The notes under the pieces: generated by a model
The model's input: only the letters and a program-made list of their open reading frames with translations
What the model was told of the DNA's origin: nothing
Databases searched by the model: none
From: an uncultured Armatimonadia bacterium
GTDB taxonomy: Bacteria; Armatimonadota; Zipacnadia; CAVVLO01
Length of the DNA: 64,000 bases
Direction: 5' to 3'
NCBI GenBank assembly: GCA_963749155.1
Contig: CAVVLO010000001.1
Coordinates: 128,001-192,000 of the forward strand
In this document: positions 1 to 64,000 of the stretch, one piece after another
Position numbering within the stretch: the first letter of the stretch is position 1
Layout of the letters: every line of letters begins with the position of its first letter
Translations under genes and position numbers: made by a program

Positions 1-78
1 CAGGTCGCGCGCAACCGCATTGAGACACTGCAGGTGCGCGCGCTGCCAGAGGATGAGCAGGATGAGGCGAAGGGCTAG
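1..78 (+). CDS. 3' end of a gene running in from the left, probably a hemolysin/CBS-CorC transporter-associated domain protein (partial)
   Basis: Frame 1 reads QVARNRIETLQVRALPEDEQDEAKG* with TAG at 76-78. The 'NRI..L.V' pattern resembles the CorC_HlyC C-terminus. The stop overlaps the serS stop. Confidence 0.4.
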   Translation, partial: QVARNRIETLQVRALPEDEQDEAKG

Positions 79-1355
79 CCCTCTGGCACGATATATTCAG
101 CCCCGAAATAAGGCTGCAACGCCTCAGGCAGGCGCACGCGGCCATCTTCGGTCTGGTTGTTCTCCAAAATCGCCGCGAAGGTGCGTCCAACCGCCAATCC
201 CGACCCATTGAGGGTATGCACGAAGCGCGGCTTGGCGCCTGGCTCGGGCCGGTAACGGATCTCTCCGCGCCGCGCCTGATAATCGGTGCAGTTGGAACAG
301 GAAGAAATTTCCACGAATTTGTTCTGCCCGCAAAGCCAGGCTTCAAGGTCAATCTTGCGCGAGGCCTGGAAGCCCAGATCACCCGTGCAGATGTCCAGCA
401 CCCGGTAGGGCAGCTCCAGCGCTTGCAGCACCGCCTCGGCGTCGGTGACCAGCTTGGCCAGTTCTTCATCAGAGGTCTCGGGCGTCGTGAACTTGTAAAG
501 CTCGACCTTGTTGAACTGGTGCCTGCGAATAAGCCCCCGACTGTCCTTGCCCGCCGCGCCCGCCTCGCGCCTGAAGCAAGCGGAGAAAGCGCAATAACGC
601 CTGGGCAGGTCAGAGGCTTCGAGGATCTCTCCCCTGTGCAGCGCGGTCAGCGCCACCTCGGCGGTCGGGATGAGGTAGAGGTCATCCTGGGTGCTGAACA
701 TATCTTCTTCGAGGTTGGGTATCTGGGCCGACACAATCATACTTTCGCGCAAAGCCAGATAGGGCGGATAGATCTCATGATAGCCATGCTTCTGGGTGTG
801 AAGGTCCAGCATAAAGTTGTAGAGACAACGTTCGAGCCTGGCGCCCTGGCCGCGCATAAGCCAGAAGCGCGATCCCGAAAGGCGAGAGCCGCGTTCCCAG
901 TCGATGATGCCAAGTTGCTCGGCCAGTTCCCAATGGGGCTTGGGCTCGAAGGGAAGCTGGATTGGCTCGCGCCACTGCCGGACCTCGACGCTGTCTTCTT
1001 CGGTCTGGCCGATGGGGGTAGTCTCATCGGGGAAGTTCGGAATCCACAGCAGCACTTCGTTCGCCTGGTCGTCCAGTTCGCGCAGCCGGACCTCTTTATC
1101 CTTGCACTCGGCGGCGACGGTCTGCATCCGCTCGAGCAGTTCGGAGGCGTCCTGCTGATTGCGCTTGAGCACGCCTATCTCTTTCGAGACGGAGTTGCGC
1201 TCTGTCTGCAGGTCCTGGACTTCCTGCATCAGGACAATCCGCTGGTCTTCCAGCGCTTTGAACTGGGCCAGTCGCTCGCTTACCCCTTTGCCTCGATTGA
1301 TAAGTCGGGCACTGGCTTCCTCAAAATTCTCGCGCAGATACCTGGCGTCAAGCAC
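75..1355 (-). CDS. serS: Serine--tRNA ligase
   Basis: N-terminal coiled coil, then LIPTAEV, motif 2 FRREAG..GLIRRHQFNKVE, EISSCSNCTDYQARR and motif 3 HTLNGSGLAVGR. Likely GTG start at 1355 (MLDARY) after GGAG. Confidence 0.97.
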   Translation of the reverse strand: MLDARYLRENFEEASARLINRGKGVSERLAQFKALEDQRIVLMQEVQDLQTERNSVSKEIGVLKRNQQDASELLERMQTVAAECKDKEVRLRELDDQANEVLLWIPNFPDETTPIGQTEEDSVEVRQWREPIQLPFEPKPHWELAEQLGIIDWERGSRLSGSRFWLMRGQGARLERCLYNFMLDLHTQKHGYHEIYPPYLALRESMIVSAQIPNLEEDMFSTQDDLYLIPTAEVALTALHRGEILEASDLPRRYCAFSACFRREAGAAGKDSRGLIRRHQFNKVELYKFTTPETSDEELAKLVTDAEAVLQALELPYRVLDICTGDLGFQASRKIDLEAWLCGQNKFVEISSCSNCTDYQARRGEIRYRPEPGAKPRFVHTLNGSGLAVGRTFAAILENNQTEDGRVRLPEALQPYFGAEYIVPEG

Positions 1356-1372
1356 CTGGATCACTCCAATGT

Positions 1373-2317
1373 CTATAACGGATATTCGTCGTCCCCGAGT
1401 CTAAGCAAAGCTTCGATAAGGCGATCAAGTTCGTCCGAATCGGGGAAGTAAATCTGGATTGCGCCGCTGCCCTGCCGCTTGATGCTGATATCTATGCGGG
1501 TACCCAGGGCGCTTTCAAGCGAGCGTTTCAGGCTCATAAGTTCGGCTGGCGGATCGGCAGGCTCGGACTGTTCGGCAGCCGGCTGACCAAGTTTTCGCGC
1601 CAGCGATTCGGTCTGACGGACATTTAGCCCTTTACGCACAACCTGCTCGGCTGCAATGAGCTGCAGCTCCAGATCATCCACCTGCAAAAGCGCGCGGGCG
1701 TGACCTTCGGTAAGCTGGCCCTGTTCCACCAGGTCGCGGATAGCCCGGGGCAGTTGCAGCAACCGTAAAGTGTTGGCGATAGTCGTCCTGGCCTTGCCGA
1801 TTGCGTCAGCAAGCTCTTGCTGAGAGAATCCAAACTCATCCAGCAGCCTGCGATAGGCTTCGGCGCTCTCAACAGGGTTCAGATCTTCTCGTTGGAGATT
1901 CTCGATAAGCGCAAGTTGGGCGGTCTCAGAGTCAGAATACTGCCTGACAAGCACCGGCACGGTAGCTAGCCCGGCAGCCTCGGCGGCCTTCAGACGGCGC
2001 CAGCCTGCAACGACTTCAAAACCTTCACTGGTCTTGCGCACGATAAGCGGCTGCAGAATTCCATGCTCCCGGATGCTTGCCGAAAGCTCCGCAAGGGCCT
2101 CGGGATGGACTTGTTTACGCGGTTGATAGGGATTGGGCAGCAAGTCCTGGGTGGGCATCTCCAACTGGGCTGCCTGGCTGGACTGGGCTGGCTCTGGCGG
2201 GCTGACAGGCTGGGGCACGGCGCTGGCAGGCTCTGCCGGCGCCTGCGATTCGGTCGGTTTGCCAGCCCCCTGGCTGGGAATAAGATTGTCCAGTCCTCGC
2301 CCAAGCCCTCGCCTCAT
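1373..2317 (-). CDS. parB: ParB/Spo0J chromosome partitioning protein
   Basis: RGLGRGL N-terminus, PNPYQPRK, GILQPLIVR, VAGWRR arginine patch, IENLQREDLNP, HTH region, EGHARALL. Confidence 0.95.
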   Translation of the reverse strand: MRRGLGRGLDNLIPSQGAGKPTESQAPAEPASAVPQPVSPPEPAQSSQAAQLEMPTQDLLPNPYQPRKQVHPEALAELSASIREHGILQPLIVRKTSEGFEVVAGWRRLKAAEAAGLATVPVLVRQYSDSETAQLALIENLQREDLNPVESAEAYRRLLDEFGFSQQELADAIGKARTTIANTLRLLQLPRAIRDLVEQGQLTEGHARALLQVDDLELQLIAAEQVVRKGLNVRQTESLARKLGQPAAEQSEPADPPAELMSLKRSLESALGTRIDISIKRQGSGAIQIYFPDSDELDRLIEALLRLGDDEYPL

Positions 2318-3114
2318 CCGCGCAACTCCTCTGTCCTGGCTCTGGCCTTGAGCCGCGCCGCCACTTCGCGAGCGAAGCGCCAGTAGGCTTCAGCTCCAGG
2401 GCACTCGGAATCATAATAAATAACAGGCTCTCCATAACTGGGAGCCTCGCCAAGTCGTACATTGCGCGGTATGACCACGTTGAAGACCAGCTCGGTGAAA
2501 TGATCGCGCACCTGGTCGGCTACCTCTCCCGAAAGTCGGGTGCGCTGGTCAAACATTGTGAGCAGCACTCCAAGCAATTCGAGTTTTGGATTAAGCCGCG
2601 ACTTGACCAACTCGTAGGTTTCGAGAAGCTGGCCAACTCCCTCGAGCGCGTAATATTCGCACTGGATAGGCACCAGCAGCAGGTCGGCGGCGACCAGGCT
2701 GTTCGACTGTCAGCAAACCAAGAGAGGGCGGTGTATCAATAATAATTATGTCGAAGTCGTCCTCGAGTCTTGGACAAGGGCTTCCTTCAACCGTTGTTCG
2801 CGCGCCAGTTCTCCCGCCAGCTTCACTTCTGCCCCGGCCAGGTCGATGGTCGAAGGCAGCAGGGAAAGCCGCTTGTTACGGGCAAACTTTACCAGCGCCT
2901 CACTTGGAGCGGCGCCATCCAGGAGCACCTCATAAAGGCCTGTCTCCACTTCGCGTTTGTCAAAACCGAGGCCACTGGTGGCATTGGCTTGGGGGTCACT
3001 GTCCACAAGCAATACCTTGTACTTCAACTCGGCAAGGCAAGCCGCCAGCGAGACCGCTGTAGTGGTCTTGCCGACGCCGCCTTTCTGATTTATGACAGCA
3101 AGTTTACTAGCCAT
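2314..3114 (-). CDS. parA: ParA/Soj ATPase, split by two apparent indels (~2704, ~2775)
   Basis: NQKGGVGKTT Walker A and DSDPQANAT. The intermediate frame gives IIIDTPPSLGLLT. C-terminal PIQCEYYALEG and IPRNVRLGEAPSYG. Confidence 0.93.
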
Positions 3115-3161
3115 TCTGGATTCTGGTCTCTCCGGGCTTCGCCAAGACTGGGCACGCAGGC

Positions 3162-3190
3162 AGTTTAGCACGGCCTCGGGGCAGGTTCAA
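3162..3190 (-). promoter_or_regulatory. Putative sigma-70 promoter for parA-parB-serS
   Basis: Minus strand reads TTGAAC-17 bp-TAAACT with a TG extended -10, about 50 bp upstream of the parA ATG. Confidence 0.55.
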
Positions 3191-3213
3191 CACGACGGCC
3201 TGGCGCAAACCAA

Positions 3214-3239
3214 GAGGGAGCCCAGCTTTGGGCTCCCTC
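3214..3239 (-). terminator. Intrinsic terminator-like hairpin
   Basis: GAGGGAGCCCA-GCTT-TGGGCTCCCTC is a perfect 11-bp stem. TTGGTTT follows on the minus strand, downstream of the 3268 stop. Confidence 0.65.
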
Positions 3240-3267
3240 GAATAATTCTTAAACAAGCCCTGGCTTC

Positions 3268-3916
3268 TCAGAGTTCAGCTATCCTGAGCAGTCGTGAGCC
3301 GCCTGAGACCAGAACTTCGACTTCCTGCGGTATGACCTGTGCCACCGTAAGCGTCGTTGTGCCATAGGGGATGGTCTCCCCCGACTCGACATATATCTTT
3401 TCGGTGCCAATTTCCAAAAGCGCCGCAGCTCCATCGCCATGCATCAGTACCGTGCCCAGTAACTTGAGCGAGGGTGGCGGGGCAACCGTCTGGGTGATAC
3501 CGGTGCCTGGCTTAATGCCATTACGCACCGAGCTTGTTGGCGTGCGCACAGAGACAGGGGTTCTGGGAGAACCTATTTGAGGCCACTTTCTTGGAAGGCG
3601 TCACCACGAAAATATCTTTGCGCGGGGGACCACTGAGCAACTCGGGCCCCACTGGAGGTGGGACTTGCATAGTCAAAGCAGGGGCAGGTGTACCCTTGGC
3701 AGGCCCAGGCGCGCCTGGCTTGGCCGCGGGCTTTGCAACCTCGGCAGGGTTGTCTACGACTGGCATATCTGCCGGTTTGGTCGCGACGGGCTCCGAGCCT
3801 CCCACGGGCTTGGTCGCTTTGGGCGGCTTCTTGGGCTGTGCGACAAGAATTACGACGAGGAGTATTACAAAGAGGATCAAAATCAACCCCATCCTCTTTT
3901 TCGAGTCGAGTTTCAA
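3268..3916 (-). CDS. Membrane-anchored Pro/Lys-rich protein with a C-terminal PilP/GspC-like beta domain (frameshift ~3575)
   Basis: TTG start at 3916 after GAGGAGG, N-terminal TM helix, Pro-rich linker, then LKLLGTVL..GAAALLEIG..IYVESGETI in the next frame. Confidence 0.55.
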
Positions 3917-4043
3917 GGAAACCCCTCCTCTGTTGCCTGCAGGCACTAGTGCGTATCCTGGAGCGGACTGACAATATCTTGTGCTGATTCAATCATCTAT
4001 TAGTATAGCACGAGTGCGCGAGTTCCTTCTTGCTAGCAGAAAT

Positions 4044-5003
4044 CTAATCCAAACAAATTTCGGCATCCGGGTATCCAAATTCGTTACGAACCTGCAACAT
4101 CACGTCGTAATTGGCCAGCGGAACGCCCCGGAAGATGCAGTTACTCGTTGCGAAAACATAGCCCCCCTGCGCCACGCCGCCATATTTGAGACAGTAGAGC
4201 GAACTCTGGCGGATTTGCTCCGGACTTCCATCCTGCACCCAGGCGCAGTTGACATTGCCAATCAGCGCCACCTGGTCGCCATAAAGTTCTTTCACAATTT
4301 TGATATCTACGCCGGCCATCGGGTCGATAGAGTGCAAGGCGTGAGGCCCTGCCTCCACCAGTTGGTCGATAATGGGCATTATGTCGCCATCGGTATGCTT
4401 AACTACATACAAACCCATATCCTTCATTGCGGTAATCTGGCGAGTCAGGTAAGGCGTGACGAACTCGCGGAACATATTGGGGCTGAGGAAGGGCCCATCA
4501 TTGAAGCAATAATCGGCGCACATAAATACAACTTCTGCGCCCGCTTCGCGCAGGGCTTTGGCATGATTGATAGCGGCTTCAGTTTGGCGTTCGGCGGCCT
4601 CGTGGACTTCCTCGGGCCGGTCGGCGATCCAGGTGACGAAATCCATCATCTGAGAGCCAGAGGGGATCGAGAAAGTGCCATCGACGAAACCGTTGAAGGC
4701 ATAGGTATCGCCGGCCAGCTCGCGCAGATAACCGAAAGTTGCCTGCTGATCTTCCATCGGCAACCAGTGCGTGCCGACCAGAGTGCAGTATTTGTAGGTT
4801 TCGGCGATCTTCACGAGCAATTCGGCGTTATGCTTCAGCATATCCTGGCGCTCTGAACCGGTTTTGCCTTCCAGCAAGGCGCCATTAAGCAGAGGCTCAC
4901 CAAAAGCTTCCTCGGCAAGTTGAAACTCAAGTTCGAGATGGGGCACCAGGCCCTCGGGACGCTCGCGGCGAAGCGCGGCAAAAAACTGTTCGCGGGGAGT
5001 CAT
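4044..5003 (-). CDS. Uroporphyrinogen decarboxylase/MtaA-CmuA (CIMS-like) family protein
   Basis: MTPREQF start after GAGGAG. Motifs ADYCFNDGPFLSP..FREFVTPY, KHTDG, IDPMAGVD, LIGNV, GGYVFATSN. Confidence 0.85.
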   Translation of the reverse strand: MTPREQFFAALRRERPEGLVPHLELEFQLAEEAFGEPLLNGALLEGKTGSERQDMLKHNAELLVKIAETYKYCTLVGTHWLPMEDQQATFGYLRELAGDTYAFNGFVDGTFSIPSGSQMMDFVTWIADRPEEVHEAAERQTEAAINHAKALREAGAEVVFMCADYCFNDGPFLSPNMFREFVTPYLTRQITAMKDMGLYVVKHTDGDIMPIIDQLVEAGPHALHSIDPMAGVDIKIVKELYGDQVALIGNVNCAWVQDGSPEQIRQSSLYCLKYGGVAQGGYVFATSNCIFRGVPLANYDVMLQVRNEFGYPDAEICLD

Positions 5004-5083
5004 TGGGCACTCTCTCCTCTTCAGATAATGGGCGCAGCGCGCCACGAGCGCATCTTAGCACGCCGAGGCCTGCGCCGCACCCG

Positions 5084-5443
5084 TTAAAAACATTCTCTGA
5101 GCAGAGAAAGCCATTTTGCATTGACCGAATGACGATTGCCTGTCGACCAGAGCAGAGGCTCGCGTTTGGCGACGCCTACTTTGCGATTGATTTGGGCGGT
5201 ACAGGCAGCCAGGTTGCGGCTGTCGAAGTCGGGCAGGCCGGTTTCAAGCCCAAGTAATTCTTCGAGCTGGCGCCTGTCGAGAGCGCCGTACCAGGCAAGC
5301 AGGCGCAGGCAGGCGCGCTCGACAACGGTAGAGTCCTCGAGAAACTGTTCAAGCGCCTCGCGTGTCCAGGGCTCCAGCGAGCGCAGGCGCAGTTCACTGT
5401 CCACCCCGGCTCGGGCAGGATGCTGGTGTTCAGGATATGCCAT
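5084..5443 (-). CDS. Hypothetical protein, possibly winged-helix-like
   Basis: 119-aa ORF filling the gap between the repeat cluster and the URO-D gene. No recognisable motif. Confidence 0.4.
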   Translation of the reverse strand: MAYPEHQHPARAGVDSELRLRSLEPWTREALEQFLEDSTVVERACLRLLAWYGALDRRQLEELLGLETGLPDFDSRNLAACTAQINRKVGVAKREPLLWSTGNRHSVNAKWLSLLRECF

Positions 5444-5484
5444 TTGAAGTAGCTATCGGTAAAATCAAGACAGGGCTTTACTTC

Positions 5485-5790
5485 ACAGGGGGAAGTTCCC
5501 CCTGTACCCCCAATCTCGCTTCGCGCCGAAGGCCAAGTATGGGAGGTGCAGGGGCGACACGCCCCCTGCGCTTTTCCGTCTTTCGTCTTACGCTTTGCTT
5601 TTTGCTTTTCCAACAAAAAGGCGGGCATCAGCCCGTCCTTGTTTTTTTCTTGGCTCCGCGCTGGTTTCGGGAGCAAAGACTCCCGAAACATCAAAGACTG
5701 AAGAGCGCGGGGGCATGTTGCCCCCACTCCCCCCAATTCGCTTCGCGCCGAAGGCCAAATATGGAGGTGCAGGAGGTACAACCTCCTGCG
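5485..5790. repeat. Cluster of two REPIN-like units (5485-5570, 5707-5790) with intervening hairpins
   Basis: Both units are hairpin-CCCCAAT(C)TCGCTTCGCGCCGAAGGCCAARTATG(G)GAGGT-GCAGG hairpin. An extra perfect stem GTTTCGGGAG/CTCCCGAAAC lies at 5664-5689. Confidence 0.8.
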
Positions 5791-5794
5791 TTTT

Positions 5795-6474
5795 TCAGGC
5801 TGTTAAGCAGAAAACAGCGAGTGGGCACTTGCCACACAGGGGCGCAGGGGCTTTGCACAAGGTGCGGCCGAGTGAGATAAGATTGATGTGGAACTCAAAT
5901 AGCCGCTCCGATGGCACGCTAGCCCCCAGTAGTCTCGAAATCTGGTCCGGAGTAGCCTTCTCCGGTGCCCAGCCTAGTCGCTTGGTGACTCGTTCGATAT
6001 GGGTATCAACAGGCATCACAGGCTTGCCAAAGCAGAAGAGTAAAACGCAAGCGGCGGTCTTGCGACCGATACCGGGCAGGCTGAGCAGGTAGTCCAGCGC
6101 TTCTTCCAGCGGGAGAGTCTCGAGCCGCGCAAGGTCCAGGCTTCCCTCGCGCTGCTTTATTTGAGCAAGCACAGCTTTCATACGCGCAGTGCGAGTGGGA
6201 GCCAGTCCCGCAACCCGTATGCACTCTTCGATGGACTCCTCCGGCGCTGCCAGCACTTCTTCCCAGGTGGGGAAGGCTGCGCGCAAAGAGTGCCAGGCGC
6301 GGTCTCGGTTCACATCATTGGTATTTTGGGAAAGCAAAGTCAGTAGCAACTCGTCCAGGGGAAGCCGGCGAGGCAGGGGAGGGTCCGGTCGAACAACTCG
6401 GCAAGCGCCTCGAGGGCGAAAGAGAGTTGCTCCACTGGCGGAGGAGGCAGTTCGGTCTGATGCCTGTCAGGCAT
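5795..6474 (-). CDS. nth: Endonuclease III / HhH-GPD glycosylase with 4Fe-4S motif (frameshift ~6390)
   Basis: LLSQNT, LPGIGRKTA HhH, PVDTHIER, C-x6-C-x2-C-x5-C (LCKAPAPLCGKCPLAVFC). The ATG at 6474 is in a different frame from the body. Confidence 0.9.
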
Positions 6475-6480
6475 CGCGCG

Positions 6481-7885
6481 CTAGAGCTCCATCTTGGGAT
6501 AGATGGCGCGCTGGCGAGTGTCAACCTGAAGGCCGGTAGAGCCAATCTGGAAGCGCCGCACGTCGCGGTTGTGCTGGCTGCCGCGCATCTTGGGCACCGC
6601 GACGCCGCTCTTGATTTGGCTGCCTACCTCGGTGTGACGCAGGGTGATGATTGTGTCCATCACGAAGGCTATCTTCGCCTCGGTGGCGCTGAGGATTTCC
6701 GTCGAATTGGGCAGGCTGTCAATCAGCAGTTGCGTGACCCCTTGGGCGCGCGCGTAGCCGGTGAAGGAGAAAATCAACTCCTTGAATTTCTGCTCGTCAG
6801 GTTCTCCCGGGCGCAATTCTTCGAGGCTGTCGATGACCAGGCGCTTGTACGGGCGCTGCTCGCAGGCCTGACGTATGCGGTGAGTCACTTCATACGGGTC
6901 AAGATTCGACCATCGGCACGTACATTATGTCGACCTGGTCTTCAGGCAGCGGATTTTCGGTCTTGATAGCCATGGCCCGGGCCTTTTCGGGGCTCTCAAC
7001 AAAGGTCACCAGCAGGCCAGGCTGCTTGAGCCGCGCGCCTACTGACAAGAAGGAGATGCCCAGCAAGCTCTTGCCAGTGCCCGCGCTGCCCGCCACAAGG
7101 CAGCAAGTGCCCTGCAGAAGGCCGCCATAGAGCATCTCGTCGAGGCCTTCCACCCCAGTTTCGTAGCGTTGATCCTCGGGCAGGTCGGGTTCTTCGCCCA
7201 GCACTTTCAGCCTGTTGGGGAAGACTTCAACCCCAGTCGAGCTGATTTTCATCGAGTGCAGGCCGTAAAGGAAATCCTGGCCGCGCGCTTTTACTACCTG
7301 CAATTTACGGCCGCGAGACTGGTCGGGCAGGAAGGAGACGCGCACGCAACTGTCCACGACATATTCCTCGAAGGACAGCTCCTCGGTCGACAGGCCTTTT
7401 ACCTCTTTGGTTAGCAGCGCGGTAAAGCCTGCATTGCGCAATCGGTTGGTGAGCGCGTTGAATAATTCGCGGTGGTTGGCGCTAGACTCGGCAACCCGCT
7501 CGAAGTGAGAGACGCTGTCCACAAGGATGCGCTTGGCTTCCATATCAAGGGCCATCTTGTAGATGGCGCCGGTGCTGCTGGTCATCTGCTCCTGGAAGAC
7601 TTTGGGCGAGGTTGAGATGAGCCTGAGCTTGCCGCTGTCTATAAGCGATTGAAGGTCCCAGCCAAAATTGGCCGCATCGGCGATCATACGCTGCGGCATT
7701 TCTTCGAAAGTCACGATAAGCGCTGGCTCGTTGGAATCTACCACGCCGTGATAGATCATCTGGAGGCCCAGTGTTGTTTTTCCAGTACCCGGAGAGCCTT
7801 CAATCAGGACGGCATGGCCTTGGCCAAGCCCCCCAAGTAATACTTCATCAAGTCCGGGCACACCGGTTGCTACTTGCTCAGGCAC
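6481..7885 (-). CDS. KaiC-family double-domain RecA-like ATPase (frameshift ~6905)
   Basis: Domain 1 has TGVPGLDEVLLGG, GSPGTGKT, TFEE and VVKARG. Domain 2 has TGVEGLDEMLYGG, GSAGTGKS, LVIDS and VPKMRGS. Removing one A restores ..MVDLDPYEVTHR. Confidence 0.88.
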
Positions 7886-7909
7886 GTAGAAAGTCTCTCC
7901 CTGGCGTTA

Positions 7910-8206
7910 TCAAGTCTTTATGGTCTGGAGACTCACGAATAAGGGCTCCACAAGCCGTTCATCCAGAACCGGGTTCGCTAAACTATAGATTAAGTTATCA
8001 TCGGTTCCTGCGCTCTGCAAGACACCCTTATCACAAAGTATATCTAATACAGGCCGAAGTTCAGCCACAGTTACGCCTAACCAGACAGCAAATCCTTTGG
8101 CATCGTCAAAAACCCAGGGATTTTCGGCCAAATAATCAAGTACCGAGGCGCCCAGGGTGCCACGAACTTTTTCTCTTGCCTGGTCTGCCAGCTCGCTAAT
8201 CTGCAT
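7910..8206 (-). CDS. Small winged-helix-like protein
   Basis: ATG at 8206 after GGGGAGG. VLDYLAENP..FAVWLG...LRPVLDILCDKGVL...IYSL fits a wHTH pattern. Confidence 0.6.
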   Translation of the reverse strand: MQISELADQAREKVRGTLGASVLDYLAENPWVFDDAKGFAVWLGVTVAELRPVLDILCDKGVLQSAGTDDNLIYSLANPVLDERLVEPLFVSLQTIKT

Positions 8207-8228
8207 CGAGCCGTGTGCCTCCCCTGGC

Positions 8229-9011
8229 CTACTCCAGCGCACTACCCAGACCTAACAAGCAAGCCTCGGCGGTATCGAAGGGGGTCTCGCCAAGCTGCCA
8301 CAGGTCGATAATCAAGGGCCCAGTGAAACCTGCTTCCTGGAGCGCCTGCACAGCGCCGCGCAAGGGCAAATCACCTGTGCCAGGCACAAGATGCTTGTGG
8401 ATACCCATCGCCAAATCAGTAATATGGCAGTGAAAAAGATGCCCCTGAAGCTGTGAAAGACTCTCGAAGGGGTCTGTTTCGGTCAGCCAGAGATGCCCAA
8501 TATCGGCATTGACGCCCAGATTGGCGTCTCCGAGTGCTTCCATCAAGGCCAGGCAGTCGGCGGCAGTCTCGATAGTAAGGCCAGGTTCAGGCTCTACGGC
8601 AAGTTTCACCTGTAATCTGGCAGCCGCCTGAGCCAACTCGTGTAGAGCCTCCCAGGTTGATTCGCGAAGCTCACTTCGGTCGCGGTCTGTATAAGAGGGC
8701 GAAGAAACAACCAGCGTGCGGCTGGGGGTGTGGGCAGCCAGGGGCAAGGCGCGCAGCAATTCATCATAAGTAAGAGAACTGCTCACATAATCGCCATGGT
8801 GTGAAACCGACCAGATCTCACACCCTTCACCTTCGAGCTGCCAGGTGCATTCGCTGGTAGCCAGGCACTCTCGCCCTGCGCCGGAATCTACGCAAAGCTC
8901 GAGGGCGCGAAATCCCATACGCCCGAGCCGGCGCTGCGTTTCTTCAATCGGCAACACGCCAAAGCCCTGGCTCCGGAACCCTGGTACCACGACTCGCTTC
9001 CCCCCCGGCAA
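8229..9011 (-). CDS. Sugar phosphate isomerase/epimerase (xylose isomerase-like TIM barrel)
   Basis: LAVEPEPG, NADIGH, HCHITD, HLVPGTGD, GFTGPLII motifs. Start uncertain. Confidence 0.85.
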   Translation of the reverse strand: MPGGKRVVVPGFRSQGFGVLPIEETQRRLGRMGFRALELCVDSGAGRECLATSECTWQLEGEGCEIWSVSHHGDYVSSSLTYDELLRALPLAAHTPSRTLVVSSPSYTDRDRSELRESTWEALHELAQAAARLQVKLAVEPEPGLTIETAADCLALMEALGDANLGVNADIGHLWLTETDPFESLSQLQGHLFHCHITDLAMGIHKHLVPGTGDLPLRGAVQALQEAGFTGPLIIDLWQLGETPFDTAEACLLGLGSALE

Positions 9012-9044
9012 GCTACTTGCGGCATGGTCCTTTACGGCAGACAG

Positions 9045-10172
9045 TTATTTGAGGCCGGTCAGCTTGAGGTACAAATCAGTAATCTTGCGGATATAGTTCG
9101 TCGTCTCGCGGTAGGGCGGCACCCCTCCGTATTTTTTTACGGCGCCAGGGCCCGCGTTATAACAGGCCAGGGCAAGTGAGAGCTGGTCCCAGGGATCGCG
9201 TCCTTCGTATTTGCGCAGATGCCCCGAAATCAGCTTGAGCGAGGCATCCAGATTCTGCTTTATATCGAAAACATTGGTTACTCCAAAGCCTTTGGCGGTG
9301 CCTGGCATAAGCTGGCCAAGTCCAGCTGCGCCGGCGGAGGAGACAACTTTAGGGTTGAAGCTGGACTCGCAGGCGATAATTGCGACCGCAAGCTGGGGCG
9401 AGAGGCCTTCTCGCGCGCAAGCCCTGAGCAGTGTGTCGGCGATATACACGGCTTCCTGATCCGACAGTCGCTTGTTGAAATATTTCGCTGCGCCGGCATA
9501 AGCCCGCACCAGGTTGTCCCAGGTTTGCTCCTCTGGCTGGACGGGAGCTGGAGCAGGAGTATAAGACGAATAGCCGGGCGCAATCTGCCAGTAATTCCAG
9601 TCGGCGCGAGGCTGGGCCATCCCGCGCGAAACCAGTTCTGCATAGCGGTCAGGATCGTAATAGACTGTTTGCTGGGGCGCGGCAGGCGCCTGGCCAGTCA
9701 CAACCGGTTGAGGTTGAGGCGCGGCTTGTTCAGCATACAGGTAGACATCCTCTGCGATTGCAGCCATCAGCTTCAGCAAAGGACGATCTGAACCTTCCAC
9801 AAGCAGCGCCAGTGCCCGCACCTGCTTGCCTGAACGCAGACAGCAGTCGAACTGATCGACTTCCAGCGTGAGGCTTGGCCCTTCGAGTGGTTTCAGAATG
9901 AGCAGGCCGCTGGTCCCATCGCAGGTGACGGTGCCCACAACCTGGCCCTGGGCTTCAAAGACACGCCCCTCGTAAGCGGCAGGCTCTTCGGCAACCTGGG
10001 GCCAGCCGAGCAGTTCGGCCCCTGCGGTCGCCTGGCGCAACTGGCAATACTGGGTATAGGTGCAGGAGGGGGGAGTCACTTCGGGCGTGGCAGGCGCCGC
10101 CTCCTGGCTCCAGGCCAGGCAGGACACGAACAGCAGGCTGCACAGCAGCGCCAGCGCGAGTTTACTCCTCAT
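9045..10172 (-). CDS. Secreted lytic transglycosylase (SLT domain) with an N-terminal OB-fold-like region
   Basis: Signal peptide MRSKLALALLCSLL..AWS, then IIACESSFNP, AGLGQLMPGTA, ALACYNAGPG, ETTNYI. Confidence 0.9.
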   Translation of the reverse strand: MRSKLALALLCSLLFVSCLAWSQEAAPATPEVTPPSCTYTQYCQLRQATAGAELLGWPQVAEEPAAYEGRVFEAQGQVVGTVTCDGTSGLLILKPLEGPSLTLEVDQFDCCLRSGKQVRALALLVEGSDRPLLKLMAAIAEDVYLYAEQAAPQPQPVVTGQAPAAPQQTVYYDPDRYAELVSRGMAQPRADWNYWQIAPGYSSYTPAPAPVQPEEQTWDNLVRAYAGAAKYFNKRLSDQEAVYIADTLLRACAREGLSPQLAVAIIACESSFNPKVVSSAGAAGLGQLMPGTAKGFGVTNVFDIKQNLDASLKLISGHLRKYEGRDPWDQLSLALACYNAGPGAVKKYGGVPPYRETTNYIRKITDLYLKLTGLK

Positions 10173-10689
10173 CGAACAACACCCTTTCGAAAGTCTCGTA
10201 AGCCTCCTGGCCCCATAAGGCGAAGGTAACCTCGAGTTCATAATTCGCATAACTGTCGAACTGCGTGACTGCTTTCACCATTATACGCGCAGCTTCTTCC
10301 AGCGGAAAGCCGCCCACTCCAGTCCCGAGCGCCGGAAAAGCCACAGTCTTGAAACCGCGCTCGCGACACCTGAGCAACGAATTTTCGGTCGCCCTGTATA
10401 TCAGGTCGGCATCGGGCAACACTCCCGAGCCCATCGCTGCCGCATGGATCACATACCTGGCAGGTAAAGCATAACCCGATGTCACCACTGCTTCGCCAAG
10501 TTCGACAGGGCCCTGGCGCATCGCTTCTTCTTCAAGCTCCAGGCCGCCCCGCCGTTTGAGCGCGCCTGCCACACCTGAACCCATCCAGAGTTCATTGTTA
10601 GCCGCGTTTACTACGGCATCCAGGGCCATAAGGGAAATATCTCCCTCGACCAGTCGCACGGTCACCTTGCCCAGTTGCTTGCTTCTCAC
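10162..10689 (-). CDS. Macro domain protein (ADP-ribose binding / O-acetyl-ADP-ribose deacetylase family)
   Basis: EGDI, VVNAAN..GSGVAGAL, VIHA, AFPALGTGVGG. Confidence 0.92.
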   Translation of the reverse strand: MRSKQLGKVTVRLVEGDISLMALDAVVNAANNELWMGSGVAGALKRRGGLELEEEAMRQGPVELGEAVVTSGYALPARYVIHAAAMGSGVLPDADLIYRATENSLLRCRERGFKTVAFPALGTGVGGFPLEEAARIMVKAVTQFDSYANYELEVTFALWGQEAYETFERVLFDEE

Positions 10690-11335
10690 CGGCCAGGCTA
10701 GCCCCCTGCTGCCTGTCCTTGAAGCGCAGATACTCCAGGGCGACAATCAAGCCAGTACAGCCAACCATACTGCCGATACGCTCGGTGATGCGGTTGAGGT
10801 TGCGCGAGATAGTGTCAGCGTCGGTGCCGCTTGCCTTCTCGGATTGCTCCATTGCGAAAAGGGCCGGTGGCACAACCTCCATCAGGAAACGCCCGACAAT
10901 CTGGTTGAAGGAGTGATCGGGCAGTGCCTGATACCTGCTGCGCAGGCTAAGCCAGGTCTCATCCCAGGTTAGTCGCGCCTGGCGGTCCTGCTCGCGTCTC
11001 TCGTGCTGGGCCTGGACTTCCTGCATCGAGCCTGCCCTGCGAGCGGCATACTCGATATAAGTGTCGAGATTGGTGTTCTCGAAAACCAGCAGTTTCAGCG
11101 GTTCACCAAATACCTGCTTGATAAAGGGCGCCAGCTCGAAGCTTGCCTGATGGGAGGAGGCATAAGCCTTAACCTCCGAGTCGCTGGTGCCAAATCCGAG
11201 TACCAGATAATCATCATCGAGACACAGGGGAGTAGCCTTCTCGAGCACCTGCCAAAGACGCGGGTGGTTGAGTTTGTCTTTTACGAGCGCCTCGAGTTGT
11301 TCCCAACGGTCCTGGACTTCAATGTCGCGTACCAA
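10598..11335 (-). CDS. Conserved hypothetical protein with DnaA-N/DnaX-tau-like N-terminal domain (true stop possibly ~10698)
   Basis: W..L...KDKL..P.LW..LE.A.PL.L...LVLGF pattern and GGAGGAG RBS. The C-terminal overlap with the macro gene suggests an indel in a G run. Confidence 0.65.
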   Translation of the reverse strand: MVRDIEVQDRWEQLEALVKDKLNHPRLWQVLEKATPLCLDDDYLVLGFGTSDSEVKAYASSHQASFELAPFIKQVFGEPLKLLVFENTNLDTYIEYAARRAGSMQEVQAQHERREQDRQARLTWDETWLSLRSRYQALPDHSFNQIVGRFLMEVVPPALFAMEQSEKASGTDADTISRNLNRITERIGSMVGCTGLIVALEYLRFKDRQQGASLAGEKQATGQGDRATGRGRYFPYGPGCRSKRG

Positions 11336-11374
11336 AACAGCACTCCTCCAGTCGCTTGATTGCGGACTTGCTCT

Positions 11375-12297
11375 TCAATATGAGGCGCCTGCCCCAAGTT
11401 GCTGCCAGAGCCAGGCCAGATCTTCGACAAGTCGAGACTCTGACTGGGCGCCTCTGTATAGCTCATAACTGTTATCGCCGCTTGCGCGCGAAGCCGCCAG
11501 CAGCAGCTTGCCTTCCTTCGCCGCCTGGCCAAGCAATTCCTCCAGTCGGCTTGCCTGCCATCTGGCTGATTTCAAAGGACCAGCGCTGGGCGACTGACTC
11601 GCCACAGTAAGCGCTGGGCCGATCAGTCCCTCGGCCGGACCAGGCAGCAAATCGGCTACCCCAGCCAGCCCCTGTCCAAGTGGAGCCGGCTCGAGGGAAA
11701 GCCCCTCGGCATCGAGCCTCAGCCGCGCCTCCGAACAAATTATCTCGGCAAGCAAAGGCTTTGCCTTCTCGAACGACAGCTTCGGCAGCAAGCCCTGGCG
11801 CAGCTCAACGAGTGGGTCCAGAGCTAGTTTCAGGCCGCTTAAAGTCCGTTTTCGCGCGACACCAAGTGCGAGTGCCGAATCCAGCCAGCCTGCCGGATCA
11901 AGCACCAACTCTAAACGAACCTGCGGTCATTGCCGCGTGCAACGCCTCGAGCCCAGCGAATCTGAGCTGCCCACCAGGCTGAATCCTGGGCTTCGGCTTC
12001 CGAGGGCCTGGGCAGCGCAACCCCCACCCAGGGAGGCCGCAGCTCGACAAGCAGAGCGAGTGAATCAGGCTCCAGGGAGACAGGCCGGAAAACCGGCACG
12101 AAAACTCCTACTCCCTTGTTCACGAGCTCGGTGAGGACACCAAGCCGCTCGATGGCCCGTTCAGGCACAAGGTCGAGTTTGACATATTCGGCCTTCTGCT
12201 CTAGCCCAAATTGTGCCAGCCAGCCCAGCCAGTCAACCGAGGCCAGTTGCCCCTGAGGCGCAACCAGCGCCAGTGAACTCTCAGCATATCCAGGCAT
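11375..12297 (-). CDS. Hypothetical protein(s): ORFs 11911-12297 and 11375-11908, possibly one gene with an indel ~11925
   Basis: Two abutting ORFs in a tightly packed minus-strand run. Adding one C joins them as ..GNDPQVRLELVLDP... Confidence 0.5.
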
Positions 12298-12394
12298 TAC
12301 TTTCTCAAACTCCCTCGCGCTGCTACTCTCCGGCAACTTGGGAGTATAGAATAGTACTTACTTCAATTCTACAACACGAACGCCAAGAGCCGGA

Positions 12395-13237
12395 ATGTTT
12401 GACCGAGACTTCAGAAGAAAGCTTTCCCAAAAGCTTCGTGAGAGGCTTGAAGCAGGCCCTGGAACCACTCCAGAGCCTGCCTCTGGTGCTGAAGAGCCAG
12501 TGGGTGAAATTACTGTCCCAAGCGGGCTGGCCTGGGTCGCTCCCCCCGGGTTGCCCGAGCAACCGCTTTCGCTTGCCGAATTTATGGGAGGACGCGAGCT
12601 GACGCTTGATTCCGGCCGCCTGCTGGTTGTCGAAGGTTATGGCAAGCGGGTGCTGGAAGAACTGGCCCTCACCGGATTGAAGCTTGCCAGTCACGAGCTT
12701 GATCGCGCACTTGAAGGCGGGCCCCTGGTGATCTTTGACCTCGAGACTTGCGGATTTGGGGGTTGTCCGGTTTTCCTGGTCGGCCTGCTGGAGTGGGATG
12801 GCGACCGGCTGGAGCTGGTGCAGTATCTGGCAGAGGATCTGGATCAGGAAGCTGCCCTGCTCGAGGCCAGTCTCGACCGGCTTGCGAGGGCTGGAGGGCT
12901 GGTCTCGTACAACGGGCGAACTTTCGATTTGCCTTTCCTCAAAGAGCGAGCAATCTGGCATCAGCAGGCCTTCCCCTTGCTTGGTCCCCACTTCGATTTG
13001 CTGCCCATCGCGCGCAAGCGTCTGGGCAAAAGTGTGCCCAACCACAAGCTGCAGACACTCGAGACCTGCCTGCTGGCGCGTGGCAGGCAAGGTGATGTGC
13101 CGGGGGCCGAGATTGCAGATTTCTATTTTCAGTATGCCGAAACACGTGATTTGGCGGCCCTTGTGCCGATAATGGCTCATAATGCTTTCGACCTGGTTAG
13201 CCTGGCCCAAATACTGGAATTACTTGCAGGAGACTAA
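12395..13237 (+). CDS. YprB-like RNase H-fold (DEDD) exonuclease
   Basis: IFDLETCG, LVSYNGRTFDLPFL, HFDLL, KLQTLE, HNAFD. Confidence 0.88.
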   Translation: MFDRDFRRKLSQKLRERLEAGPGTTPEPASGAEEPVGEITVPSGLAWVAPPGLPEQPLSLAEFMGGRELTLDSGRLLVVEGYGKRVLEELALTGLKLASHELDRALEGGPLVIFDLETCGFGGCPVFLVGLLEWDGDRLELVQYLAEDLDQEAALLEASLDRLARAGGLVSYNGRTFDLPFLKERAIWHQQAFPLLGPHFDLLPIARKRLGKSVPNHKLQTLETCLLARGRQGDVPGAEIADFYFQYAETRDLAALVPIMAHNAFDLVSLAQILELLAGD

Positions 13238-13304
13238 CGCTGGCAGGGACTTGCCTCAGGATGCGGAATCCTTGCCTTCCAATTGAAAGGATGGAGGATA
13301 CAAG

Positions 13305-15287
13305 ATGAGACAACGTTTCGACCTGAGCGATTATGAATGGACCCTGACCGGCTGGCAGCCCTGGTACTGGCGTTTCCGCCAGTCAATGGAACTGGGCAAC
13401 GACCTGGGCGCCAATATCGCCCCGGTAAAGGTGAAGCTGCCTTGTTCCGTGCAGCAGGCGATGTTGAACGCGGGCGTCATCGCCGACTGGAATTACGGTA
13501 TCAACTCGTTCCTGTGCGAGTGGATTGAAAACCGCCACTGGGTTTATTCCCTCGAAGTGCCCGCGGACTGTATGGGCGAAGGGCAACCCGTGCTGGTCTG
13601 CGAGGGGCTCGATTATGAAGGCTATATCCGCGTAAACGGTGTCGAGATCAGCCAGTTCAAAGGCACGCACCTCCAGTGGGAGTTCGACCTTACTGGTCAC
13701 CTGAAGCCCGGAGAGCGCAATTTCATCGATATCGTGTTCACCTGGCTGCCCAGATATCTGGGTCAGATAGGCTATACGTCCGAATTCAAGGACTGGAAGC
13801 CGCGTTTCAACTATATCTGGGACTGGGTGCCGCGCGTGGTAAGCGTGGGCGTCTATCAGAAAGTACATCTCGAGTGGCGCAAGGGCGATGCGATAAAGGC
13901 GCTTTCGATGTACGAGGATTATTCGACCGAGACGAAAACTGGCAGCGTAAATTTGCGCGCTGACCTCGACCTGGACAAATGCGGCACCGTGCAGGTGCTG
14001 GTCGAAGATCTCCAGGGGAAAGTGCTCGGGCAGTATTCTTTCAAGGCCGAGAAAGACTTCAAAGGCACAATCAAGGACATCAAGGTTGCGCCCTGGTGCC
14101 CCAATGGGCAGGGCGAACAACCCCTGTACAACATCCGGTTCAAGCTTATCTCTCCCCAGGGCAAAGCGCTCGATGAGCTTGTGCGCCGGGTTGGCTTCCG
14201 CCAGATAAAGTGGTTGCCCTGCGAAGGCGCGCCGAAGGATGCAGAGCCGTGGATATGCGAGGCCAATGGCACGGCTTTCTTCTTGCAGGGAGCCAACTGG
14301 GTGCCGCCGGTAGCCAATTTTGCCGACGTGACTGAAGAGCAATACACCACTTTGCTCAAGCTATACAAGGAACTCGGTTTCAACCTGCTGCGCGTGTGGG
14401 GAGGAGCCATACTTGAGAGAGAACGTTTCTACGAGCTTTGCGATGAGCTGGGCCTGCTGGTCTGGCAGGAGTTCTGCCTGTCGAGTTCGGGCATAGACAA
14501 CTACGCGCCAGATGACAAGCAGTCCATCGCCGAGATGAAGGATATTGTCACCAGCTATATCGACCGCAGGCAGCATCACCCAAGCCTGCTGATGTGGTGC
14601 GGCGGCAATGAGCTGCAGACGGGAATGAACGGCGAAAAAGCAGGCCAGGGCTTGCCCCTGGACACCAAGCATCCAATGCTGAAAATGATGGCGCAAGTCT
14701 GCGCGAAGCTGGATCCTACGCGCAAATTTGTCGCGACCAGTTCGACCGGGCCGCGTTTCTTCGCGCAGCCGGAGGACTTCGGCAAGGGCCTGCACCACGA
14801 TGTCCACGGCCCCTGGAATCTGATTGGCCATACCGTGGACTGGATCCGGGACGAATACTGGGCGAAGGACGACTCGCTCTTCCGCTCGGAGACCGGGATG
14901 CCCGGCGCTGCGCCGATTGAGCTAATCAAGCAGTATGGCGGCTCGCTCGCAACACCTATCTCGGAGCGCAACCCTTTCTGGAATCACACTGGTGGCTGGT
15001 GGATTGAACGCCAGGCTTTCCTGGACGAAACCGGCGCCGACGAGATGGACCTTGAAGCCTATGTAAAGTGGAGTCAGCCGCGCCAGGCCGAGGTGTTGCG
15101 CATCGCGGCAACGGCTTGCAAGAAGCGCTTCCCCGCTTGTGGGGGTTTTATGATTTGGGAAGGGCATGATTGTTATCCCTGCCCGGCCAACTGCGCGGTC
15201 ATCGACTTCCACCGGCAGCCCAAACCAGCGGCACTGGCGCTGGGGAAGGTCTTCCACACGCCCCAGGAAGAACTCGGCGAACTCTGA
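13305..15287 (+). CDS. Glycoside hydrolase family 2, beta-mannosidase-like
   Basis: EGLDY, FNYIWDW, QGANWVP, LRVWGG, GLLVWQEF, WCGGNE, DVHGPW, FRSETG. GGAGG RBS. Confidence 0.88.
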   Translation: MRQRFDLSDYEWTLTGWQPWYWRFRQSMELGNDLGANIAPVKVKLPCSVQQAMLNAGVIADWNYGINSFLCEWIENRHWVYSLEVPADCMGEGQPVLVCEGLDYEGYIRVNGVEISQFKGTHLQWEFDLTGHLKPGERNFIDIVFTWLPRYLGQIGYTSEFKDWKPRFNYIWDWVPRVVSVGVYQKVHLEWRKGDAIKALSMYEDYSTETKTGSVNLRADLDLDKCGTVQVLVEDLQGKVLGQYSFKAEKDFKGTIKDIKVAPWCPNGQGEQPLYNIRFKLISPQGKALDELVRRVGFRQIKWLPCEGAPKDAEPWICEANGTAFFLQGANWVPPVANFADVTEEQYTTLLKLYKELGFNLLRVWGGAILERERFYELCDELGLLVWQEFCLSSSGIDNYAPDDKQSIAEMKDIVTSYIDRRQHHPSLLMWCGGNELQTGMNGEKAGQGLPLDTKHPMLKMMAQVCAKLDPTRKFVATSSTGPRFFAQPEDFGKGLHHDVHGPWNLIGHTVDWIRDEYWAKDDSLFRSETGMPGAAPIELIKQYGGSLATPISERNPFWNHTGGWWIERQAFLDETGADEMDLEAYVKWSQPRQAEVLRIAATACKKRFPACGGFMIWEGHDCYPCPANCAVIDFHRQPKPAALALGKVFHTPQEELGEL

Positions 15288-15306
15288 GTCTGAGGTAACA
15301 AACCAG

Positions 15307-15345
15307 ACCGGCCCGGCCTCCAGCAGAGGTCGGGTCGGTTGCTTT
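15307..15345 (+). terminator. Terminator-like hairpin after the GH2 gene
   Basis: ACCGGCCCGGCCTC-CAGCA-GAGGTCGGGTCGGT stem (with G-U pairs), followed by TGCTTT. Confidence 0.45.
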
Positions 15346-15376
15346 GGCGGCTCCGGGTGGCGTATATTGCCCTAAG

Positions 15377-16306
15377 GTGAGCGATTTGGCGAGTCACGAA
15401 GCCCCCAGGCTGCCTCCCGACCTTGAAGAGGCGCACGCTAGGTATCTCGACTTTCTCCTCGTCGAGAAAGGCGCGGCTGACCAGACAGTCCTCAGCTATT
15501 CAAGTGACCTAGACGGGTTTCTTGCTTTTGCCACCGAAAGAGGCCTCCAGCACCCTGGAGCCATCCGGGAGGACCTGTTGCTCGCTTTTCTTGGCCGGCT
15601 GCGCGAACAGGGGGCAAAGCGCGCCACCATCAGCCGGAAATTGTCGGCGCTAAGAGGCTTCTTCAGGTATCTCCTCGCCGAGAAACGCCTTTCCCACGAC
15701 CCCTCGGCCCTGCTCGAGACGCCTCCTAAAGAGCGCCGGCTGCCTAAAGCTCTGGATGTGGACGAGGCCCTGCGAGTGCTTGGCGAGACCCGGAAGGACT
15801 CGCCGACGGCCTTGCGCGACAGGGCGCTGCTTTATGTGCTTTATTCCTGCGGGCTGCGCGTCTCGGAAGCAGTCGAACTGAAGCCATCCGCGGTCAATGC
15901 GAGCGAAGGCTTGCTGCGAATTATCGGCAAGGGCAACAAGGAACGGCTTGCGCCTATCGGGCAGGCGGCGCTGGAAGTGCTTCGAGAGTATCTTGAGGAG
16001 GGCCGGCCCCGGCTGGTGAGGGGCGTGATGCCCTTCCTTTTCGTAGCTGACCGGGGTGGACCGCTGGCCAGGCAACGCGCCTGGGCCCTGGTGAAGCATT
16101 ACGCTACTTTGGCAGGCATCGCAAGGCCTGTTTCACCTCACACCTTCCGCCATTCTTTCGCGACCCATCTCTTGCAGGGAGGCGCCGACCTGCGCGCCAT
16201 CCAGCAGATGCTCGGTCACGCGAGCCTTGCCACAACGCAAATCTACACCGCCCTCGACAACGCCGACTTGCGCGATATCTATCGCTCAGCCCATCCCAGA
16301 GCCTGA
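15377..16306 (+). CDS. xerD: Site-specific tyrosine recombinase XerD
   Basis: GLRVSE, GKGNKER, SPHTFRHSFATHLL.GGADLR..Q.MLGHASLATTQIY, ending HPRA. Confidence 0.92.
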   Translation: MSDLASHEAPRLPPDLEEAHARYLDFLLVEKGAADQTVLSYSSDLDGFLAFATERGLQHPGAIREDLLLAFLGRLREQGAKRATISRKLSALRGFFRYLLAEKRLSHDPSALLETPPKERRLPKALDVDEALRVLGETRKDSPTALRDRALLYVLYSCGLRVSEAVELKPSAVNASEGLLRIIGKGNKERLAPIGQAALEVLREYLEEGRPRLVRGVMPFLFVADRGGPLARQRAWALVKHYATLAGIARPVSPHTFRHSFATHLLQGGADLRAIQQMLGHASLATTQIYTALDNADLRDIYRSAHPRA

Positions 16307-16323
16307 TATGAAGGAGCCCCTCG

Positions 16324-18044
16324 ATGCAGCAACTAACAACTGATGTGCTGGTTATTGGCTCCGGCGGGGCGGGACTCAGGGCCGCAATAGAAGCGCGAAC
16401 CTGCGGCGCAAGCGTGCTGGTACTCGACAAGAAGAAGCCAGGGCTTGCCAGCACTACCTATTGGGCGGCTTCCGACTGGATGGCCTTCGGCGCGGCGGTT
16501 GGCCACGCTGACCCGGCTGACAGCCCCGAGCAGCATTACCTGGATATCTGCGCGAAGGGCGGCCTGGTAAGTGATCCCGAGCTTTCGCGTATCGTTGCTT
16601 ACGAGGCGCCAGACCGGGTTGAAGACCTCACTCGCTGGGGGATGGACTGGGACCGGGAGCCTGATGGGCGATATCGGCAGATTCTGAGCGATGGCGCGAC
16701 CTACCCGCGCGCCCTGGGCAAGGGCGCCGAGACCGGCAAGCACCTTGTCGAAGTGTTGCTTGAAAGGGCGGCCCAGCTTGGCTGCATGGTGCTGGGTGGC
16801 TGGCGGTTGGCAGATTTACTGGCAGACGAGAAAGGGGTGCTGGCGCTTTGCCTCTCGGCTAGCCAGGAAGACTGGTTGCTGGTCCGGGCGAAGGCTGCGG
16901 TGATCGCCTCGGGCGGGATGGGGGCGCTGTTTGCCGCAAATATCTTTCCGCAGGGGCTGTTCGGTGAGGCAACGATCGCAGCCCTGAGCGCGGGCGCAAA
17001 GCTTGTGAATATGGAGTTCATCCAGATTGGCCCTGGTTCGATGTGGCCGATGAAATTTGCGCTTTCGGGAGTTTTCTGGCGGCTTGCCCCCCAAATTACC
17101 AACGGCCTGGGAGAGGAGTTTCTGGGCCGGTATATGCCCGAGGGCGTCGACCTGGCCCAGGCCCTTTGGGTGAAAGGCGTCTCCTACCCCTATACTGTGC
17201 GCAATGAGAGCCAATATGTGGATCGGGCAATCTTCCACGAGCTCGCCGAGGGGCGCGGCGCCGAGCATGGAGGGGTGTTCCTCAGCCTGGCTCATAATCC
17301 GCCGGAAGTTATCGAGACCGAGGCGCGGGTGCCTTTCGAGTTTTGGTTGAAGCACGGGGTGGACCTGCGACGCGATGCGCTCGAGTTCGCGCCCTGTTGT
17401 CAGCATTTCAACGGAGGACTGCTGATAGACAGCACTGCAAGCGTTGGCGTGCCTGGACTGTATGCGGCAGGCGAGGCGGCGGGTGGGCCTCACGGGGCGG
17501 ATAGACCCGGCGGCAACGCGCTTGCTGACTGTCAGGTGTTCGGGCGTATCGCGGGAAACTCGGCGGCAGACTGGGCTTCTGTGCATCCTCTGCCAGGTGA
17601 GCAGTCAGCGCTGGACTGGGCTGAAGAACGCCAGCAAGCTGTCCTGACCCGGGTTAACGAACAGAATTCAGGAGAGCAGGAAAAAGCTCAGTTGGCGAAG
17701 GAATTATGGCTACATTGCGGCCTTTATCGCGATGCGGCGGGGCTTCAATCCGTCCTTTCCAGTTGTGAGGCAACGAGGGCTAGCCTTGTTCAAAAGGGCG
17801 CGCGGTGTCCTGGTGAGGTGCTGGAACTGGGGCGTTGACCAGGCTCGGTCAGGCTGTGGCGCTGTCGGCGCTGGCCAGAGAGGAGTCGCGCGGCACCCAT
17901 TATCGGGCTGACTTCCCCGTGAAGAACTTGCCCGAGTGGGAGTGCCAGCATCTCATCGGGTGGGAAGGTGGCGAGCTTGCCCTCTCGCGGCGTAAACTGG
18001 ACTTGCCGCTGGAAGTTGCGGCGCTGAGGAGTGAGCTTGAGTGA
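16324..18044 (+). CDS. SdhA/FrdA/NadB-superfamily FAD-binding flavoprotein (frameshift ~17835)
   Basis: VIGSGGAG, IASGG, NMEFIQ, HFNGG, GLYAAGE, HGADRPGGNALAD. The C-terminal REESRGTHYRADFP is in the next frame after a G homopolymer. Confidence 0.85.
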
Positions 18045-18676
18045 CCGGTATCCCTGCTGACCTGCGAGTTGAGGTCGTGGTTGTTGGCCAACTCAACACC
18101 AATTGCGTGTTGCTTGGCCTGAAGTCTTCTGCGGAAGTGCTGGTCGTGGACCCGGGCGCTGACCTGGAAAAAATCGAGGCAGTGCTCCAGAAGCACAAGC
18201 TGCGCCCTGTAGCAGTGGCGCTGACGCATGGCCATTTCGACCATTTTGGCGCGGCGAAGGCGCTGATGGCCAAGTGGGATGTGCCCTGCTATATGCACAG
18301 GGGCGATGAAGAATACGCCCAGCGCGCGCCTGCCGTCGCCCTCGAATGGATAGGCGAGCCGGTCGAGTTGCCGGACCAGATTACCTGGCTGGAGCCGGGG
18401 CCTTTTGAAGTGGCTGGACTTTTGCTAAAAGTCGCCCACACGCCTGGCCATTCACCTGGCAGTGTCAGCTTTATACTGGACGGCCTCGTACTGCCTGGCG
18501 ATGTGCTCTTCTATGAGGGGGTTGGGCGCTGGGACTTCTTCGGGGGCAACTATAACGAGCTGATGAAATCCATCCAGGAAGAACTGCTCAGCCTGCCGGA
18601 GGCCACAAAAGTGATACCCGGCCACGGGCCGGCGACTTCGGTAGGGCACGAAAAACGTCATAATCCCTATCTTTGA
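18041..18676 (+). CDS. MBL-fold metallo-hydrolase (glyoxalase II-like)
   Basis: THGHFDH, TPGHSPG, GDVLF, PGHG. Confidence 0.92.
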   Translation: MTGIPADLRVEVVVVGQLNTNCVLLGLKSSAEVLVVDPGADLEKIEAVLQKHKLRPVAVALTHGHFDHFGAAKALMAKWDVPCYMHRGDEEYAQRAPAVALEWIGEPVELPDQITWLEPGPFEVAGLLLKVAHTPGHSPGSVSFILDGLVLPGDVLFYEGVGRWDFFGGNYNELMKSIQEELLSLPEATKVIPGHGPATSVGHEKRHNPYL

Positions 18677-18685
18677 GGCGCGCTG

Positions 18686-20669
18686 ATGGAGTGGAGCTTC
18701 GGGCGAGAACAACTCGGGCGGCTTGAGTGCGGCGCCAGCCGCGAATGGCTGCTGACCAATGGCCTGGGCGGCTGGGCGAGTGGTACCTTCAGCGGGCTGA
18801 ATACTCGGCGGTACCACGGGTTGCTCGTGGCTGCAGCCAGTCCCCCAAGCGGGCGCTGGTTGCTGGTCAACAAGCTCGAAGAAGAATTGCTGCTGCGCGG
18901 CAAGACTTTCCAACTCGGAGTCAACACCTATCGTGGCGCGCTGGAACCCTCAGGTCATCTGCTGCTTCACGAAGCCAGTTTCGACGGTACGATGCGGTTT
19001 GTCTACGCCTGCGAGGATGTGCTGCTCGAGAAGCAAATTGTAATGGTGCAGGGCGCCAACCTGACGCTGGTGCGCTACCGGCAGCTTTCAGGCCCACCCC
19101 TCCAGTTGAAGGCGCGCCTCTGGGCTAACAGCCGAGATCTCCACGGCGATACTCACGCGAGCCCGCACTTTTCCACCAAAGTCGAAGAGCGCGAGGGAGG
19201 CTGGCTGGCCCATCAGGCTTTTCCGGAGGCGCCAACTTTGCTGGCAAAGGCGACGGCTGGCGAGTTCGGCGGAGAAGCTTACTGGATTTATAACGTCCAC
19301 TATCAGGAAGAAGCCGCTCGCGGCCTGCAGGCGGAAGAGGATGTCTTCTCGCCGGGCTGTTTCGAGTGGTCAAGTGCGGCCGGGACTTCGGTAATCGTGG
19401 CGCTGGCGGCGGATGAAGCGCCTGAAGGCGACCTGGACGCTCTGTTCGAGCAGGCTGTGGTGGACGCCCGACGCCCCTGGCGACAGCAGAAAGACAGGTT
19501 TCGAGACTCCACTTGCCCAGGCTCTGCTCGGGGCCAGCGAGTCCTTTAGCGTGAGGGACGAGGACAAAGGCCGCTATCTGCTGGCCGGCTATCACTGGTT
19601 TGGGCCTTGGGGCAGAGACACTTTTATTGCGCTGCCTGGCCTTACGCTCGTGACAGGGCGCTTCGAAGAGGCCAAAGCGCTGCTTTCGACCCTGGCTCGC
19701 CACGTTACAGAAGGCCTCGTGCCCAATCTGGTGGACGAGGGGGGCGGGGCGGCTTACAACACGGTAGACGCCTCACTGTGGTATATCTGGGCGGGTCAGA
19801 AGTATCTCGATTACACGGGCGATGTGGAGTTCGCCAGAACAGAACTCTGGCCTGTCCTTCAGGACATCCTGCACAGTTACGAGACAGGCACGCGTTACGG
19901 CATCCACGCCGATTCCGACGGGCTGATAACCGCAGGGGATGAGGGTACCCAGCTTACCTGGATGGACGCCAAGTACGGCGACTGGGTAGTGACTCCGCGC
20001 GCGGGCAAGGCGGTCGAGATAAATGCGCTTTGGTATAACGCCCTGCGCTTTGGAGAGAAGCTGGCCGCCCTGGCTGGCGAGTCGGGCGACCACTATGGCA
20101 GGCTGGCTTCGCGCGTCTTCGAGAGCTTCAATCAGAGCTTCTGGTACCCCGAAGGCGGGTATCTCCTGGACGTAATCGGCCCCGCTGGAGTTGATGCTTC
20201 CTTCCGGCCTAACCAGATCATCGCCGCGAGCCTGCCTTTCTCCGTCCTGGACAAGGCCAGAAGCCGACTGATGGTGGAGAAGGCCTGGCAGCGACTTTGG
20301 ACAGGCCACGGATTGCGCTCCTTGGCTCCCGATGATCCGCATTATATCGGTCATTATGGGGGAGATACGGCCTCCAGAGATGGCGCTTACCACCGGGGGA
20401 CGGCCTGGGGATGGCTGGCGGGGCCGTTCTTCACCGCCTTCAGGCGCGCTTTTGGCGAGGAGCCCTGGGCGCGTGAGACACTTGCAGAGCTGTTTGCCGG
20501 TTTTGAGGGGCACCTTTGGGAAGCCGGGGTCGGGTTCGTGTCTGAGATCTTCGATGGAGACGCGCCGCACCTCTCGCGTGGCTGCATCGCCCAGGCTTGG
20601 AGCGTTGCTGAGTTGCTGCGCGCCTGGTCAGAAGACTATCTGGGCAACCGGCCCGACTTCTGGGCCTAG
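18686..20669 (+). CDS. Glycogen debranching enzyme / amylo-alpha-1,6-glucosidase (GDE_N + GDE_C; frameshift ~19480)
   Basis: REWLLTNGLGG, RRYHGLL, AGYHWFGPWGRDTFIAL, TVDASLW, TWMDAK, EINALWY, RPNQI, SEIFDG, QAWSVAE. Confidence 0.9.
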
Positions 20670-22234
20670 CCAGCGTTTCCGTCCAGTGGCAGGCGGTTCA
20701 GCCGGTCCAGGCAGAGCTGCTTGCAGTCACCGCAGAAACGCACTCCGCGCCTGCATTCGTCAGCGATTTGGGCATGCTCCTCTGCGCTGTCAGCCAGGAA
20801 GAAGGCCAGCAGGCTGGAGATGCTGCATAGCCGCGTGTCGGGATTTCCGCCCAACGTGGCGTGTTCTTCCTTCGTGCGACCTCCCCCTGTCAGCGCGCGT
20901 TTCAGCTTGGTCGCGACTGCCTGGGAAGATTCATCCAGATAAATTGAAGTCGTTTCGCTCTCGGGATTCATAACATCCACATAGCTGCCGGTCGCCTGGT
21001 CAATATAAGGATGCAGGCCTGCAACTGCGCGTATGTAAAGAGCAACAGGCCTGGGCCAACCGACATCAGCGGCGTGGCGGCGGGCCATCCGGACATAGAT
21101 GTCCTGATCCAGAGTCCCTATGAAAGCGGTCCGGACGCCGTCTGTCGAGGCGGGCAGCAGCAACTCCGCAGTGCGCAGCAGCGGCCGGTAGACCTCGGCG
21201 ACCTGGCTCTGTAACCTGAGTCCAAAAGCGGCGTTGAGGTTGGCGAGCGACAAGTGCGCCCCGGCTTCAAGGGCAAGCGCGGCAAGCTGAGGATCATCGC
21301 GCTGGGAGATGATTTCAGCGGTTTCCAGATTTACCCCAAGCCTTGGTAAACGCGCCACAAACTCACTTTGGGCATGGGCGCGGGCTGCTTCGAGAGATAC
21401 CTCGCCCGAGGCGGAAGCCTCCAGATCGCGCACGAAGAGGGTCAATTTTGCGCCAAGCGACTGCAGCCAGCCAAGGAGCGATGCCACCGCGGCATGTTGA
21501 AGCGTCATCCGGCCCTGCCCCGGCACTCCTGAGACTACCGTTACTGGTTTGCCCTCGCGCAAGGCATCGGCGACCAGAGCGAAGTCGCGCATCCCGACGA
21601 TAAGGCCGCGGGTTATGTATTCGTGTGGGGCCTCGAAGAGCTGCAGCAAACGCTCATAGTTGTGGGAGAACTCGGGCAGCGAGGGCGTTATGTGGAACTC
21701 GCGCGAAAGGTTCTCCTCCCGCGCCAGCGAGGCGTAATCGGCCCGGCTGGAGATAGGGTCAATGTTGAATTCACCTGTAGCGGGGGTCGCTCTGTCAGTC
21801 TGCATCAACTGCTTGCTCTGGGCCAGTTCGGCGGCGAACCGGGTGGCGAGATTTTCTTGCGCCTCGCGCGCCTTGGCAAGCATAAACAGCACCATATCCT
21901 CGGCTACATCGGGGCTAAGACCGACCTCGGAAGCCTGCTTGCGCGCGGTCTCGCGCAGGCCTTCCTCAACGAAAGGCCGATGGATACGCTCCGAGTGCAG
22001 CAGTTTTGCCAGAGCAACGCGCTCGGCGCTGCTTATGCGGGCCGAAAACTCCTCCAGTGCGGCCTTGGTGTGTTTCCGGATGGTCGCGCGCTCCCTGGTC
22101 AGGAACTGGCGGTAATCTTCCGCATCCGGTTTGTACCGGGTGATTACCTGCGCCGGGTCGGTCCCCGCAAGCAGCTCGGTTACCGCTTCGGTCAGATTCA
22201 GAGGGGCGCCAGTCGCTTCGTTGCTCGTACTCAT
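20666..22234 (-). CDS. Fusion of an AroQ chorismate-mutase-like domain and a degenerate archaeal-type tryptophanyl-tRNA synthetase paralog
   Basis: aa 45-130 match the CM type II pattern (R49, R66, K77, E90, Q126). aa ~155-522 follow archaeal TrpRS (PH..RGL..G.RD, DLEA, DQD, ALTGG..LGG.PD, C..G..CG.CK), but HIGH is TLQH and KMSKS is VMNPE. Confidence 0.8.
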   Translation of the reverse strand: MSTSNEATGAPLNLTEAVTELLAGTDPAQVITRYKPDAEDYRQFLTRERATIRKHTKAALEEFSARISSAERVALAKLLHSERIHRPFVEEGLRETARKQASEVGLSPDVAEDMVLFMLAKAREAQENLATRFAAELAQSKQLMQTDRATPATGEFNIDPISSRADYASLAREENLSREFHITPSLPEFSHNYERLLQLFEAPHEYITRGLIVGMRDFALVADALREGKPVTVVSGVPGQGRMTLQHAAVASLLGWLQSLGAKLTLFVRDLEASASGEVSLEAARAHAQSEFVARLPRLGVNLETAEIISQRDDPQLAALALEAGAHLSLANLNAAFGLRLQSQVAEVYRPLLRTAELLLPASTDGVRTAFIGTLDQDIYVRMARRHAADVGWPRPVALYIRAVAGLHPYIDQATGSYVDVMNPESETTSIYLDESSQAVATKLKRALTGGGRTKEEHATLGGNPDTRLCSISSLLAFFLADSAEEHAQIADECRRGVRFCGDCKQLCLDRLNRLPLDGNAG

Positions 22235-23473
22235 ACCACCTTTATACGCGCAAAATTGCCTTTTCCGACCTTCAGCACGGCGCCGTCTGTGACTTCGAGC
22301 AGCGCGCTGGCATCGAGAAGCTTCTCGCCATCCAGTGAGACAGCCCCCTGCTTCACCAAACGCTTGATGTCACCGCGCGAGGCGATGCCTGGGAAGCCGG
22401 CCTTCTCGACCAAATCCAGTGGCGAGAGCTTGCCGGCAGCAATCTTCAGCTCCACCAGGTCGTCCGGCGCTTCGGCCTGTTTGCCGGCACTTGGATGCAG
22501 CAACTCGAAGTTCTCCGCCGCCTTCTCGGCCGCCGCCTCGTCCCAGAAACGCTTGACCAGCTCGGTCGCCGAGCCGGCGTTTCATCAGGCGCGGATGGAA
22601 AGTATGGTCGCTCACCGGGTTGGCCGCATACTCGGACAGGCCGGCTTCCAGCTCGTCGAGTTGCTCCAGGGTCACGCCCGTCAGCAACTTGAAGTAGAGC
22701 AGCATTACTTCATCCGGCAGGCTCATAGCCTTGCCGTACATCCGGTCGGGCTCTTCTGTAATGCCGATATAATTGCCAAGCGATTTGGACATCTTCTGCG
22801 TGCCGTCGGTGCCTGGCAGGATGGGCAATGTAAGCACGCATTGCTGAGGCTGGCCATACGCCTGCTGGATGGTGCGGCCCATCAGCATATTGAAAGTCTG
22901 GTCGGTGCCTCCAAGCTCGACATCGGCCTTCAGCGCCACCGAGTCATAGCCCTGCAGCAGGCAATACATAAACTCGTGCAGGCGGATTGGCTCTTCGGCC
23001 TTCCAGCGCTTCTCGAAGGAGTCGCGTTCGAGCATCCGGGCCACGGTCACCTGAGCGGCCAGGCGCATCATATCGGCCAGGTTCATCCCCGCCAGCCAGT
23101 CACCGTTATAGACAACCTTTGTCTTTTCTTTGTCCAGAAGCCGGAAGACCTGCTCTTCATAGGTGCGCGCATAGGCCAGCACATCCTCTGGAGACAGCTG
23201 CGGCCTGGTGTTGTCGCGCCCCGAAGGGTCGCCTATCTGCGCGGTAAAGGTGCCGACCAGAAAGTAAATTTCGTGCCCAATATCTTGAAGTTGTCGCAGC
23301 TTCTCTATCGGCACGGTGTGACCGAAATGGAGGTCTGAGGTGGTCGGATCTACCCCCAGCTTTATGCGCAGGGGCCTGCCTTCTTTGAGCTTGAGAGCCA
23401 GGGCTTCTTCCGAAGGCAGCAAATCGGCCGCGCCTCTGAGGAAGACCTTCATTTGCTTGTCGATGTCCATCAT
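22231..23473 (-). CDS. tyrS: Tyrosine--tRNA ligase with C-terminal S4 domain (apparent 1-nt insertion ~22570)
   Basis: KLGVDPT..LHFGH, IGDPSG, LLQGYDS, GGTDQTFN, KMSKS. The S4 domain RRLATELVKRF..SRGDIKRLVKQGAV..VGKG is in the next frame. Confidence 0.95.
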
Positions 23474-23549
23474 CTGCTGCTAGCTTCCTTTTTTAATAGG
23501 ACGTAGCTTCAGCAAAGTCCTATCATCAGTGCCAGTTGGCGGCGAAGGT

Positions 23550-23558
23550 ATTCTACCA
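23550..23558 (-). promoter_or_regulatory. Putative extended -10 promoter for tyrS
   Basis: Minus strand reads TG-G-TAGAAT about 77 bp upstream of the tyrS ATG, just downstream of the lemA terminator. Confidence 0.4.
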
Positions 23559-23579
23559 GAGGCAGTCTTTGCCTCATAA

Positions 23580-23609
23580 GAAAACGGGAGCGGCGTTTGC
23601 CGCTCCCGT
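23580..23609 (-). terminator. Intrinsic terminator after lemA
   Basis: ACGGGAGCGGC-AAAC-GCCGCTCCCGT followed by TTTTC on the minus strand. Confidence 0.75.
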
Positions 23610-23632
23610 CTCATCTCTTGCCTGGCAGGAGT

Positions 23633-24192
23633 TTAGAACTGCACGCGGACGGGTTCGCGCGCCTCCGGTTCTTCTATCCGATAATAAGGCAAAGGTCGGG
23701 CGCTCATAAAGCTGGCTATCACACTGTTGGGGAAGACCTGTATCAGCGTGTTGAAGGTCATCACAGCCTCGTTGTAGACCTCGCGCGAGGTAGCGATTTC
23801 CTGCTCTATCTGCTGGAGTTGCTGCTGCAAATCCATAAAGTTCTGGTCTGCTTTGAGGTTGGGATACGCCTCGGCAACCGCAAAAAGGCTTCTCAAAGCG
23901 CCGGTCAGAATATTATCAGCCTGGGCGCGTTCTTCCACAGTGCCGGCATTGTCCATTGCGGCGCGCGCCTGAGTGACCCCCTCGAGGGTCTCTCGCTCAT
24001 GCGCGGCGTAGCCTTTCACCGTCTCGACCAGATTGGGGATGAGGTCATAACGCACGGCGAAGCTGCACATCGATCTGTGCCCAGGACTGTTCTGCCCGAT
24101 TGCGCTGGGCCACTAATCCGGTTGTAGATCCCTATCAGCGTGACGATTATCAGTGCGACGAGAACGAGTAATCCAATGGCTAGAGCAAACAT
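23633..24192 (-). CDS. lemA: LemA family protein (several indels 24055-24120)
   Basis: N-terminal TM and YN. The corrected frame gives [15 protein letters not shown], then [32 protein letters not shown]. Confidence 0.92.
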
Positions 24193-24255
24193 CAGCCTCA
24201 CTCTCCTCAGGTCGGTCTGGATAAATCCTATCACGCTGCCAGATTGGGGTCAAAA

Positions 24256-25289
24256 TTATCGGGGCACTTTCTCTAACCCGGCTACCTCGCCAAGGGCTTC
24301 TTCGACCTCGTCGCAGCCAGTTGTGAATTCAATCTGCCTGGCAAGGGCCTCTTCAGTGGCTTCCGGATCAGCCTGGCGTAGCCTGGCAGACAGTCTGCCG
24401 AGCAACCTGGCGAGGGGCCTGGGTGAATCCTGGGCGGTTTCCATCTCGGACCTCCATATCGTGCGTGAAGGTCCGATATGCAATTGGCGTGCCAGTTTAC
24501 GGGCTGCCTGTAACCTGGAACAAATCGGCGACCTGGAGCGTGACTTCGGGTCTGGAGACCTGCTTTATCGGCCAATAACCGCCTGCCTAGCGTGATTGGG
24601 ATAAGGCTTGTCTCGGTTAGGAGAAACGTCTCACGCAAGCTTGCGCCTCCAAGTTGAGTTTCCAGCACTAGTGCTCTCGTGGGGGCTAGCGTCACCTGAT
24701 TATCAGGCGCCACCAGCTCGAGCAGGGGCGTCTCGCCGGCGCCAGTTATGCCACCGGCCGAGATAAAAGCGAGCGCCTCCTGATACCCAAGCGCCTCATA
24801 TTCGTGAGAAAGCGCGTCAAACAACGCGCCCAGAGTAGAACCAGCGGTCGCGGCGCCCGAAGCGCTGGCCAGCAGGTTGCCACACCCCTCGTAACTTGCT
24901 ACCAGATCGCCCTGAGGAGGCTTTACAGTGAGAGTGCGCGCAAGTTGCAGCCGCAAGCCCCAGCGCTCGGCTTCCAGTTCGATCCGGGCTTGCTCCAGGA
25001 TTGGTCCAGCCGGAGGGGTAGCTGTCGCTTCATATACTTGTTGATCGGCGTAGACGTTCAACTGGAGCGACTTCACGCCCAGGGTAGTTAATCCAGCATA
25101 GACTGTCCCGGCCAGGTCCGAAGCAGAATCGAGCGGCTCATACTGCCGCGCAGCCGAGGTTACTGCCCAGTTGCACGCTTTACCCAGCCACTCGTAGCGG
25201 GCAACTTCCAGTTCGGTAAGGTCGATTCTGATCGCGGTCAGTTTTTCTACTAGAACGGTCTTGCCCTCGCCAGGGCAATCCGTCACCAC
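24256..25289 (-). CDS. Hypothetical protein (probable frameshift ~24510)
   Basis: Long ORF whose start overlaps the upstream stop. The protein-like C-terminus continues in ORF 24256-24483. Confidence 0.5.
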
Positions 25290-25768
25290 GCGTTGCCCTT
25301 CGTCAGCCTGGCAATCGTCGCTGCCAGGTCATCCTGGGCGGGCGAAGCGCGCCAGTCGTATAGTTCAACTTTATAGCGCAGTTGCTGCAACCGAGCGGCC
25401 AGCGCCTGCGGGAAGAGGGTGGGCGCCACGACATAACTGCGACTCAGCCCAACCAGGACAACGACGCCAGGCAGTGGGTCGCGAGCTGGATCCCAAAGCC
25501 CTGCCAGGGCCCAGGAGACCAGCGAGGGAGAGGCAAGTTGAAGCCAGTCGCCCTTCTCTTCGGCAAGCAACTTGCGCAGCCTGGCAGTTTTTACTTTTAT
25601 GTCGGCTATTAGCTGTTCGGACGATTCGAGTTCTGTCCCAAGATCAAGCCCGAATTCCGCCGCAGAAGGCAAACCAGAGGAGGCAGGCGGCTGCGGCTCC
25701 TCACCAGGGCGGCATCCGCTACAGACGAGGCCAATCGAGAGCGCTCCGATTATCAACCAGCGTCTCAA
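25283..25768 (-). CDS. Putative lipoprotein
   Basis: TTG start overlapping the xylB stop gives MRRWLIIGALSIGLVCSGC, a basic-hydrophobic-lipobox-like signal. Confidence 0.55.
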   Translation of the reverse strand: MRRWLIIGALSIGLVCSGCRPGEEPQPPASSGLPSAAEFGLDLGTELESSEQLIADIKVKTARLRKLLAEEKGDWLQLASPSLVSWALAGLWDPARDPLPGVVVLVGLSRSYVVAPTLFPQALAARLQQLRYKVELYDWRASPAQDDLAATIARLTKGNAW

Positions 25769-27306
25769 TGCCACTTGCTCACCAGCTTGGAAAGGTCGGC
25801 GAAGCTGCCCTTGAGCTGGGCGTAGAGCTGCCGATAAAGAGGATAAAGTTCGGCATAAACTTGCTGCCACTCTGGGAGCGGGGCCTCACTGCTGGCATCC
25901 TTTATCACTGTGCCGCAGGCCTCTTCCACTGTGGACCAGACGCCCGTGCCGACGCCCGCAAGCAAGGCCACTCCGAGTGAGCCCCCCTCATCCACGTTGA
26001 TAAGCCTGTGGGCCTGGCCTGTGATGCTGGCCTGGATTTGCCGCCAGAGCTTGCTCCTGGCTCCGCCGCCCGAGGCGCGCACCGCCGAGACTTCAACGCC
26101 CATTCCTGAAAGAATCTCGAAGGAATCCTTCAATCCGAACGCGACCCCTTCCATCACCGAGCGGATGATATGCTCCTTGCCGTGGCGAAGGGTCAGGCCA
26201 CAGAACACGCCCTCGGCGTCCGGATCGGGGTAGGGAGTGCGTTCGCCAGTCAGATAGGGAAGGAAAAGCAGGCCTTCAGAGCCGGCTGGAGCCTTGGCGG
26301 CTTGTTCCCCCATATACTCATAAGGATCGCGGCCTGTGCGGGCTGCAAGTGACTTCTCCTCGCTGCAAAGCGCATCGCGCAGCCAGCGGTAAGAACCACC
26401 TGCGGACAGCATTACGCCCATCACATGCCACTTGCCAGGCACAGCGTGGCAGAAAGTATGCACCCGCAACTCGGGATCGATGAAAGGCTCCTCCGCGAAG
26501 GCGAAAACGACCCCCGAAGTGCCAAGTGTCGAGGACACGATGCCCGGCTGGACGATGCCATTGCCCACAGCGCCTGCTGCCTGGTCACCGCCCCCGCCGA
26601 CGACCGGAGTACCAGCCTTCAGCCCAAGCGCTGCTGCGCCCTCGGAGTTTACTCTTGCGCTGACTTCAGGCGATTCAAAAACCGGCGGAAGCCAGTCCAT
26701 ATCGAGTTCGAGTTTCGACACGACAGCTTCAGACCACTTGCGCTTCTTCACGTTGAAGAGCGCTGTGCCACTTGCGTCCGAGACCTCGGAGGCGAACTCT
26801 CCTGTTAACCGAAATCGGATATAGTCCTTGGGCAGCAGTATTTTTCGGACGCGCTCGAAGTTTTCAGGTTCGTTGTCGCGTAGCCAGACGATTTTGGGCG
26901 CGGTAAAGCCGGTCAAAACCGGATTGGAAAGCTCTTCGACGATTATATCCAGGCCTACCGTCTGGGTAATGTAATCGCATTGTTTGCCGGTGCGCTGGTC
27001 GCACCACAGCAGGGCTGGGCGGATTACCTGGCCTTGCTCATCCAGGAAGACCGAACCGTGCATCTGGCCGGAAAGCCCAATCCCTTGCACTTCCGAGCCG
27101 GCCACGCCAGCCTTGTTTAGCACCTGCCCAGTCGCCTCGATACAGGCCTTCCACCAGTCTTCGGGGTCTTGTTCGGCCCATTGGGGCCTGGGCGCATAGA
27201 GGGGATATTCACTGCTGGTCGCAGTCGCGACTATCTCGCCGCCTGTGCCCAGCAGCAGTGCTTTCACGCCGCTAGTGCCTATATCCAGTCCAAGCAGATA
27301 TGCCAT
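25765..27306 (-). CDS. xylB: Xylulokinase (FGGY family)
   Basis: LGLDIGTSGVK, GLSGQMHG, LWCDQR, FTAPK, SDASGT, GGGDQAAGA, LGTSGV, PYLTGERTP, GGGARS. Confidence 0.93.
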   Translation of the reverse strand: MAYLLGLDIGTSGVKALLLGTGGEIVATATSSEYPLYAPRPQWAEQDPEDWWKACIEATGQVLNKAGVAGSEVQGIGLSGQMHGSVFLDEQGQVIRPALLWCDQRTGKQCDYITQTVGLDIIVEELSNPVLTGFTAPKIVWLRDNEPENFERVRKILLPKDYIRFRLTGEFASEVSDASGTALFNVKKRKWSEAVVSKLELDMDWLPPVFESPEVSARVNSEGAAALGLKAGTPVVGGGGDQAAGAVGNGIVQPGIVSSTLGTSGVVFAFAEEPFIDPELRVHTFCHAVPGKWHVMGVMLSAGGSYRWLRDALCSEEKSLAARTGRDPYEYMGEQAAKAPAGSEGLLFLPYLTGERTPYPDPDAEGVFCGLTLRHGKEHIIRSVMEGVAFGLKDSFEILSGMGVEVSAVRASGGGARSKLWRQIQASITGQAHRLINVDEGGSLGVALLAGVGTGVWSTVEEACGTVIKDASSEAPLPEWQQVYAELYPLYRQLYAQLKGSFADLSKLVSKWH

Positions 27307-27327
27307 ATTGACGCCTCCGCGCGCAGT

Positions 27328-28467
27328 CTAAAGAATCGAACCTAATCTTAGCAGTTGGGCAAGTCTCTCGCCGGCAGCCTGAAGCAGAACCTCGGCATCG
27401 CGCATCGCTAGCTCAAGCGTAGTCGGTCCCTGGACAAGTGGCAAGGCCGCAGCCAGTCCGAGCCGGGCAAGCGCTGTTGTATCGGCTTCGAGGCTGCCCA
27501 CAATCGCCACAACAGGAATCTCCAAAAGTTTCGCTCTGGCCGCCACCCGGGCAATCGCCTTGCCATAAGCGGTTTGCGCGTCCAGCTTGCCTTCCCCCGT
27601 GATGACGAGCCTTGCGCCGGCCAGGCGCTCTTCGAAGTGAACGGTATCCAGCACCAGGTCGGCTCCAGGCTTGAGTTTTGCTCCGCAAAAAGCCACGAGC
27701 CCCGCGCCAAGTCCTCCTGCGGCGCCAGCTCCTGGCTGCTCTGCGAGATGAAGGCCCAAATCGCGCTTTATGACTTCAGCAAAACGCCTGAGACCCGTCT
27801 CGAGCCGGGCGACTTGCTCTGGAGAAGCGCCCTTCTGGGGGGCATAAACATGCGCGGCGCCGTGAGGCCCAAACAGGGGATTGGTAACATCGCAGGCAAC
27901 CAGTACCTCGGTTTCGGCAAGACGCGGGTCTAGCTCTGATAAATCGAGGCTGGCAAGCTCCGAGAGAGCGGCTCCAGAGGGTTCGAGCTCGATTCCGGCT
28001 GCCGAGTAGAGCCTCGCGCCCAGCGCAACTGCCATCCCAGTGCCCGCGTCATTGGTGGCGCTGCCGCCAATCCCGAGCAGCAGCTTTCGACAGCCAAGGT
28101 TCAAGGCGTGGCGGATCAGATCGCCCGTGCCCAGAGTGGAAGTCAGTTCGGGATTGCGTTCTGCCTCGGCCAGCAAGGGTAAACCGCTTGCGGCGGCCAT
28201 CTCGATTACTGCGGTATTGCCCTCTCCGAGCACGCCATAGGTCGCTTGTATCGGCCTGCCAAGTGGGTCGCGCGCTTCAGCTTCCACCAGCCGGCCGCCA
28301 GTTGCGGACACCAGTGCCTCGACCGTGCCCTCTCCGCCATCAGCGATAGGCAGCAAGTCAGGCTCCAGCTCGGGCCAACCCGCGCGCAGCCCTTCGGCTA
28401 GCGCGGCTGCGGCTCGCGGCGCGCTGCAACTACCTTTGAAAGAATCCGGAGCGATGACTACGCGCAT
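27328..28467 (-). CDS. glxK: Glycerate kinase (GarK/GlxK family)
   Basis: IAPDSFKGS, ADGGEGT, EMAAASGL, IGGSATNDAG, PQKGA, GAGAAGG, ITGEG..D.QT.YGK. Confidence 0.93.
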   Translation of the reverse strand: MRVVIAPDSFKGSCSAPRAAAALAEGLRAGWPELEPDLLPIADGGEGTVEALVSATGGRLVEAEARDPLGRPIQATYGVLGEGNTAVIEMAAASGLPLLAEAERNPELTSTLGTGDLIRHALNLGCRKLLLGIGGSATNDAGTGMAVALGARLYSAAGIELEPSGAALSELASLDLSELDPRLAETEVLVACDVTNPLFGPHGAAHVYAPQKGASPEQVARLETGLRRFAEVIKRDLGLHLAEQPGAGAAGGLGAGLVAFCGAKLKPGADLVLDTVHFEERLAGARLVITGEGKLDAQTAYGKAIARVAARAKLLEIPVVAIVGSLEADTTALARLGLAAALPLVQGPTTLELAMRDAEVLLQAAGERLAQLLRLGSIL

Positions 28468-28473
28468 CTTTAC

Positions 28474-28749
28474 CTAGCCTGTGCGGAAGCCCTGGAACTC
28501 GCCGGTGGCCGGCCCCAGAGAGTGGTTTACTTTATCAACTCGCGCGAGCCTGGGCCCATGCCGTATATACTCAAGCAGCGCCCGCAAATCGTCCTCTGGC
28601 CCTTCCGCGACTACCTCGACGTTGTCATCCCAAAGATTTCGAACATAACCTGTCAGGCCAAGTTCGTGAGCCTTCCATTGGACCGAAGCCCGGAAGCCCA
28701 CCCCTTGCACTCGACCAGTCACAGTGGCCTCTAGCCTGAGGAGGGGCAA
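28474..28749 (-). CDS. acyP: Acylphosphatase
   Basis: VTGRVQGVGFR, LTGYVRN, VEVVAEG, GP..ARV. Confidence 0.92.
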   Translation of the reverse strand: MPLLRLEATVTGRVQGVGFRASVQWKAHELGLTGYVRNLWDDNVEVVAEGPEDDLRALLEYIRHGPRLARVDKVNHSLGPATGEFQGFRTG

Positions 28750-28753
28750 AGGG

Positions 28754-29074
28754 TCACTGCTCCTTGGGGGCCTCTTCCGGCGGCTTAAGACGCCTGCTGG
28801 CGACATCAGCACCCAGGTAAGCGATTCTCCCGGCGACGAAAGCGCCTACGAGTGCTGCAAGCAGCCGCAGGCCAGCGGTATATAGCTCCGCTAACGGCAG
28901 CAGGTCGACCAGCCCTTTGGGAGCCTCTTTGGCCGCCCCGACAGAGGCAGCCCAGGAGCCCAGCGCAGCCGGCGCCGAGTTGAATACATCCCAGCACCAA
29001 TAAAAACAAAGCAGCAGCAGGCCAAGCCCGACGAGGAAACTTGCCATCCCAAGCTTGCGCAGTAAATCCGTCAC
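28754..29074 (-). CDS. Small membrane protein (2 TM)
   Basis: Two hydrophobic segments and a GGAG RBS. Confidence 0.55.
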   Translation of the reverse strand: MTDLLRKLGMASFLVGLGLLLLCFYWCWDVFNSAPAALGSWAASVGAAKEAPKGLVDLLPLAELYTAGLRLLAALVGAFVAGRIAYLGADVASRRLKPPEEAPKEQ

Positions 29075-29182
29075 GACTCCCGCTCCACAACCTGGAAGAT
29101 ATAGGCCACTGGCATCCAGCGCCTTGGACTTGGGTCCTTATTCGGCACCGATGGCGAGATCCCTGCCTCAGATTCAGAAGGC

Positions 29183-30442
29183 TCAAGAGGGCGAGTCAGA
29201 GCAAAAGACTGGAGCCTCCTTGATGTTTGTGAGTTGTAGCAGCACCTCCTCGAAACTTGCCGCCGCGTGACGCCTGGTATAGCCGCGCGCGATGAAATCC
29301 GGGCCCTTCTGGCGCATCTCGAATCGGCGCGCAGGGTCATCGGCCAGTTCGCCAGTCGCTTGAGCAAGCTCCTCGGGGCGCTCTGGAGGCGCCGCTACGC
29401 CTGCTTCAGCTTCCCTCAGCAGGTCGGCTGTCTCCCCTTCGGCGGAGGCTACGATTGGTAAGCCCCAAGCCAGATAATCGAAAAGTTTGGAGGGCAAAAC
29501 ATCGCGGAAAACCGGCGCATCTTGCAATGCAATAAGTGCGATATCTGCACTCGCAAAGGCTCCGGGCATCGCAGAACGCGGCGCCTGCGGTTCGAAAATC
29601 ACACGCTCCAGGCCCAGCTCTACCGCCCTGGCCTTGAGTTCTGGCAGTCGGCTGCCCGAACCCATTAAGACAAAAACGATGTCCTCTCTTGATTCAAGCA
29701 GGACTGCCGCTTCGAGCAAGGTCTCCAGTCGTTGGGCGACGCCAAAATTGCCTGCGTATAAAGCAAGGATTTTTCCATCCAGGTTATGCTTTGCTCGCAG
29801 CCAGGGGAAAGCTTCTTTCGCCTCGGCAGGGGGAAGATCGGCGCCGTTGGGCACTACTGACAGCTTGTCTGGGGCCAGTCCGCGCTCTATCAAGCGCCTG
29901 CGCTGGCCCCAGGTAGTGGTTACCAGGTGATCGGAATGGGTGTAGAGAAAACTCGCCAGACCAGCCAGGGCGCGCATCTGCCATCCTGGTCGCAGCACCT
30001 GCGTAGCTAGCGCGGATTCCGGATAGAGGTCGCCTACATAGAGGACAAATTTTGTACGCGCAAGCCGCGCCAGCAACCACCCAAGCAGCCCTGAGAACAG
30101 GGTGGGCGAGTTGGCGACGACCGCCTTGGAGCCCCGGACAAAACTCAGGGCGAACAGGCCGGACAGCAAAAAGCAGAGCTGCAAGAGCAATCTGCGAAAA
30201 GTGCCGCGAGTTGCGACCGGCGGCACCCAGGCTCGCCAGATACGCGCTCCCTCAAAGGCTTCGGTATGGAAGGCCCTGCCCGTGTATCCGGCCGGCGGTT
30301 TTCCCTCTGGGTAATTCGGCACTGGCGCGACGATGCGCACCTCATGCCCGAGCAGGACGAGTTGACGCGCAAGATCGCCCATCCGCTGAGGGCCGCCTGC
30401 TGGCTCGGGCGGAAAATACTGGCTGACCAGAGTGACTTTCAC
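29183..30442 (-). CDS. Glycosyltransferase family 4 (WbuB-like)
   Basis: SQYFPPE, PNYP, DLYPES, VPNGAD, YAGNFGVAQ, PSKLFDYLA.G.P. Confidence 0.92.
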   Translation of the reverse strand: MKVTLVSQYFPPEPAGGPQRMGDLARQLVLLGHEVRIVAPVPNYPEGKPPAGYTGRAFHTEAFEGARIWRAWVPPVATRGTFRRLLLQLCFLLSGLFALSFVRGSKAVVANSPTLFSGLLGWLLARLARTKFVLYVGDLYPESALATQVLRPGWQMRALAGLASFLYTHSDHLVTTTWGQRRRLIERGLAPDKLSVVPNGADLPPAEAKEAFPWLRAKHNLDGKILALYAGNFGVAQRLETLLEAAVLLESREDIVFVLMGSGSRLPELKARAVELGLERVIFEPQAPRSAMPGAFASADIALIALQDAPVFRDVLPSKLFDYLAWGLPIVASAEGETADLLREAEAGVAAPPERPEELAQATGELADDPARRFEMRQKGPDFIARGYTRRHAAASFEEVLLQLTNIKEAPVFCSDSPS

Positions 30443-31803
30443 CGAAAGACCTCCAGATTACTGACTGGCTCGGGTGCGCCCAGCCTGGCGACTTCCAGTC
30501 CCACGGCAGCCGCGGAAAGTGGCGAAAGCAGGTCCTGGGTATCGAGCAACCAGGGACGAGTCATCTGGCTGGCGAGGAGTGCAAGATCCAGCGCGCGAAA
30601 TTCGCTGTGGCCAACCAGAAGCACTGCTGCCTGGGCGCCATCAGCAGCCTCGGCAAGCGATGTTTGGGGTAACGCCGAGTGAGTCACGACAGGATCATAG
30701 GCGCCTACCTCACAGCCTCGCTCCATCAGCAAGGCCGCAAGCTCAAGCGAGGGCGATTCGCGACAGTCGTCAACATCTGGCTTGTAGGCCAGGCCAAGCA
30801 GGCAGACTTTCGGACGCGAGATGCCTGCGAGCTGGGCAAGCAACAATTCGGCGATTCGGTGAGGGACCGAATCGTTTACCTCGCGCGCCGCTCGGATTAG
30901 CTGGGCTTTTTCGGGAAGTGACGCGACCAGGAACCAGGGATCAATGGGCAGGCAGTGTCCGCCCACGCCAGAGCCTGGCATATGGATATTTACGCGCGGG
31001 TGATGGTTGGCCAGATCGCGGGCTTCCCAGACGTCCACGCCAAGCTGGGGAAGGAGCCAGGCCAGTTCGTTGGCGAAAGCGATGTTCACATCGCGATAGG
31101 AGTTCTCAATCAATTTGACCGCTTCGGCCGTGCGGACACTGGCAGGCAGCAGTTCGCCATCACAGATGCAAGAATAGAGCGCCGCGGCGCGCGCGCTTGC
31201 GCGAGGGGTCGTGCCGCCGATTACCCGGTCGTTTTGGCGTATCTCCTCAATCAGATTTCCTGGCAACACACGCTCGGGGCAGTAACAAAGATCAAAATCC
31301 ACTCCTGGCACAAGGCCGGTTTCGCGCTGAAGGAGGGCACCGACGACCTCTTCGGTCGCGCCGACAGGGACGGTAGATTCAAGGATTACCAGACACCCTG
31401 GCCTCGCCACCTTCGACACCGCAAGGGTGGCACTCCGGACCGCCGACAGGTCGGGCGAGGGATGCCCATCGGAGGCGCAGGTAGAGGGAGTGGGCACGCA
31501 AATCATATAGGTTTCGGCCTGGGGCAAGGCCAGGCAGCCTCGCAAGTTATTCAGTCTTACGGCTTCTTTGACAAGCTCGACAAGAGGTTCTTCAACCCCT
31601 GGCAACTCGCCCGTGTTGATGCCGTGGATACGGTCTTCGTTGAGGTCACAGGCCGCAACCGGGATTCCAACTGAGGCCAGCATGGCGGCCATCGGCAGTC
31701 CAATAGTGCCACTGCCAACAACTACAACCTCAGGGGAGAAGGATTTCAACAATCCCTTGCCATCGTGCCCGGTTTCAAGAGCAGAAGTACTCAGGTAGGC
31801 CAT
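30439..31803 (-). CDS. wecC: Nucleotide-sugar dehydrogenase (UDP-ManNAc dehydrogenase WecC-like)
   Basis: GSGTIGLP, CVPTP, LESTVPVG, CPERVLPG, KLIENSYRDVNIAFANE, GVGGHC..DP, GLAYKPDVDD.RESP. Confidence 0.88.
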   Translation of the reverse strand: MAYLSTSALETGHDGKGLLKSFSPEVVVVGSGTIGLPMAAMLASVGIPVAACDLNEDRIHGINTGELPGVEEPLVELVKEAVRLNNLRGCLALPQAETYMICVPTPSTCASDGHPSPDLSAVRSATLAVSKVARPGCLVILESTVPVGATEEVVGALLQRETGLVPGVDFDLCYCPERVLPGNLIEEIRQNDRVIGGTTPRASARAAALYSCICDGELLPASVRTAEAVKLIENSYRDVNIAFANELAWLLPQLGVDVWEARDLANHHPRVNIHMPGSGVGGHCLPIDPWFLVASLPEKAQLIRAAREVNDSVPHRIAELLLAQLAGISRPKVCLLGLAYKPDVDDCRESPSLELAALLMERGCEVGAYDPVVTHSALPQTSLAEAADGAQAAVLLVGHSEFRALDLALLASQMTRPWLLDTQDLLSPLSAAAVGLEVARLGAPEPVSNLEVFR

Positions 31804-33073
31804 TGTCCATCACCAGTGTAAAAGGATTCTGAGGCCTGGGCCGCCGCTTGCCCAGGCGGGCGGGAGCAGCGTTATACAGAGCCTCCAGTAGCAAACAGGC
31901 CGCTTTCTGGGCCTGGGTGTCGCGATTGAGCAAGGTTGCCATCTCGCTGCCTTGGGCAACCAGGCGCTGACGCAGAGCAGCGCTTTCAAGCAGGCGCTGA
32001 ATCGCATTAGCAAGCGCGGTCGCGCTGCCTGGGGCAACCAGTAAGGCGTTCCCCCCAGCGCGAGCGACGGTCTCGACGCCGCCAATCCGGCTGGCGATGA
32101 CAGGCAGGGCCTGACTCCAGGCCTCGAGGATTACTCTGGGCACGCCTTCGGGATATGTATGCGATGGCATAATCAGGATATCGGCACTTTGGTAGGTCTC
32201 CCACAGGGCCTGACCGTGACGAATATGGCCCAAAAAAGTTACCTGGCAGGCAAGGCCAAGCCGGTTTGCCTCGGCTTTAAGCTCCTCCTGGTGAGGTCCG
32301 ACCCCCGCCAGGGCTAACTGGACATCCAGGCCAGAGGCCAGCAGGTGCTGCAGAGCCTCGAAAAGTATGGGCAGACCTTTTTCTCTGCGCAGTTGCCCCA
32401 CATAAAGCAGGCGCGCGGGGGTGTGAAGAGGTCTGGCCTCGGGAGCCAGAAGGTCTTTTTCGCCAAAAGTGGGGATGAACAGAAGCTCTCCCTGACGCGC
32501 CCTGGCGCCATAACGACGAAGGAGAACCTCTCCCCGCGCGAATACCAGGCTGTCACGGGCAAGGAGTTGTCCCAGCTTGTCCATCAGCCTGGCGACCCAG
32601 AAAGCTGAAACACGCCGCGCGAAGCCGCCTTTAAGCAACCGCCAGGAGCGTGAGACATCACTTGCAAAATCTACGGCGATTGGTTTTCCAAGCAACCTGG
32701 CGGCCAGCCAGAAGAAGAAGGTATGCCCTCCCGGAAAGCGGAGCCAGACCAGATCGACTTTTCGGACTTCTCGCAAGGCAATCCAGCAGAGAGTGAGCCA
32801 CCTTAGGGGCAGCTTGCTGATGAGCGACCGGGTATCAAGATCAGCAGGCAGCGGCACAAAACGCGCAGTTGGCGTCTCAAGCGGAGTTGCCGCCTCGACC
32901 TGCGCTTCGCTGGCTTGCTCGGCGGGCGTGGCATATATCAGGCGATCGCCAGGCCTTAGCACAGAGGGCATAAACAGGGCGGCAGGCTTGGTAGTGTAAG
33001 CGCGACCTGACCGGATCAAGGATCTCTCACTGGACACATATAGCAGCTTCAACAGAGGCGCCCTCCTTGGCAT
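31775..33073 (-). CDS. Glycosyltransferase family 4
   Basis: LYVGQL..EKG, EGVPRVILEAW..LPVIASRIGG (EX7E motif). Confidence 0.88.
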   Translation of the reverse strand: MPRRAPLLKLLYVSSERSLIRSGRAYTTKPAALFMPSVLRPGDRLIYATPAEQASEAQVEAATPLETPTARFVPLPADLDTRSLISKLPLRWLTLCWIALREVRKVDLVWLRFPGGHTFFFWLAARLLGKPIAVDFASDVSRSWRLLKGGFARRVSAFWVARLMDKLGQLLARDSLVFARGEVLLRRYGARARQGELLFIPTFGEKDLLAPEARPLHTPARLLYVGQLRREKGLPILFEALQHLLASGLDVQLALAGVGPHQEELKAEANRLGLACQVTFLGHIRHGQALWETYQSADILIMPSHTYPEGVPRVILEAWSQALPVIASRIGGVETVARAGGNALLVAPGSATALANAIQRLLESAALRQRLVAQGSEMATLLNRDTQAQKAACLLLEALYNAAPARLGKRRPRPQNPFTLVMDNGLPEYFCS

Positions 33074-34454
33074 AGTGCTCCGAGGCTGGATATGCACAAA
33101 GCGTGCCAGCAGAGGCTGGGGCCGGCTCCGGGCTGGTTTTTTCTTTGGCTTTGCTGGTTTCAGGCAGCAGCGAACAGGCTGATATCAGGGCCAGCATTGT
33201 CCAGAAGGCAGGGGTGTCGTAAGCGTAGATAAAACAATGGCGCACGACGAGAGCGCAGCCTACCGCGCCAAAGCCCTCGGCGACCCAGGGAATTTGCAAT
33301 CTGGGCGCCTTCAGAATCAGTTTGATGCTCCGAACCAGCACCAACGCCATCAGGCTACAGAAAGCCGCCAGTCCGAAAATCCCCTGTTCGGCGGCAATCT
33401 GGGCATAGTCATCGTGAGAGGAACGATACCCGAGGCCAGTTGGATCTATCAGTTCTATCTGACCGACCCCCAGGCCAGTCAGAGGCGCCTCGGCAAAGGC
33501 GGCAAAGGCTGCTTCGGTCAGGGTTGCTCGCTGGTAAATCGAAGTCGAGACTCCTGTTTCGGTGAGGGTAACCAGAGTAGTCGCGCGTTCTGAAAGCCGC
33601 CCGAGCTGCGAGGGGAAGAGCAAAAGCAAGGGCATCACGACAAGGCCAATCAGCGCAAGGGCCTGGGCTAACTGACGTCTGTGGGAGGAGAAACCCAGCA
33701 TACACAGCAGCGAGAAACCGACCGCCACCCAGGCGCCGCGAGAAAGCGTATAGAGGGTAGCAAAGGCGATTATCCCAAGCAGTGCCCCTGCCTGCCACTT
33801 GCGCGGGTAATGCAGGAAGAAAGCCAGCGCAAGAGGCAGCGCGAGCGTGACAAAATATCCTGCGCGATTTTTCCCCAGGGTGGTGGCCTCGGTCAGGTAG
33901 ATGCCCAGCGCGTTGTAGTGAAAATGAAGCAGGTACCAGGCTGACAGCACTCCCAGCACGAGGGCTGCACCGACCAGAAAGACTTTGGCAAAGCGCTCCA
34001 GCAAAGCTGGAGAGGTAAGCGAGCTGCTCATCACGACGAACAGAGCGACTGCCGAGATGAGTTTCCCAAGATGACTTGGCCCATAAACGGGATGTCCCCA
34101 GCAAGTGGCCAGAGTCGTGGTTGCGACAAGCAGGAGCGCGGGCAGTAGCAAAGGACGCCAACTCAAGAAAGGCTTCCTTGCCGAGAGCAGGCGCCAGATA
34201 ACCAGCCCGGCTGCCAGAGAGCCCATCACCACGGGCGGATTGATACCCAGAGGGCCGGCCTCGAGGCTCAGTTCGCCAATAACCCAAAGGGGCAGTCCAA
34301 TTGCCAGCAGCAGCCAGGGTTCGCGCAGGCGAAGCAGCAGAAGAGCTAGCCCAAGGCCCATAACTGACAGCAAGGCGAGTTCAGGCTTGCCAAGGCAAAG
34401 CAGACTGGCTGGGACCGCGGCGAGTATCAGGGCAAGGGAGCCAGCGACAAGCAT
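33027..34454 (-). CDS. O-antigen ligase/Wzy polymerase family membrane protein
   Basis: Many TM segments, TLSRGAW, PLTGLG, SHDDY.Q.AAEQG. ATG 34454 overlaps the flippase stop. Confidence 0.85.
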   Translation of the reverse strand: MLVAGSLALILAAVPASLLCLGKPELALLSVMGLGLALLLLRLREPWLLLAIGLPLWVIGELSLEAGPLGINPPVVMGSLAAGLVIWRLLSARKPFLSWRPLLLPALLLVATTTLATCWGHPVYGPSHLGKLISAVALFVVMSSSLTSPALLERFAKVFLVGAALVLGVLSAWYLLHFHYNALGIYLTEATTLGKNRAGYFVTLALPLALAFFLHYPRKWQAGALLGIIAFATLYTLSRGAWVAVGFSLLCMLGFSSHRRQLAQALALIGLVVMPLLLLFPSQLGRLSERATTLVTLTETGVSTSIYQRATLTEAAFAAFAEAPLTGLGVGQIELIDPTGLGYRSSHDDYAQIAAEQGIFGLAAFCSLMALVLVRSIKLILKAPRLQIPWVAEGFGAVGCALVVRHCFIYAYDTPAFWTMLALISACSLLPETSKAKEKTSPEPAPASAGTLCAYPASEHYAKEGASVEAAICVQ

Positions 34455-35744
34455 CAGGCTTCGCCCCCCGCCGCGCTGAGCTGGGGCGCTTCGATCCTGG
34501 TTAATTCTGGCCGGGAGCGTAGCACCAGGAAGCAACCCAGGCACCACAGAGCATTGGCAGCGTTGCCGGCGGTCAGCCCCAGAGCTGCCGCTTTCATTCC
34601 AAGCGAAGGAGTAAAGACTGCGCAGACGCCCCAGTTTACAAGAAGCCCGAGCGCGCTTGCGATAACGAACAAGCCAGGCCTGCGCCGGGCCATCAGATAG
34701 TTGCCAAGCAGCTTCCAGACCGAGGCCAGCACCACTCCAGGCAGCAACCAGCCAAGCAACGGCACAGCTGGGGCAAAATCCGACCCGAAGAGTGCTGGTA
34801 AAGCCCAGGGGGCAAGAAGCCAGGCTACCGCAACGCCAAGGGTGGTAGCACCTGTAGTCAGTAGCGTGCTGCGCGCGGCCAGCCGGTCAGCCGAAGTCGT
34901 ACTGGTTGCACTGGCAAGGCGCGGCAGCAGGGCAAAGACAACCGAGTCGGGCACGAATCGAAGCGACTGGGCAACTGCGAGCGCGACCGTGTAGATGCCA
35001 ACGGCTTCCAGTGAGATATGCGCGCCGACGAACCACATCCCCAGGCGGTAAGAAAGGCCTTGAGCTATCAACCCAGCCTGGAGCGGAGGCCCAAGCCGAA
35101 GCAGCAGCAGCAAGTCTTTCCAACTGAAACGACCAAGTCTGAAGTCGCCACTCTGAACAAGCCGCCAGAGAGTCCATACGGCGGCTAACCAGGCGCTTGC
35201 CGCGAGCGCCAAAAGGGCATTGGCAGTCGAAGCGCGCCCGAGAAGTGCCGCCAGGCCAAACAGGGAGACAGGGCCTGCGCGAAAGAGCAGCAGGCTCCAG
35301 TTGCACTCGCCGATGCGTTCCTCGGCCCGCAGGACGGCGGAAAGCTGCGAGGCTACCAGCCAGCCACACAGCGCAGCCCAGGCAGGCAGTACCAGCGAAA
35401 GCTGTCTCGAGCCCAATAAGGCTTCAGTCAGTCCAGCCGGATTCGCCAGCAGGGCAATCAGGGAAAAAATCGCAACGAGCAGCGTCTCGAGTAGCAGTAG
35501 TGTCGTGGCGCGGCTGGGAGATATTTTTCGGGCTGATATGGCATATACAACCGCCGAGTCAAAGCCCAGGCCAAGCACCGTCACACCGAGCAGAGTTAGC
35601 GCCTGGGCATATTCATACAGGCCCTTGCCAGGCAGGTCCAAGCTGGCGCGCCACGAGCAGGCTGAGGCCTAGCGACAGCCCAAGCCCTGCCACATTGGTG
35701 ACCAGCCGACTGGAGGCCTGGCGAGTAAGACTGTGAAGCTTCAT
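34454..35744 (-). CDS. wzx: Wzx-type oligosaccharide flippase (frameshift ~35630)
   Basis: MKLHSLTRQ..ARQLGP|GKGLY, VGIYTVA, LLPRL, LFGSDFAPA, multi-TM. Confidence 0.85.
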
Positions 35745-36499
35745 CGGCGGGCCTTCTTCTGGTACAGAGCGACCAGCCAGGTTGGCTTATGGGCTTCGAG
35801 CCGGACCAGCGAATCCACTCCCTCCAGCAGCAAAGCGCGAAATCTGTCGGCGCGGTTTGCTCTGACCTCGGCGCCGCACAGGGGACAAGGCGAATCGGGG
35901 CTTGCTCCAGAGGTGGTTGTTCTGGTGCGATTGAAAAGACGCTGCCAGGGGCTTCGTGGGGAGATCCGGCTTGTCTCGATCAGGGTAAAGTCAGGATGCA
36001 GCCTCTCCAGGTCGGGCAGGTCGAAACGGCGCAGGTGCCAGTCCTTGTTATAACGGCACCCACAGGCTGAACAGGTTATCTGGCGCGCGTCGAGTAGCTC
36101 TCGACAGGGTACCGATATCAGTAAAAAACGCTGGGTAACGCGCGCAAATTCGTCCAGGGCTGCCCGATATACGGGCTCTGGCAAATGTTCGAGCACCTCG
36201 CTTGCAATTACGGCCTCCACCGAAGACGAAGCAAGTGGAAGGCTGGCCACCGAGCCTGCCAGACGATCTCCTGGAGCTGATTTTGCAGCCCTGGGCACGA
36301 TGTCAAGCGATATAAGACGCAAGCCCTTGCGCTCCAGTAGCAACCTGCCCAACCGGCCCTCTCCACACCCCGCGTCAAGCGCGCTTGTGACTTCTGCGGG
36401 CAGCAACGCGCAAAGCGCCTCCAGCCGCAGTTTTTCTCTCGGCGAGAGCTCCGAATAATCCCAGGTTGTGTCCTTGTAAAGCGTCCAAGACCTGTCCAC
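35741..36499 (-). CDS. Class I SAM-dependent methyltransferase with two CxxC motifs
   Basis: LDAGCGEG, SEVLEH, CSAC and CPLC. Confidence 0.85.
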   Translation of the reverse strand: MDRSWTLYKDTTWDYSELSPREKLRLEALCALLPAEVTSALDAGCGEGRLGRLLLERKGLRLISLDIVPRAAKSAPGDRLAGSVASLPLASSSVEAVIASEVLEHLPEPVYRAALDEFARVTQRFLLISVPCRELLDARQITCSACGCRYNKDWHLRRFDLPDLERLHPDFTLIETSRISPRSPWQRLFNRTRTTTSGASPDSPCPLCGAEVRANRADRFRALLLEGVDSLVRLEAHKPTWLVALYQKKARR

Positions 36500-36502
36500 G
36501 GA

Positions 36503-38188
36503 TTAGTCCTCCAACAGCACCAGAGCCCTGGCAGGCTGGCCGGCTGCAGCCAGCAGGGCAAGAGTGGCTTCCAGAGCGGGCAGTTGGGTGTAATTTGCGC
36601 GAGCAACAACGACTACTGCGCCAGCTTCGGCGAGTTGCTCGGGCAAGGCAGGCGAGGTCAGGCATACCGGGCAGAAAGCAAGGCCAGGAGAAGCTTTGCC
36701 CTTCTCTCCGCCCAGCAGGCCTTCAAGCTCCGGGGGCAGCATATCGGGCGAGCAGAGCAAAGTGCTGGTGACGCCTTTATGATTCCAGCCAGCCAGCAGA
36801 GCTTTTAGGGGAGCAAGGCCTTGAGCCAGACTGGTCTTCAGGGCGGGAAGTTCGGGAAAAGCGCGCGCCAGATCTTCAGGACATCTGATAACGCGATCCA
36901 GTTGGTCAACCAGCAGCGTAAGGCTTAAGGCCAGTATGGCTCCAAGAAACACTCCAAGCGCGACCAGCAGCAAGGGGCGAGGGAAAACGGGCCTTTCCAA
37001 AGCCTGGGCGCGCTGGACGACCCAGGCGCTGGAGGTCGTTTTGGTCGAGGCGGTCTTGGCTTCTTCATAAGCAGAGACGACCTCCTGCAGCACCTGCTCG
37101 CTGAACTGCACTTCGCGCGCGAGGCGACTATATTGGGTCTGCAGCGCCGGAAGCTGCCCTGCCTTGCCAGAGGTTGCCGAAAGTTCGCTCTTTAGCGCGC
37201 CAATCGCTCGCGAGGCCGCCGAGGTGCTGGCTTGCAGTGTGTAATAGGACTGGAGCAACTGCTGATGCACAGGTGAAAGTGACGAGTCATGCCAGGCGGT
37301 CTGCTCTCTGGCGGTTCGATCCAGCTGCTCAAGTAGAGAGTCTCGCTTGAGTTGAAACTCGCGCACCGTCGGGTGCTGATCGGTGTACTGGGCTTTGGCT
37401 GTTGCGAGTTGTACTTCGATATCATTGAGCTGACGCTTGAGTTCGCCCCAAAGGGGACTTGCCTCGAGACGCTGGGTAGCGGTAACCAGTGCTGGCGCTT
37501 GCCCAAGCTGGCGCTTGACCGCTCCGAGCCTGGCGCTGTCGCGAGCCTGCTCGACGCGCAGTAACTGCAATTGGCGTTCCATATCAGAGGTAGCTGAAGC
37601 GACCAGCCCGGCCTGGCCGGTAGGATCCTGCAGCCGGTGTTTGGCCCGGAAGGCCTCAAGCACTTTCTCGGCTTGCCTCAGAGAGTCCTCGGCATCGGCG
37701 ATGCGCTGCTCCCAATACTCCTTGTCAAGCAGGGCGCTCTCTCGCCATTGGCGTTTGACCTGGGCATCGTAAGCGTCCAGGAGAGCGTCACAGAGAACGG
37801 CGGCTTCCTCTGGGCTGTCACCTTGTGCCACAATACGTAAGTAAGACGAAGTAAGCGCGCTTTCGACCCGAAGCCTGGCAGCGAGGAGTTTCAGAGAGCC
37901 CTCCCAGCCTGTTTTTCCGGCGGCTGTCTTAAGCACTGCTTCTGACATCAGCAGGTCTTTTTGCGAGCCTACGGCGGAATCCAGACCGACCTGGCCACTT
38001 GCGAACACCTGGCTCGAACCACCCCTGCCCCCGGTGACCAGCACTCCTCCGACCGCCTCGTAGACTTTCGGGCCAAACAGCGCATAGGCCGAACTGACCA
38101 CTACTGCCAGGCAGAAGATGGCCACTGCAAGCCTGGGATACTTGCGCAATGGCAGCACCAAGGAATCCGTTCCTTCGTTAGGACGCAT
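36503..38188 (-). CDS. Polysaccharide co-polymerase (Wzc/GumC family) with a reduced kinase-like tail
   Basis: Two TMs flanking a long coiled coil, YTDQHP.V, PVFPRP..G motif, short C-terminal domain. Confidence 0.85.
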   Translation of the reverse strand: MRPNEGTDSLVLPLRKYPRLAVAIFCLAVVVSSAYALFGPKVYEAVGGVLVTGGRGGSSQVFASGQVGLDSAVGSQKDLLMSEAVLKTAAGKTGWEGSLKLLAARLRVESALTSSYLRIVAQGDSPEEAAVLCDALLDAYDAQVKRQWRESALLDKEYWEQRIADAEDSLRQAEKVLEAFRAKHRLQDPTGQAGLVASATSDMERQLQLLRVEQARDSARLGAVKRQLGQAPALVTATQRLEASPLWGELKRQLNDIEVQLATAKAQYTDQHPTVREFQLKRDSLLEQLDRTAREQTAWHDSSLSPVHQQLLQSYYTLQASTSAASRAIGALKSELSATSGKAGQLPALQTQYSRLAREVQFSEQVLQEVVSAYEEAKTASTKTTSSAWVVQRAQALERPVFPRPLLLVALGVFLGAILALSLTLLVDQLDRVIRCPEDLARAFPELPALKTSLAQGLAPLKALLAGWNHKGVTSTLLCSPDMLPPELEGLLGGEKGKASPGLAFCPVCLTSPALPEQLAEAGAVVVVARANYTQLPALEATLALLAAAGQPARALVLLED

Positions 38189-38202
38189 TACTTGCCCCTC
38201 TC

Positions 38203-39795
38203 TTATTCCAGAATCTCGCTCAGGTTGCGCACGCCGAAGGCTACGCGGAAGATCTCATCCAGATTGAAACCGCCCTTCTCGGGCACGACTACCAGGTCGC
38301 CCGCTTGAAGCAACAGGTTTTGTTCGTTGGCTTGGCCTTTCTCTATACGACCCAAATTTATGGACAGACAGGTAACTTGCCCTTCGGTATGGCGGACGAG
38401 GTAAGCGCCTCCCTTGTCGGCATTGCGCGAAGCAAATCCCCCTGCAAAACCCAGCGCGTCAATTGCTGTTGCGCCGGCTGAGAAGGTGTAGGTGCCAGGA
38501 TTCTTCACCCAGCCGATTACCGAGACGATTTGCGGCTCTACTGGCACGAGCAGTTGGTCGCCGGCCTCGATACCAATATTGAGCGTCTCGGTTTTGGTGG
38601 TGGGATAACCTGAGAGATCGAGGAGGCGCACCTCGCCTGCCCTCAGCAACTGGCAACTGGAAAGCTCCGCGTTGCTGATGTCGACTCCCCCAGCCATCGC
38701 AAGCAGGCTGCCCAGGGTGTCTCCAGGTCGCCAGGAAAAGAGGCCTGGTTCTTTGACCGCGCCAAGCACCGAAGCGCCGTTACGGCGTTCTGGCACGACC
38801 ACCACATCGCCAGGCTGCAGGGCAACGGAGGCGCCGACTTCTTCAAAGTGGCGAGAGAGGTCTATTTGCTCACTTTGCCCATCTCGGTGGATGAGATTCA
38901 GCGCGGCCAGATCAGCATATTGGGTGGTGCCGCCAGCCAGAGCCAGCACATCAAGCAACCTGTCGCCCGGTGCGGTCTGAAAAGCGCCAGGCGAAGTAAG
39001 CGCTCCAAGCACGGTTACAGTATTGCGCCGCCTGGGCACATACAGAGAGTCCTGATCGCGCGCGAGCACCAGGGTGCCAGCGGTCGTGCAATCGAGCGGG
39101 GTAGTCTGCCCACCGCGAGACAATTCCAGATTGGAAGGATCGCCAAATTCGGTAACGCCTCCGGCCAGCGCCAGCGCGTTCGCAAGCGATTCGTTATCAT
39201 CGAGAGTGTAGACGCCGGGACTTTTTACCTCGCCACTGACTGTCACCCGGGCGCGAGTCTTGACGAGCAGCACATCGCCAGCGCGCAGCAGCAGGTTGGC
39301 TTCTGGATCGCCCTGCAAGGCAGCAGAAAGGTCAAGGGGCTGGGCCTCTTGTCCCAGGCGAGTAAGCAAAGCCCAGCGACTGGCGGCCGTGCGCGATAAT
39401 CCACCTGCCAAGGCCAGCGCCTGAGTCACTGATGTGGGGGCGTTCAAGTTGACTGGGCCAGGATTATTTACCTCTCCCAGCACGTAAGCATTGGCATATT
39501 GCCCATCCGTAAGCAGCACCAGCACAGAGGGTTGCTTGACGAAGGCGCAATAGGCCTCTGTAAGACGCTCTTCAAGCTCGAAGCAGGTAAGTCCGGCCGC
39601 TTGCAAAGCGCCAATCAGGGGCATCGCCACCGTGCCATCGGGCGCCAGGGTTACTTTCGAGGCGCTAAGGTCAGCATGTCCCCATACCTCCACCTGAAGA
39701 GTGTCACCAGGCAACAACCGATATGCCTCGGGCTGGGAGAAAGCAGGCCCAGTCAGACCTGTAACCAGTAATAAAATCCAGAGCAGCGCGCGCAT
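38203..39795 (-). CDS. wza: Polysaccharide export protein (Wza/Poly_export plus multiple SLBB domains)
   Basis: Signal peptide, YRLLPGD, PDG.V.MPLIG...AGLT, five V.G.V..PG..ALAGG-type SLBB repeats. AGGAGG RBS. Confidence 0.88.
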   Translation of the reverse strand: MRALLWILLLVTGLTGPAFSQPEAYRLLPGDTLQVEVWGHADLSASKVTLAPDGTVAMPLIGALQAAGLTCFELEERLTEAYCAFVKQPSVLVLLTDGQYANAYVLGEVNNPGPVNLNAPTSVTQALALAGGLSRTAASRWALLTRLGQEAQPLDLSAALQGDPEANLLLRAGDVLLVKTRARVTVSGEVKSPGVYTLDDNESLANALALAGGVTEFGDPSNLELSRGGQTTPLDCTTAGTLVLARDQDSLYVPRRRNTVTVLGALTSPGAFQTAPGDRLLDVLALAGGTTQYADLAALNLIHRDGQSEQIDLSRHFEEVGASVALQPGDVVVVPERRNGASVLGAVKEPGLFSWRPGDTLGSLLAMAGGVDISNAELSSCQLLRAGEVRLLDLSGYPTTKTETLNIGIEAGDQLLVPVEPQIVSVIGWVKNPGTYTFSAGATAIDALGFAGGFASRNADKGGAYLVRHTEGQVTCLSINLGRIEKGQANEQNLLLQAGDLVVVPEKGGFNLDEIFRVAFGVRNLSEILE

Positions 39796-39857
39796 AACTC
39801 GCCTCCTTGCTCGTTGAAGCCGGCCAGCCTGACCGGCTGCAAGTCAGCTTTTCTCTA

Positions 39858-39873
39858 TGCAAGAGGCGTGCCA
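39858..39873 (-). promoter_or_regulatory. Sigma-54 (RpoN) -24/-12 promoter for the polysaccharide operon
   Basis: Minus strand reads TGGCACG-CCTC-TTGCA, an exact match to TGGCACGNNNNTTGCW, about 63 bp upstream of the wza ATG. Confidence 0.8.
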
Positions 39874-39893
39874 GAAGGGATTCCAAAGGCAAG

Positions 39894-39921
39894 AAAAAGC
39901 CCCCGAATCGAAATCCGGGGC
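39894..39921 (-). terminator. Intrinsic terminator after the GH2 gene
   Basis: GCCCCGGAT-TTCG-ATTCGGGGGC followed by TTTTT on the minus strand. Confidence 0.7.
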
Positions 39922-39946
39922 CGGAAAACAGGATGATCTGAGGCGA

Positions 39947-42481
39947 CTAGCTCACCGGGATTAGCAACTCGTTGCTGTTCCAGGCCTGGATACGCAAGGT
40001 ATCTTCACTCGTCAACTGCCCGGTTATCCAGAGCCTGCGCACCTTGCCCGGGCGTATGGAAAGGTAGTTGTCAGAGAATACAACGCGGTCGGCACTGGGG
40101 CCGAGTACCTCTAGCTCGGTATGCAGCGCAAAGGTGTCGCCCTCGTTGGCGATGCGGAGGAACTTGCCTTCCGGCGTAGCCTCTACCTCAACTGCGAGGA
40201 AGGTTCCTGGCGCCTGCAGGTAGGGTTCCCAGACCGGTTCGGTGTTTACCGAGAAGTAATAATAGTTGGTCGAGAGGGTCTCCCCAGCCGCATCCTTGCA
40301 CCGCACATAGCAGATGAAGGGGCCAGAGAAGCCTTCCGGTATATGCCAGGCCACCGAGGCAAGCTCCACAGAGGAATTGGCGGGCACTGTAATTGTCGTG
40401 TCCGACTGCAGCAGCACCTTGCCGTGGAGGTCTGAAAGGCGCCATTCGAGCAAGGCACCTTCGAGCGCCGCCCCCGAGTTGCTTACCCACAAATCAGTGG
40501 TAAAAGTTTCAGAGGACCGCCACCCGAGCCTGGCGTATTTGGCGCTAACGTGAACGGCTTCATAAGCTTTGCGCACGTACCAGTAGGCCATTTTGGGGCG
40601 CAGATACCAGTCTACCGCACTTGTGCAGGCGGCATTGGGCCAGGGCTCGTTGAACTGCCACATCAGGCTGCCACTGGTTGTGAACTTGCGCCTTCTGTTG
40701 GTCTCGATGGCGTAACGCAGGCCCTCGGCCTGTTGAAACTGGCTGGCATGAACCCAGTCCAGCAGCGTGTCATATTGGGCGCCGTACATCTCCTCCAGCA
40801 GCCCCACTCCCAGCCAGTGAGGGTCGCCAATAGCCTCGAAAGCCTTGTGGTGACGCCAGTTGAGGTCTTCCTTGCGAGGCGCTTCCAGTGACTCGGGCGG
40901 CAGCATCTGCATAAGTGAGGGCAGCGCGGCCATCCCGCAGCAACCATATTCGCTGTGGATTAGCGCCTTGTGGTTGTCATTGTAATGGGTGTAATGATTA
41001 ACCACACCGATATAAGTCCACGGGCCGTGGATGTCCTGATTTGGCTCGGTGCGCGTCATCGGCGAGGTCGGCAGATAGGGGCGCGTGCCGTCATACTGGG
41101 CCACGAGGCGGCCCATATGGTTGATGGCAACATCGGCTTCGCCCCCCAGGTCGGTTAGCTCGTTGCCCCCGCACCACAGGGCAAGGGAGGCCCGATTACG
41201 CAGTCGTCGGATGGAAGGCACGCACTCGGCGGTCAAGAGGTCCAGATAATCCTGACTTGTCGAGGGGATAGATTCCCTGGCGCTGCCCGAGAGCACGAAC
41301 TCCTGCCAGACCATAATCCCGGCCTCATCACAGGCCTCGTAGAAGGCCTCCTGTTCCATCAATCCGACGCCATTAATGCGCAGCATATTCACGCCAGCTT
41401 CCTTCGCAAGCTGGATTAGTCGCTGATAACGCTCATCGGGTATGCCCCCGTACCGGCTGTCACAGGGCGCCCAGTTCCAGCCCTTGATGAAGGTCTTCTG
41501 GCCATTGACGACCAGAGTCCAGGGGCGCGTATCGGCCGGGGCGCCCTCGTTGGGCACGAAGCCAATGCTGCGTATCCCGAAAGCCACACTGCGCTTGTCG
41601 ATAGGCTCGCAGGCTCGGGAGACATATATCGTGGCAATATAGCGAGGTTGCTGCCCCTGGCCGTTAGGCCACCAGAGGGCTGGATCCGGGATGGCTCCTG
41701 TGAAAGTGACGCGCGTCGTGCCAGGATAGAGGGCTGCCAGAGTCTTGCCTTCCCATATGCGGTCGCCCTCTTCGCGCCATATCTCGGCCCATACCTCGGC
41801 TACCTGCTCGCAGGTAGCTTCCAGCTCGGCCTCCAGATGCACCTGAGCGGATTTATGGTCTTCGGCCAGCAGCGGTTTCGCCCAGACGTCGGTGCAGCGG
41901 ACGGTCTCCAGCACATCCAGGCTTACAGGCTGCCAGATACCACTCGGCACCAGACGACAGGTGAAGTCCCAGTTGTAGTTCATCCGGGGCTTGAAGGTTT
42001 TTACACGCTTCGTCCAGCCCATCTGGGCTTCTTCCTTGGGAGGCGCATATACGATGACGCAAAGCAGGTGGCGCTGGCCGGGCCTCAAGCGGGCCGTGAC
42101 GTCGAACTCGAAGGGCGAGAACATCCCCGTATGAGAGCCAAGCTCCTCGCCATCCAGATAGACAGTGCAATCATAATCTACGCCCTCGAAACGCAGCAGG
42201 ACGCGCTTGCCGGCCAGTTCGGCCGGCGCCTCGAACCACTTGCGCCAGGCGAAATCACGATTCTCGACCCATTCGCATGAGAGGCTGTTTGTGCCAAACC
42301 ATATCTCCGGCAGCACGCCAGCTTCCTCGAGTTCGCGATGAGAGCAGGAAGGCACACTAGCGGGCGTCCAGGAGGAGTCGTCGTACTCGGGCTTGTGGAC
42401 ACCGACCATCACCGCCTCGCTGCTGATGAAAGGTTTGATCTTCCAGTCTTCGCCCTTGAGCAGATATTTCGCATTGGCCAT
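39947..42481 (-). CDS. Glycoside hydrolase family 2, beta-mannosidase-like
   Basis: FEGVDY, MNYNWDF, SGIWQPV, KGWNWAP, MVWQEF, WCGGNE, IHGPW, SEYG, WQFNEPWP, FSDNY. Confidence 0.9.
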   Translation of the reverse strand: MANAKYLLKGEDWKIKPFISSEAVMVGVHKPEYDDSSWTPASVPSCSHRELEEAGVLPEIWFGTNSLSCEWVENRDFAWRKWFEAPAELAGKRVLLRFEGVDYDCTVYLDGEELGSHTGMFSPFEFDVTARLRPGQRHLLCVIVYAPPKEEAQMGWTKRVKTFKPRMNYNWDFTCRLVPSGIWQPVSLDVLETVRCTDVWAKPLLAEDHKSAQVHLEAELEATCEQVAEVWAEIWREEGDRIWEGKTLAALYPGTTRVTFTGAIPDPALWWPNGQGQQPRYIATIYVSRACEPIDKRSVAFGIRSIGFVPNEGAPADTRPWTLVVNGQKTFIKGWNWAPCDSRYGGIPDERYQRLIQLAKEAGVNMLRINGVGLMEQEAFYEACDEAGIMVWQEFVLSGSARESIPSTSQDYLDLLTAECVPSIRRLRNRASLALWCGGNELTDLGGEADVAINHMGRLVAQYDGTRPYLPTSPMTRTEPNQDIHGPWTYIGVVNHYTHYNDNHKALIHSEYGCCGMAALPSLMQMLPPESLEAPRKEDLNWRHHKAFEAIGDPHWLGVGLLEEMYGAQYDTLLDWVHASQFQQAEGLRYAIETNRRRKFTTSGSLMWQFNEPWPNAACTSAVDWYLRPKMAYWYVRKAYEAVHVSAKYARLGWRSSETFTTDLWVSNSGAALEGALLEWRLSDLHGKVLLQSDTTITVPANSSVELASVAWHIPEGFSGPFICYVRCKDAAGETLSTNYYYFSVNTEPVWEPYLQAPGTFLAVEVEATPEGKFLRIANEGDTFALHTELEVLGPSADRVVFSDNYLSIRPGKVRRLWITGQLTSEDTLRIQAWNSNELLIPVS

Positions 42482-42593
42482 ACGACTCACCCCGAGCAGG
42501 TGTTTTTCACAAAACTACTCTTCGCGGCTTTGGCCTGCAACCCTCGCTGCTCGAACCTTAGAAGTGACGCGCCCTCGCGCGCCTCTGTCCGCG

Positions 42594-42622
42594 TTGACGC
42601 TACAGGGCCTTGTCTTTATAAT
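42594..42622 (+). promoter_or_regulatory. Sigma-70 promoter of the ileS operon
   Basis: TTGACG (42594-42599), 17-bp spacer, TATAAT (42617-42622). GGAGG RBS at 42636-42640. Confidence 0.8.
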
Positions 42623-42648
42623 GTCTCGACTTCGCGGAGGTACCTTTG

Positions 42649-45441
42649 ATGGATTACAAAGCCACACTTAACCTGCCTGTTTCGCAGCTACCGATGAAGG
42701 CCAACCTGCCGACGCGCGAGCCCGAACTGCTCACTCTCTGGAACGAACTCGGGCTCTACGACCTCGTGCAGCAGGCTACCAGCGGGCGCCCAAAGTGGAT
42801 TCTCCACGATGGTCCGCCATACGCCAACGGTAATATCCATCTCGGGCAGGCGCTAAATAAAGTTCTAAAAGACATCGCCGTGAAGTTCAAGACGATGCAG
42901 GGATTTGACTGTCCCTATGTCCCCGGCTGGGATACCCACGGCCTGCCTACCGAGCAGCAGCTCATAAAGCAGGGCGCCCGGCGCGACCAGATGGACTTGC
43001 TCGAATGGCGCAAAGGTTGCTACGAGTTCGCCGAACGGTTTGTAGGCACCCAGAAACAGCAATTCGTGCGCCTCGGGGTGCGCGGCGACTGGGAAAATCC
43101 CTACATCACTTATCAGCCCGAATACGAAGCCGCCGAACTCGAAGTCTTCAAGCAGCTCGTGGCCAACGGCCTGGTTTATCGCGCCCTGCGCAGCATTTAC
43201 TGGTGCGGAAGCTGCAAGACCGCGCTGGCTGATGCCGAGATCGAATATCAGGAAGACCTTAGCCCGTCCATCTTCGTGGACTTCAAACTGGCCAGCGATG
43301 CGGCTGAACTTGCCCCCGAGCTGGCTGGCGAAGACGTCTACATCACCATCTGGACTACCACGCCCTGGACGCTGCCCGCCAACGTCGGGATAATGATCCA
43401 TCCTGATTTGCCCTACCAGGCCGTTAAGGCCGCCGATGGCAAGGTGCGCATAATGGCTGCCGACAGGGTCGCCGCTGTGGCGATGCAGGCCGGCTGGAGC
43501 GCCGTGGACATAATCGCCGAGTTCCCCGGCAGCAAACTCGAAAACTTTAAGGCCAGGCATCCCTTCATCGATCGGGACTCGTTCGTAGTGATGTCGCCTG
43601 AATACGTCACAACCGAAGAGGGTACTGGCTGCGTACATAGCGCCCCGGGCCACGGCGCGGAGGACTTCGAGGTCGGCCAGAAATACGGCCTGCCCGTCCT
43701 TTGTCCAGTGGATGATGAGGCGCGCATCACCGAGGAAGTGCCAGCTTATGCCGGCCTGCTCGTGTGGGACGCCAACCCGAAAATCGTCGCCGATTTGGAT
43801 GCCTCGGGCGCTTTGCTTGCATCCGGAGAGATAAGCCATCAGTATGCCCATTGCTGGCGCTGCAAGCAGCCCATCGTCTATCGCGCCACCAAACAGTGGT
43901 TTATGAATGTCGACAAGGTCCGGGCCCAGTGCCTGACTGCTATTGACCAGGTAGACTGGGTGCCGGCTTACGGGCGCAACCGTATCGGCGGGATGATGGA
44001 AAACGCCCCCGACTGGTGCCTGTCTCGCCAGCGTGTCTGGGGCGTGCCTCTGCCTGTCTTCTACTGCGCCGAGTGCAGCGAGCCACTGGTGACCGAGCAG
44101 AGCCTTTCCAAGGTCATCGAGCTGGTGCGCGAGCATGGCTCCAATATCTGGTATGAGCTGCCGGTAGAAGCGCTGCTTCCCACTGGCGCTTCCTGTACCA
44201 AGTGTCATGGGGAGAAGTTCGTAAAAGAAGTCGACATCCTGGATGTGTGGTTCGATTCGGGCGCCTCGCACACTTGCGTGCTGCGTCAGCGACCCGAACT
44301 GCGCTATCCGGCCGACCTGTACCTCGAGGGCAGCGACCAGCATCGCGGCTGGTTCCAGACCTCGCTCAAAGCCGCAGTAGGCTTCGATGGCACCGCGCCT
44401 TACAAGCAGGTGCTGACCCACGGGTTCTTCGTGGATGAGCAGGGTCGCAAGATGTCCAAGTCGCTTGGCAATGTCATTGACCCGATGGAAATCTGCAAGG
44501 AATACGGAGCGGATATCCTGCGCCTGTGGGTGACTTATGTAGATTTCAAACAGGATATGCATGTCTCGGAGCGCATCTTCCAGCAAGTCGCGGAGAGCTA
44601 CCGGCGTATACGTAACACCTTCAAGTTTATGCTGGGCAACCTGGCTGATTTCGAGCCGGAGCAGGACTCTGTGCCTTTCGAGTATCTTTATGCGTTCGAC
44701 CAGTACGCCCTGGCCAGGCTTCAAAGGTTGGTAAGGCGGGTTACGCAGGCGCTTGAGGAGTTCGATTATCATCTCGCCACCACCGAACTGCATAATTATT
44801 GCGCCACTTTCCTGAGTAATCTTTATTTGGACGTCGCCAAAGACCATCTCTACGTCCAGGGCAAGGACTCTCCCAGGCGTCGGTCGGCGCAGACGGTGCT
44901 GTACGAGACACTGAAGACGCTGCTTGCGCTGGTGACGCCAATCCTGGCCTTCACCAGTGAAGAGATCTGGCAGACTCTGCCTGCCCAATTGAAGCCTGAA
45001 GGCCATAAGACCGTCCAGTTGCTTGCCTGGCCGGAGCCGAAAGCCGAGTTCGAGCATCGCGACCTGATCGCCAGATGGGAACAATTGCTCCTCGTCCGCG
45101 AAGAGGTTATGAAAGCTCTCGATGTGGCTATAAGAGATGAAGTGATCGAGCGGCCCCTCGAGGCCGAGGTTCATCTGATAGCTGGTACTGTCCAATATGA
45201 GTTGCTTGCAGACCTCGATGAGGAACTGCGGGCGCTCTTGATTGTGTCTCGTGTCACTCTTAGGCAGAGCACCGACCTGGAACCTGAGGCACTAGGCATC
45301 GAAATTGGCCCAGCCTCGGGCGCCAAATGTGAGCGTTGCTGGCTGACAGATGATTCTGTCGGCGAGTACACGGAGCATCTGGGGCTTTGCTCGCGTTGTG
45401 TACAGGTGGTAGAGCAGTACTCGGCCCAGGCCGAGAGCTAG
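42649..45441 (+). CDS. ileS: Isoleucine--tRNA ligase (type 1, C-terminal Zn finger)
   Basis: HDGPPYANG.IHLGQ, PGWDTHGLP, WTTTPWT, GTGCVH.APGHG, WCLSRQR.WG, EGSDQHRGWF, KMSKS, CERC..CSRC. Confidence 0.97.
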   Translation: MDYKATLNLPVSQLPMKANLPTREPELLTLWNELGLYDLVQQATSGRPKWILHDGPPYANGNIHLGQALNKVLKDIAVKFKTMQGFDCPYVPGWDTHGLPTEQQLIKQGARRDQMDLLEWRKGCYEFAERFVGTQKQQFVRLGVRGDWENPYITYQPEYEAAELEVFKQLVANGLVYRALRSIYWCGSCKTALADAEIEYQEDLSPSIFVDFKLASDAAELAPELAGEDVYITIWTTTPWTLPANVGIMIHPDLPYQAVKAADGKVRIMAADRVAAVAMQAGWSAVDIIAEFPGSKLENFKARHPFIDRDSFVVMSPEYVTTEEGTGCVHSAPGHGAEDFEVGQKYGLPVLCPVDDEARITEEVPAYAGLLVWDANPKIVADLDASGALLASGEISHQYAHCWRCKQPIVYRATKQWFMNVDKVRAQCLTAIDQVDWVPAYGRNRIGGMMENAPDWCLSRQRVWGVPLPVFYCAECSEPLVTEQSLSKVIELVREHGSNIWYELPVEALLPTGASCTKCHGEKFVKEVDILDVWFDSGASHTCVLRQRPELRYPADLYLEGSDQHRGWFQTSLKAAVGFDGTAPYKQVLTHGFFVDEQGRKMSKSLGNVIDPMEICKEYGADILRLWVTYVDFKQDMHVSERIFQQVAESYRRIRNTFKFMLGNLADFEPEQDSVPFEYLYAFDQYALARLQRLVRRVTQALEEFDYHLATTELHNYCATFLSNLYLDVAKDHLYVQGKDSPRRRSAQTVLYETLKTLLALVTPILAFTSEEIWQTLPAQLKPEGHKTVQLLAWPEPKAEFEHRDLIARWEQLLLVREEVMKALDVAIRDEVIERPLEAEVHLIAGTVQYELLADLDEELRALLIVSRVTLRQSTDLEPEALGIEIGPASGAKCERCWLTDDSVGEYTEHLGLCSRCVQVVEQYSAQAES

Positions 45442-45477
45442 CTGGAGAGCAAGCCACACCGGACCGACGAGGAGTAG

Positions 45478-45864
45478 ATGGGAATGGCGTCACGCAAGAA
45501 GATCGACCTCGTGGAGTACAAAGCACTACTCGAGGATCAGTATCGCGATATCAAGTCCAAGCTTAAGCAACTTGAAGATCGCGCTGCCGGTCGTTTGCCG
45601 ATGGAGGGCGATGACGAGCCTACTGGTCACGAAGATGACCTGTCGGATCTGGCCTCTGGCGCGCTTGAGAAAGAGCGCGAACTGGCTGAGGCCGAAACCT
45701 TGAGGGACAACCTTGGAATGATCGAGCTGGCTCTCGAGCGCATCGAGGCGGGCACCTTCGGTACTTGCGCAATGTGTACCGATGATATCGACCCGGCCAG
45801 GCTGGAGGCGATCCCGTACGCCCTTTACTGCTTCAAATGCCAGAGCAAACTGGAAATGGGCTAG
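45478..45864 (+). CDS. dksA: TraR/DksA C4 zinc-finger protein
   Basis: Coiled coil with DLSDLA (DxxDxA), then GTFGTCAMC..RLEAIP..CFKC. Confidence 0.85.
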   Translation: MGMASRKKIDLVEYKALLEDQYRDIKSKLKQLEDRAAGRLPMEGDDEPTGHEDDLSDLASGALEKERELAEAETLRDNLGMIELALERIEAGTFGTCAMCTDDIDPARLEAIPYALYCFKCQSKLEMG

Positions 45865-46397
45865 GCCCAACACCACTGGAGCCTGAGCAGAGGCCGCGCC
45901 TTGTACTAAGGTCCGCGGCCTTCTTTGCCTTGGCGGCACTGGTCTGGGGGCTGGATCAGGGCGTAAAATCCTGGGTCCGCGAGCACCTGGTCGACCTCCA
46001 TGGCATCCTGGAGCATCACGGGCTGTGGGGGCTGACTTACAGCCAGAATAAAGGCGGCGCCTTTGGGCTGTTCCCTCATTTCGCCCAGGCCTTCACTGTC
46101 ATTGCGCTGCTGGTCGTTTTCGCCATCATCGTGCATTTTATCGTGAAGCCGGCCAAAGAGCCTTTCGAGTTTTTCGGCCTGGCTTTCCTGCTTGGCGGCG
46201 TGCTCGGGAATCTTACCGACCGCCTGCTATTCGGTCACGTCACGGATTTCATCGTGTTGCCCTGGCTGAGGCGCTGGCCTGCTTTCAACCTGGCTGATAG
46301 CGCCATCACCATCGGCGCTGGCCTGCTTATCATCTCAACCATCGTGCACAGTATTCATCACGAAGAGGAGCCGCCCAGTGAGGCCAATCCTGTTTGA
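45837..46397 (+). CDS. lspA: Lipoprotein signal peptidase II (true start probably a little downstream)
   Basis: LDQ..K, NKGGAFG, GNLTDRL, VTDFI, FNLADSAIT. Confidence 0.93.
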   Translation: MPEQTGNGLGPTPLEPEQRPRLVLRSAAFFALAALVWGLDQGVKSWVREHLVDLHGILEHHGLWGLTYSQNKGGAFGLFPHFAQAFTVIALLVVFAIIVHFIVKPAKEPFEFFGLAFLLGGVLGNLTDRLLFGHVTDFIVLPWLRRWPAFNLADSAITIGAGLLIISTIVHSIHHEEEPPSEANPV

Positions 46398-47130
46398 GCT
46401 TGGTCCGCTCAAAGTATGGAGCTACGGCTTTATGCTGATGCTTGGCTTTGCAGCAGGCATTGGGTGGGGCTTTTGGAAAGCGCCCAGGCTTAAACTCGAG
46501 CGAGAGCGCGTCCTGGACCTCGGCCTCTATGTGCTGCTGGCGGCCCTGCTTGGCGCCCGGCTCGTTTACGTGATGCTTCACCTGGGTGAATATGACAGCC
46601 TCTCCAGTCTCTTTATGGTGTGGGAAGGCGGCTTGTCTTTCCACGGAGGCTTTTTCGGCGGATTACTGGTCGCCTGGGCCTACACCAGGATTACAAAGAC
46701 GAGTTTTCTGGATTACGCTGACTTGCTGGCGCCGGGCATCGCTTTGGGGACAGCTTTCGCGCGCATTGGCTGCGCTCTCAACGGCTGTTGTCACGGTGGT
46801 CCGAGCGAAGCCTGGTGCGCTATCCCGACCCGATTCCTGGACGGAGAACACACCGTCCCCACGCAGCTCATGGAACTCGTCGGTTGCCTGTTGCTCTTCT
46901 TCCTGCTGTGGCGGTTGGTAGACCACCGGCGTTTCAAGGCCCAGGTCTTTCTGGCTTATGTGATGGGCTATGCCGTGGTCCGGGGTTCTGTGGAATACTG
47001 GCGAGCTGGCTTCACGGCGGATTTCTTCCTCGGGCCTCTGACTCAGGCGCAGGCACTCAGCCTTGTGCTCTTCCTCATCGCGATTGTTCCCTATCTGATG
47101 CTCTCTCGCAAAGCCCGCCGGGAGGCGTAG
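46378..47130 (+). CDS. lgt: Prolipoprotein diacylglyceryl transferase
   Basis: WSYG, GARL.YV, WEGGLSFHGG, RIGC..NGCC.G, PTQL.E, R...EY.R. Confidence 0.93.
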   Translation: MRPILFELGPLKVWSYGFMLMLGFAAGIGWGFWKAPRLKLERERVLDLGLYVLLAALLGARLVYVMLHLGEYDSLSSLFMVWEGGLSFHGGFFGGLLVAWAYTRITKTSFLDYADLLAPGIALGTAFARIGCALNGCCHGGPSEAWCAIPTRFLDGEHTVPTQLMELVGCLLLFFLLWRLVDHRRFKAQVFLAYVMGYAVVRGSVEYWRAGFTADFFLGPLTQAQALSLVLFLIAIVPYLMLSRKARREA

Positions 47131-47131
47131 G

Positions 47132-48118
47132 ATGGAGCCACAAGATTTTGAAAGCAGGACGGCGATTGTAGAAGCCGGCCAGGTGGGAGAACGCCTGGAC
47201 CGGTTTGTAGCCGCAACCTGGCCTGAAGTCACTCGTTCCCACGCCAAGCGACTCATCCTCGACGCCTTCGTGCTGGTCAATGACGAGCCCGCTCGCGTTG
47301 CCGAAAGACTGCGCGAGGGCGATGAAGTAGAGCTAACCGTTCCCCCGCCTGCGCAACTGTCCGCGCTACCTGAAGAGATGCCCCTCGACCTGCTTTATGA
47401 AGACGAGACGGTCCTGGTGGTCAACAAGCCCGCCGGCCTGGTGGTTCATCCTGCGCCTGGCCATCCCGGCGGCACCCTGGTTAACGCCCTGCTTTGGCAC
47501 TCTGAAGAGCTGGCTGGCGCGGGCAAGAGCTTCCGCCCTGGACTCGTTCACAGGCTGGACAAGGATACTTCAGGCTTGCTGATGGTTGCCAAGTCGGAGC
47601 AAGCCCAGGCCGAGTTGCAGCGGCAAATCCAGGAACGCACTGCCTCGCGGCGCTATCTGGCGCTGCTCTGGGGCAGTCCCCGGTGGGAATCAACGACTAT
47701 CACGGCGTCACTCGGACGTCATCCTACCGAGCGCAAGCGGTTCGCGGTGCAGGATAACGGCCGGCATGCGATTACCGAGCTTGAAGTATTGGAGCGCTAT
47801 GGCTTCTGTTGCCTGGCTGAGGCGCGGTTACAGACGGGCCGCACCCATCAAATACGCATCCATTGCTTGCACGCAGGCCATCCAGTAGTGGCTGATCCAG
47901 TTTACGGCCCCCAGGTGCCCACAAAAGCTAATCTCGGCCAGGCTCAGGTGACCTTCAACCGACTTTTCAAGGCGTTGCCAGGCCAGGCGCTGCACGCTTA
48001 CAAGCTGGCTTTTGACCATCCCAGGACAGGCAAGCGGCTGGAGTTCGAATCCACCCCGCCTGCTCCGCTTGCGGAACTGATTGCCTACCTGCGCGACCTT
48101 TCGGAGGTGCGCGAGTGA
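47132..48118 (+). CDS. rluD: RluA/RluD family 23S rRNA pseudouridine synthase with S4 domain
   Basis: RLDRF, NKPAGLVVHP, VHRLDKDTSG, TGRTHQIRIH, QALHAY.L.F.HP. Confidence 0.92.
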   Translation: MEPQDFESRTAIVEAGQVGERLDRFVAATWPEVTRSHAKRLILDAFVLVNDEPARVAERLREGDEVELTVPPPAQLSALPEEMPLDLLYEDETVLVVNKPAGLVVHPAPGHPGGTLVNALLWHSEELAGAGKSFRPGLVHRLDKDTSGLLMVAKSEQAQAELQRQIQERTASRRYLALLWGSPRWESTTITASLGRHPTERKRFAVQDNGRHAITELEVLERYGFCCLAEARLQTGRTHQIRIHCLHAGHPVVADPVYGPQVPTKANLGQAQVTFNRLFKALPGQALHAYKLAFDHPRTGKRLEFESTPPAPLAELIAYLRDLSEVRE

Positions 48119-49248
48119 GGCCCGGTGATTTCCTGGTAGAGGCGAAGGACTCGACCACCAGGGCCCGCGCTGGCCTGCTCGCTACTACCCACGGCCGAGT
48201 GCTCACACCCGTCTTTATGCCCGTCGGCACCCAGGCCACCGTGAAAGCGCTGCCGCCTGCGTTGCTGAAAGAGATGGGTACTCAGATTCTCCTCAGCAAC
48301 ACTTATCATCTGCACTTGCGCCCGGGCGAAGCTTTGATTGAGGCGGCAGGGGGATTGCACGATTTTATGAGTTGGGACAGGCCGATACTCACCGACAGCG
48401 GCGGGTTCCAGCTTTTCAGTCTTGAAGGGCTGACAAAAGTGACCGATGCAGGGGTTGAGTTCTCCTCTCATATTGACGGTGAGCGACTCTTCCTCGGCCC
48501 TGAAGAGGCCATCGCCATTCAGGAGCGACTTGGCGCGGACATCATAATGGCTTTCGACCAGCCGGTTAAGTTCCCGTGCAGCCAGTTTGACGCCGAACTA
48601 GCCCTCGACCGCACCACTCTATGGGCCCAGCGTTGCAGGCAGGCCCACAGGCGCGAACACCAACTGCTATTTGGCATCGTTCAGGGGGGCTTCTGGGAGC
48701 CACTGCGCCTGAAATCGGCTGCCGAGATAACCGCCTTGGACTTCCCCGGCTATGCCATCGGGGGCCTGTCGGTCGGTGAGCCTAACGAGCGGATGTACGA
48801 GGTGCTGGATTATACCTGTCCCGCGCTGCCCGAGGCCAAACCGCGCTATCTGATGGGGGTCGGCACGCCCGAAGACCTGCTCGAGGCCGTCGCCCGTGGG
48901 GTGGATATGTTCGACTGCGTATTGCCGACACGGCTTGGACGCACAGGCGCCGCTTTCACCCATGAGGGACGCGTCTCGCTCAAAGCCGCCCGTCAGAAAG
49001 AATCCAGTCTCCCAATAGACCCGGAATGCGACTGCGCGACCTGCCGGCAGTTCTCCAGGGCTTATCTCAGGCATCTGTTTTGGGGGAAGGAGATACTCGC
49101 GTCTATCTTGACGAGTTACCACAATGTATATTTTCTGTTGAAATTGATGGAAACCGCCCGGCAGGCTATCTGGCTGGGTCGCTTTGAGCAGTTTAGCGAG
49201 GAATTCCTCGCGCGCTACAGAAGTGGTGCTGACGTCGAAGCTGAGTAA
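48115..49248 (+). CDS. tgt: tRNA-guanine transglycosylase
   Basis: TPVFMPVGT, NTYHL, LTDSGGFQ, GIVQGG, AIGGLSVGE, RYLMGVG, DMFDCVLPTR, CDCATC..H Zn site. Confidence 0.96.
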   Translation: MRPGDFLVEAKDSTTRARAGLLATTHGRVLTPVFMPVGTQATVKALPPALLKEMGTQILLSNTYHLHLRPGEALIEAAGGLHDFMSWDRPILTDSGGFQLFSLEGLTKVTDAGVEFSSHIDGERLFLGPEEAIAIQERLGADIIMAFDQPVKFPCSQFDAELALDRTTLWAQRCRQAHRREHQLLFGIVQGGFWEPLRLKSAAEITALDFPGYAIGGLSVGEPNERMYEVLDYTCPALPEAKPRYLMGVGTPEDLLEAVARGVDMFDCVLPTRLGRTGAAFTHEGRVSLKAARQKESSLPIDPECDCATCRQFSRAYLRHLFWGKEILASILTSYHNVYFLLKLMETARQAIWLGRFEQFSEEFLARYRSGADVEAE

Positions 49249-49264
49249 GGTGGAGGATATCAGG

Positions 49265-51874
49265 ATGAGTTTGCCCAAAACCGTAGAGTATACGCTGGAT
49301 AATGGCCTCAAAGTGCTGCTGATGGACTGGAAGCTCGCGCCTATCGCGAGTTGTTTCGTCTGGTATCGGGTCGGCGCGCGCAACGAGCGGCCTGGCATCA
49401 CGGGCATCTCGCACTGGTGCGAGCATATGCTCTTCAAGGGCGGCAAGCGTTATGGCAAAGGAGACATCTTCGGCGTCACAGCGCGGCTTGGCGGGTCGAA
49501 CAACGGCTTCACCTCGGAAGACTTCACCGCCTATTATGAGACCGTGCCGGCAGAGCATCTCGAAGTCGCGATGGACATTGAAGCCGACCGGATGGTCAAC
49601 GCGGTCATAGATCCTGACGAGGTCGCAAGCGAGCGCACGGTCATTATCTCCGAGCGCGAAGGGGCCGAGAACAGCCCCGAGTATCTGCTTTATGAGTTGA
49701 TGAGTTCGGTCTCTTACACCGCGCATCCTTATCGGTGGGGGGTTCTTGGCTACAAGGAAGACCTGCGAGCCATCACGCGCGACGACCTGTATACCTATTA
49801 CAAGCAGCATTATGCGCCCAACAACGCGGTGCTGATAATCACGGGCGATTTCGACGAGAAGAAGACGCGCAAACTGGTGGACAAATACTATGCCGACCTC
49901 GAACCGAGCGAGTTGCCCGGCCCGCCTCGCAGCCAGGAACCTCGCCAGCTTGGAGAGCGCCGGTGCGAGCTTCATCACCCAGGCCCGACCAATTATGTGA
50001 ATCTCCGATACCATGTGCCGGCTTTCAAAAACGAAGCCACTCTCCCCCTCGAGGTCGCCGTCGCAATTTTATCCGGGGGCACCTCCTTCGCGGGCGGGGG
50101 CAGTTCAGGCTACGAAACCTCGCGACTTTACAGAGCCCTTGTAGATAGCGGCATCGCTCTCTATGCTGGGGCGCGCCTCGATAGCAGCGTTGATCCCGGC
50201 ACGATGGGCGTTTATGCGGCGCTCAACACCGGCAAGTCGCTTAAGAAGCTCGAGAAGATTCTGATTACCGAGGTCGAACGCCTGGCCGAAGCGCCGCCCA
50301 CCAAACAGGAACTCGCCAGCGCGAAGAAGCAACTTATGGCCCTTCACTCGCTGGGCAGCGCCGGCCCGACCGACCTCGCAGAACTGCTTGGGTATTTCGA
50401 GATGCTTGATTCCTGGGAGCGCGCCTACACTTATCTTGACGAGATAGCAAGTGTGACCGGCAAGCAGGTGCAGGAGGCCGCCGGCAAGTATCTGAACTCG
50501 CTCAATCGGACTGTCGGTATCTTCTATCCCTCGGAGGCCAGTGGCGATGAGGCGTCAGCAGCAGGCGCTGCAGCGATGCCTCGGCGTTTTTATGCGACCG
50601 GTGGCAAGCGCAAGTTTGGCTTGAAGCCTGAGAAAACCACTCTCAGCAATGGGATGAAGGCCCTGGCAGTCCAGCGCACCGACACGCCGGCTGCGGTCTT
50701 CAGCCTGGTGCTGCCAGCGGGAGAGGCCTGGGATACACCGCAGGCTGAGGGACTGGCTTCCTTCACCTCGCAAGCATTGATGCGCGGTACCACAAAACAC
50801 AGTTACCAGGAGCTGTTCGAGCAGCTCAGCAGGCTGGGCGCGAGTCTCGACTCGGGCAGCGGCAAGCTGACCTTCCGGATGGCAGGCAAGTGCCTGGTCG
50901 AGGATTCAACCAAAATCTTGAGCGTTGCCAGAGAGTTTCTTGCCGAACCCAGTTTCCCCGCTGCCGAAGTCAGCAAATTGAAAATCGAGACCTTGACCGG
51001 CCTGGCTCAACGTCAGCAGAACACCCGCTATGTCGCAAGCAAAGGCCTGGCGCGCAAGCTCTACCCTGAAGGGCACGCTTACTGGCTGCAGCAGATGGGC
51101 GAGATGGCGACTGTGGAAGGTTTCACGCGCGCTAAAGCCCAGCGCTTCTGGGAGCAGAAATTCGGCCCAGAGGGGGGCCTGGCGCTGGCGATTGGCGATC
51201 TGCCCACCGATCAACTACTGACGCTGCTCGAAAAGTCCTTCGGCAAATGGCGCAAGCAGGGCGCAGGCTGGGCCGAGATCGCCCCTCTGCCGGCTCTAAA
51301 GCAAGGCTCGCGTCAATTTATCGAGGTGCCGGGCAAGACCCAGTCGGATCTGGCGATTGGCTTCCGCGCGCTGGACCGGCGCGACCCGGACTATTATGCC
51401 CTGCTGGTCGGCACGCATATCTACGGGCGACACGGGCTGTATGGGCGCATCGGGAAGGTCGTCCGCGATGAGGGGGGGATGGCTTACTACTGCTATGCCA
51501 ATCTCTCGGCCGGCTTCGGCCCCGCCCAGTGGACTGTGATGGCCGGCGTAAATCCTGCCAATGTTGAACGCGCAATCGAGGGGATCCTCTCCGAACTGGC
51601 GCGCATCCGCAAGGAGCCGGTTACCGATGAAGAATTGTCAGATGCCAAGAGCAACCTGATTGGCACGCAGATCCTGGCAATGGAGACTCATGAGCGGATG
51701 CTGGGGATGCTCGAGGGTATCGAGTTCTTCCAGCTTGGCGACGACTATCTGGAGCGCTTCCCCTCGCTAATTGAAGCTGTGACGAAGGACCAGATTATGG
51801 CCGTGATGAGCAAGTACCTGCCGAAGGGGAAGGAGACCATCGTCGTCGCAGGGCCAAAAGCGCCTCAAAGCTAG
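49265..51874 (+). CDS. M16 (pitrilysin-family) zinc peptidase, fused two-subunit type
   Basis: LDNGL, GISHWCEHMLFKG (HxxEH), ERTVI.SE, YAPNNA. The second half has LSNGM and VRDEGG.AY. Confidence 0.92.
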   Translation: MSLPKTVEYTLDNGLKVLLMDWKLAPIASCFVWYRVGARNERPGITGISHWCEHMLFKGGKRYGKGDIFGVTARLGGSNNGFTSEDFTAYYETVPAEHLEVAMDIEADRMVNAVIDPDEVASERTVIISEREGAENSPEYLLYELMSSVSYTAHPYRWGVLGYKEDLRAITRDDLYTYYKQHYAPNNAVLIITGDFDEKKTRKLVDKYYADLEPSELPGPPRSQEPRQLGERRCELHHPGPTNYVNLRYHVPAFKNEATLPLEVAVAILSGGTSFAGGGSSGYETSRLYRALVDSGIALYAGARLDSSVDPGTMGVYAALNTGKSLKKLEKILITEVERLAEAPPTKQELASAKKQLMALHSLGSAGPTDLAELLGYFEMLDSWERAYTYLDEIASVTGKQVQEAAGKYLNSLNRTVGIFYPSEASGDEASAAGAAAMPRRFYATGGKRKFGLKPEKTTLSNGMKALAVQRTDTPAAVFSLVLPAGEAWDTPQAEGLASFTSQALMRGTTKHSYQELFEQLSRLGASLDSGSGKLTFRMAGKCLVEDSTKILSVAREFLAEPSFPAAEVSKLKIETLTGLAQRQQNTRYVASKGLARKLYPEGHAYWLQQMGEMATVEGFTRAKAQRFWEQKFGPEGGLALAIGDLPTDQLLTLLEKSFGKWRKQGAGWAEIAPLPALKQGSRQFIEVPGKTQSDLAIGFRALDRRDPDYYALLVGTHIYGRHGLYGRIGKVVRDEGGMAYYCYANLSAGFGPAQWTVMAGVNPANVERAIEGILSELARIRKEPVTDEELSDAKSNLIGTQILAMETHERMLGMLEGIEFFQLGDDYLERFPSLIEAVTKDQIMAVMSKYLPKGKETIVVAGPKAPQS

Positions 51875-51891
51875 ACGACTTCCACATAGAT

Positions 51892-51937
51892 GAACCGGTG
51901 CAAGCCTGATTTACGCGGCCTGCACCGGTTCTTTTTT
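51892..51937 (+). terminator. Intrinsic terminator between convergent genes
   Basis: GAACCGGTGCA..TGCACCGGTTC stem followed by TTTTTT. Confidence 0.75.
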
Positions 51938-51941
51938 GTGG

Positions 51942-54327
51942 TTAATCGAGTGAGAAGATACTCCCCAGTGGGTCCACCTGGCGCGGTTTTCCCTCAATTG
52001 TCACCGGGCCGCTCCAGTCAGACTGCGGCAAGGCGAACACCAGCCACTTGCCTTCCTTCTGGAAGGGCGTCAGTGTCACAGTTGCAGTGGCCTTGGTTGG
52101 GCGGGCCAGCACTCGGACGCCTGCCTGTCTCAGCGCATCGAGGGCCCAATCCACTTGCGGCAGGTCGAAGTTGGGCGAACCTGCCCTGCAGATGAGCCGC
52201 GGGGGCGTGTTGCCGCCCTTGTCGAAGAGGCGGTAGGTCTCTCCCAATAGCTGCTTCCCAATTGGCTTCTCGAACTGGCGCGCGAATTGAGGCAAGACCT
52301 GCGTGGGAAGCTCGCGCCCTGTCATATCATAGAGCCCAAACCGGCCCGAGCCGATCAGCTTCACTCCAGTCGAGACCGCCTTGCCAAGTGTAAGCAAGGC
52401 CTCGCGTGAGAGATAGGCCGAGTCGGGTATCACGACGGCTTTATAACCTGCCAGGTCGGCGGACTCCAGCGCATGCAAAGTATAGACATCGGGGCAGACA
52501 CCCGCGCGCACCAGCAGCTTGTACCAGCCCATATAGTCAGCCCAGTCATTGGCTGGCTGGGGTATGTACGGGAAAAGCGGCATCACTGGCTCGACGAGGG
52601 CTACTTCCGAGACAGGCTTTGCGCCTTCAAGCTGGCTTGCCGCCTGCTTCGTACTGGCGGTCATCCGGGCCAGCGCCTCGACGCCAAGCTCCGCATAGTT
52701 GTAGTCGGTAGTGCCGTACCAGCAGTAATACTGGATGCCGCTGTCCGCGCCGCCGTGCTGCACGACCGAACGCGAGGTGCGCGTCAGGCCTGCCTCGCCA
52801 AGATAGGTGCCCTTGGTGAAATCAATCAGGTCAATTGCCCACATTGGCTTGTCGAAGCGCCTGCACCATATCGAAAGCCGCGGTGATCGAGTCAAAATCG
52901 CCCTCTGAAGAGTTGAGCTGCATCCCCAGGACGGCCTGATTGTCGGCGTTTTCGGCCCAATAATCGAGCGAGATGGCTATCTGCTGGGTGTAATCCCACT
53001 CAAAAGGATTGCCAAAAGCGAAGGTGAGATAGGTAACGACAGGTCGATTTGGGTCTGCCGCGCGGCACTCGGCAGCCATCCAGTCGATAAACTGGGCGAA
53101 ACTCTCATACCGGTAGTTGAACCAGTCGTCCACTACGGCCAAAGGGTATTTTGGATTGCCCTCCAGCTTGCCATCGGGCTTATATCCGATGGTCATCTGA
53201 CCGGGTACATCCCAGGAGTGGGAAAGCTTGTCCTCTTCGCCCGCCGTCCACGCAATAAACTGCCAATCGCCCTTAGCCGGGTCGAGGGTCGTATTAGGGG
53301 CCAGGTTGTTACCCGCCTCATCAAGCACCCGCACGGCGTGGAAAGTCGCCTTGCCCGTACCTCGCAGCTTGGGCAGCAGCCAGGCCCTGGCCACGCGCTC
53401 TGGGACGGTCAGCGAGAAACTGATCGTGCCACTACCGTCAGGCTCAGCGAACACTGGGCCCTGTTCGATTTTGAAGGGCAATGGGTCATCGGCGGTCAGC
53501 CAGGTGATCTCAAATCCCGCTGACCCCGCTGTCAGCCCCTCAGTCGTCACGTCCAGCTCGAAGGTCAGCTTCTGACCCGCCACCACTGGTATATGGCTCT
53601 CGCCGGTCGTGCACCAGCAGACATCGCAAGAAGCGCTCGCAGGCAAAAACTCGCCCTGCGAACCGTTGGCAACGCCTGTCTGATTAAGCACTGGCGGTTC
53701 GAGAGCGCTCCAACTTGGCCAGTTGCTGCCCCAGCGCCGATTGAGGGCGCCAAGCGAGCCATACTTCTCACGGAGCCACTCGCGGAAACCTGCTTTGTCA
53801 GGTTCGGCATACGAATAGCTTAGTTGATGCCACCACTCGCAGCCATTGTTGTAACCATAAACCTGGTCCGCATACTTATGATTGCTCAGGTATTCAACAG
53901 TCTTGCGGATATAACGTGAGAGATAGAAACGATAGGTTTCAGACTGGTAACAAGGGTCGTCCAGCAAGTTGCCGGAAGCAGTACTGTTCGTCTCGCCCTG
54001 TGCCTTCAACTTCGCGACCAGCCACTTCACCACGCCGGCATGCGCAGGCCCGGCCTCCATCAAGTAGATGACCTGCATCCCCGTCTTGTGCGCCCATTCG
54101 AGTTGCTGGTCGAGCATCGAGAAATCCCACTTGTCTTCCTCAGGCTCGATGAAGGTCCACGGCGCGCGGATAATGCAGACATTCGCGCCAGTAGCAGGCA
54201 GTGAGTCGTCTTCGTGGACGACCATTGGGTAATGCGAAACGAATCCAATAGGGTAGTCAGCAGCCAGCGCAAAGACTCCTGCCCCCAGGAGGACCAGCAA
54301 CAGACCGAGCAGCTTGCTCATTGTCAC
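51942..54327 (-). CDS. Secreted GH42-like (beta-galactosidase-type) glycoside hydrolase (frameshift ~52860)
   Basis: Signal peptide, WTFIEPEE..WDF..LD, FREWLREKYGSL.ALNRRWG, DWFNYR. The C-terminal trimerisation-like domain LAGYKAVVIP is in the next frame. Confidence 0.75.
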
Positions 54328-55588
54328 ATCTCCAGAGAGGCCAGTATCTCTCTGGTCTGAGCCAGCCCCTCGGCAAAGGCTGTCACGACTTCTTCGAGCA
54401 ACTCGTCAGGCATATTGAGCGCCGGCTCGAAGCGCATTACCGTCGGATTGTTAAGTGTGTAGGCGACCAGGATGTGACGCTGCGCCAAAGCCGCGATCAT
54501 AAGGCCACCGATGTCATCGTGGGAGAACTCAACCCCGATTATCAAGCCCATCCCGCGCACCTGGACGACGAGGTCAGGATATTGACTGGACAGTTCGCGC
54601 AGCTTGTTCATCAGCCACTCGCCCTTGCGGCTGCCTGGGCAGGAAGGTCCTCTTCCTGCATCACTTCCAGTGTCGCAAGTCCCGCCCGGCACGCCAGGGG
54701 GTTGCCGCCAAACGTGCTGGAGTGGATTAGTGGGTTCTCTTCAAATACTTTCCATAGCTCAGGCGTCGCCGAGAAAGCGCCCAGAGGCATAACCCCGCCC
54801 CCAATCGCCTTGCCCATAGTCATAAGGTCAGGCGCGACACCGCAATGGTCGGCGCAGAACATACGCCCAGTCCGCCCAAAGCCAGTCTGCACTTCATCCA
54901 GAATCAGCAACGCCCCGTGCTTGTCACAAAGCTCGCGCACCGCTGGCAGATAATCGGCAGATGGCACATTTACACCACCTTCACCCTGGATCGGCTCGAC
55001 AATGAAAGCTGCTGTATCGTCGCTGATCGCGGCTTCCAGCGCCGGCAAGTCGCCGAAAGGTACATGCACGAACTCAGGCATCAACGGCCTGAAGGGCTCT
55101 TTGTATTTCTCCCGGCCCGAAGCCGAAAGTGAGCCGAGTGTCTTGCCGTGGAAAGCGCCCTTCGTCGAGATGATCTGAGGCTTGCCGCTAGCCATCCGGG
55201 CAATCTTCAGCGCGCCCTCGACCGCCTCGGTGCCGCTGTTGCAGAAGAAAGTGTATTGCAGCCCGCCTGGCATTACTTCTGCCAGCGCTTCCGCCAGGTC
55301 AGCTTGCGGCTTGCAGTACATCAGCTTGCTCGAAAGAGGCATCTTCCCGAGCTGGTCGCGCACTGCCTCAATGACCTTCGGGTGCGAATGGCCCAACGCG
55401 AATACCCCAAAACCGCCCAGGCAATCGATGAAACGCGTCCCCTCAATGTCCCAGACCAGACTGCCCAACGCGTGGTCTTCGATGGTCCCGAATCCCATAA
55501 AGTTGAAAACGTCCGCTAACGAGGGGTTCACGTATTTGTGAAGCTTCTTGAAGGTCTGCTCGATCTCAGCCTGCTCCTGCTGTCCCAT
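54324..55588 (-). CDS. patA: Class III PLP aminotransferase, putrescine aminotransferase (PatA)-like (frameshift ~54628)
   Basis: FIDCLGGFG, NSGTEAVE, FHGKT, EPIQGEGG, DEVQTGFGRTG, MGKAIGGG, STFGGNPLAC, TLNN..MRFEP. Confidence 0.8.
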
Positions 55589-55649
55589 AACGGCTCCTGC
55601 CTGACGCGAAGTTTTCACGATGATAGCACCGCACTGCCTCGCTAGCAAA

Positions 55650-56068
55650 GGCGAAGACCGCAGAGGTCTCGCCTCTGCGTACGCCTAAGACGTAACTCGC
55701 AGAGGCGCTGCCTCTGCACTCCGCTGGGGACAGTGTCCCCAGACCCCCGGACTCGGGCGGGGCGGCCCCACTGAGGGGGCCTTCCCACCCGGGAATGCAG
55801 GGCCAGAGATATCGTCACTAGCGAAGGGCAAGGGCAAAACCACTGAGAAGCTTTAACCCTGCCTGGGCATACAGGGCAGGCGAAGCGAAGCTTCGTGTCT
55901 CGAAAGTCTTTGCCCTTCGGATTCGCTGAGTTGTTGTCTTCTGACACGCTGCTACCCAGTGCAAGGGCTCCCTCGCCACACCGAGGGGGCCCTTGTACTG
56001 ACTAACGGGGTCTGGGGACTGCGTCCCCAGCGGAGTCCAGAGGCAGCGCCTCTGGGACATAAAGCTCT
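55650..56068. repeat. ~420-bp palindromic REPIN/MITE-like element, copy 1
   Basis: 48-bp outer inverted repeats (55700-55747 / 56007-56054, 44/48 match) and inner IR CGAAGGGCAA/TTGCCCTTCG. The arms are near-identical to those at 58593-58983. Confidence 0.85.
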
Positions 56069-58551
56069 CACTCCACCTTCCTATACGTCCATAACAAGGC
56101 TGCAGGGGCTTCGGGGGCTTTGGCTTCGAAGCCGGTGGCGAGAGCGGCACCGGTGGCGGTGAGGATTTCGCCAGAGTCGGCATCAGTGAGTTGGTAGGTC
56201 GCGTCGGGATCGAGGCCGCGCAGGTGGAGGGTGAAGGATTCGTCGGGACAGTCGGCGCGGCGGAAGGCCTGGATGAAGCCGCGGCCTTCTTCGGGCAGGT
56301 CGAACTGCCAGGCCATCCAGACGTTGTTGGCGAGGCTATAATCGGAGAGCGGCCAATAGTCGCCGAAATAGCAGCCGGAGACCTCCTTCCACTCGGCATA
56401 GAGCTTGCGCATCAGGTCGTAGTCGAGGTCGGTGCGGCGGGTATCGAGACCGAGAGTGAACTCGGGCGACATCTGACTGCGGATGAGATATGGGTCCACG
56501 GTGAGGAAACCGGTGCCGTTGAAGGGCATCCAAAAGCTGAGGCCATAAGTATGACATTGCTCGCCGACTGGCTCGAAGGTGTAGTCGCTGCGCAGCAGGG
56601 GCACTGCGCGACGGAGTGTCTCGAGATCGTTGCGGCGACCTCCGGAGGCGCAGGAATCCATCAGCGCGCCGCCCTGCCGGGCCAGAAATTCGTCCAGCCA
56701 GGCCAGATAGCCCTGACAGTAGAGATTCTCGGTCAGCCCCCTGCGGTCGGTTGAATCGCCACTTTGCCAATAACCAAGCGGGTCAATATTGAAATCTTGC
56801 CGATAAACGTCGATGCCCTGTTGCTCCATCAGGCGCGACATATGGGTAACGAGCCAGCGCTGCACTTCGGGCAGACCGAGGTTGAGCAATCCCTGCCCCC
56901 CGCCATAACCCAGAATCCAGTCCGGGTGGCGATCCCACAGATAGGTGCCCTCGAAGACGCGCTCGGGCTCGAACCAGACGATGACGCCAATAGCTTGCTC
57001 ATGACACCAGTCGCTGACCTCTCGGAGCCCTTTTGGCCAACGTGACGGTTCGACTTCCCAGGTACCTGTGCGCGGCCAGCCTTCAGGTTCGCATTGGTAC
57101 CAGCCCGCATCTTGCCACCAGAAGTCAGGTTTGAGGTCTTCTTCCACATAACGCTGGAGGAAGTGGAGCTCCTCCGTGGCGTTGGTGATGATGCCTGGGT
57201 AGTGATTGCCGTTGCAGGCTGAGGCCATCGGCTGGAGGGGTTTGCCGTGTGGGTGCGGTGTGTTGTGGGCGAGCATCCAGCGACGCCAGATGTTCTGCGC
57301 GCGCTGCCAGTCGCCTTCGTACCACTGCAAAGCCACCAGGGGACCGCGCGCCGTTTCGCCCGGCTGAAGTGAGAAACGCGTCGTCTCCTGCCCGCCGGCC
57401 AGTCGCAGAGAGTCGCCTTTCCTGAGAAAGTCTGCAGCCCACTGCCCCGGCCAACCGATCGCCGCGATTACACCACCAGTACCAGTCTCCAGGTTGAAAT
57501 ACGGCATATCGCTGTTGGTGGGCCGGCCGCCGCCGGTGGTGATCCGTTTGCTTGCGCCGTCAGGTAGCGATGTAACTAGCGGCTGATAGTCGCGCGGCTC
57601 GCAAACGCTACCGACGAAGTGGTGAAGCAGTGGCTCTTTAGTTACAGGGAAGGTCGCATCCAGCCCCCTCAGTTGGCTGACAAGAGGTGTAGGTTCATCG
57701 CCCGTGTTGGTGAGATAAACGGTCCACTCAACTGTTGGAAAATCGTCATATTCGACCGCGATGCACTTTACCAGCAGGCCTGTGGCGGGGTCTAGATACT
57801 CGATTGTGCGCTGTTTGCGCGCCCAATCGAGGCGCTCAGCATGCTCCGAATAGCGCCAGGCGGGTAACAATTCGTCTGACGACTTGCCGTCGTAAAGGAA
57901 GGAGAACGGCACCGGCGAGTCGGAACGCTCCGGTACAGCCTCTGCCAACAGTGGAAGGTCGCCAAGCCGCACGGTAGAGCCATCCTCGAGAGTTACCGTC
58001 GCCTCGGCCCAGTCGGCCTGGTCGCTGTTGTAGTTGTCGCCGCCGTCCTCGACTACAATCACAAACTCTCGCGCACCACCGAGGTCCACGTCCACTCGTG
58101 TCGCAGGCTCCTTGCGCAGCTTCAGCGGAGAGCGGTAGACCTCCTTGCCCGCTGCCTCGACCACGAACACCACGCTGCCGCCGCCCCACTGGCCATTGGT
58201 GTCAATCCCCACCGCTGCCGTGAATCGCCGGGCCGGCTGCGAAAGTTTCACGACAAGCCGATTATGCGCGTGGGCATAAAGCCCATGCTCGAATACTTCA
58301 TCAGCGATGCGCAGCTTGCTTCCGTCGCGCTCGTTACACTGGATGGGGAAGGAAGCATACTCGATAAATAATCCTGTATCCGGCTGTGGCAGTTCAGCCA
58401 CTAGCCCAACCTTCGGGGCGCGCGCGAAAGCCCGCTCTGCCCACCGTTTGGCCTGGCTCAGCTCACCCTTGGCTGGCATTACTGCCAGCGCCGGCAAGGC
58501 AATAATCACCAACAGTATGTAACTCACCATCGCAACTCGCATCCAGCTCAC
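56068..58551 (-). CDS. Secreted alpha-galactosidase (GH36-like) with NPCBM domain
   Basis: Signal peptide. NPCBM motifs GLYAHA, FTAAVGID, SVVFVV, DQADWAEA. Catalytic region WQDAGW, VWFEPE, YRQDFN, SCASGGRR, RSD. Confidence 0.88.
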   Translation of the reverse strand: MSWMRVAMVSYILLVIIALPALAVMPAKGELSQAKRWAERAFARAPKVGLVAELPQPDTGLFIEYASFPIQCNERDGSKLRIADEVFEHGLYAHAHNRLVVKLSQPARRFTAAVGIDTNGQWGGGSVVFVVEAAGKEVYRSPLKLRKEPATRVDVDLGGAREFVIVVEDGGDNYNSDQADWAEATVTLEDGSTVRLGDLPLLAEAVPERSDSPVPFSFLYDGKSSDELLPAWRYSEHAERLDWARKQRTIEYLDPATGLLVKCIAVEYDDFPTVEWTVYLTNTGDEPTPLVSQLRGLDATFPVTKEPLLHHFVGSVCEPRDYQPLVTSLPDGASKRITTGGGRPTNSDMPYFNLETGTGGVIAAIGWPGQWAADFLRKGDSLRLAGGQETTRFSLQPGETARGPLVALQWYEGDWQRAQNIWRRWMLAHNTPHPHGKPLQPMASACNGNHYPGIITNATEELHFLQRYVEEDLKPDFWWQDAGWYQCEPEGWPRTGTWEVEPSRWPKGLREVSDWCHEQAIGVIVWFEPERVFEGTYLWDRHPDWILGYGGGQGLLNLGLPEVQRWLVTHMSRLMEQQGIDVYRQDFNIDPLGYWQSGDSTDRRGLTENLYCQGYLAWLDEFLARQGGALMDSCASGGRRNDLETLRRAVPLLRSDYTFEPVGEQCHTYGLSFWMPFNGTGFLTVDPYLIRSQMSPEFTLGLDTRRTDLDYDLMRKLYAEWKEVSGCYFGDYWPLSDYSLANNVWMAWQFDLPEEGRGFIQAFRRADCPDESFTLHLRGLDPDATYQLTDADSGEILTATGAALATGFEAKAPEAPAALLWTYRKVE

Positions 58552-58592
58552 CTCGCGCTAAGTATTGCAGCCAGGGGGCCGGGTTCCTGCAG

Positions 58593-58983
58593 GGCGAAGA
58601 CCGCAGAGGCTCCACCTCTGCACTCCGCTGGGGACAGTGTCCCCAGACCCTCGGACTCGGGCGGGGCGGCCCCGCAGAGGGGGCCTTCCCACCCGGGAAT
58701 ACAGGGCCAGAGATATACGTCACTAGCGAAGGGCAAAGACAGAAGCCCCTACGGACTCACCTGCACCAACTGGCACTGGCGGAAGATTGCTCGGAAGAAG
58801 TGGTGTTTTATTTCCTAAAGCCGTTGCCCTTCGGATTCGCTGAGTTGTTGTCTTCTGAGGCACTGCCACCCAGTGCAAGGGCTCCCCCAGCTACACCGGG
58901 GGAGCCCTTGTACTGACTAACGGGGTCTGGGGACTGCGTCCCCAGCGGAGTCCAGAGGCAGCGCCTCTGGGACGTAAAGCTCT
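58593..58983. repeat. ~390-bp palindromic REPIN/MITE-like element, copy 2 (direct orientation to copy 1)
   Basis: Same left arm (CCTCTGCACTCCGCTGGGGACAGTGTCCCCAGACCC..CGAAGGGCAA) and right arm (TTGCCCTTCGGATTCGCTGAG..GCAGCGCCTCTGGGAC.TAAAGCTCT). The centre is different. Confidence 0.85.
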
Positions 58984-60106
58984 ACTTCATCCCGAACATT
59001 GCTTCTTTCAAATCCAGATAGTACAGATAATCTGCAGGTTTCACGTTAGGCGGGCAGCGGTGGTCGCAGAAGGGGATATAGCCGCCACGTTCGACATAAG
59101 GGGCGAGGGTTTCGAGATAAGCTTTGATAGCTTCGGGGCCTTTCCCAAGCTGGATTTTATCGACGCCGCCCATAATGCGAAGCTGGCCTTCATACTGATC
59201 GAGCAACTCGCCAGGATGGGCGCAACCGTTCACCTCGAAGGGGAAGAGGCAGTTGATGCCAGTTTTGAGAAATCCTGGCAGCAGCGGGCGAACATCGCCA
59301 TCACAGTCGGTGTACCACAGGTCAATGCCGTGAGCGTGCAGGCGTTTGCCAATGCGGTCATAGCGAGGCACGACGACGTCCTCGAAGAAGCGCAGCGAGA
59401 TGATAGGGCCATTTTTGAAACAGATATCCTCCCAGCCACAGGCATAGTCAAAGTCCACATGCCCAAGAATCTGGTCGAGGAAGTGTTCTACGAGCTGGCA
59501 GGAGGTTTCGACCATATCTTCGACCATCTCGGGATAATCGTAGATGGCATAGGCAAGGCCCTCGAAGGTCAGCATATTGCGGATGACGCCGATCATCGAA
59601 CCGGTGCCGACCCCGAGGGCGTAATCGCGGTCGGGTGTGGCCCCTTGCTTGATGCCTTCGACATTGATGATACGATTTGGATCGTCGAGACGAAAACGTT
59701 CTGCCTTGGCCTGGGCCCAATCGTCGGGCGTGACGATAGTAGCTTTCACATAATGAGGGATGGTATCGTGGCCGTCTTTGGGCACCTCGGCCAGCAGGCC
59801 ATCGCCATTCTGGATGAGGTAAGTGGTCTCGGTCTCACTGACGACTTTATGCTCGAAGGGCGGGCTTATCCAGCAATTGCCACCAATGGCGCCGAGGCGG
59901 TCGAAGCTGAAGAAGACATTGGCTTCGCCCTCGTTGGTGATGCCATTGTCTGTGAAGAGATCCCATTCGCGGTAGTTTTCTTCCCAATAACCGAACTCCA
60001 TATTGAAGCTGCGGTCGACGGGTTTCCAGTGCATCTGATTGTTGAACCGCTCGCGGTCAGTCATTGTGCCCTTCCACTTGGAGCGGATCGGCTTGATATC
60101 TGCCAT
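58982..60106 (-). CDS. Uroporphyrinogen decarboxylase/MtaA-CmuA family protein
   Basis: MTDRERF, WEDICFKNGP, YTDCDG, FPFEV, IMGGVDK, GGYIPFCDH. Confidence 0.85.
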   Translation of the reverse strand: MADIKPIRSKWKGTMTDRERFNNQMHWKPVDRSFNMEFGYWEENYREWDLFTDNGITNEGEANVFFSFDRLGAIGGNCWISPPFEHKVVSETETTYLIQNGDGLLAEVPKDGHDTIPHYVKATIVTPDDWAQAKAERFRLDDPNRIINVEGIKQGATPDRDYALGVGTGSMIGVIRNMLTFEGLAYAIYDYPEMVEDMVETSCQLVEHFLDQILGHVDFDYACGWEDICFKNGPIISLRFFEDVVVPRYDRIGKRLHAHGIDLWYTDCDGDVRPLLPGFLKTGINCLFPFEVNGCAHPGELLDQYEGQLRIMGGVDKIQLGKGPEAIKAYLETLAPYVERGGYIPFCDHRCPPNVKPADYLYYLDLKEAMFGMK

Positions 60107-60269
60107 CTCGGTACCTCTTGGCTGTCAGGTTAGGCGCCATGATAGGACACCAGCAAGCAGGATAAGGGCAACCTGAGTGAAAAGCAAGACTCAACTGGGT
60201 ACGCAGGGCAAAGGGCCAGAAAAAAATGGGAGAGTAAACTCCGAGGATTAAAACAGCTAGCAAAAAAAA

Positions 60270-60346
60270 TGGTCGGGGCGACTGGATTTGAACCAGCGAC
60301 CACACGGCCCCCAGCCGTGTGCGCTACCAAGCTGCGCTACGCCCCG
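60270..60346 (-). tRNA. tRNA-Pro (anticodon GGG)
   Basis: CGGGGCGTAGCGCAGCTTGGTAGCGCACACGGCT-GGG-GGCCGTGTGGTCGCTGGTTCAAATCCAGTCGCCCCGACCA, a 77-nt cloverleaf with encoded CCA. Confidence 0.97.
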
Positions 60347-60458
60347 ACACGAGGCTTATACTAACGCAACCGCGCGGCGATGTCCATACTCCGGCAGCCC
60401 TTTCCGGCAGGGAAACAGTGCCCGGAAGGGAAGAGTAACAAATCCAGGAGGCTGATTT

Positions 60459-61289
60459 ATGAAGTTTGCCCTTTGCAATGAGTTGCTGCGCGAGTGGTCT
60501 TTCGAGCGTCAGGTGGATTTCGCCAGCGGACTTGGTTATGACGGGCTGGAGATTGCACCCTTTACCCTGGCGGACTCGGTGCTGGAGATTCCGACCGCCG
60601 AACGCGCCAGACTGCGCGGGATTCTCGGCGAGGCTGGACTGGCGATGCCAGCAACTCATTGGTTGCTGGTAAAGCCGGAAGGTTTACATATAAGTTCGCC
60701 TGACGAAATCCTTCGGAAACGCACCAGTGACTACCTGGCGGCGCTTGCGGACTTTACGGCTGATTTGGGCGGGAGCGTGATGATTTTCGGTTCACCCAAA
60801 CAGCGCAGCCTGCTACCTCAAGTGAGTCTCGAACAGGCGCGAGAGTGGTCCAGAGAGACCTTGCTGGCCGCTTTGCCAGCTTGTGCGGAGCGCGGGGTGA
60901 CTTTATGTATCGAGCAGCTCTCGACGGCGGAGACTGACTTCCTGACCACGCTGGAGGAGGTCGCCGAATTCGTGGATTATGTTGATCACCCAAACTGCGG
61001 CCTGATGCTGGACGTGAAGGCGATGTCCAGTCTGGGAGTGCCCTTGCCCGAGCTGATTCGTCAGTATGGCCCTCGCGCAAAGCACTTCCACGCCAATGAC
61101 GCCAATCTCCAGGGGCCTGGCTTTGGTGAAGTGGATTATTTGCCGATATTCAGGATACTTGCTGAAATTGGTTATGAGGGCTGGGTATCGGTAGAAGTGT
61201 TCGATTACTCTCCAGGGGTTGAGCGACTGGCCTCGGAGAGCTTGAGATATTTGCAAAAATGCCTGGAAGAGGTGGCCACAGATGGCTGA
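60459..61289 (+). CDS. Sugar phosphate isomerase/epimerase (D-psicose/tagatose 3-epimerase-like)
   Basis: GYDGLEIAP, FGSPKQR, CIEQL..ET, LDVKAM, HFHAND, PGFG, VSVEVF. AGGAGG RBS. Confidence 0.88.
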   Translation: MKFALCNELLREWSFERQVDFASGLGYDGLEIAPFTLADSVLEIPTAERARLRGILGEAGLAMPATHWLLVKPEGLHISSPDEILRKRTSDYLAALADFTADLGGSVMIFGSPKQRSLLPQVSLEQAREWSRETLLAALPACAERGVTLCIEQLSTAETDFLTTLEEVAEFVDYVDHPNCGLMLDVKAMSSLGVPLPELIRQYGPRAKHFHANDANLQGPGFGEVDYLPIFRILAEIGYEGWVSVEVFDYSPGVERLASESLRYLQKCLEEVATDG

Positions 61290-62401
61290 ACGACTGACCG
61301 TAAGCGCGGGTAATCATACCAGGGCCAATTGTCCTGTAAGAGTGGAAGCGCCGAGTGCCGAGTGGCCTGAACATTTCTATCTGGAAGGCCCCGGTGGCGC
61401 GCTTGTGCCCGGTGACTGTCTTGGCGGAGAGCTGTATTTCGTTCTGCCTGCGCTGCCGGCTGGCGCAACAGGCGATTATTTCCTGAGAAGTGAACTGCCC
61501 GCTGTGGGAGTGGTGCTTGGACAGGAACCCGAGCGGATTACCGTCAGCCTCGAGGGAAAACTGGTAACCGCATACAACTTCGCTCCGAAGTGGGTCAGGC
61601 CGTTTCTTTATCCCCTGGTTGGGCCAGGCGAGCGTCAGGTGACGCGCAACTGGCCGATGGTCGAGGTCGAAGGCGAACGCACCGACCACAAGCATCATAA
61701 ATCAGTCTGGGTCGCCCACGGAGACCTGAACGGCACTGATAACTGGAGCGAAGAAGAAGGCCATGGCTGGCAGCGGCATCAGAGCTTCGAGTTGCTCTTC
61801 AGTGGCGCCGCGATGGGCAAGCTGGTGGCGAAGAACGAATGGCAGACCCATGAGGGCGTTGCCCAATTGGAGGAGCGTCGCGAGCTTACCTTCTGGCGAC
61901 TTCCCGGCGGCAATCTGTCGGTCGACTTTGACCTCGCCTTTACCGCTGTGGGTGAGGCTCTCCTGTTTGGCGACACCAAAGAAGGTGGACTGGTGTCAGT
62001 GCGGGTCGCGACGGAACTGGACGTCCCATGCACCGGTGTCATCACCAACAGCTTCGGCGGAGTGAACGAGGCCGAGACCTGGGGCAAGCGCGCTCACTGG
62101 TGCGATTATTCAGGCAGCCTCGACAAAGTAGAGCTTGGGATTGCAATTTTGGAAGCTCAGACCAACCGCTTTCATCCGACTTACTGGCATGTGCGCGATT
62201 ACGGTCTGATGACGGCCAATCCTTTTGGCATCTCGCATTTCGATCCGGCCTGCGGGACGACGGGGCGATTTCACGCTTGAAGAGGGGCAAACCGAGCGAG
62301 CCAGCTATCGGCTCTATGTCCACGCTGGAGACGCCCACCAGGGGCAGGTTGCCGAGAGTTATCTGGACTATGTAGCGCCGCCGAAGGTGAGTTTTAGCTA
62401 A
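61282..62401 (+). CDS. DUF6807/'PmoA family' beta-sandwich protein (frameshift ~62265)
   Basis: RPFLYPL, DHKHHKSVW, FGDTKEGG..R, WG..A.WCDYSG, WHVRDYGLM.ANPFG. The next frame ends ..YRLYVHAGD..KVSFS*. Confidence 0.75.
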
Positions 62402-63157
62402 CTACTTCCAGCCGGCCGGCACGTGAACCTGGGGTACCACGCGCACATTGGAGAGGAACTCCGAGGCCTCGCCCTGCCAGCGCAGCAGTTGGGCTTCTGT
62501 GGGAAGCACCTCGGGCTGGCTGGCGGTAACTGGCTGAAGCACCAGCGGCAAGTCAGGATTTAGCGAGGCCATCAGCGCAATCGCATCGGCGAATTCGCTT
62601 TGATCCATCGAAGCCGTGCAGACCAGCTTGCAAAAGACCTTTTCGTGCGGTACGCGCTCGAGGAACCACCTGTGCAAGGGCAGACAATCCGGCATCCCAC
62701 TGGTTGAAAGAAGCTTCAGGTCGGTCGCGAAAACGTCCACAAAAGGCGCAAGCTCTCCCGCCGCCGAGCCATAGGTGCCATTAGTGTCGATATAGGTCTT
62801 GTAGCCATGCTGATAGAGCTCGGGCAGCAGCGCATAGAGAAACTCCTGGGAGCAGAACGGCTCGCCACCGGTAATTGCAATATGCTTGTGGAGCCCGTGT
62901 TGGGCGGACAGTCGCTTGATTTCGTCAAGCAAAACTTCGACTGTGAAAGGGTTCGGTAGTTCCTGATAGCTTCGGCTGCCTGGCGCGGTTTCTACTCGGG
63001 CGGTCAGAGTGCGCGAAAGCGCCTTGGGCGTGTCGCAGTAGAGGCAGCGCAGATTGCACCCCTCGAGGCGCACGAAAAGCTGGCGCTCTCCAACGTACAG
63101 GCCCTCTCCCTGGAAACCAGAGAAGATTTCTTTCACATGGGCGGTCGGCTCAGCCAT
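62402..63157 (-). CDS. queE: 7-carboxy-7-deazaguanine synthase (radical SAM)
   Basis: EIFSGFQGEG, FVRL.GCNLRCLYCDT, ITGGEP, TNG, LQP, PQVH. Located next to queC. Confidence 0.9.
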   Translation of the reverse strand: MAEPTAHVKEIFSGFQGEGLYVGERQLFVRLEGCNLRCLYCDTPKALSRTLTARVETAPGSRSYQELPNPFTVEVLLDEIKRLSAQHGLHKHIAITGGEPFCSQEFLYALLPELYQHGYKTYIDTNGTYGSAAGELAPFVDVFATDLKLLSTSGMPDCLPLHRWFLERVPHEKVFCKLVCTASMDQSEFADAIALMASLNPDLPLVLQPVTASQPEVLPTEAQLLRWQGEASEFLSNVRVVPQVHVPAGWK

Positions 63158-63714
63158 CAGTCGACCCCTCTCACTTTGCAGGTGGCCAGGCGAATCGAAT
63201 CCACTTCATCCGTATAGGCACTCATCAGGCTTTCCGCAAATCGGTCAGGCTCTGCCACTCCCAGCTCAGCCAGGCTGGCGGCAGGCACCGGTACGCGCAG
63301 GGTGTTGAGGTTGAGCGCGAAATGGATAAGTCCCGAAACTGGACTAACTGTAGCGATAGAGATGGACAGCTTTCGTCCCTCAAAGAAAAGGTCATCGCCT
63401 CGCCGGCCAAGGGCTCTGCGAGAGAGAGTCTCCAGCTGCTCCTTGGCCAGCATTACAAGCAGACGCTGACGAGTAACCATCAAGGTCAGGGGAGTCTCGA
63501 AGTGCTCGATGATAAAGTGAAGCATCGAGTCCGAGTAGATGGGCGAGGCCTCCAGCACATCTTCCTGGTCGACCATATGTTGCCAGGGAATATCGCAGCT
63601 TCCGCAGAAAGCTGTTATGGAATCGCCCTGCAGCCCAAAGTGCTTGTAGGCGAAAAGTGAGGCAAGCTGCGACCCGTCATAGGGCAATTCTGCATCGTGA
63701 TAATAGGTGTGCAC
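63157..63714 (-). CDS. DUF366 family protein
   Basis: YDGSQL..FAY..FG.QGDSI.AF.G.C, MVD.ED, MLHFIIEHF, RGDDL..GRKLSISIAT, HFALN. Confidence 0.8.
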   Translation of the reverse strand: MHTYYHDAELPYDGSQLASLFAYKHFGLQGDSITAFCGSCDIPWQHMVDQEDVLEASPIYSDSMLHFIIEHFETPLTLMVTRQRLLVMLAKEQLETLSRRALGRRGDDLFFEGRKLSISIATVSPVSGLIHFALNLNTLRVPVPAASLAELGVAEPDRFAESLMSAYTDEVDSIRLATCKVRGVD

Positions 63715-63734
63715 CTGGCCCCTCCGCTAGAAAG

Positions 63735-64000
63735 CTACCTTTCCATTATAGACCCAAACCACTCAGTTGCGCCGGCCTGGTCCAAAGCTTTCCGGAAGAG
63801 TCTGCAGGAGGGGCAGTCCCAGCAGAGGGTTTCGCCTGATTCATAGCAAGGCCAGACAAGCTCGAGAGGCACGTTCAATTCGCGCCCCAGCAAGATTATC
63901 TCGGCTTTGCTGAGATGAGCAGTGGGAGCAAGTAGCCTGGGTGTGGCCAGGGTAGAAAGCGCAAGAGCGGCGTTTTCGGCCGCCACGAACTCAACCGTGT
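63735..64000 (-). CDS. queC: 7-cyano-7-deazaguanine synthase, C-terminal part (gene continues beyond the window)
   Basis: SKAEII.LG.EL.VP.ELVW.CY....C..C.SC Zn-binding tail, upstream of DUF366-queE. Confidence 0.8.
   Translation of the reverse strand, partial: TVEFVAAENAALALSTLATPRLLAPTAHLSKAEIILLGRELNVPLELVWPCYESGETLCWDCPSCRLFRKALDQAGATEWFGSIMER

Follow-up and report, generated by a model that had tools for sequence, protein, structure and literature searches.

Fusion of an AroQ chorismate mutase domain with a predicted pseudo-tryptophanyl-tRNA synthetase in an uncultured Armatimonadia bacterium

The stretch of DNA analysed here (64,000 nt of contig CAVVLO010000001.1, hereafter the window) contains an open reading frame (ORF) whose deduced product, P0001, joins an AroQ-type chorismate mutase (CM) domain to a body resembling tryptophanyl-tRNA synthetase (TrpRS). 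Chorismate mutase determines how synthesis is divided between Trp and Phe/Tyr, and the locus raises the question of whether this CM domain works as an enzyme or as a sensor, and of what a synthetase devoid of its catalytic motifs would do beside it. The original prediction offered the fusion as a candidate new sensor or enzyme, and its architecture seems to be undescribed in the full-text literature that we searched, where we found no instance of it.

A two-domain gene with an AroQ domain

The fusion gene encodes a genuine two-domain protein (Table 1). The original prediction held that the ORF carries no frameshift and that residues 45–130, the segment aligned to AroQ, correspond to nt 21845–22102; all 522 codons are indeed open, and the ORF coordinates agree with that placement. 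The full-length AF2 model of P0001 has a mean pLDDT of 90.6 and a pTM of 0.88, the DPxxV motif of the N-terminal cap is kept across the fusion family, and the TrpRS-like body, of the archaeal, Fe-S type, spans residues ~170–515. The join between the two domains is not an assembly chimera, since 62 independent genome loci have this architecture and the join is spanned by short contigs of related strains, from runs X2 and X3. The same architecture was sought in related genomes and found at these 62 loci, all from Chloroflexota/SAR202, which together with ~10 metagenomic clusters form the small family to which P0001 belongs.

Table 1. Position of the fusion gene, its domains and motifs, and the adjacent tyrS gene (coordinates refer to the window)
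Feature	Coordinates	Strand	Remarks
Whole ORF, P0001: AroQ CM domain and predicted pseudo-TrpRS	20666..22234	-	522 aa, open throughout
N-terminal cap, residues 10–35	22130..22207	-	Short helices 14–22 and 27–33
AroQ (CM_2) domain, residues 38–139	21818..22123	-	Helices 38–79, 87–104 and 108–139
Inter-domain linker, residues 140–169	21728..21817	-	AF2 confidence low at 146–156
TrpRS-like N-terminal segment and Rossmann (catalytic) domain, residues 170–430	20945..21727	-	Remodelled
Degenerate HIGH, T244-L-Q-H247	21494..21505	-	Compared with 51 true TrpRS
Degenerate KMSKS, V421-M-N-P-E425	20960..20974	-	Compared with 51 true TrpRS
Anticodon-binding (TAB) domain, residues 431–515	20690..20944	-	TrpRS-level similarity
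Four-Cys motif, C470-x23-C494-x6-C501-x2-C504	20723..20827	-	Fits the [4Fe-4S] motif of Fe-S TrpRS
tyrS, directly upstream of the fusion ORF	22231..23473	-	TIGR00234, 293.7 bits

Both halves of the protein are under purifying selection. Over 10 SAR202 pairs, dN/dS was 0.09–0.21 for the Rossmann part, 0.07–0.17 for the TAB domain and 0.01–0.10 for the CM domain, which is the most constrained part of the fusion; comparison of the window gene with the related-strain contigs gave 20 synonymous changes among the 26 variants listed.

By homology, residues 38–139 are a real AroQ chorismate mutase domain. The Pfam profile CM_2 (PF01817) aligns with residues 49–126 of P0001 over profile positions 2–79 of 80 (E 9.9e-5), scoring 22.9 bits on the protein and 26.6 bits in a six-frame search of the genome, both below its gathering score of 27 bits; a phmmer search of the PDB sequences with residues 40–135 as a single sequence found no chorismate mutase. 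Fusion homologues exceed the CM_2 threshold, with 33.4 bits for P0003, 27.6–38.4 bits for six of the nine locus proteins scanned and a maximum of 41.8 bits. A family profile built from 12 CM domains of the family matched 17 PDB sequences at E<=1, 14 of them chorismate mutases; all eight matches at E<0.01 were chorismate mutases (the best being 5TS9, 1.1e-6; 6CNZ, 9.9e-6; 6AL9, 1.2e-5; and 1ECM, 4.5e-5), and the three matches to other proteins appeared only at E 0.24–0.8. The AF2 model of the domain (pLDDT 95) has the all-helical three-helix AroQ fold (helices 2–40, 48–65 and 69–95, in domain numbering) and was superposed by Foldseek on 1ECM with a TM of 0.86–0.90 and an rmsd of 1.2 Å; ranks 1–49 of this search were AroQ CM or isochorismate-pyruvate-lyase entries throughout, with E-values of just 0.016–1.5. 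The profile and structure matches expected for the N-terminus are those of the family profile and of Foldseek, P0001 by itself being sub-threshold in Pfam.

The family profile aligned without gaps to 1ECM, the E. coli enzyme (EcCM), with positions 9–96 on 9–96, reproducing the proposed constant offset of +38 to the AroQ domain of E. coli PheA. As had been proposed, R49, R66, K77, E90 and Q126 of P0001 fall exactly on R11, R28, K39, E52 and Q88 in this alignment; R11′, R28, K39, E52 and Q88 of EcCM are the active-site residues that we take to be the most cited for AroQ catalysis. Conservation of these positions in homologues, on which the prediction depended, ranges from 67 to 70 of 70 family sequences (R49, R66, E90 and Q126 in 70/70, K77 in 67/70). 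The alignment also confirms that the second-shell residues D48, R51 and S84 are replaced by R86, V89 and A122, so that none of the three is kept in P0001. The family has K at the D48 position in 66/70 sequences, V at the R51 position in 63/70, with R kept in four divergent members, and A at the S84 position in 67/70. We infer that K/R86 is a candidate to compensate for the missing R51.

A homodimer model of the CM domain scored 0.73, against 0.08 for the best of three controls, although this value may reflect likeness to solved AroQ dimers; contact agreement over three runs was at least 93 %, with a partner pLDDT of at least 83. Among 30 proteins solved as pairs, 20 attained the mark used for homodimer models, as did one of 23 solved as single chains.

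The TrpRS-like half and its gene neighbours

The body had been described as an archaeal-type TrpRS, in agreement with our searches: the TrpRS of A. pernix (3A04) was its best PDB match by sequence (2.7e-25) and was also matched by Foldseek (E 8.9e-20, TM 0.81, rmsd 2.7 Å), and the half has the class Ic fold, with a Rossmann and an anticodon-binding domain. Its predicted catalytic erosion was also evident. The half falls far below the NCBIfam equivalog cut-offs for TrpRS, with 176.7 vs 451 bits for the best model (NF008925) and 90.2 vs 176.75 bits for TIGR00233. The HIGH signature is absent from P0001, which has TLQH (true TrpRS have H first in 50/51 and G third in 49/51), and so is KMSKS, which reads VMNPE (K in 49/51 and S in 51/51 true TrpRS). 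Lacking these catalytic motifs, the half is predicted to be a pseudo-synthetase. P0002, which was assembled independently, has the same TLQH and eroded motifs; other family members mostly contain H-L-G-H, the first His being present in 68/70, and the first position of KMSKS is V in 19 of 27 family sequences. The amino acid pocket is remodelled as well, with R354 in P0001 at the position of a Gln found in 47/51 true TrpRS, and therefore Trp may no longer be bound.

The two parts of this half differ in their identity to true TrpRS, which is 32 % for the TAB domain and 23.5 % for the Rossmann part, vs 36 % among true TrpRS in both cases. All four cysteines of the putative Fe-S motif are present in 70/70 family sequences, and their spacing in P0001 agrees with C-x(21–24)-C-x6-C-x2-C, the motif given for the anticodon-binding domain of Fe-S TrpRS in the available text of PMC2954223.

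Upstream of the fusion gene, the TGA stop codon of tyrS (frame-corrected) overlaps the fusion ATG as ATGA, at 22231–22234. The assembly has apparent frameshifts in three neighbouring genes and fine sequence detail therefore needs caution. In 61 of the 62 related loci, trpS lies directly downstream of the fusion; in SAR202, the fusion and a divergent trpS of its own make up a cassette of two genes, a hint that the fusion may be a functional partner of that synthetase. The genome of the window has a canonical bacterial trpS elsewhere. One public source labels a relative as a tryptophanyl-tRNA synthetase, and pathway reconstructions that use automatic annotation of this kind would therefore show one TrpRS too many and lack a chorismate mutase.

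Chorismate mutases in carriers and their relatives

The fusion appears to be the only chorismate mutase of the organism. In the genome of the window, 100 % complete by markers, the fusion ORF is the only CM_2 match, and a search for CM_1 (AroH) across this genome gave no match. It also encodes a chorismate synthase, a TrpE-like enzyme and a separate prephenate dehydratase (PDT)-ACT protein; PDH_N, for prephenate or arogenate dehydrogenase, was searched for in the same genome and not found. All five other chromosome-level carriers likewise have the fusion as sole CM_2 match, no CM_1 and a monofunctional PDT, so PDT is retained in each of the six carriers checked for CM_2, CM_1 and PDT. Three SAR202 carriers beyond these six also have the fusion as their sole CM_2 match and no CM_1.

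The fusion was absent from all the class relatives searched (0/40), 38 of which have one strong CM_2 match (72–98 bits), as part of a CM_2-PDT-ACT protein in both cases examined. In a SAR202 family sample of 61 genomes, four carry the fusion and the same four alone have a CM_2 match, whereas AroH CM_1 occurs in 0/4 carriers and 54/57 non-carriers. The fusion has replaced a conventional CM in at least two distant lineages, the complementary distributions being drawn from related genomes and amounting to few independent events. Because the fusion is the sole AroQ/AroH homologue in carriers, and related non-carriers have a conventional CM, its CM domain is most likely a working enzyme, with a predicted housekeeping role, and not a sensor of chorismate or prephenate. 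The original prediction had left the choice between sensor and enzyme undecided; the evidence that favours the enzyme in the carriers examined also speaks against the chorismate/prephenate sensor.

Possible roles of the fusion and comparison with known systems

The reading that we favour, with somewhat better than even confidence, combines a working AroQ mutase with a non-charging, TrpRS-derived dimer scaffold that is also an allosteric module sensing Trp or tRNA-Trp. The AroQ domain would turn chorismate into prephenate for the separate PDT-ACT protein, having presumably displaced the CM domain of class relatives, which is fused to PDT in both that were examined. The 350 residues at the C-terminus would derive from an archaeal, Fe-S-type TrpRS; the change of HIGH to TLQH and of KMSKS to VMNPE would have removed the class-I ATP-binding signatures, and hence tRNA charging, leaving tRNA-Trp to be charged by the product of the canonical bacterial trpS that lies at another place in this genome. 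AroQ mutases assemble their active sites across the two chains of a dimer, and the pseudo-TrpRS half would be an obligate-dimer scaffold that pairs two AroQ chains. It would also act allosterically, as HisZ does on HisG: its retained anticodon-binding/[4Fe-4S] module would read Trp and/or tRNA-Trp and adjust how chorismate is divided, at the branch point, between Trp and Phe/Tyr. We infer dimer assembly and, from the sole-CM status of the fusion in carriers and its alternation with conventional CMs, mutase catalysis; that the pseudo-TrpRS half senses Trp or tRNA-Trp is plausible by analogy. Gating of the mutase by these ligands would fit with the purifying selection, with the linkage to tyrS or trpS and with the retention of the anticodon-binding/Fe-S module; its most specific form, in which the pseudo-TrpRS senses tRNA-Trp and/or Trp, or redox state, via the anticodon-binding domain and the [4Fe-4S] cluster, is tentative and less likely than not.

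A simpler alternative, which we consider rather unlikely, is that the TrpRS-like half gives a housekeeping AroQ mutase a stable platform for dimerisation and solubility and senses neither ligand nor tRNA. Such a platform would be at hand in an obligate dimer like TrpRS for a mutase that needs to dimerise (available text of PMC2954223; the homodimer model, which may echo solved AroQ dimers), and would fit the remodelled catalytic pocket residues. It would have no need for the four Fe-S cysteines, yet these are kept in 70/70 sequences, for a TAB domain at TrpRS-level similarity, or for HLGH, yet this is present in most relatives (first His in 68/70), and it leaves unexplained the near-universal position beside trpS or tyrS.

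The half could instead have been re-tooled as a second enzyme, with a new reaction on a post-prephenate aromatic acid or amino acid, or on tRNA-Trp, making the fusion a two-step bifunctional protein. The loss of both HIGH (TLQH) and KMSKS in P0001 makes ATP-dependent adenylation unlikely, and different motifs are eroded in each lineage (DQD is kept in the lineage of P0001, IGGD occurs in SAR202), which argues against one conserved new chemistry. This second enzyme thus seems improbable, in spite of a dN/dS of about 0.1–0.2 in the Rossmann part, conserved family-specific pocket replacements (e.g. R or Y in place of the Gln of true TrpRS), the conserved VEVMTNAVP in place of KMSKS, HLGH in most SAR202 members and the KMS-like motifs of the divergent members P0006, P0007 and P0022.

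Still less probable is an AroQ domain whose sole task is to bind chorismate or prephenate and to signal this to the TrpRS-like half, as the sub-threshold CM_2 score and the three altered active-site positions might suggest. Against it, 6/6 carriers checked have no CM homologue besides the fusion, all with PDT; in three more SAR202 carriers the fusion is the sole CM_2 match, with no CM_1; and across relatives the fusion and conventional CMs alternate; moreover, the five residues that we take to be catalytic are invariant or nearly so, and the CM domain has the lowest dN/dS. Finally, a working TrpRS with unusual motifs and an appended CM domain is very improbable despite the full-length fold with its TAB domain and Fe-S motif and the public label of a relative, since HIGH and KMSKS are both gone, the score is 176.7 bits against a 451-bit cut-off, and there is a canonical trpS in the genome of the window and an adjacent trpS in 61/62 relatives.

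In kind, an aminoacyl-tRNA synthetase (aaRS) paralogue attached to an enzyme of an amino acid pathway is already known. To our knowledge, chorismate mutases are always regulated by ACT domains, at intrinsic allosteric sites or through partner enzymes; the fusion joins the mutase to a whole dead synthetase for the competing amino acid. If its pseudo-TrpRS half does sense Trp or tRNA-Trp, it would be a new, testable case of translation status feeding back on amino acid biosynthesis, possibly the first branch-point enzyme under direct tRNA control, and would hint at what the enigmatic Fe-S cluster in this subgroup of TrpRS does. It would also be a bacterial metabolic counterpart of the logic of GCN2 and HisZ, with the first TrpRS-derived regulatory domain; the table of aaRS paralogues in the available text of a 2022 review (PMC9437257) includes no TrpRS-like protein that acts outside translation.

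Compared with EcCM (PheA, 1ECM) and other AroQ mutases, the fusion shares the three-helix fold, the gapless alignment and the R11/R28/K39/E52/Q88 set, and would share the intertwined dimer if the prediction holds. It differs from EcCM in having R, V and A at D48, R51 and S84 and a sub-threshold Pfam score, and from AroQ mutases in being joined to a TrpRS-like body, while theirs are joined to PDT-ACT, to DAHP synthase or to nothing. With the Fe-S TrpRS of T. maritima (TM0492, 2G36) and A. pernix (3A04) it shares the fold and the four-Cys motif, with its spacing, in the anticodon-binding domain; unlike them, it lacks HIGH and KMSKS, has a remodelled pocket and an N-terminal AroQ domain, and is not the TrpRS of the cell.

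HisZ, a HisRS paralogue without adenylation activity, is the regulatory subunit of the ATP-phosphoribosyltransferase HisG, according to the available text of PMC9437257. Both are aaRS paralogues coupled to an amino acid biosynthesis enzyme, the fusion showing motif loss and covalent coupling; HisZ, however, is a class II protein and a separate subunit with demonstrated allostery, whereas the fusion is class I and covalent, its sensing is proposed by analogy, and its partner enzyme belongs to the branch competing with that of the cognate amino acid. The HisRS-like domain of GCN2 is a catalytically dead synthetase domain in a eukaryotic kinase. In both proteins, a dead synthetase domain could report amino acid starvation to a fused effector via retained tRNA binding, although GCN2 is a eukaryotic kinase and tRNA binding by the fusion is a prediction from TAB conservation. 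The chorismate mutase Aro7 of yeast is activated by Trp. Like this and other allosteric mutases, such as the CM-PDT-ACT P-proteins, the fusion would combine a branch-point CM with an element that senses aromatic amino acids; in contrast to them, its putative sensor is an entire pseudo-synthetase that carries an Fe-S motif, in place of an ACT domain or an intrinsic site.

The AroQ domain of the fusion protein

In terms of profile scores, the chorismate mutase (CM) match of the window protein (CM_2, the AroQ type; see table below) is marginal by itself, and it is the relatives that make the case. A phmmer search of the PDB sequences with residues 40–135 singly found no chorismate mutase and only two unrelated proteins (E 0.14–0.39), and the ESM Atlas matches of the fusion were archaeal TrpRS clusters only, at 0.89. 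Among the relatives, the homologous protein P0003 scored 33.4 bits with CM_2, above the gathering score, as compared with 27.6–38.4 bits in six of nine scanned locus proteins and 26.3–26.9 bits in the other three, the highest score being 41.8 bits.

Because TrpRS and TyrRS crowded the PDB matches of a full-length family profile, we aligned the CM region alone, and the resulting profile, built from 12 CM domains of the family, was searched against all PDB sequences. Chorismate mutases made up 14 of the 17 matches at E ≤ 1 and all eight at E < 0.01, the three unrelated proteins having E-values of 0.24–0.8; the best matches were 5TS9 (1.1e-6), 6CNZ (9.9e-6), 6AL9 (1.2e-5), 1ECM (4.5e-5) and 5VHT (3.3e-4). 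The profile aligned without gaps to 1ECM, the CM domain of E. coli PheA (EcCM), with positions 9–96 on 9–96. The original prediction had placed R49, R66, K77, E90 and Q126 on catalytic R11, R28, K39, E52 and Q88, and this mapping was exact in the ungapped alignment, as was the placing of R86, V89 and A122 at the non-matching D48, R51 and S84. Each of the five catalytic residues was conserved in 67 to 70 of the 70 family sequences counted. Position 86 lies one helical turn away from position 89, and the K or R found there may substitute for the role of R51.

An AF2 model of the CM domain (pLDDT 95) superposed on 1ECM with a TM of 0.86–0.90 and an rmsd of 1.2 Å, and its Foldseek ranks 1–49 were AroQ mutases or isochorismate-pyruvate lyases throughout, with weak E-values (0.016–1.5), as is usual with short helical domains. 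The homodimer model of this domain scored 0.73, the best of three controls reaching 0.08 (contact agreement at least 93 %, pLDDT at least 83), and among proteins with solved structures 20 of 30 pairs and 1 of 23 single chains attain the dimer mark; because AroQ dimers are solved structures, the score shows likeness and is not proof. The CM_2 match, the PDB profile matches to chorismate mutases and the Foldseek ranks all bear out the claim of an AroQ domain; judged by its predicted fold and catalytic residues, the CM half belongs with AroQ, though its Pfam score is sub-threshold.

Features of the fusion protein, its surroundings and related loci
Feature	Position	Strand	Observation
Fusion ORF	20666..22234	-	522 open codons
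CM_2 domain	residues 49-126		profile positions 2-79 of 80; Pfam E 9.9e-5, 22.9 bits (gathering score 27 bits)
tRNA-synt_1b domain	residues 228-513		Pfam 22.6 bits (cut-off 21.1)
R49	EcCM R11		kept 70/70
R66	EcCM R28		kept 70/70
K77	EcCM K39		kept 67/70
E90	EcCM E52		kept 70/70
Q126	EcCM Q88		kept 70/70
R86	EcCM D48		K in 66/70
V89	EcCM R51		V in 63/70, R in 4/70
A122	EcCM S84		A in 67/70
tyrS	22231-23473	-	sole TyrRS gene found in genome
tyrS, catalytic part	ORF 22370-23473	-	
tyrS, C-terminal S4-like part	ORF 22231-22503	-	
Flavoprotein gene	16324-18044	+	FAD_binding_2, then Succ_DH_flav_C tail in another frame
GDE gene	18686-20669	+	GDE_N and GDE_C in two overlapping ORFs
X19 contigs	21465-21615; 22216-22366		151 nt each, 1-2 differences
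Chorismate_bind fragment, same genome	C1:442095-442328		in-frame TGA
trpS, example locus	L016:7742-8755		downstream of fusion gene
Long-form N-terminal region, example locus	L016:5374-6070		no significant Pfam match

An eroded archaeal-type TrpRS body

The TrpRS of A. pernix (3A04) was the top PDB sequence match, both with the single sequence (2.7e-25) and with the family profile (2.9e-65), and the full-length AF2 model (pLDDT 90.6, pTM 0.88; linker 146–156 of low confidence) compared to it with a TM of 0.81 and an rmsd of 2.7 Å. The C-terminal 330 residues group with the archaeal-type TrpRS models of NCBIfam, with scores well short of the cut-offs (NF008925, 176.7 versus 451 bits). As originally proposed, this body is of the archaeal type and eroded; both signature motifs are lost. 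HIGH has become T244-L-Q-H247, where 51 archaeal-type TrpRS used for comparison (true TrpRS) have H (50/51) and G (49/51) at the changed positions, and KMSxS has become V421-M-N-P-E425, where K is found in 49/51 true TrpRS and S in 51/51. Additionally, R354 occupies the position of a pocket Gln present in 47 of the 51 true TrpRS; among 27 family rows, 15 have R there, 6 have Y and 3 have Q. The eroded motifs recur in the homologous protein P0002 and therefore are not sequencing errors. A working TrpRS is rejected on the failures in HIGH, KMSKS and the equivalog score, and the TrpRS-like half should not carry the TrpRS annotation that one public source gives it.

Erosion is lineage-specific: the first His of HLGH is retained in 68 of 70 family members, the exceptions being the window protein and P0002, and the DQD of GxDQ is intact in the window protein, with IGGD in most SAR202 members. 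The divergent metagenomic proteins P0006, P0007, P0022 and P0028 retain HLGH (HLGY in P0022) and KMS-like motifs, with the canonical D-x-x-R-E of AroQ also present in P0022 and P0028; these four may be still-active bifunctional CM-TrpRS enzymes in the ancestral state. Because P0006, P0007 and P0022 keep HLGH or HLGY and a KMS-like motif, the family ancestor may have been an active CM-TrpRS.

The anticodon-binding (TAB) domain has remained close to TrpRS: identity to true TrpRS was 32 % in this domain and 23.5 % in the Rossmann part, as compared with 36 % for either among true TrpRS. Four cysteines, C470-x23-C494-x6-C501-x2-C504, occur in all 70 family sequences, and their spacing fits the [4Fe-4S] motif C-x(21-24)-C-x6-C-x2-C, which PMC2954223 describes in the TrpRS of T. 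maritima and in homologous enzymes, locating the T. maritima cluster at the anticodon-binding region.

Distribution and gene neighbourhood of the fusion

A word-indexed search identified two relatives, P0002 (94 % identity, 522 aa, from an independent assembly) and P0003 (36 %, 748 aa), and an exhaustive HMMER search added around 10 further 50 %-identity clusters aligned across both query halves (P0005–P0012, P0016, P0022 and P0028). The same architecture was also sought by a pattern scan of species-representative genomes, which yielded 62 loci with ~35 % identity over residues ~13–512, all titled as Chloroflexota, Dehalococcoidia or SAR202 MAGs. These loci, together with related-strain contigs across the domain join, rule out an assembly chimera. 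A short, window-like form (549 aa) is found at eight loci; the long form (740–800 aa) has an additional N-terminal region of ~230 residues, absent from the window protein, which evolves faster than the remainder (dN/dS 0.13–0.33) and had no significant Pfam match in L008, L010, L016 and others. A metagenome scan with P0007 gave one incomplete locus, L074, with its downstream side absent and uninformative upstream genes (arabinofuranosidase-like, M24 peptidase-like and beta-lactamase family). None of the other genomes sampled had a match to the fusion: 400 from the window's phylum, 40 from its class and 100 from one carrier's order. This narrow, patchy occurrence suggests that the fusion has been transferred horizontally.

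In the window, tyrS (TIGR00234, 293.7 bits) is situated directly upstream of the fusion, on the same strand, and is split by a +1 frameshift near 22571. A short contig from the public sequencing run X1 has one base fewer at 22571, restoring the tyrS frame; the split most likely stems from an indel in the assembly. The flavoprotein and GDE genes bring the broken genes to three within ~7 kb, suggestive of assembly indel errors. Once the frameshift is read through, the tyrS TGA stop overlaps the fusion ATG as ATGA, suggesting one operon with translational coupling. Two contigs from X19, a metatranscriptome library, map to the TrpRS-like part and to the junction of tyrS with the fusion; they are too few to claim transcription and, since DNA carry-over is possible, give a weak hint of co-transcription. 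Rfam searches of the window and of 22000–24500 gave nothing but sub-threshold chance matches, with no T-box or other leader ahead of tyrS or the fusion.

In 61 of the 62 related loci (L008–L069), the next gene downstream of the fusion, on its strand and ~50–700 bp away, is a canonical bacterial trpS (TIGR00233, ~300 bits), and this adjacency is common to long-form and short-form loci despite their differing other neighbours. The other window neighbours (flavoprotein, MBL hydrolase, GDE, LemA and xylulokinase) were each beside the relatives in 0 of 62 loci. In each SAR202 carrier of the fusion, no trpS was detected besides the adjacent one. Because this gene is 92 % identical between carriers and 41–46 % identical to the trpS of same-family non-carriers, the SAR202 fusion and trpS look like a co-inherited or transferred two-gene cassette, which would have displaced both native genes, AroH and trpS. 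The trpS of the window's genome is ~90 kb from the fusion; sharing 44–48 % identity with the cassette type and ~50 % with that of SAR202 non-carriers, it therefore does not belong to the cassette type.

Probable replacement of other chorismate mutases and proposed role

In the window's genome (4.17 Mb in 7 contigs, with a marker completeness of 100 %), CM_2 matches the fusion ORF and nothing else, and the AroH-type mutase (CM_1) has no match even at E ≤ 1. The genome contains chorismate synthase, a TrpE-like chorismate-binding enzyme and a prephenate dehydratase with an ACT domain (PDT-ACT) and without a CM domain; PDH_N (prephenate or arogenate dehydrogenase) had no match in this genome, which is 100 % complete by score. 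A second Chorismate_bind fragment is also present. Among the 40 same-class genomes, a single strong CM_2 match (72–98 bits) is present in 38 and CM_1 in none; the CM_2 genes inspected were CM_2-PDT-ACT in two of two. In five chromosome-level carriers of another phylum, the fusion is the only CM_2 match, CM_1 is absent, and a monofunctional PDT is encoded elsewhere in a frame of 280–310 aa. Of 61 genomes sampled from the taxonomic family of one carrier, four have the fusion, being also the only ones with a CM_2 match, and none of these 4 has AroH CM_1, which 54 of the 57 non-carriers possess, the related genomes in these distributions not being independent. The replacement pattern recurs in two widely differing settings: the mutase replaced is CM_2-PDT-ACT in the window's class and AroH in SAR202. 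This is characteristic of non-orthologous displacement and gives the strongest evidence for a catalytically active AroQ domain.

Decay is seen in neither half of the fusion. In 10 SAR202 pairs (Nei-Gojobori), dN/dS was 0.01–0.10 for the CM domain, 0.01–0.16 for the linker and TrpRS N-terminus, 0.09–0.21 for the Rossmann part and 0.07–0.17 for the TAB domain, with dS saturated in several long-form pairs; short-form pairs with dS 0.3–0.6 gave 0.08–0.15. Contigs from related strains in public sediment runs, which are short and in run X1 cover little of the fusion gene, differed from the window gene at 26 positions among the differences listed, 20 being synonymous taken singly and 20 at third codon positions; there were 68 further differences.

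The best-supported reading is that the AroQ domain would serve as the housekeeping chorismate mutase and that the pseudo-TrpRS, without Trp activation, would be retained as a dimer platform and plausibly as a sensor too. Sensing of Trp and/or tRNA-Trp by the pseudo-TrpRS is made plausible by the kept TAB/Fe-S module, purifying selection, linkage to aromatic-synthetase genes and branch-point logic. More speculatively, the pocket might now bind something other than an alpha-amino acid, because Arg or Tyr replaces its conserved Gln. The observation behind the original prediction is confirmed, and its interpretation is partly supported.

The architecture had been presented as one not known to have been described, and we found no description of CM-TrpRS in a search confined to open full-text literature; a table of aaRS paralogues in a 2022 review (PMC9437257) includes nothing TrpRS-like that acts outside translation. 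The fusion yields a clear, testable hypothesis on a combination of known kinds, and its closest functional analogue is HisZ.
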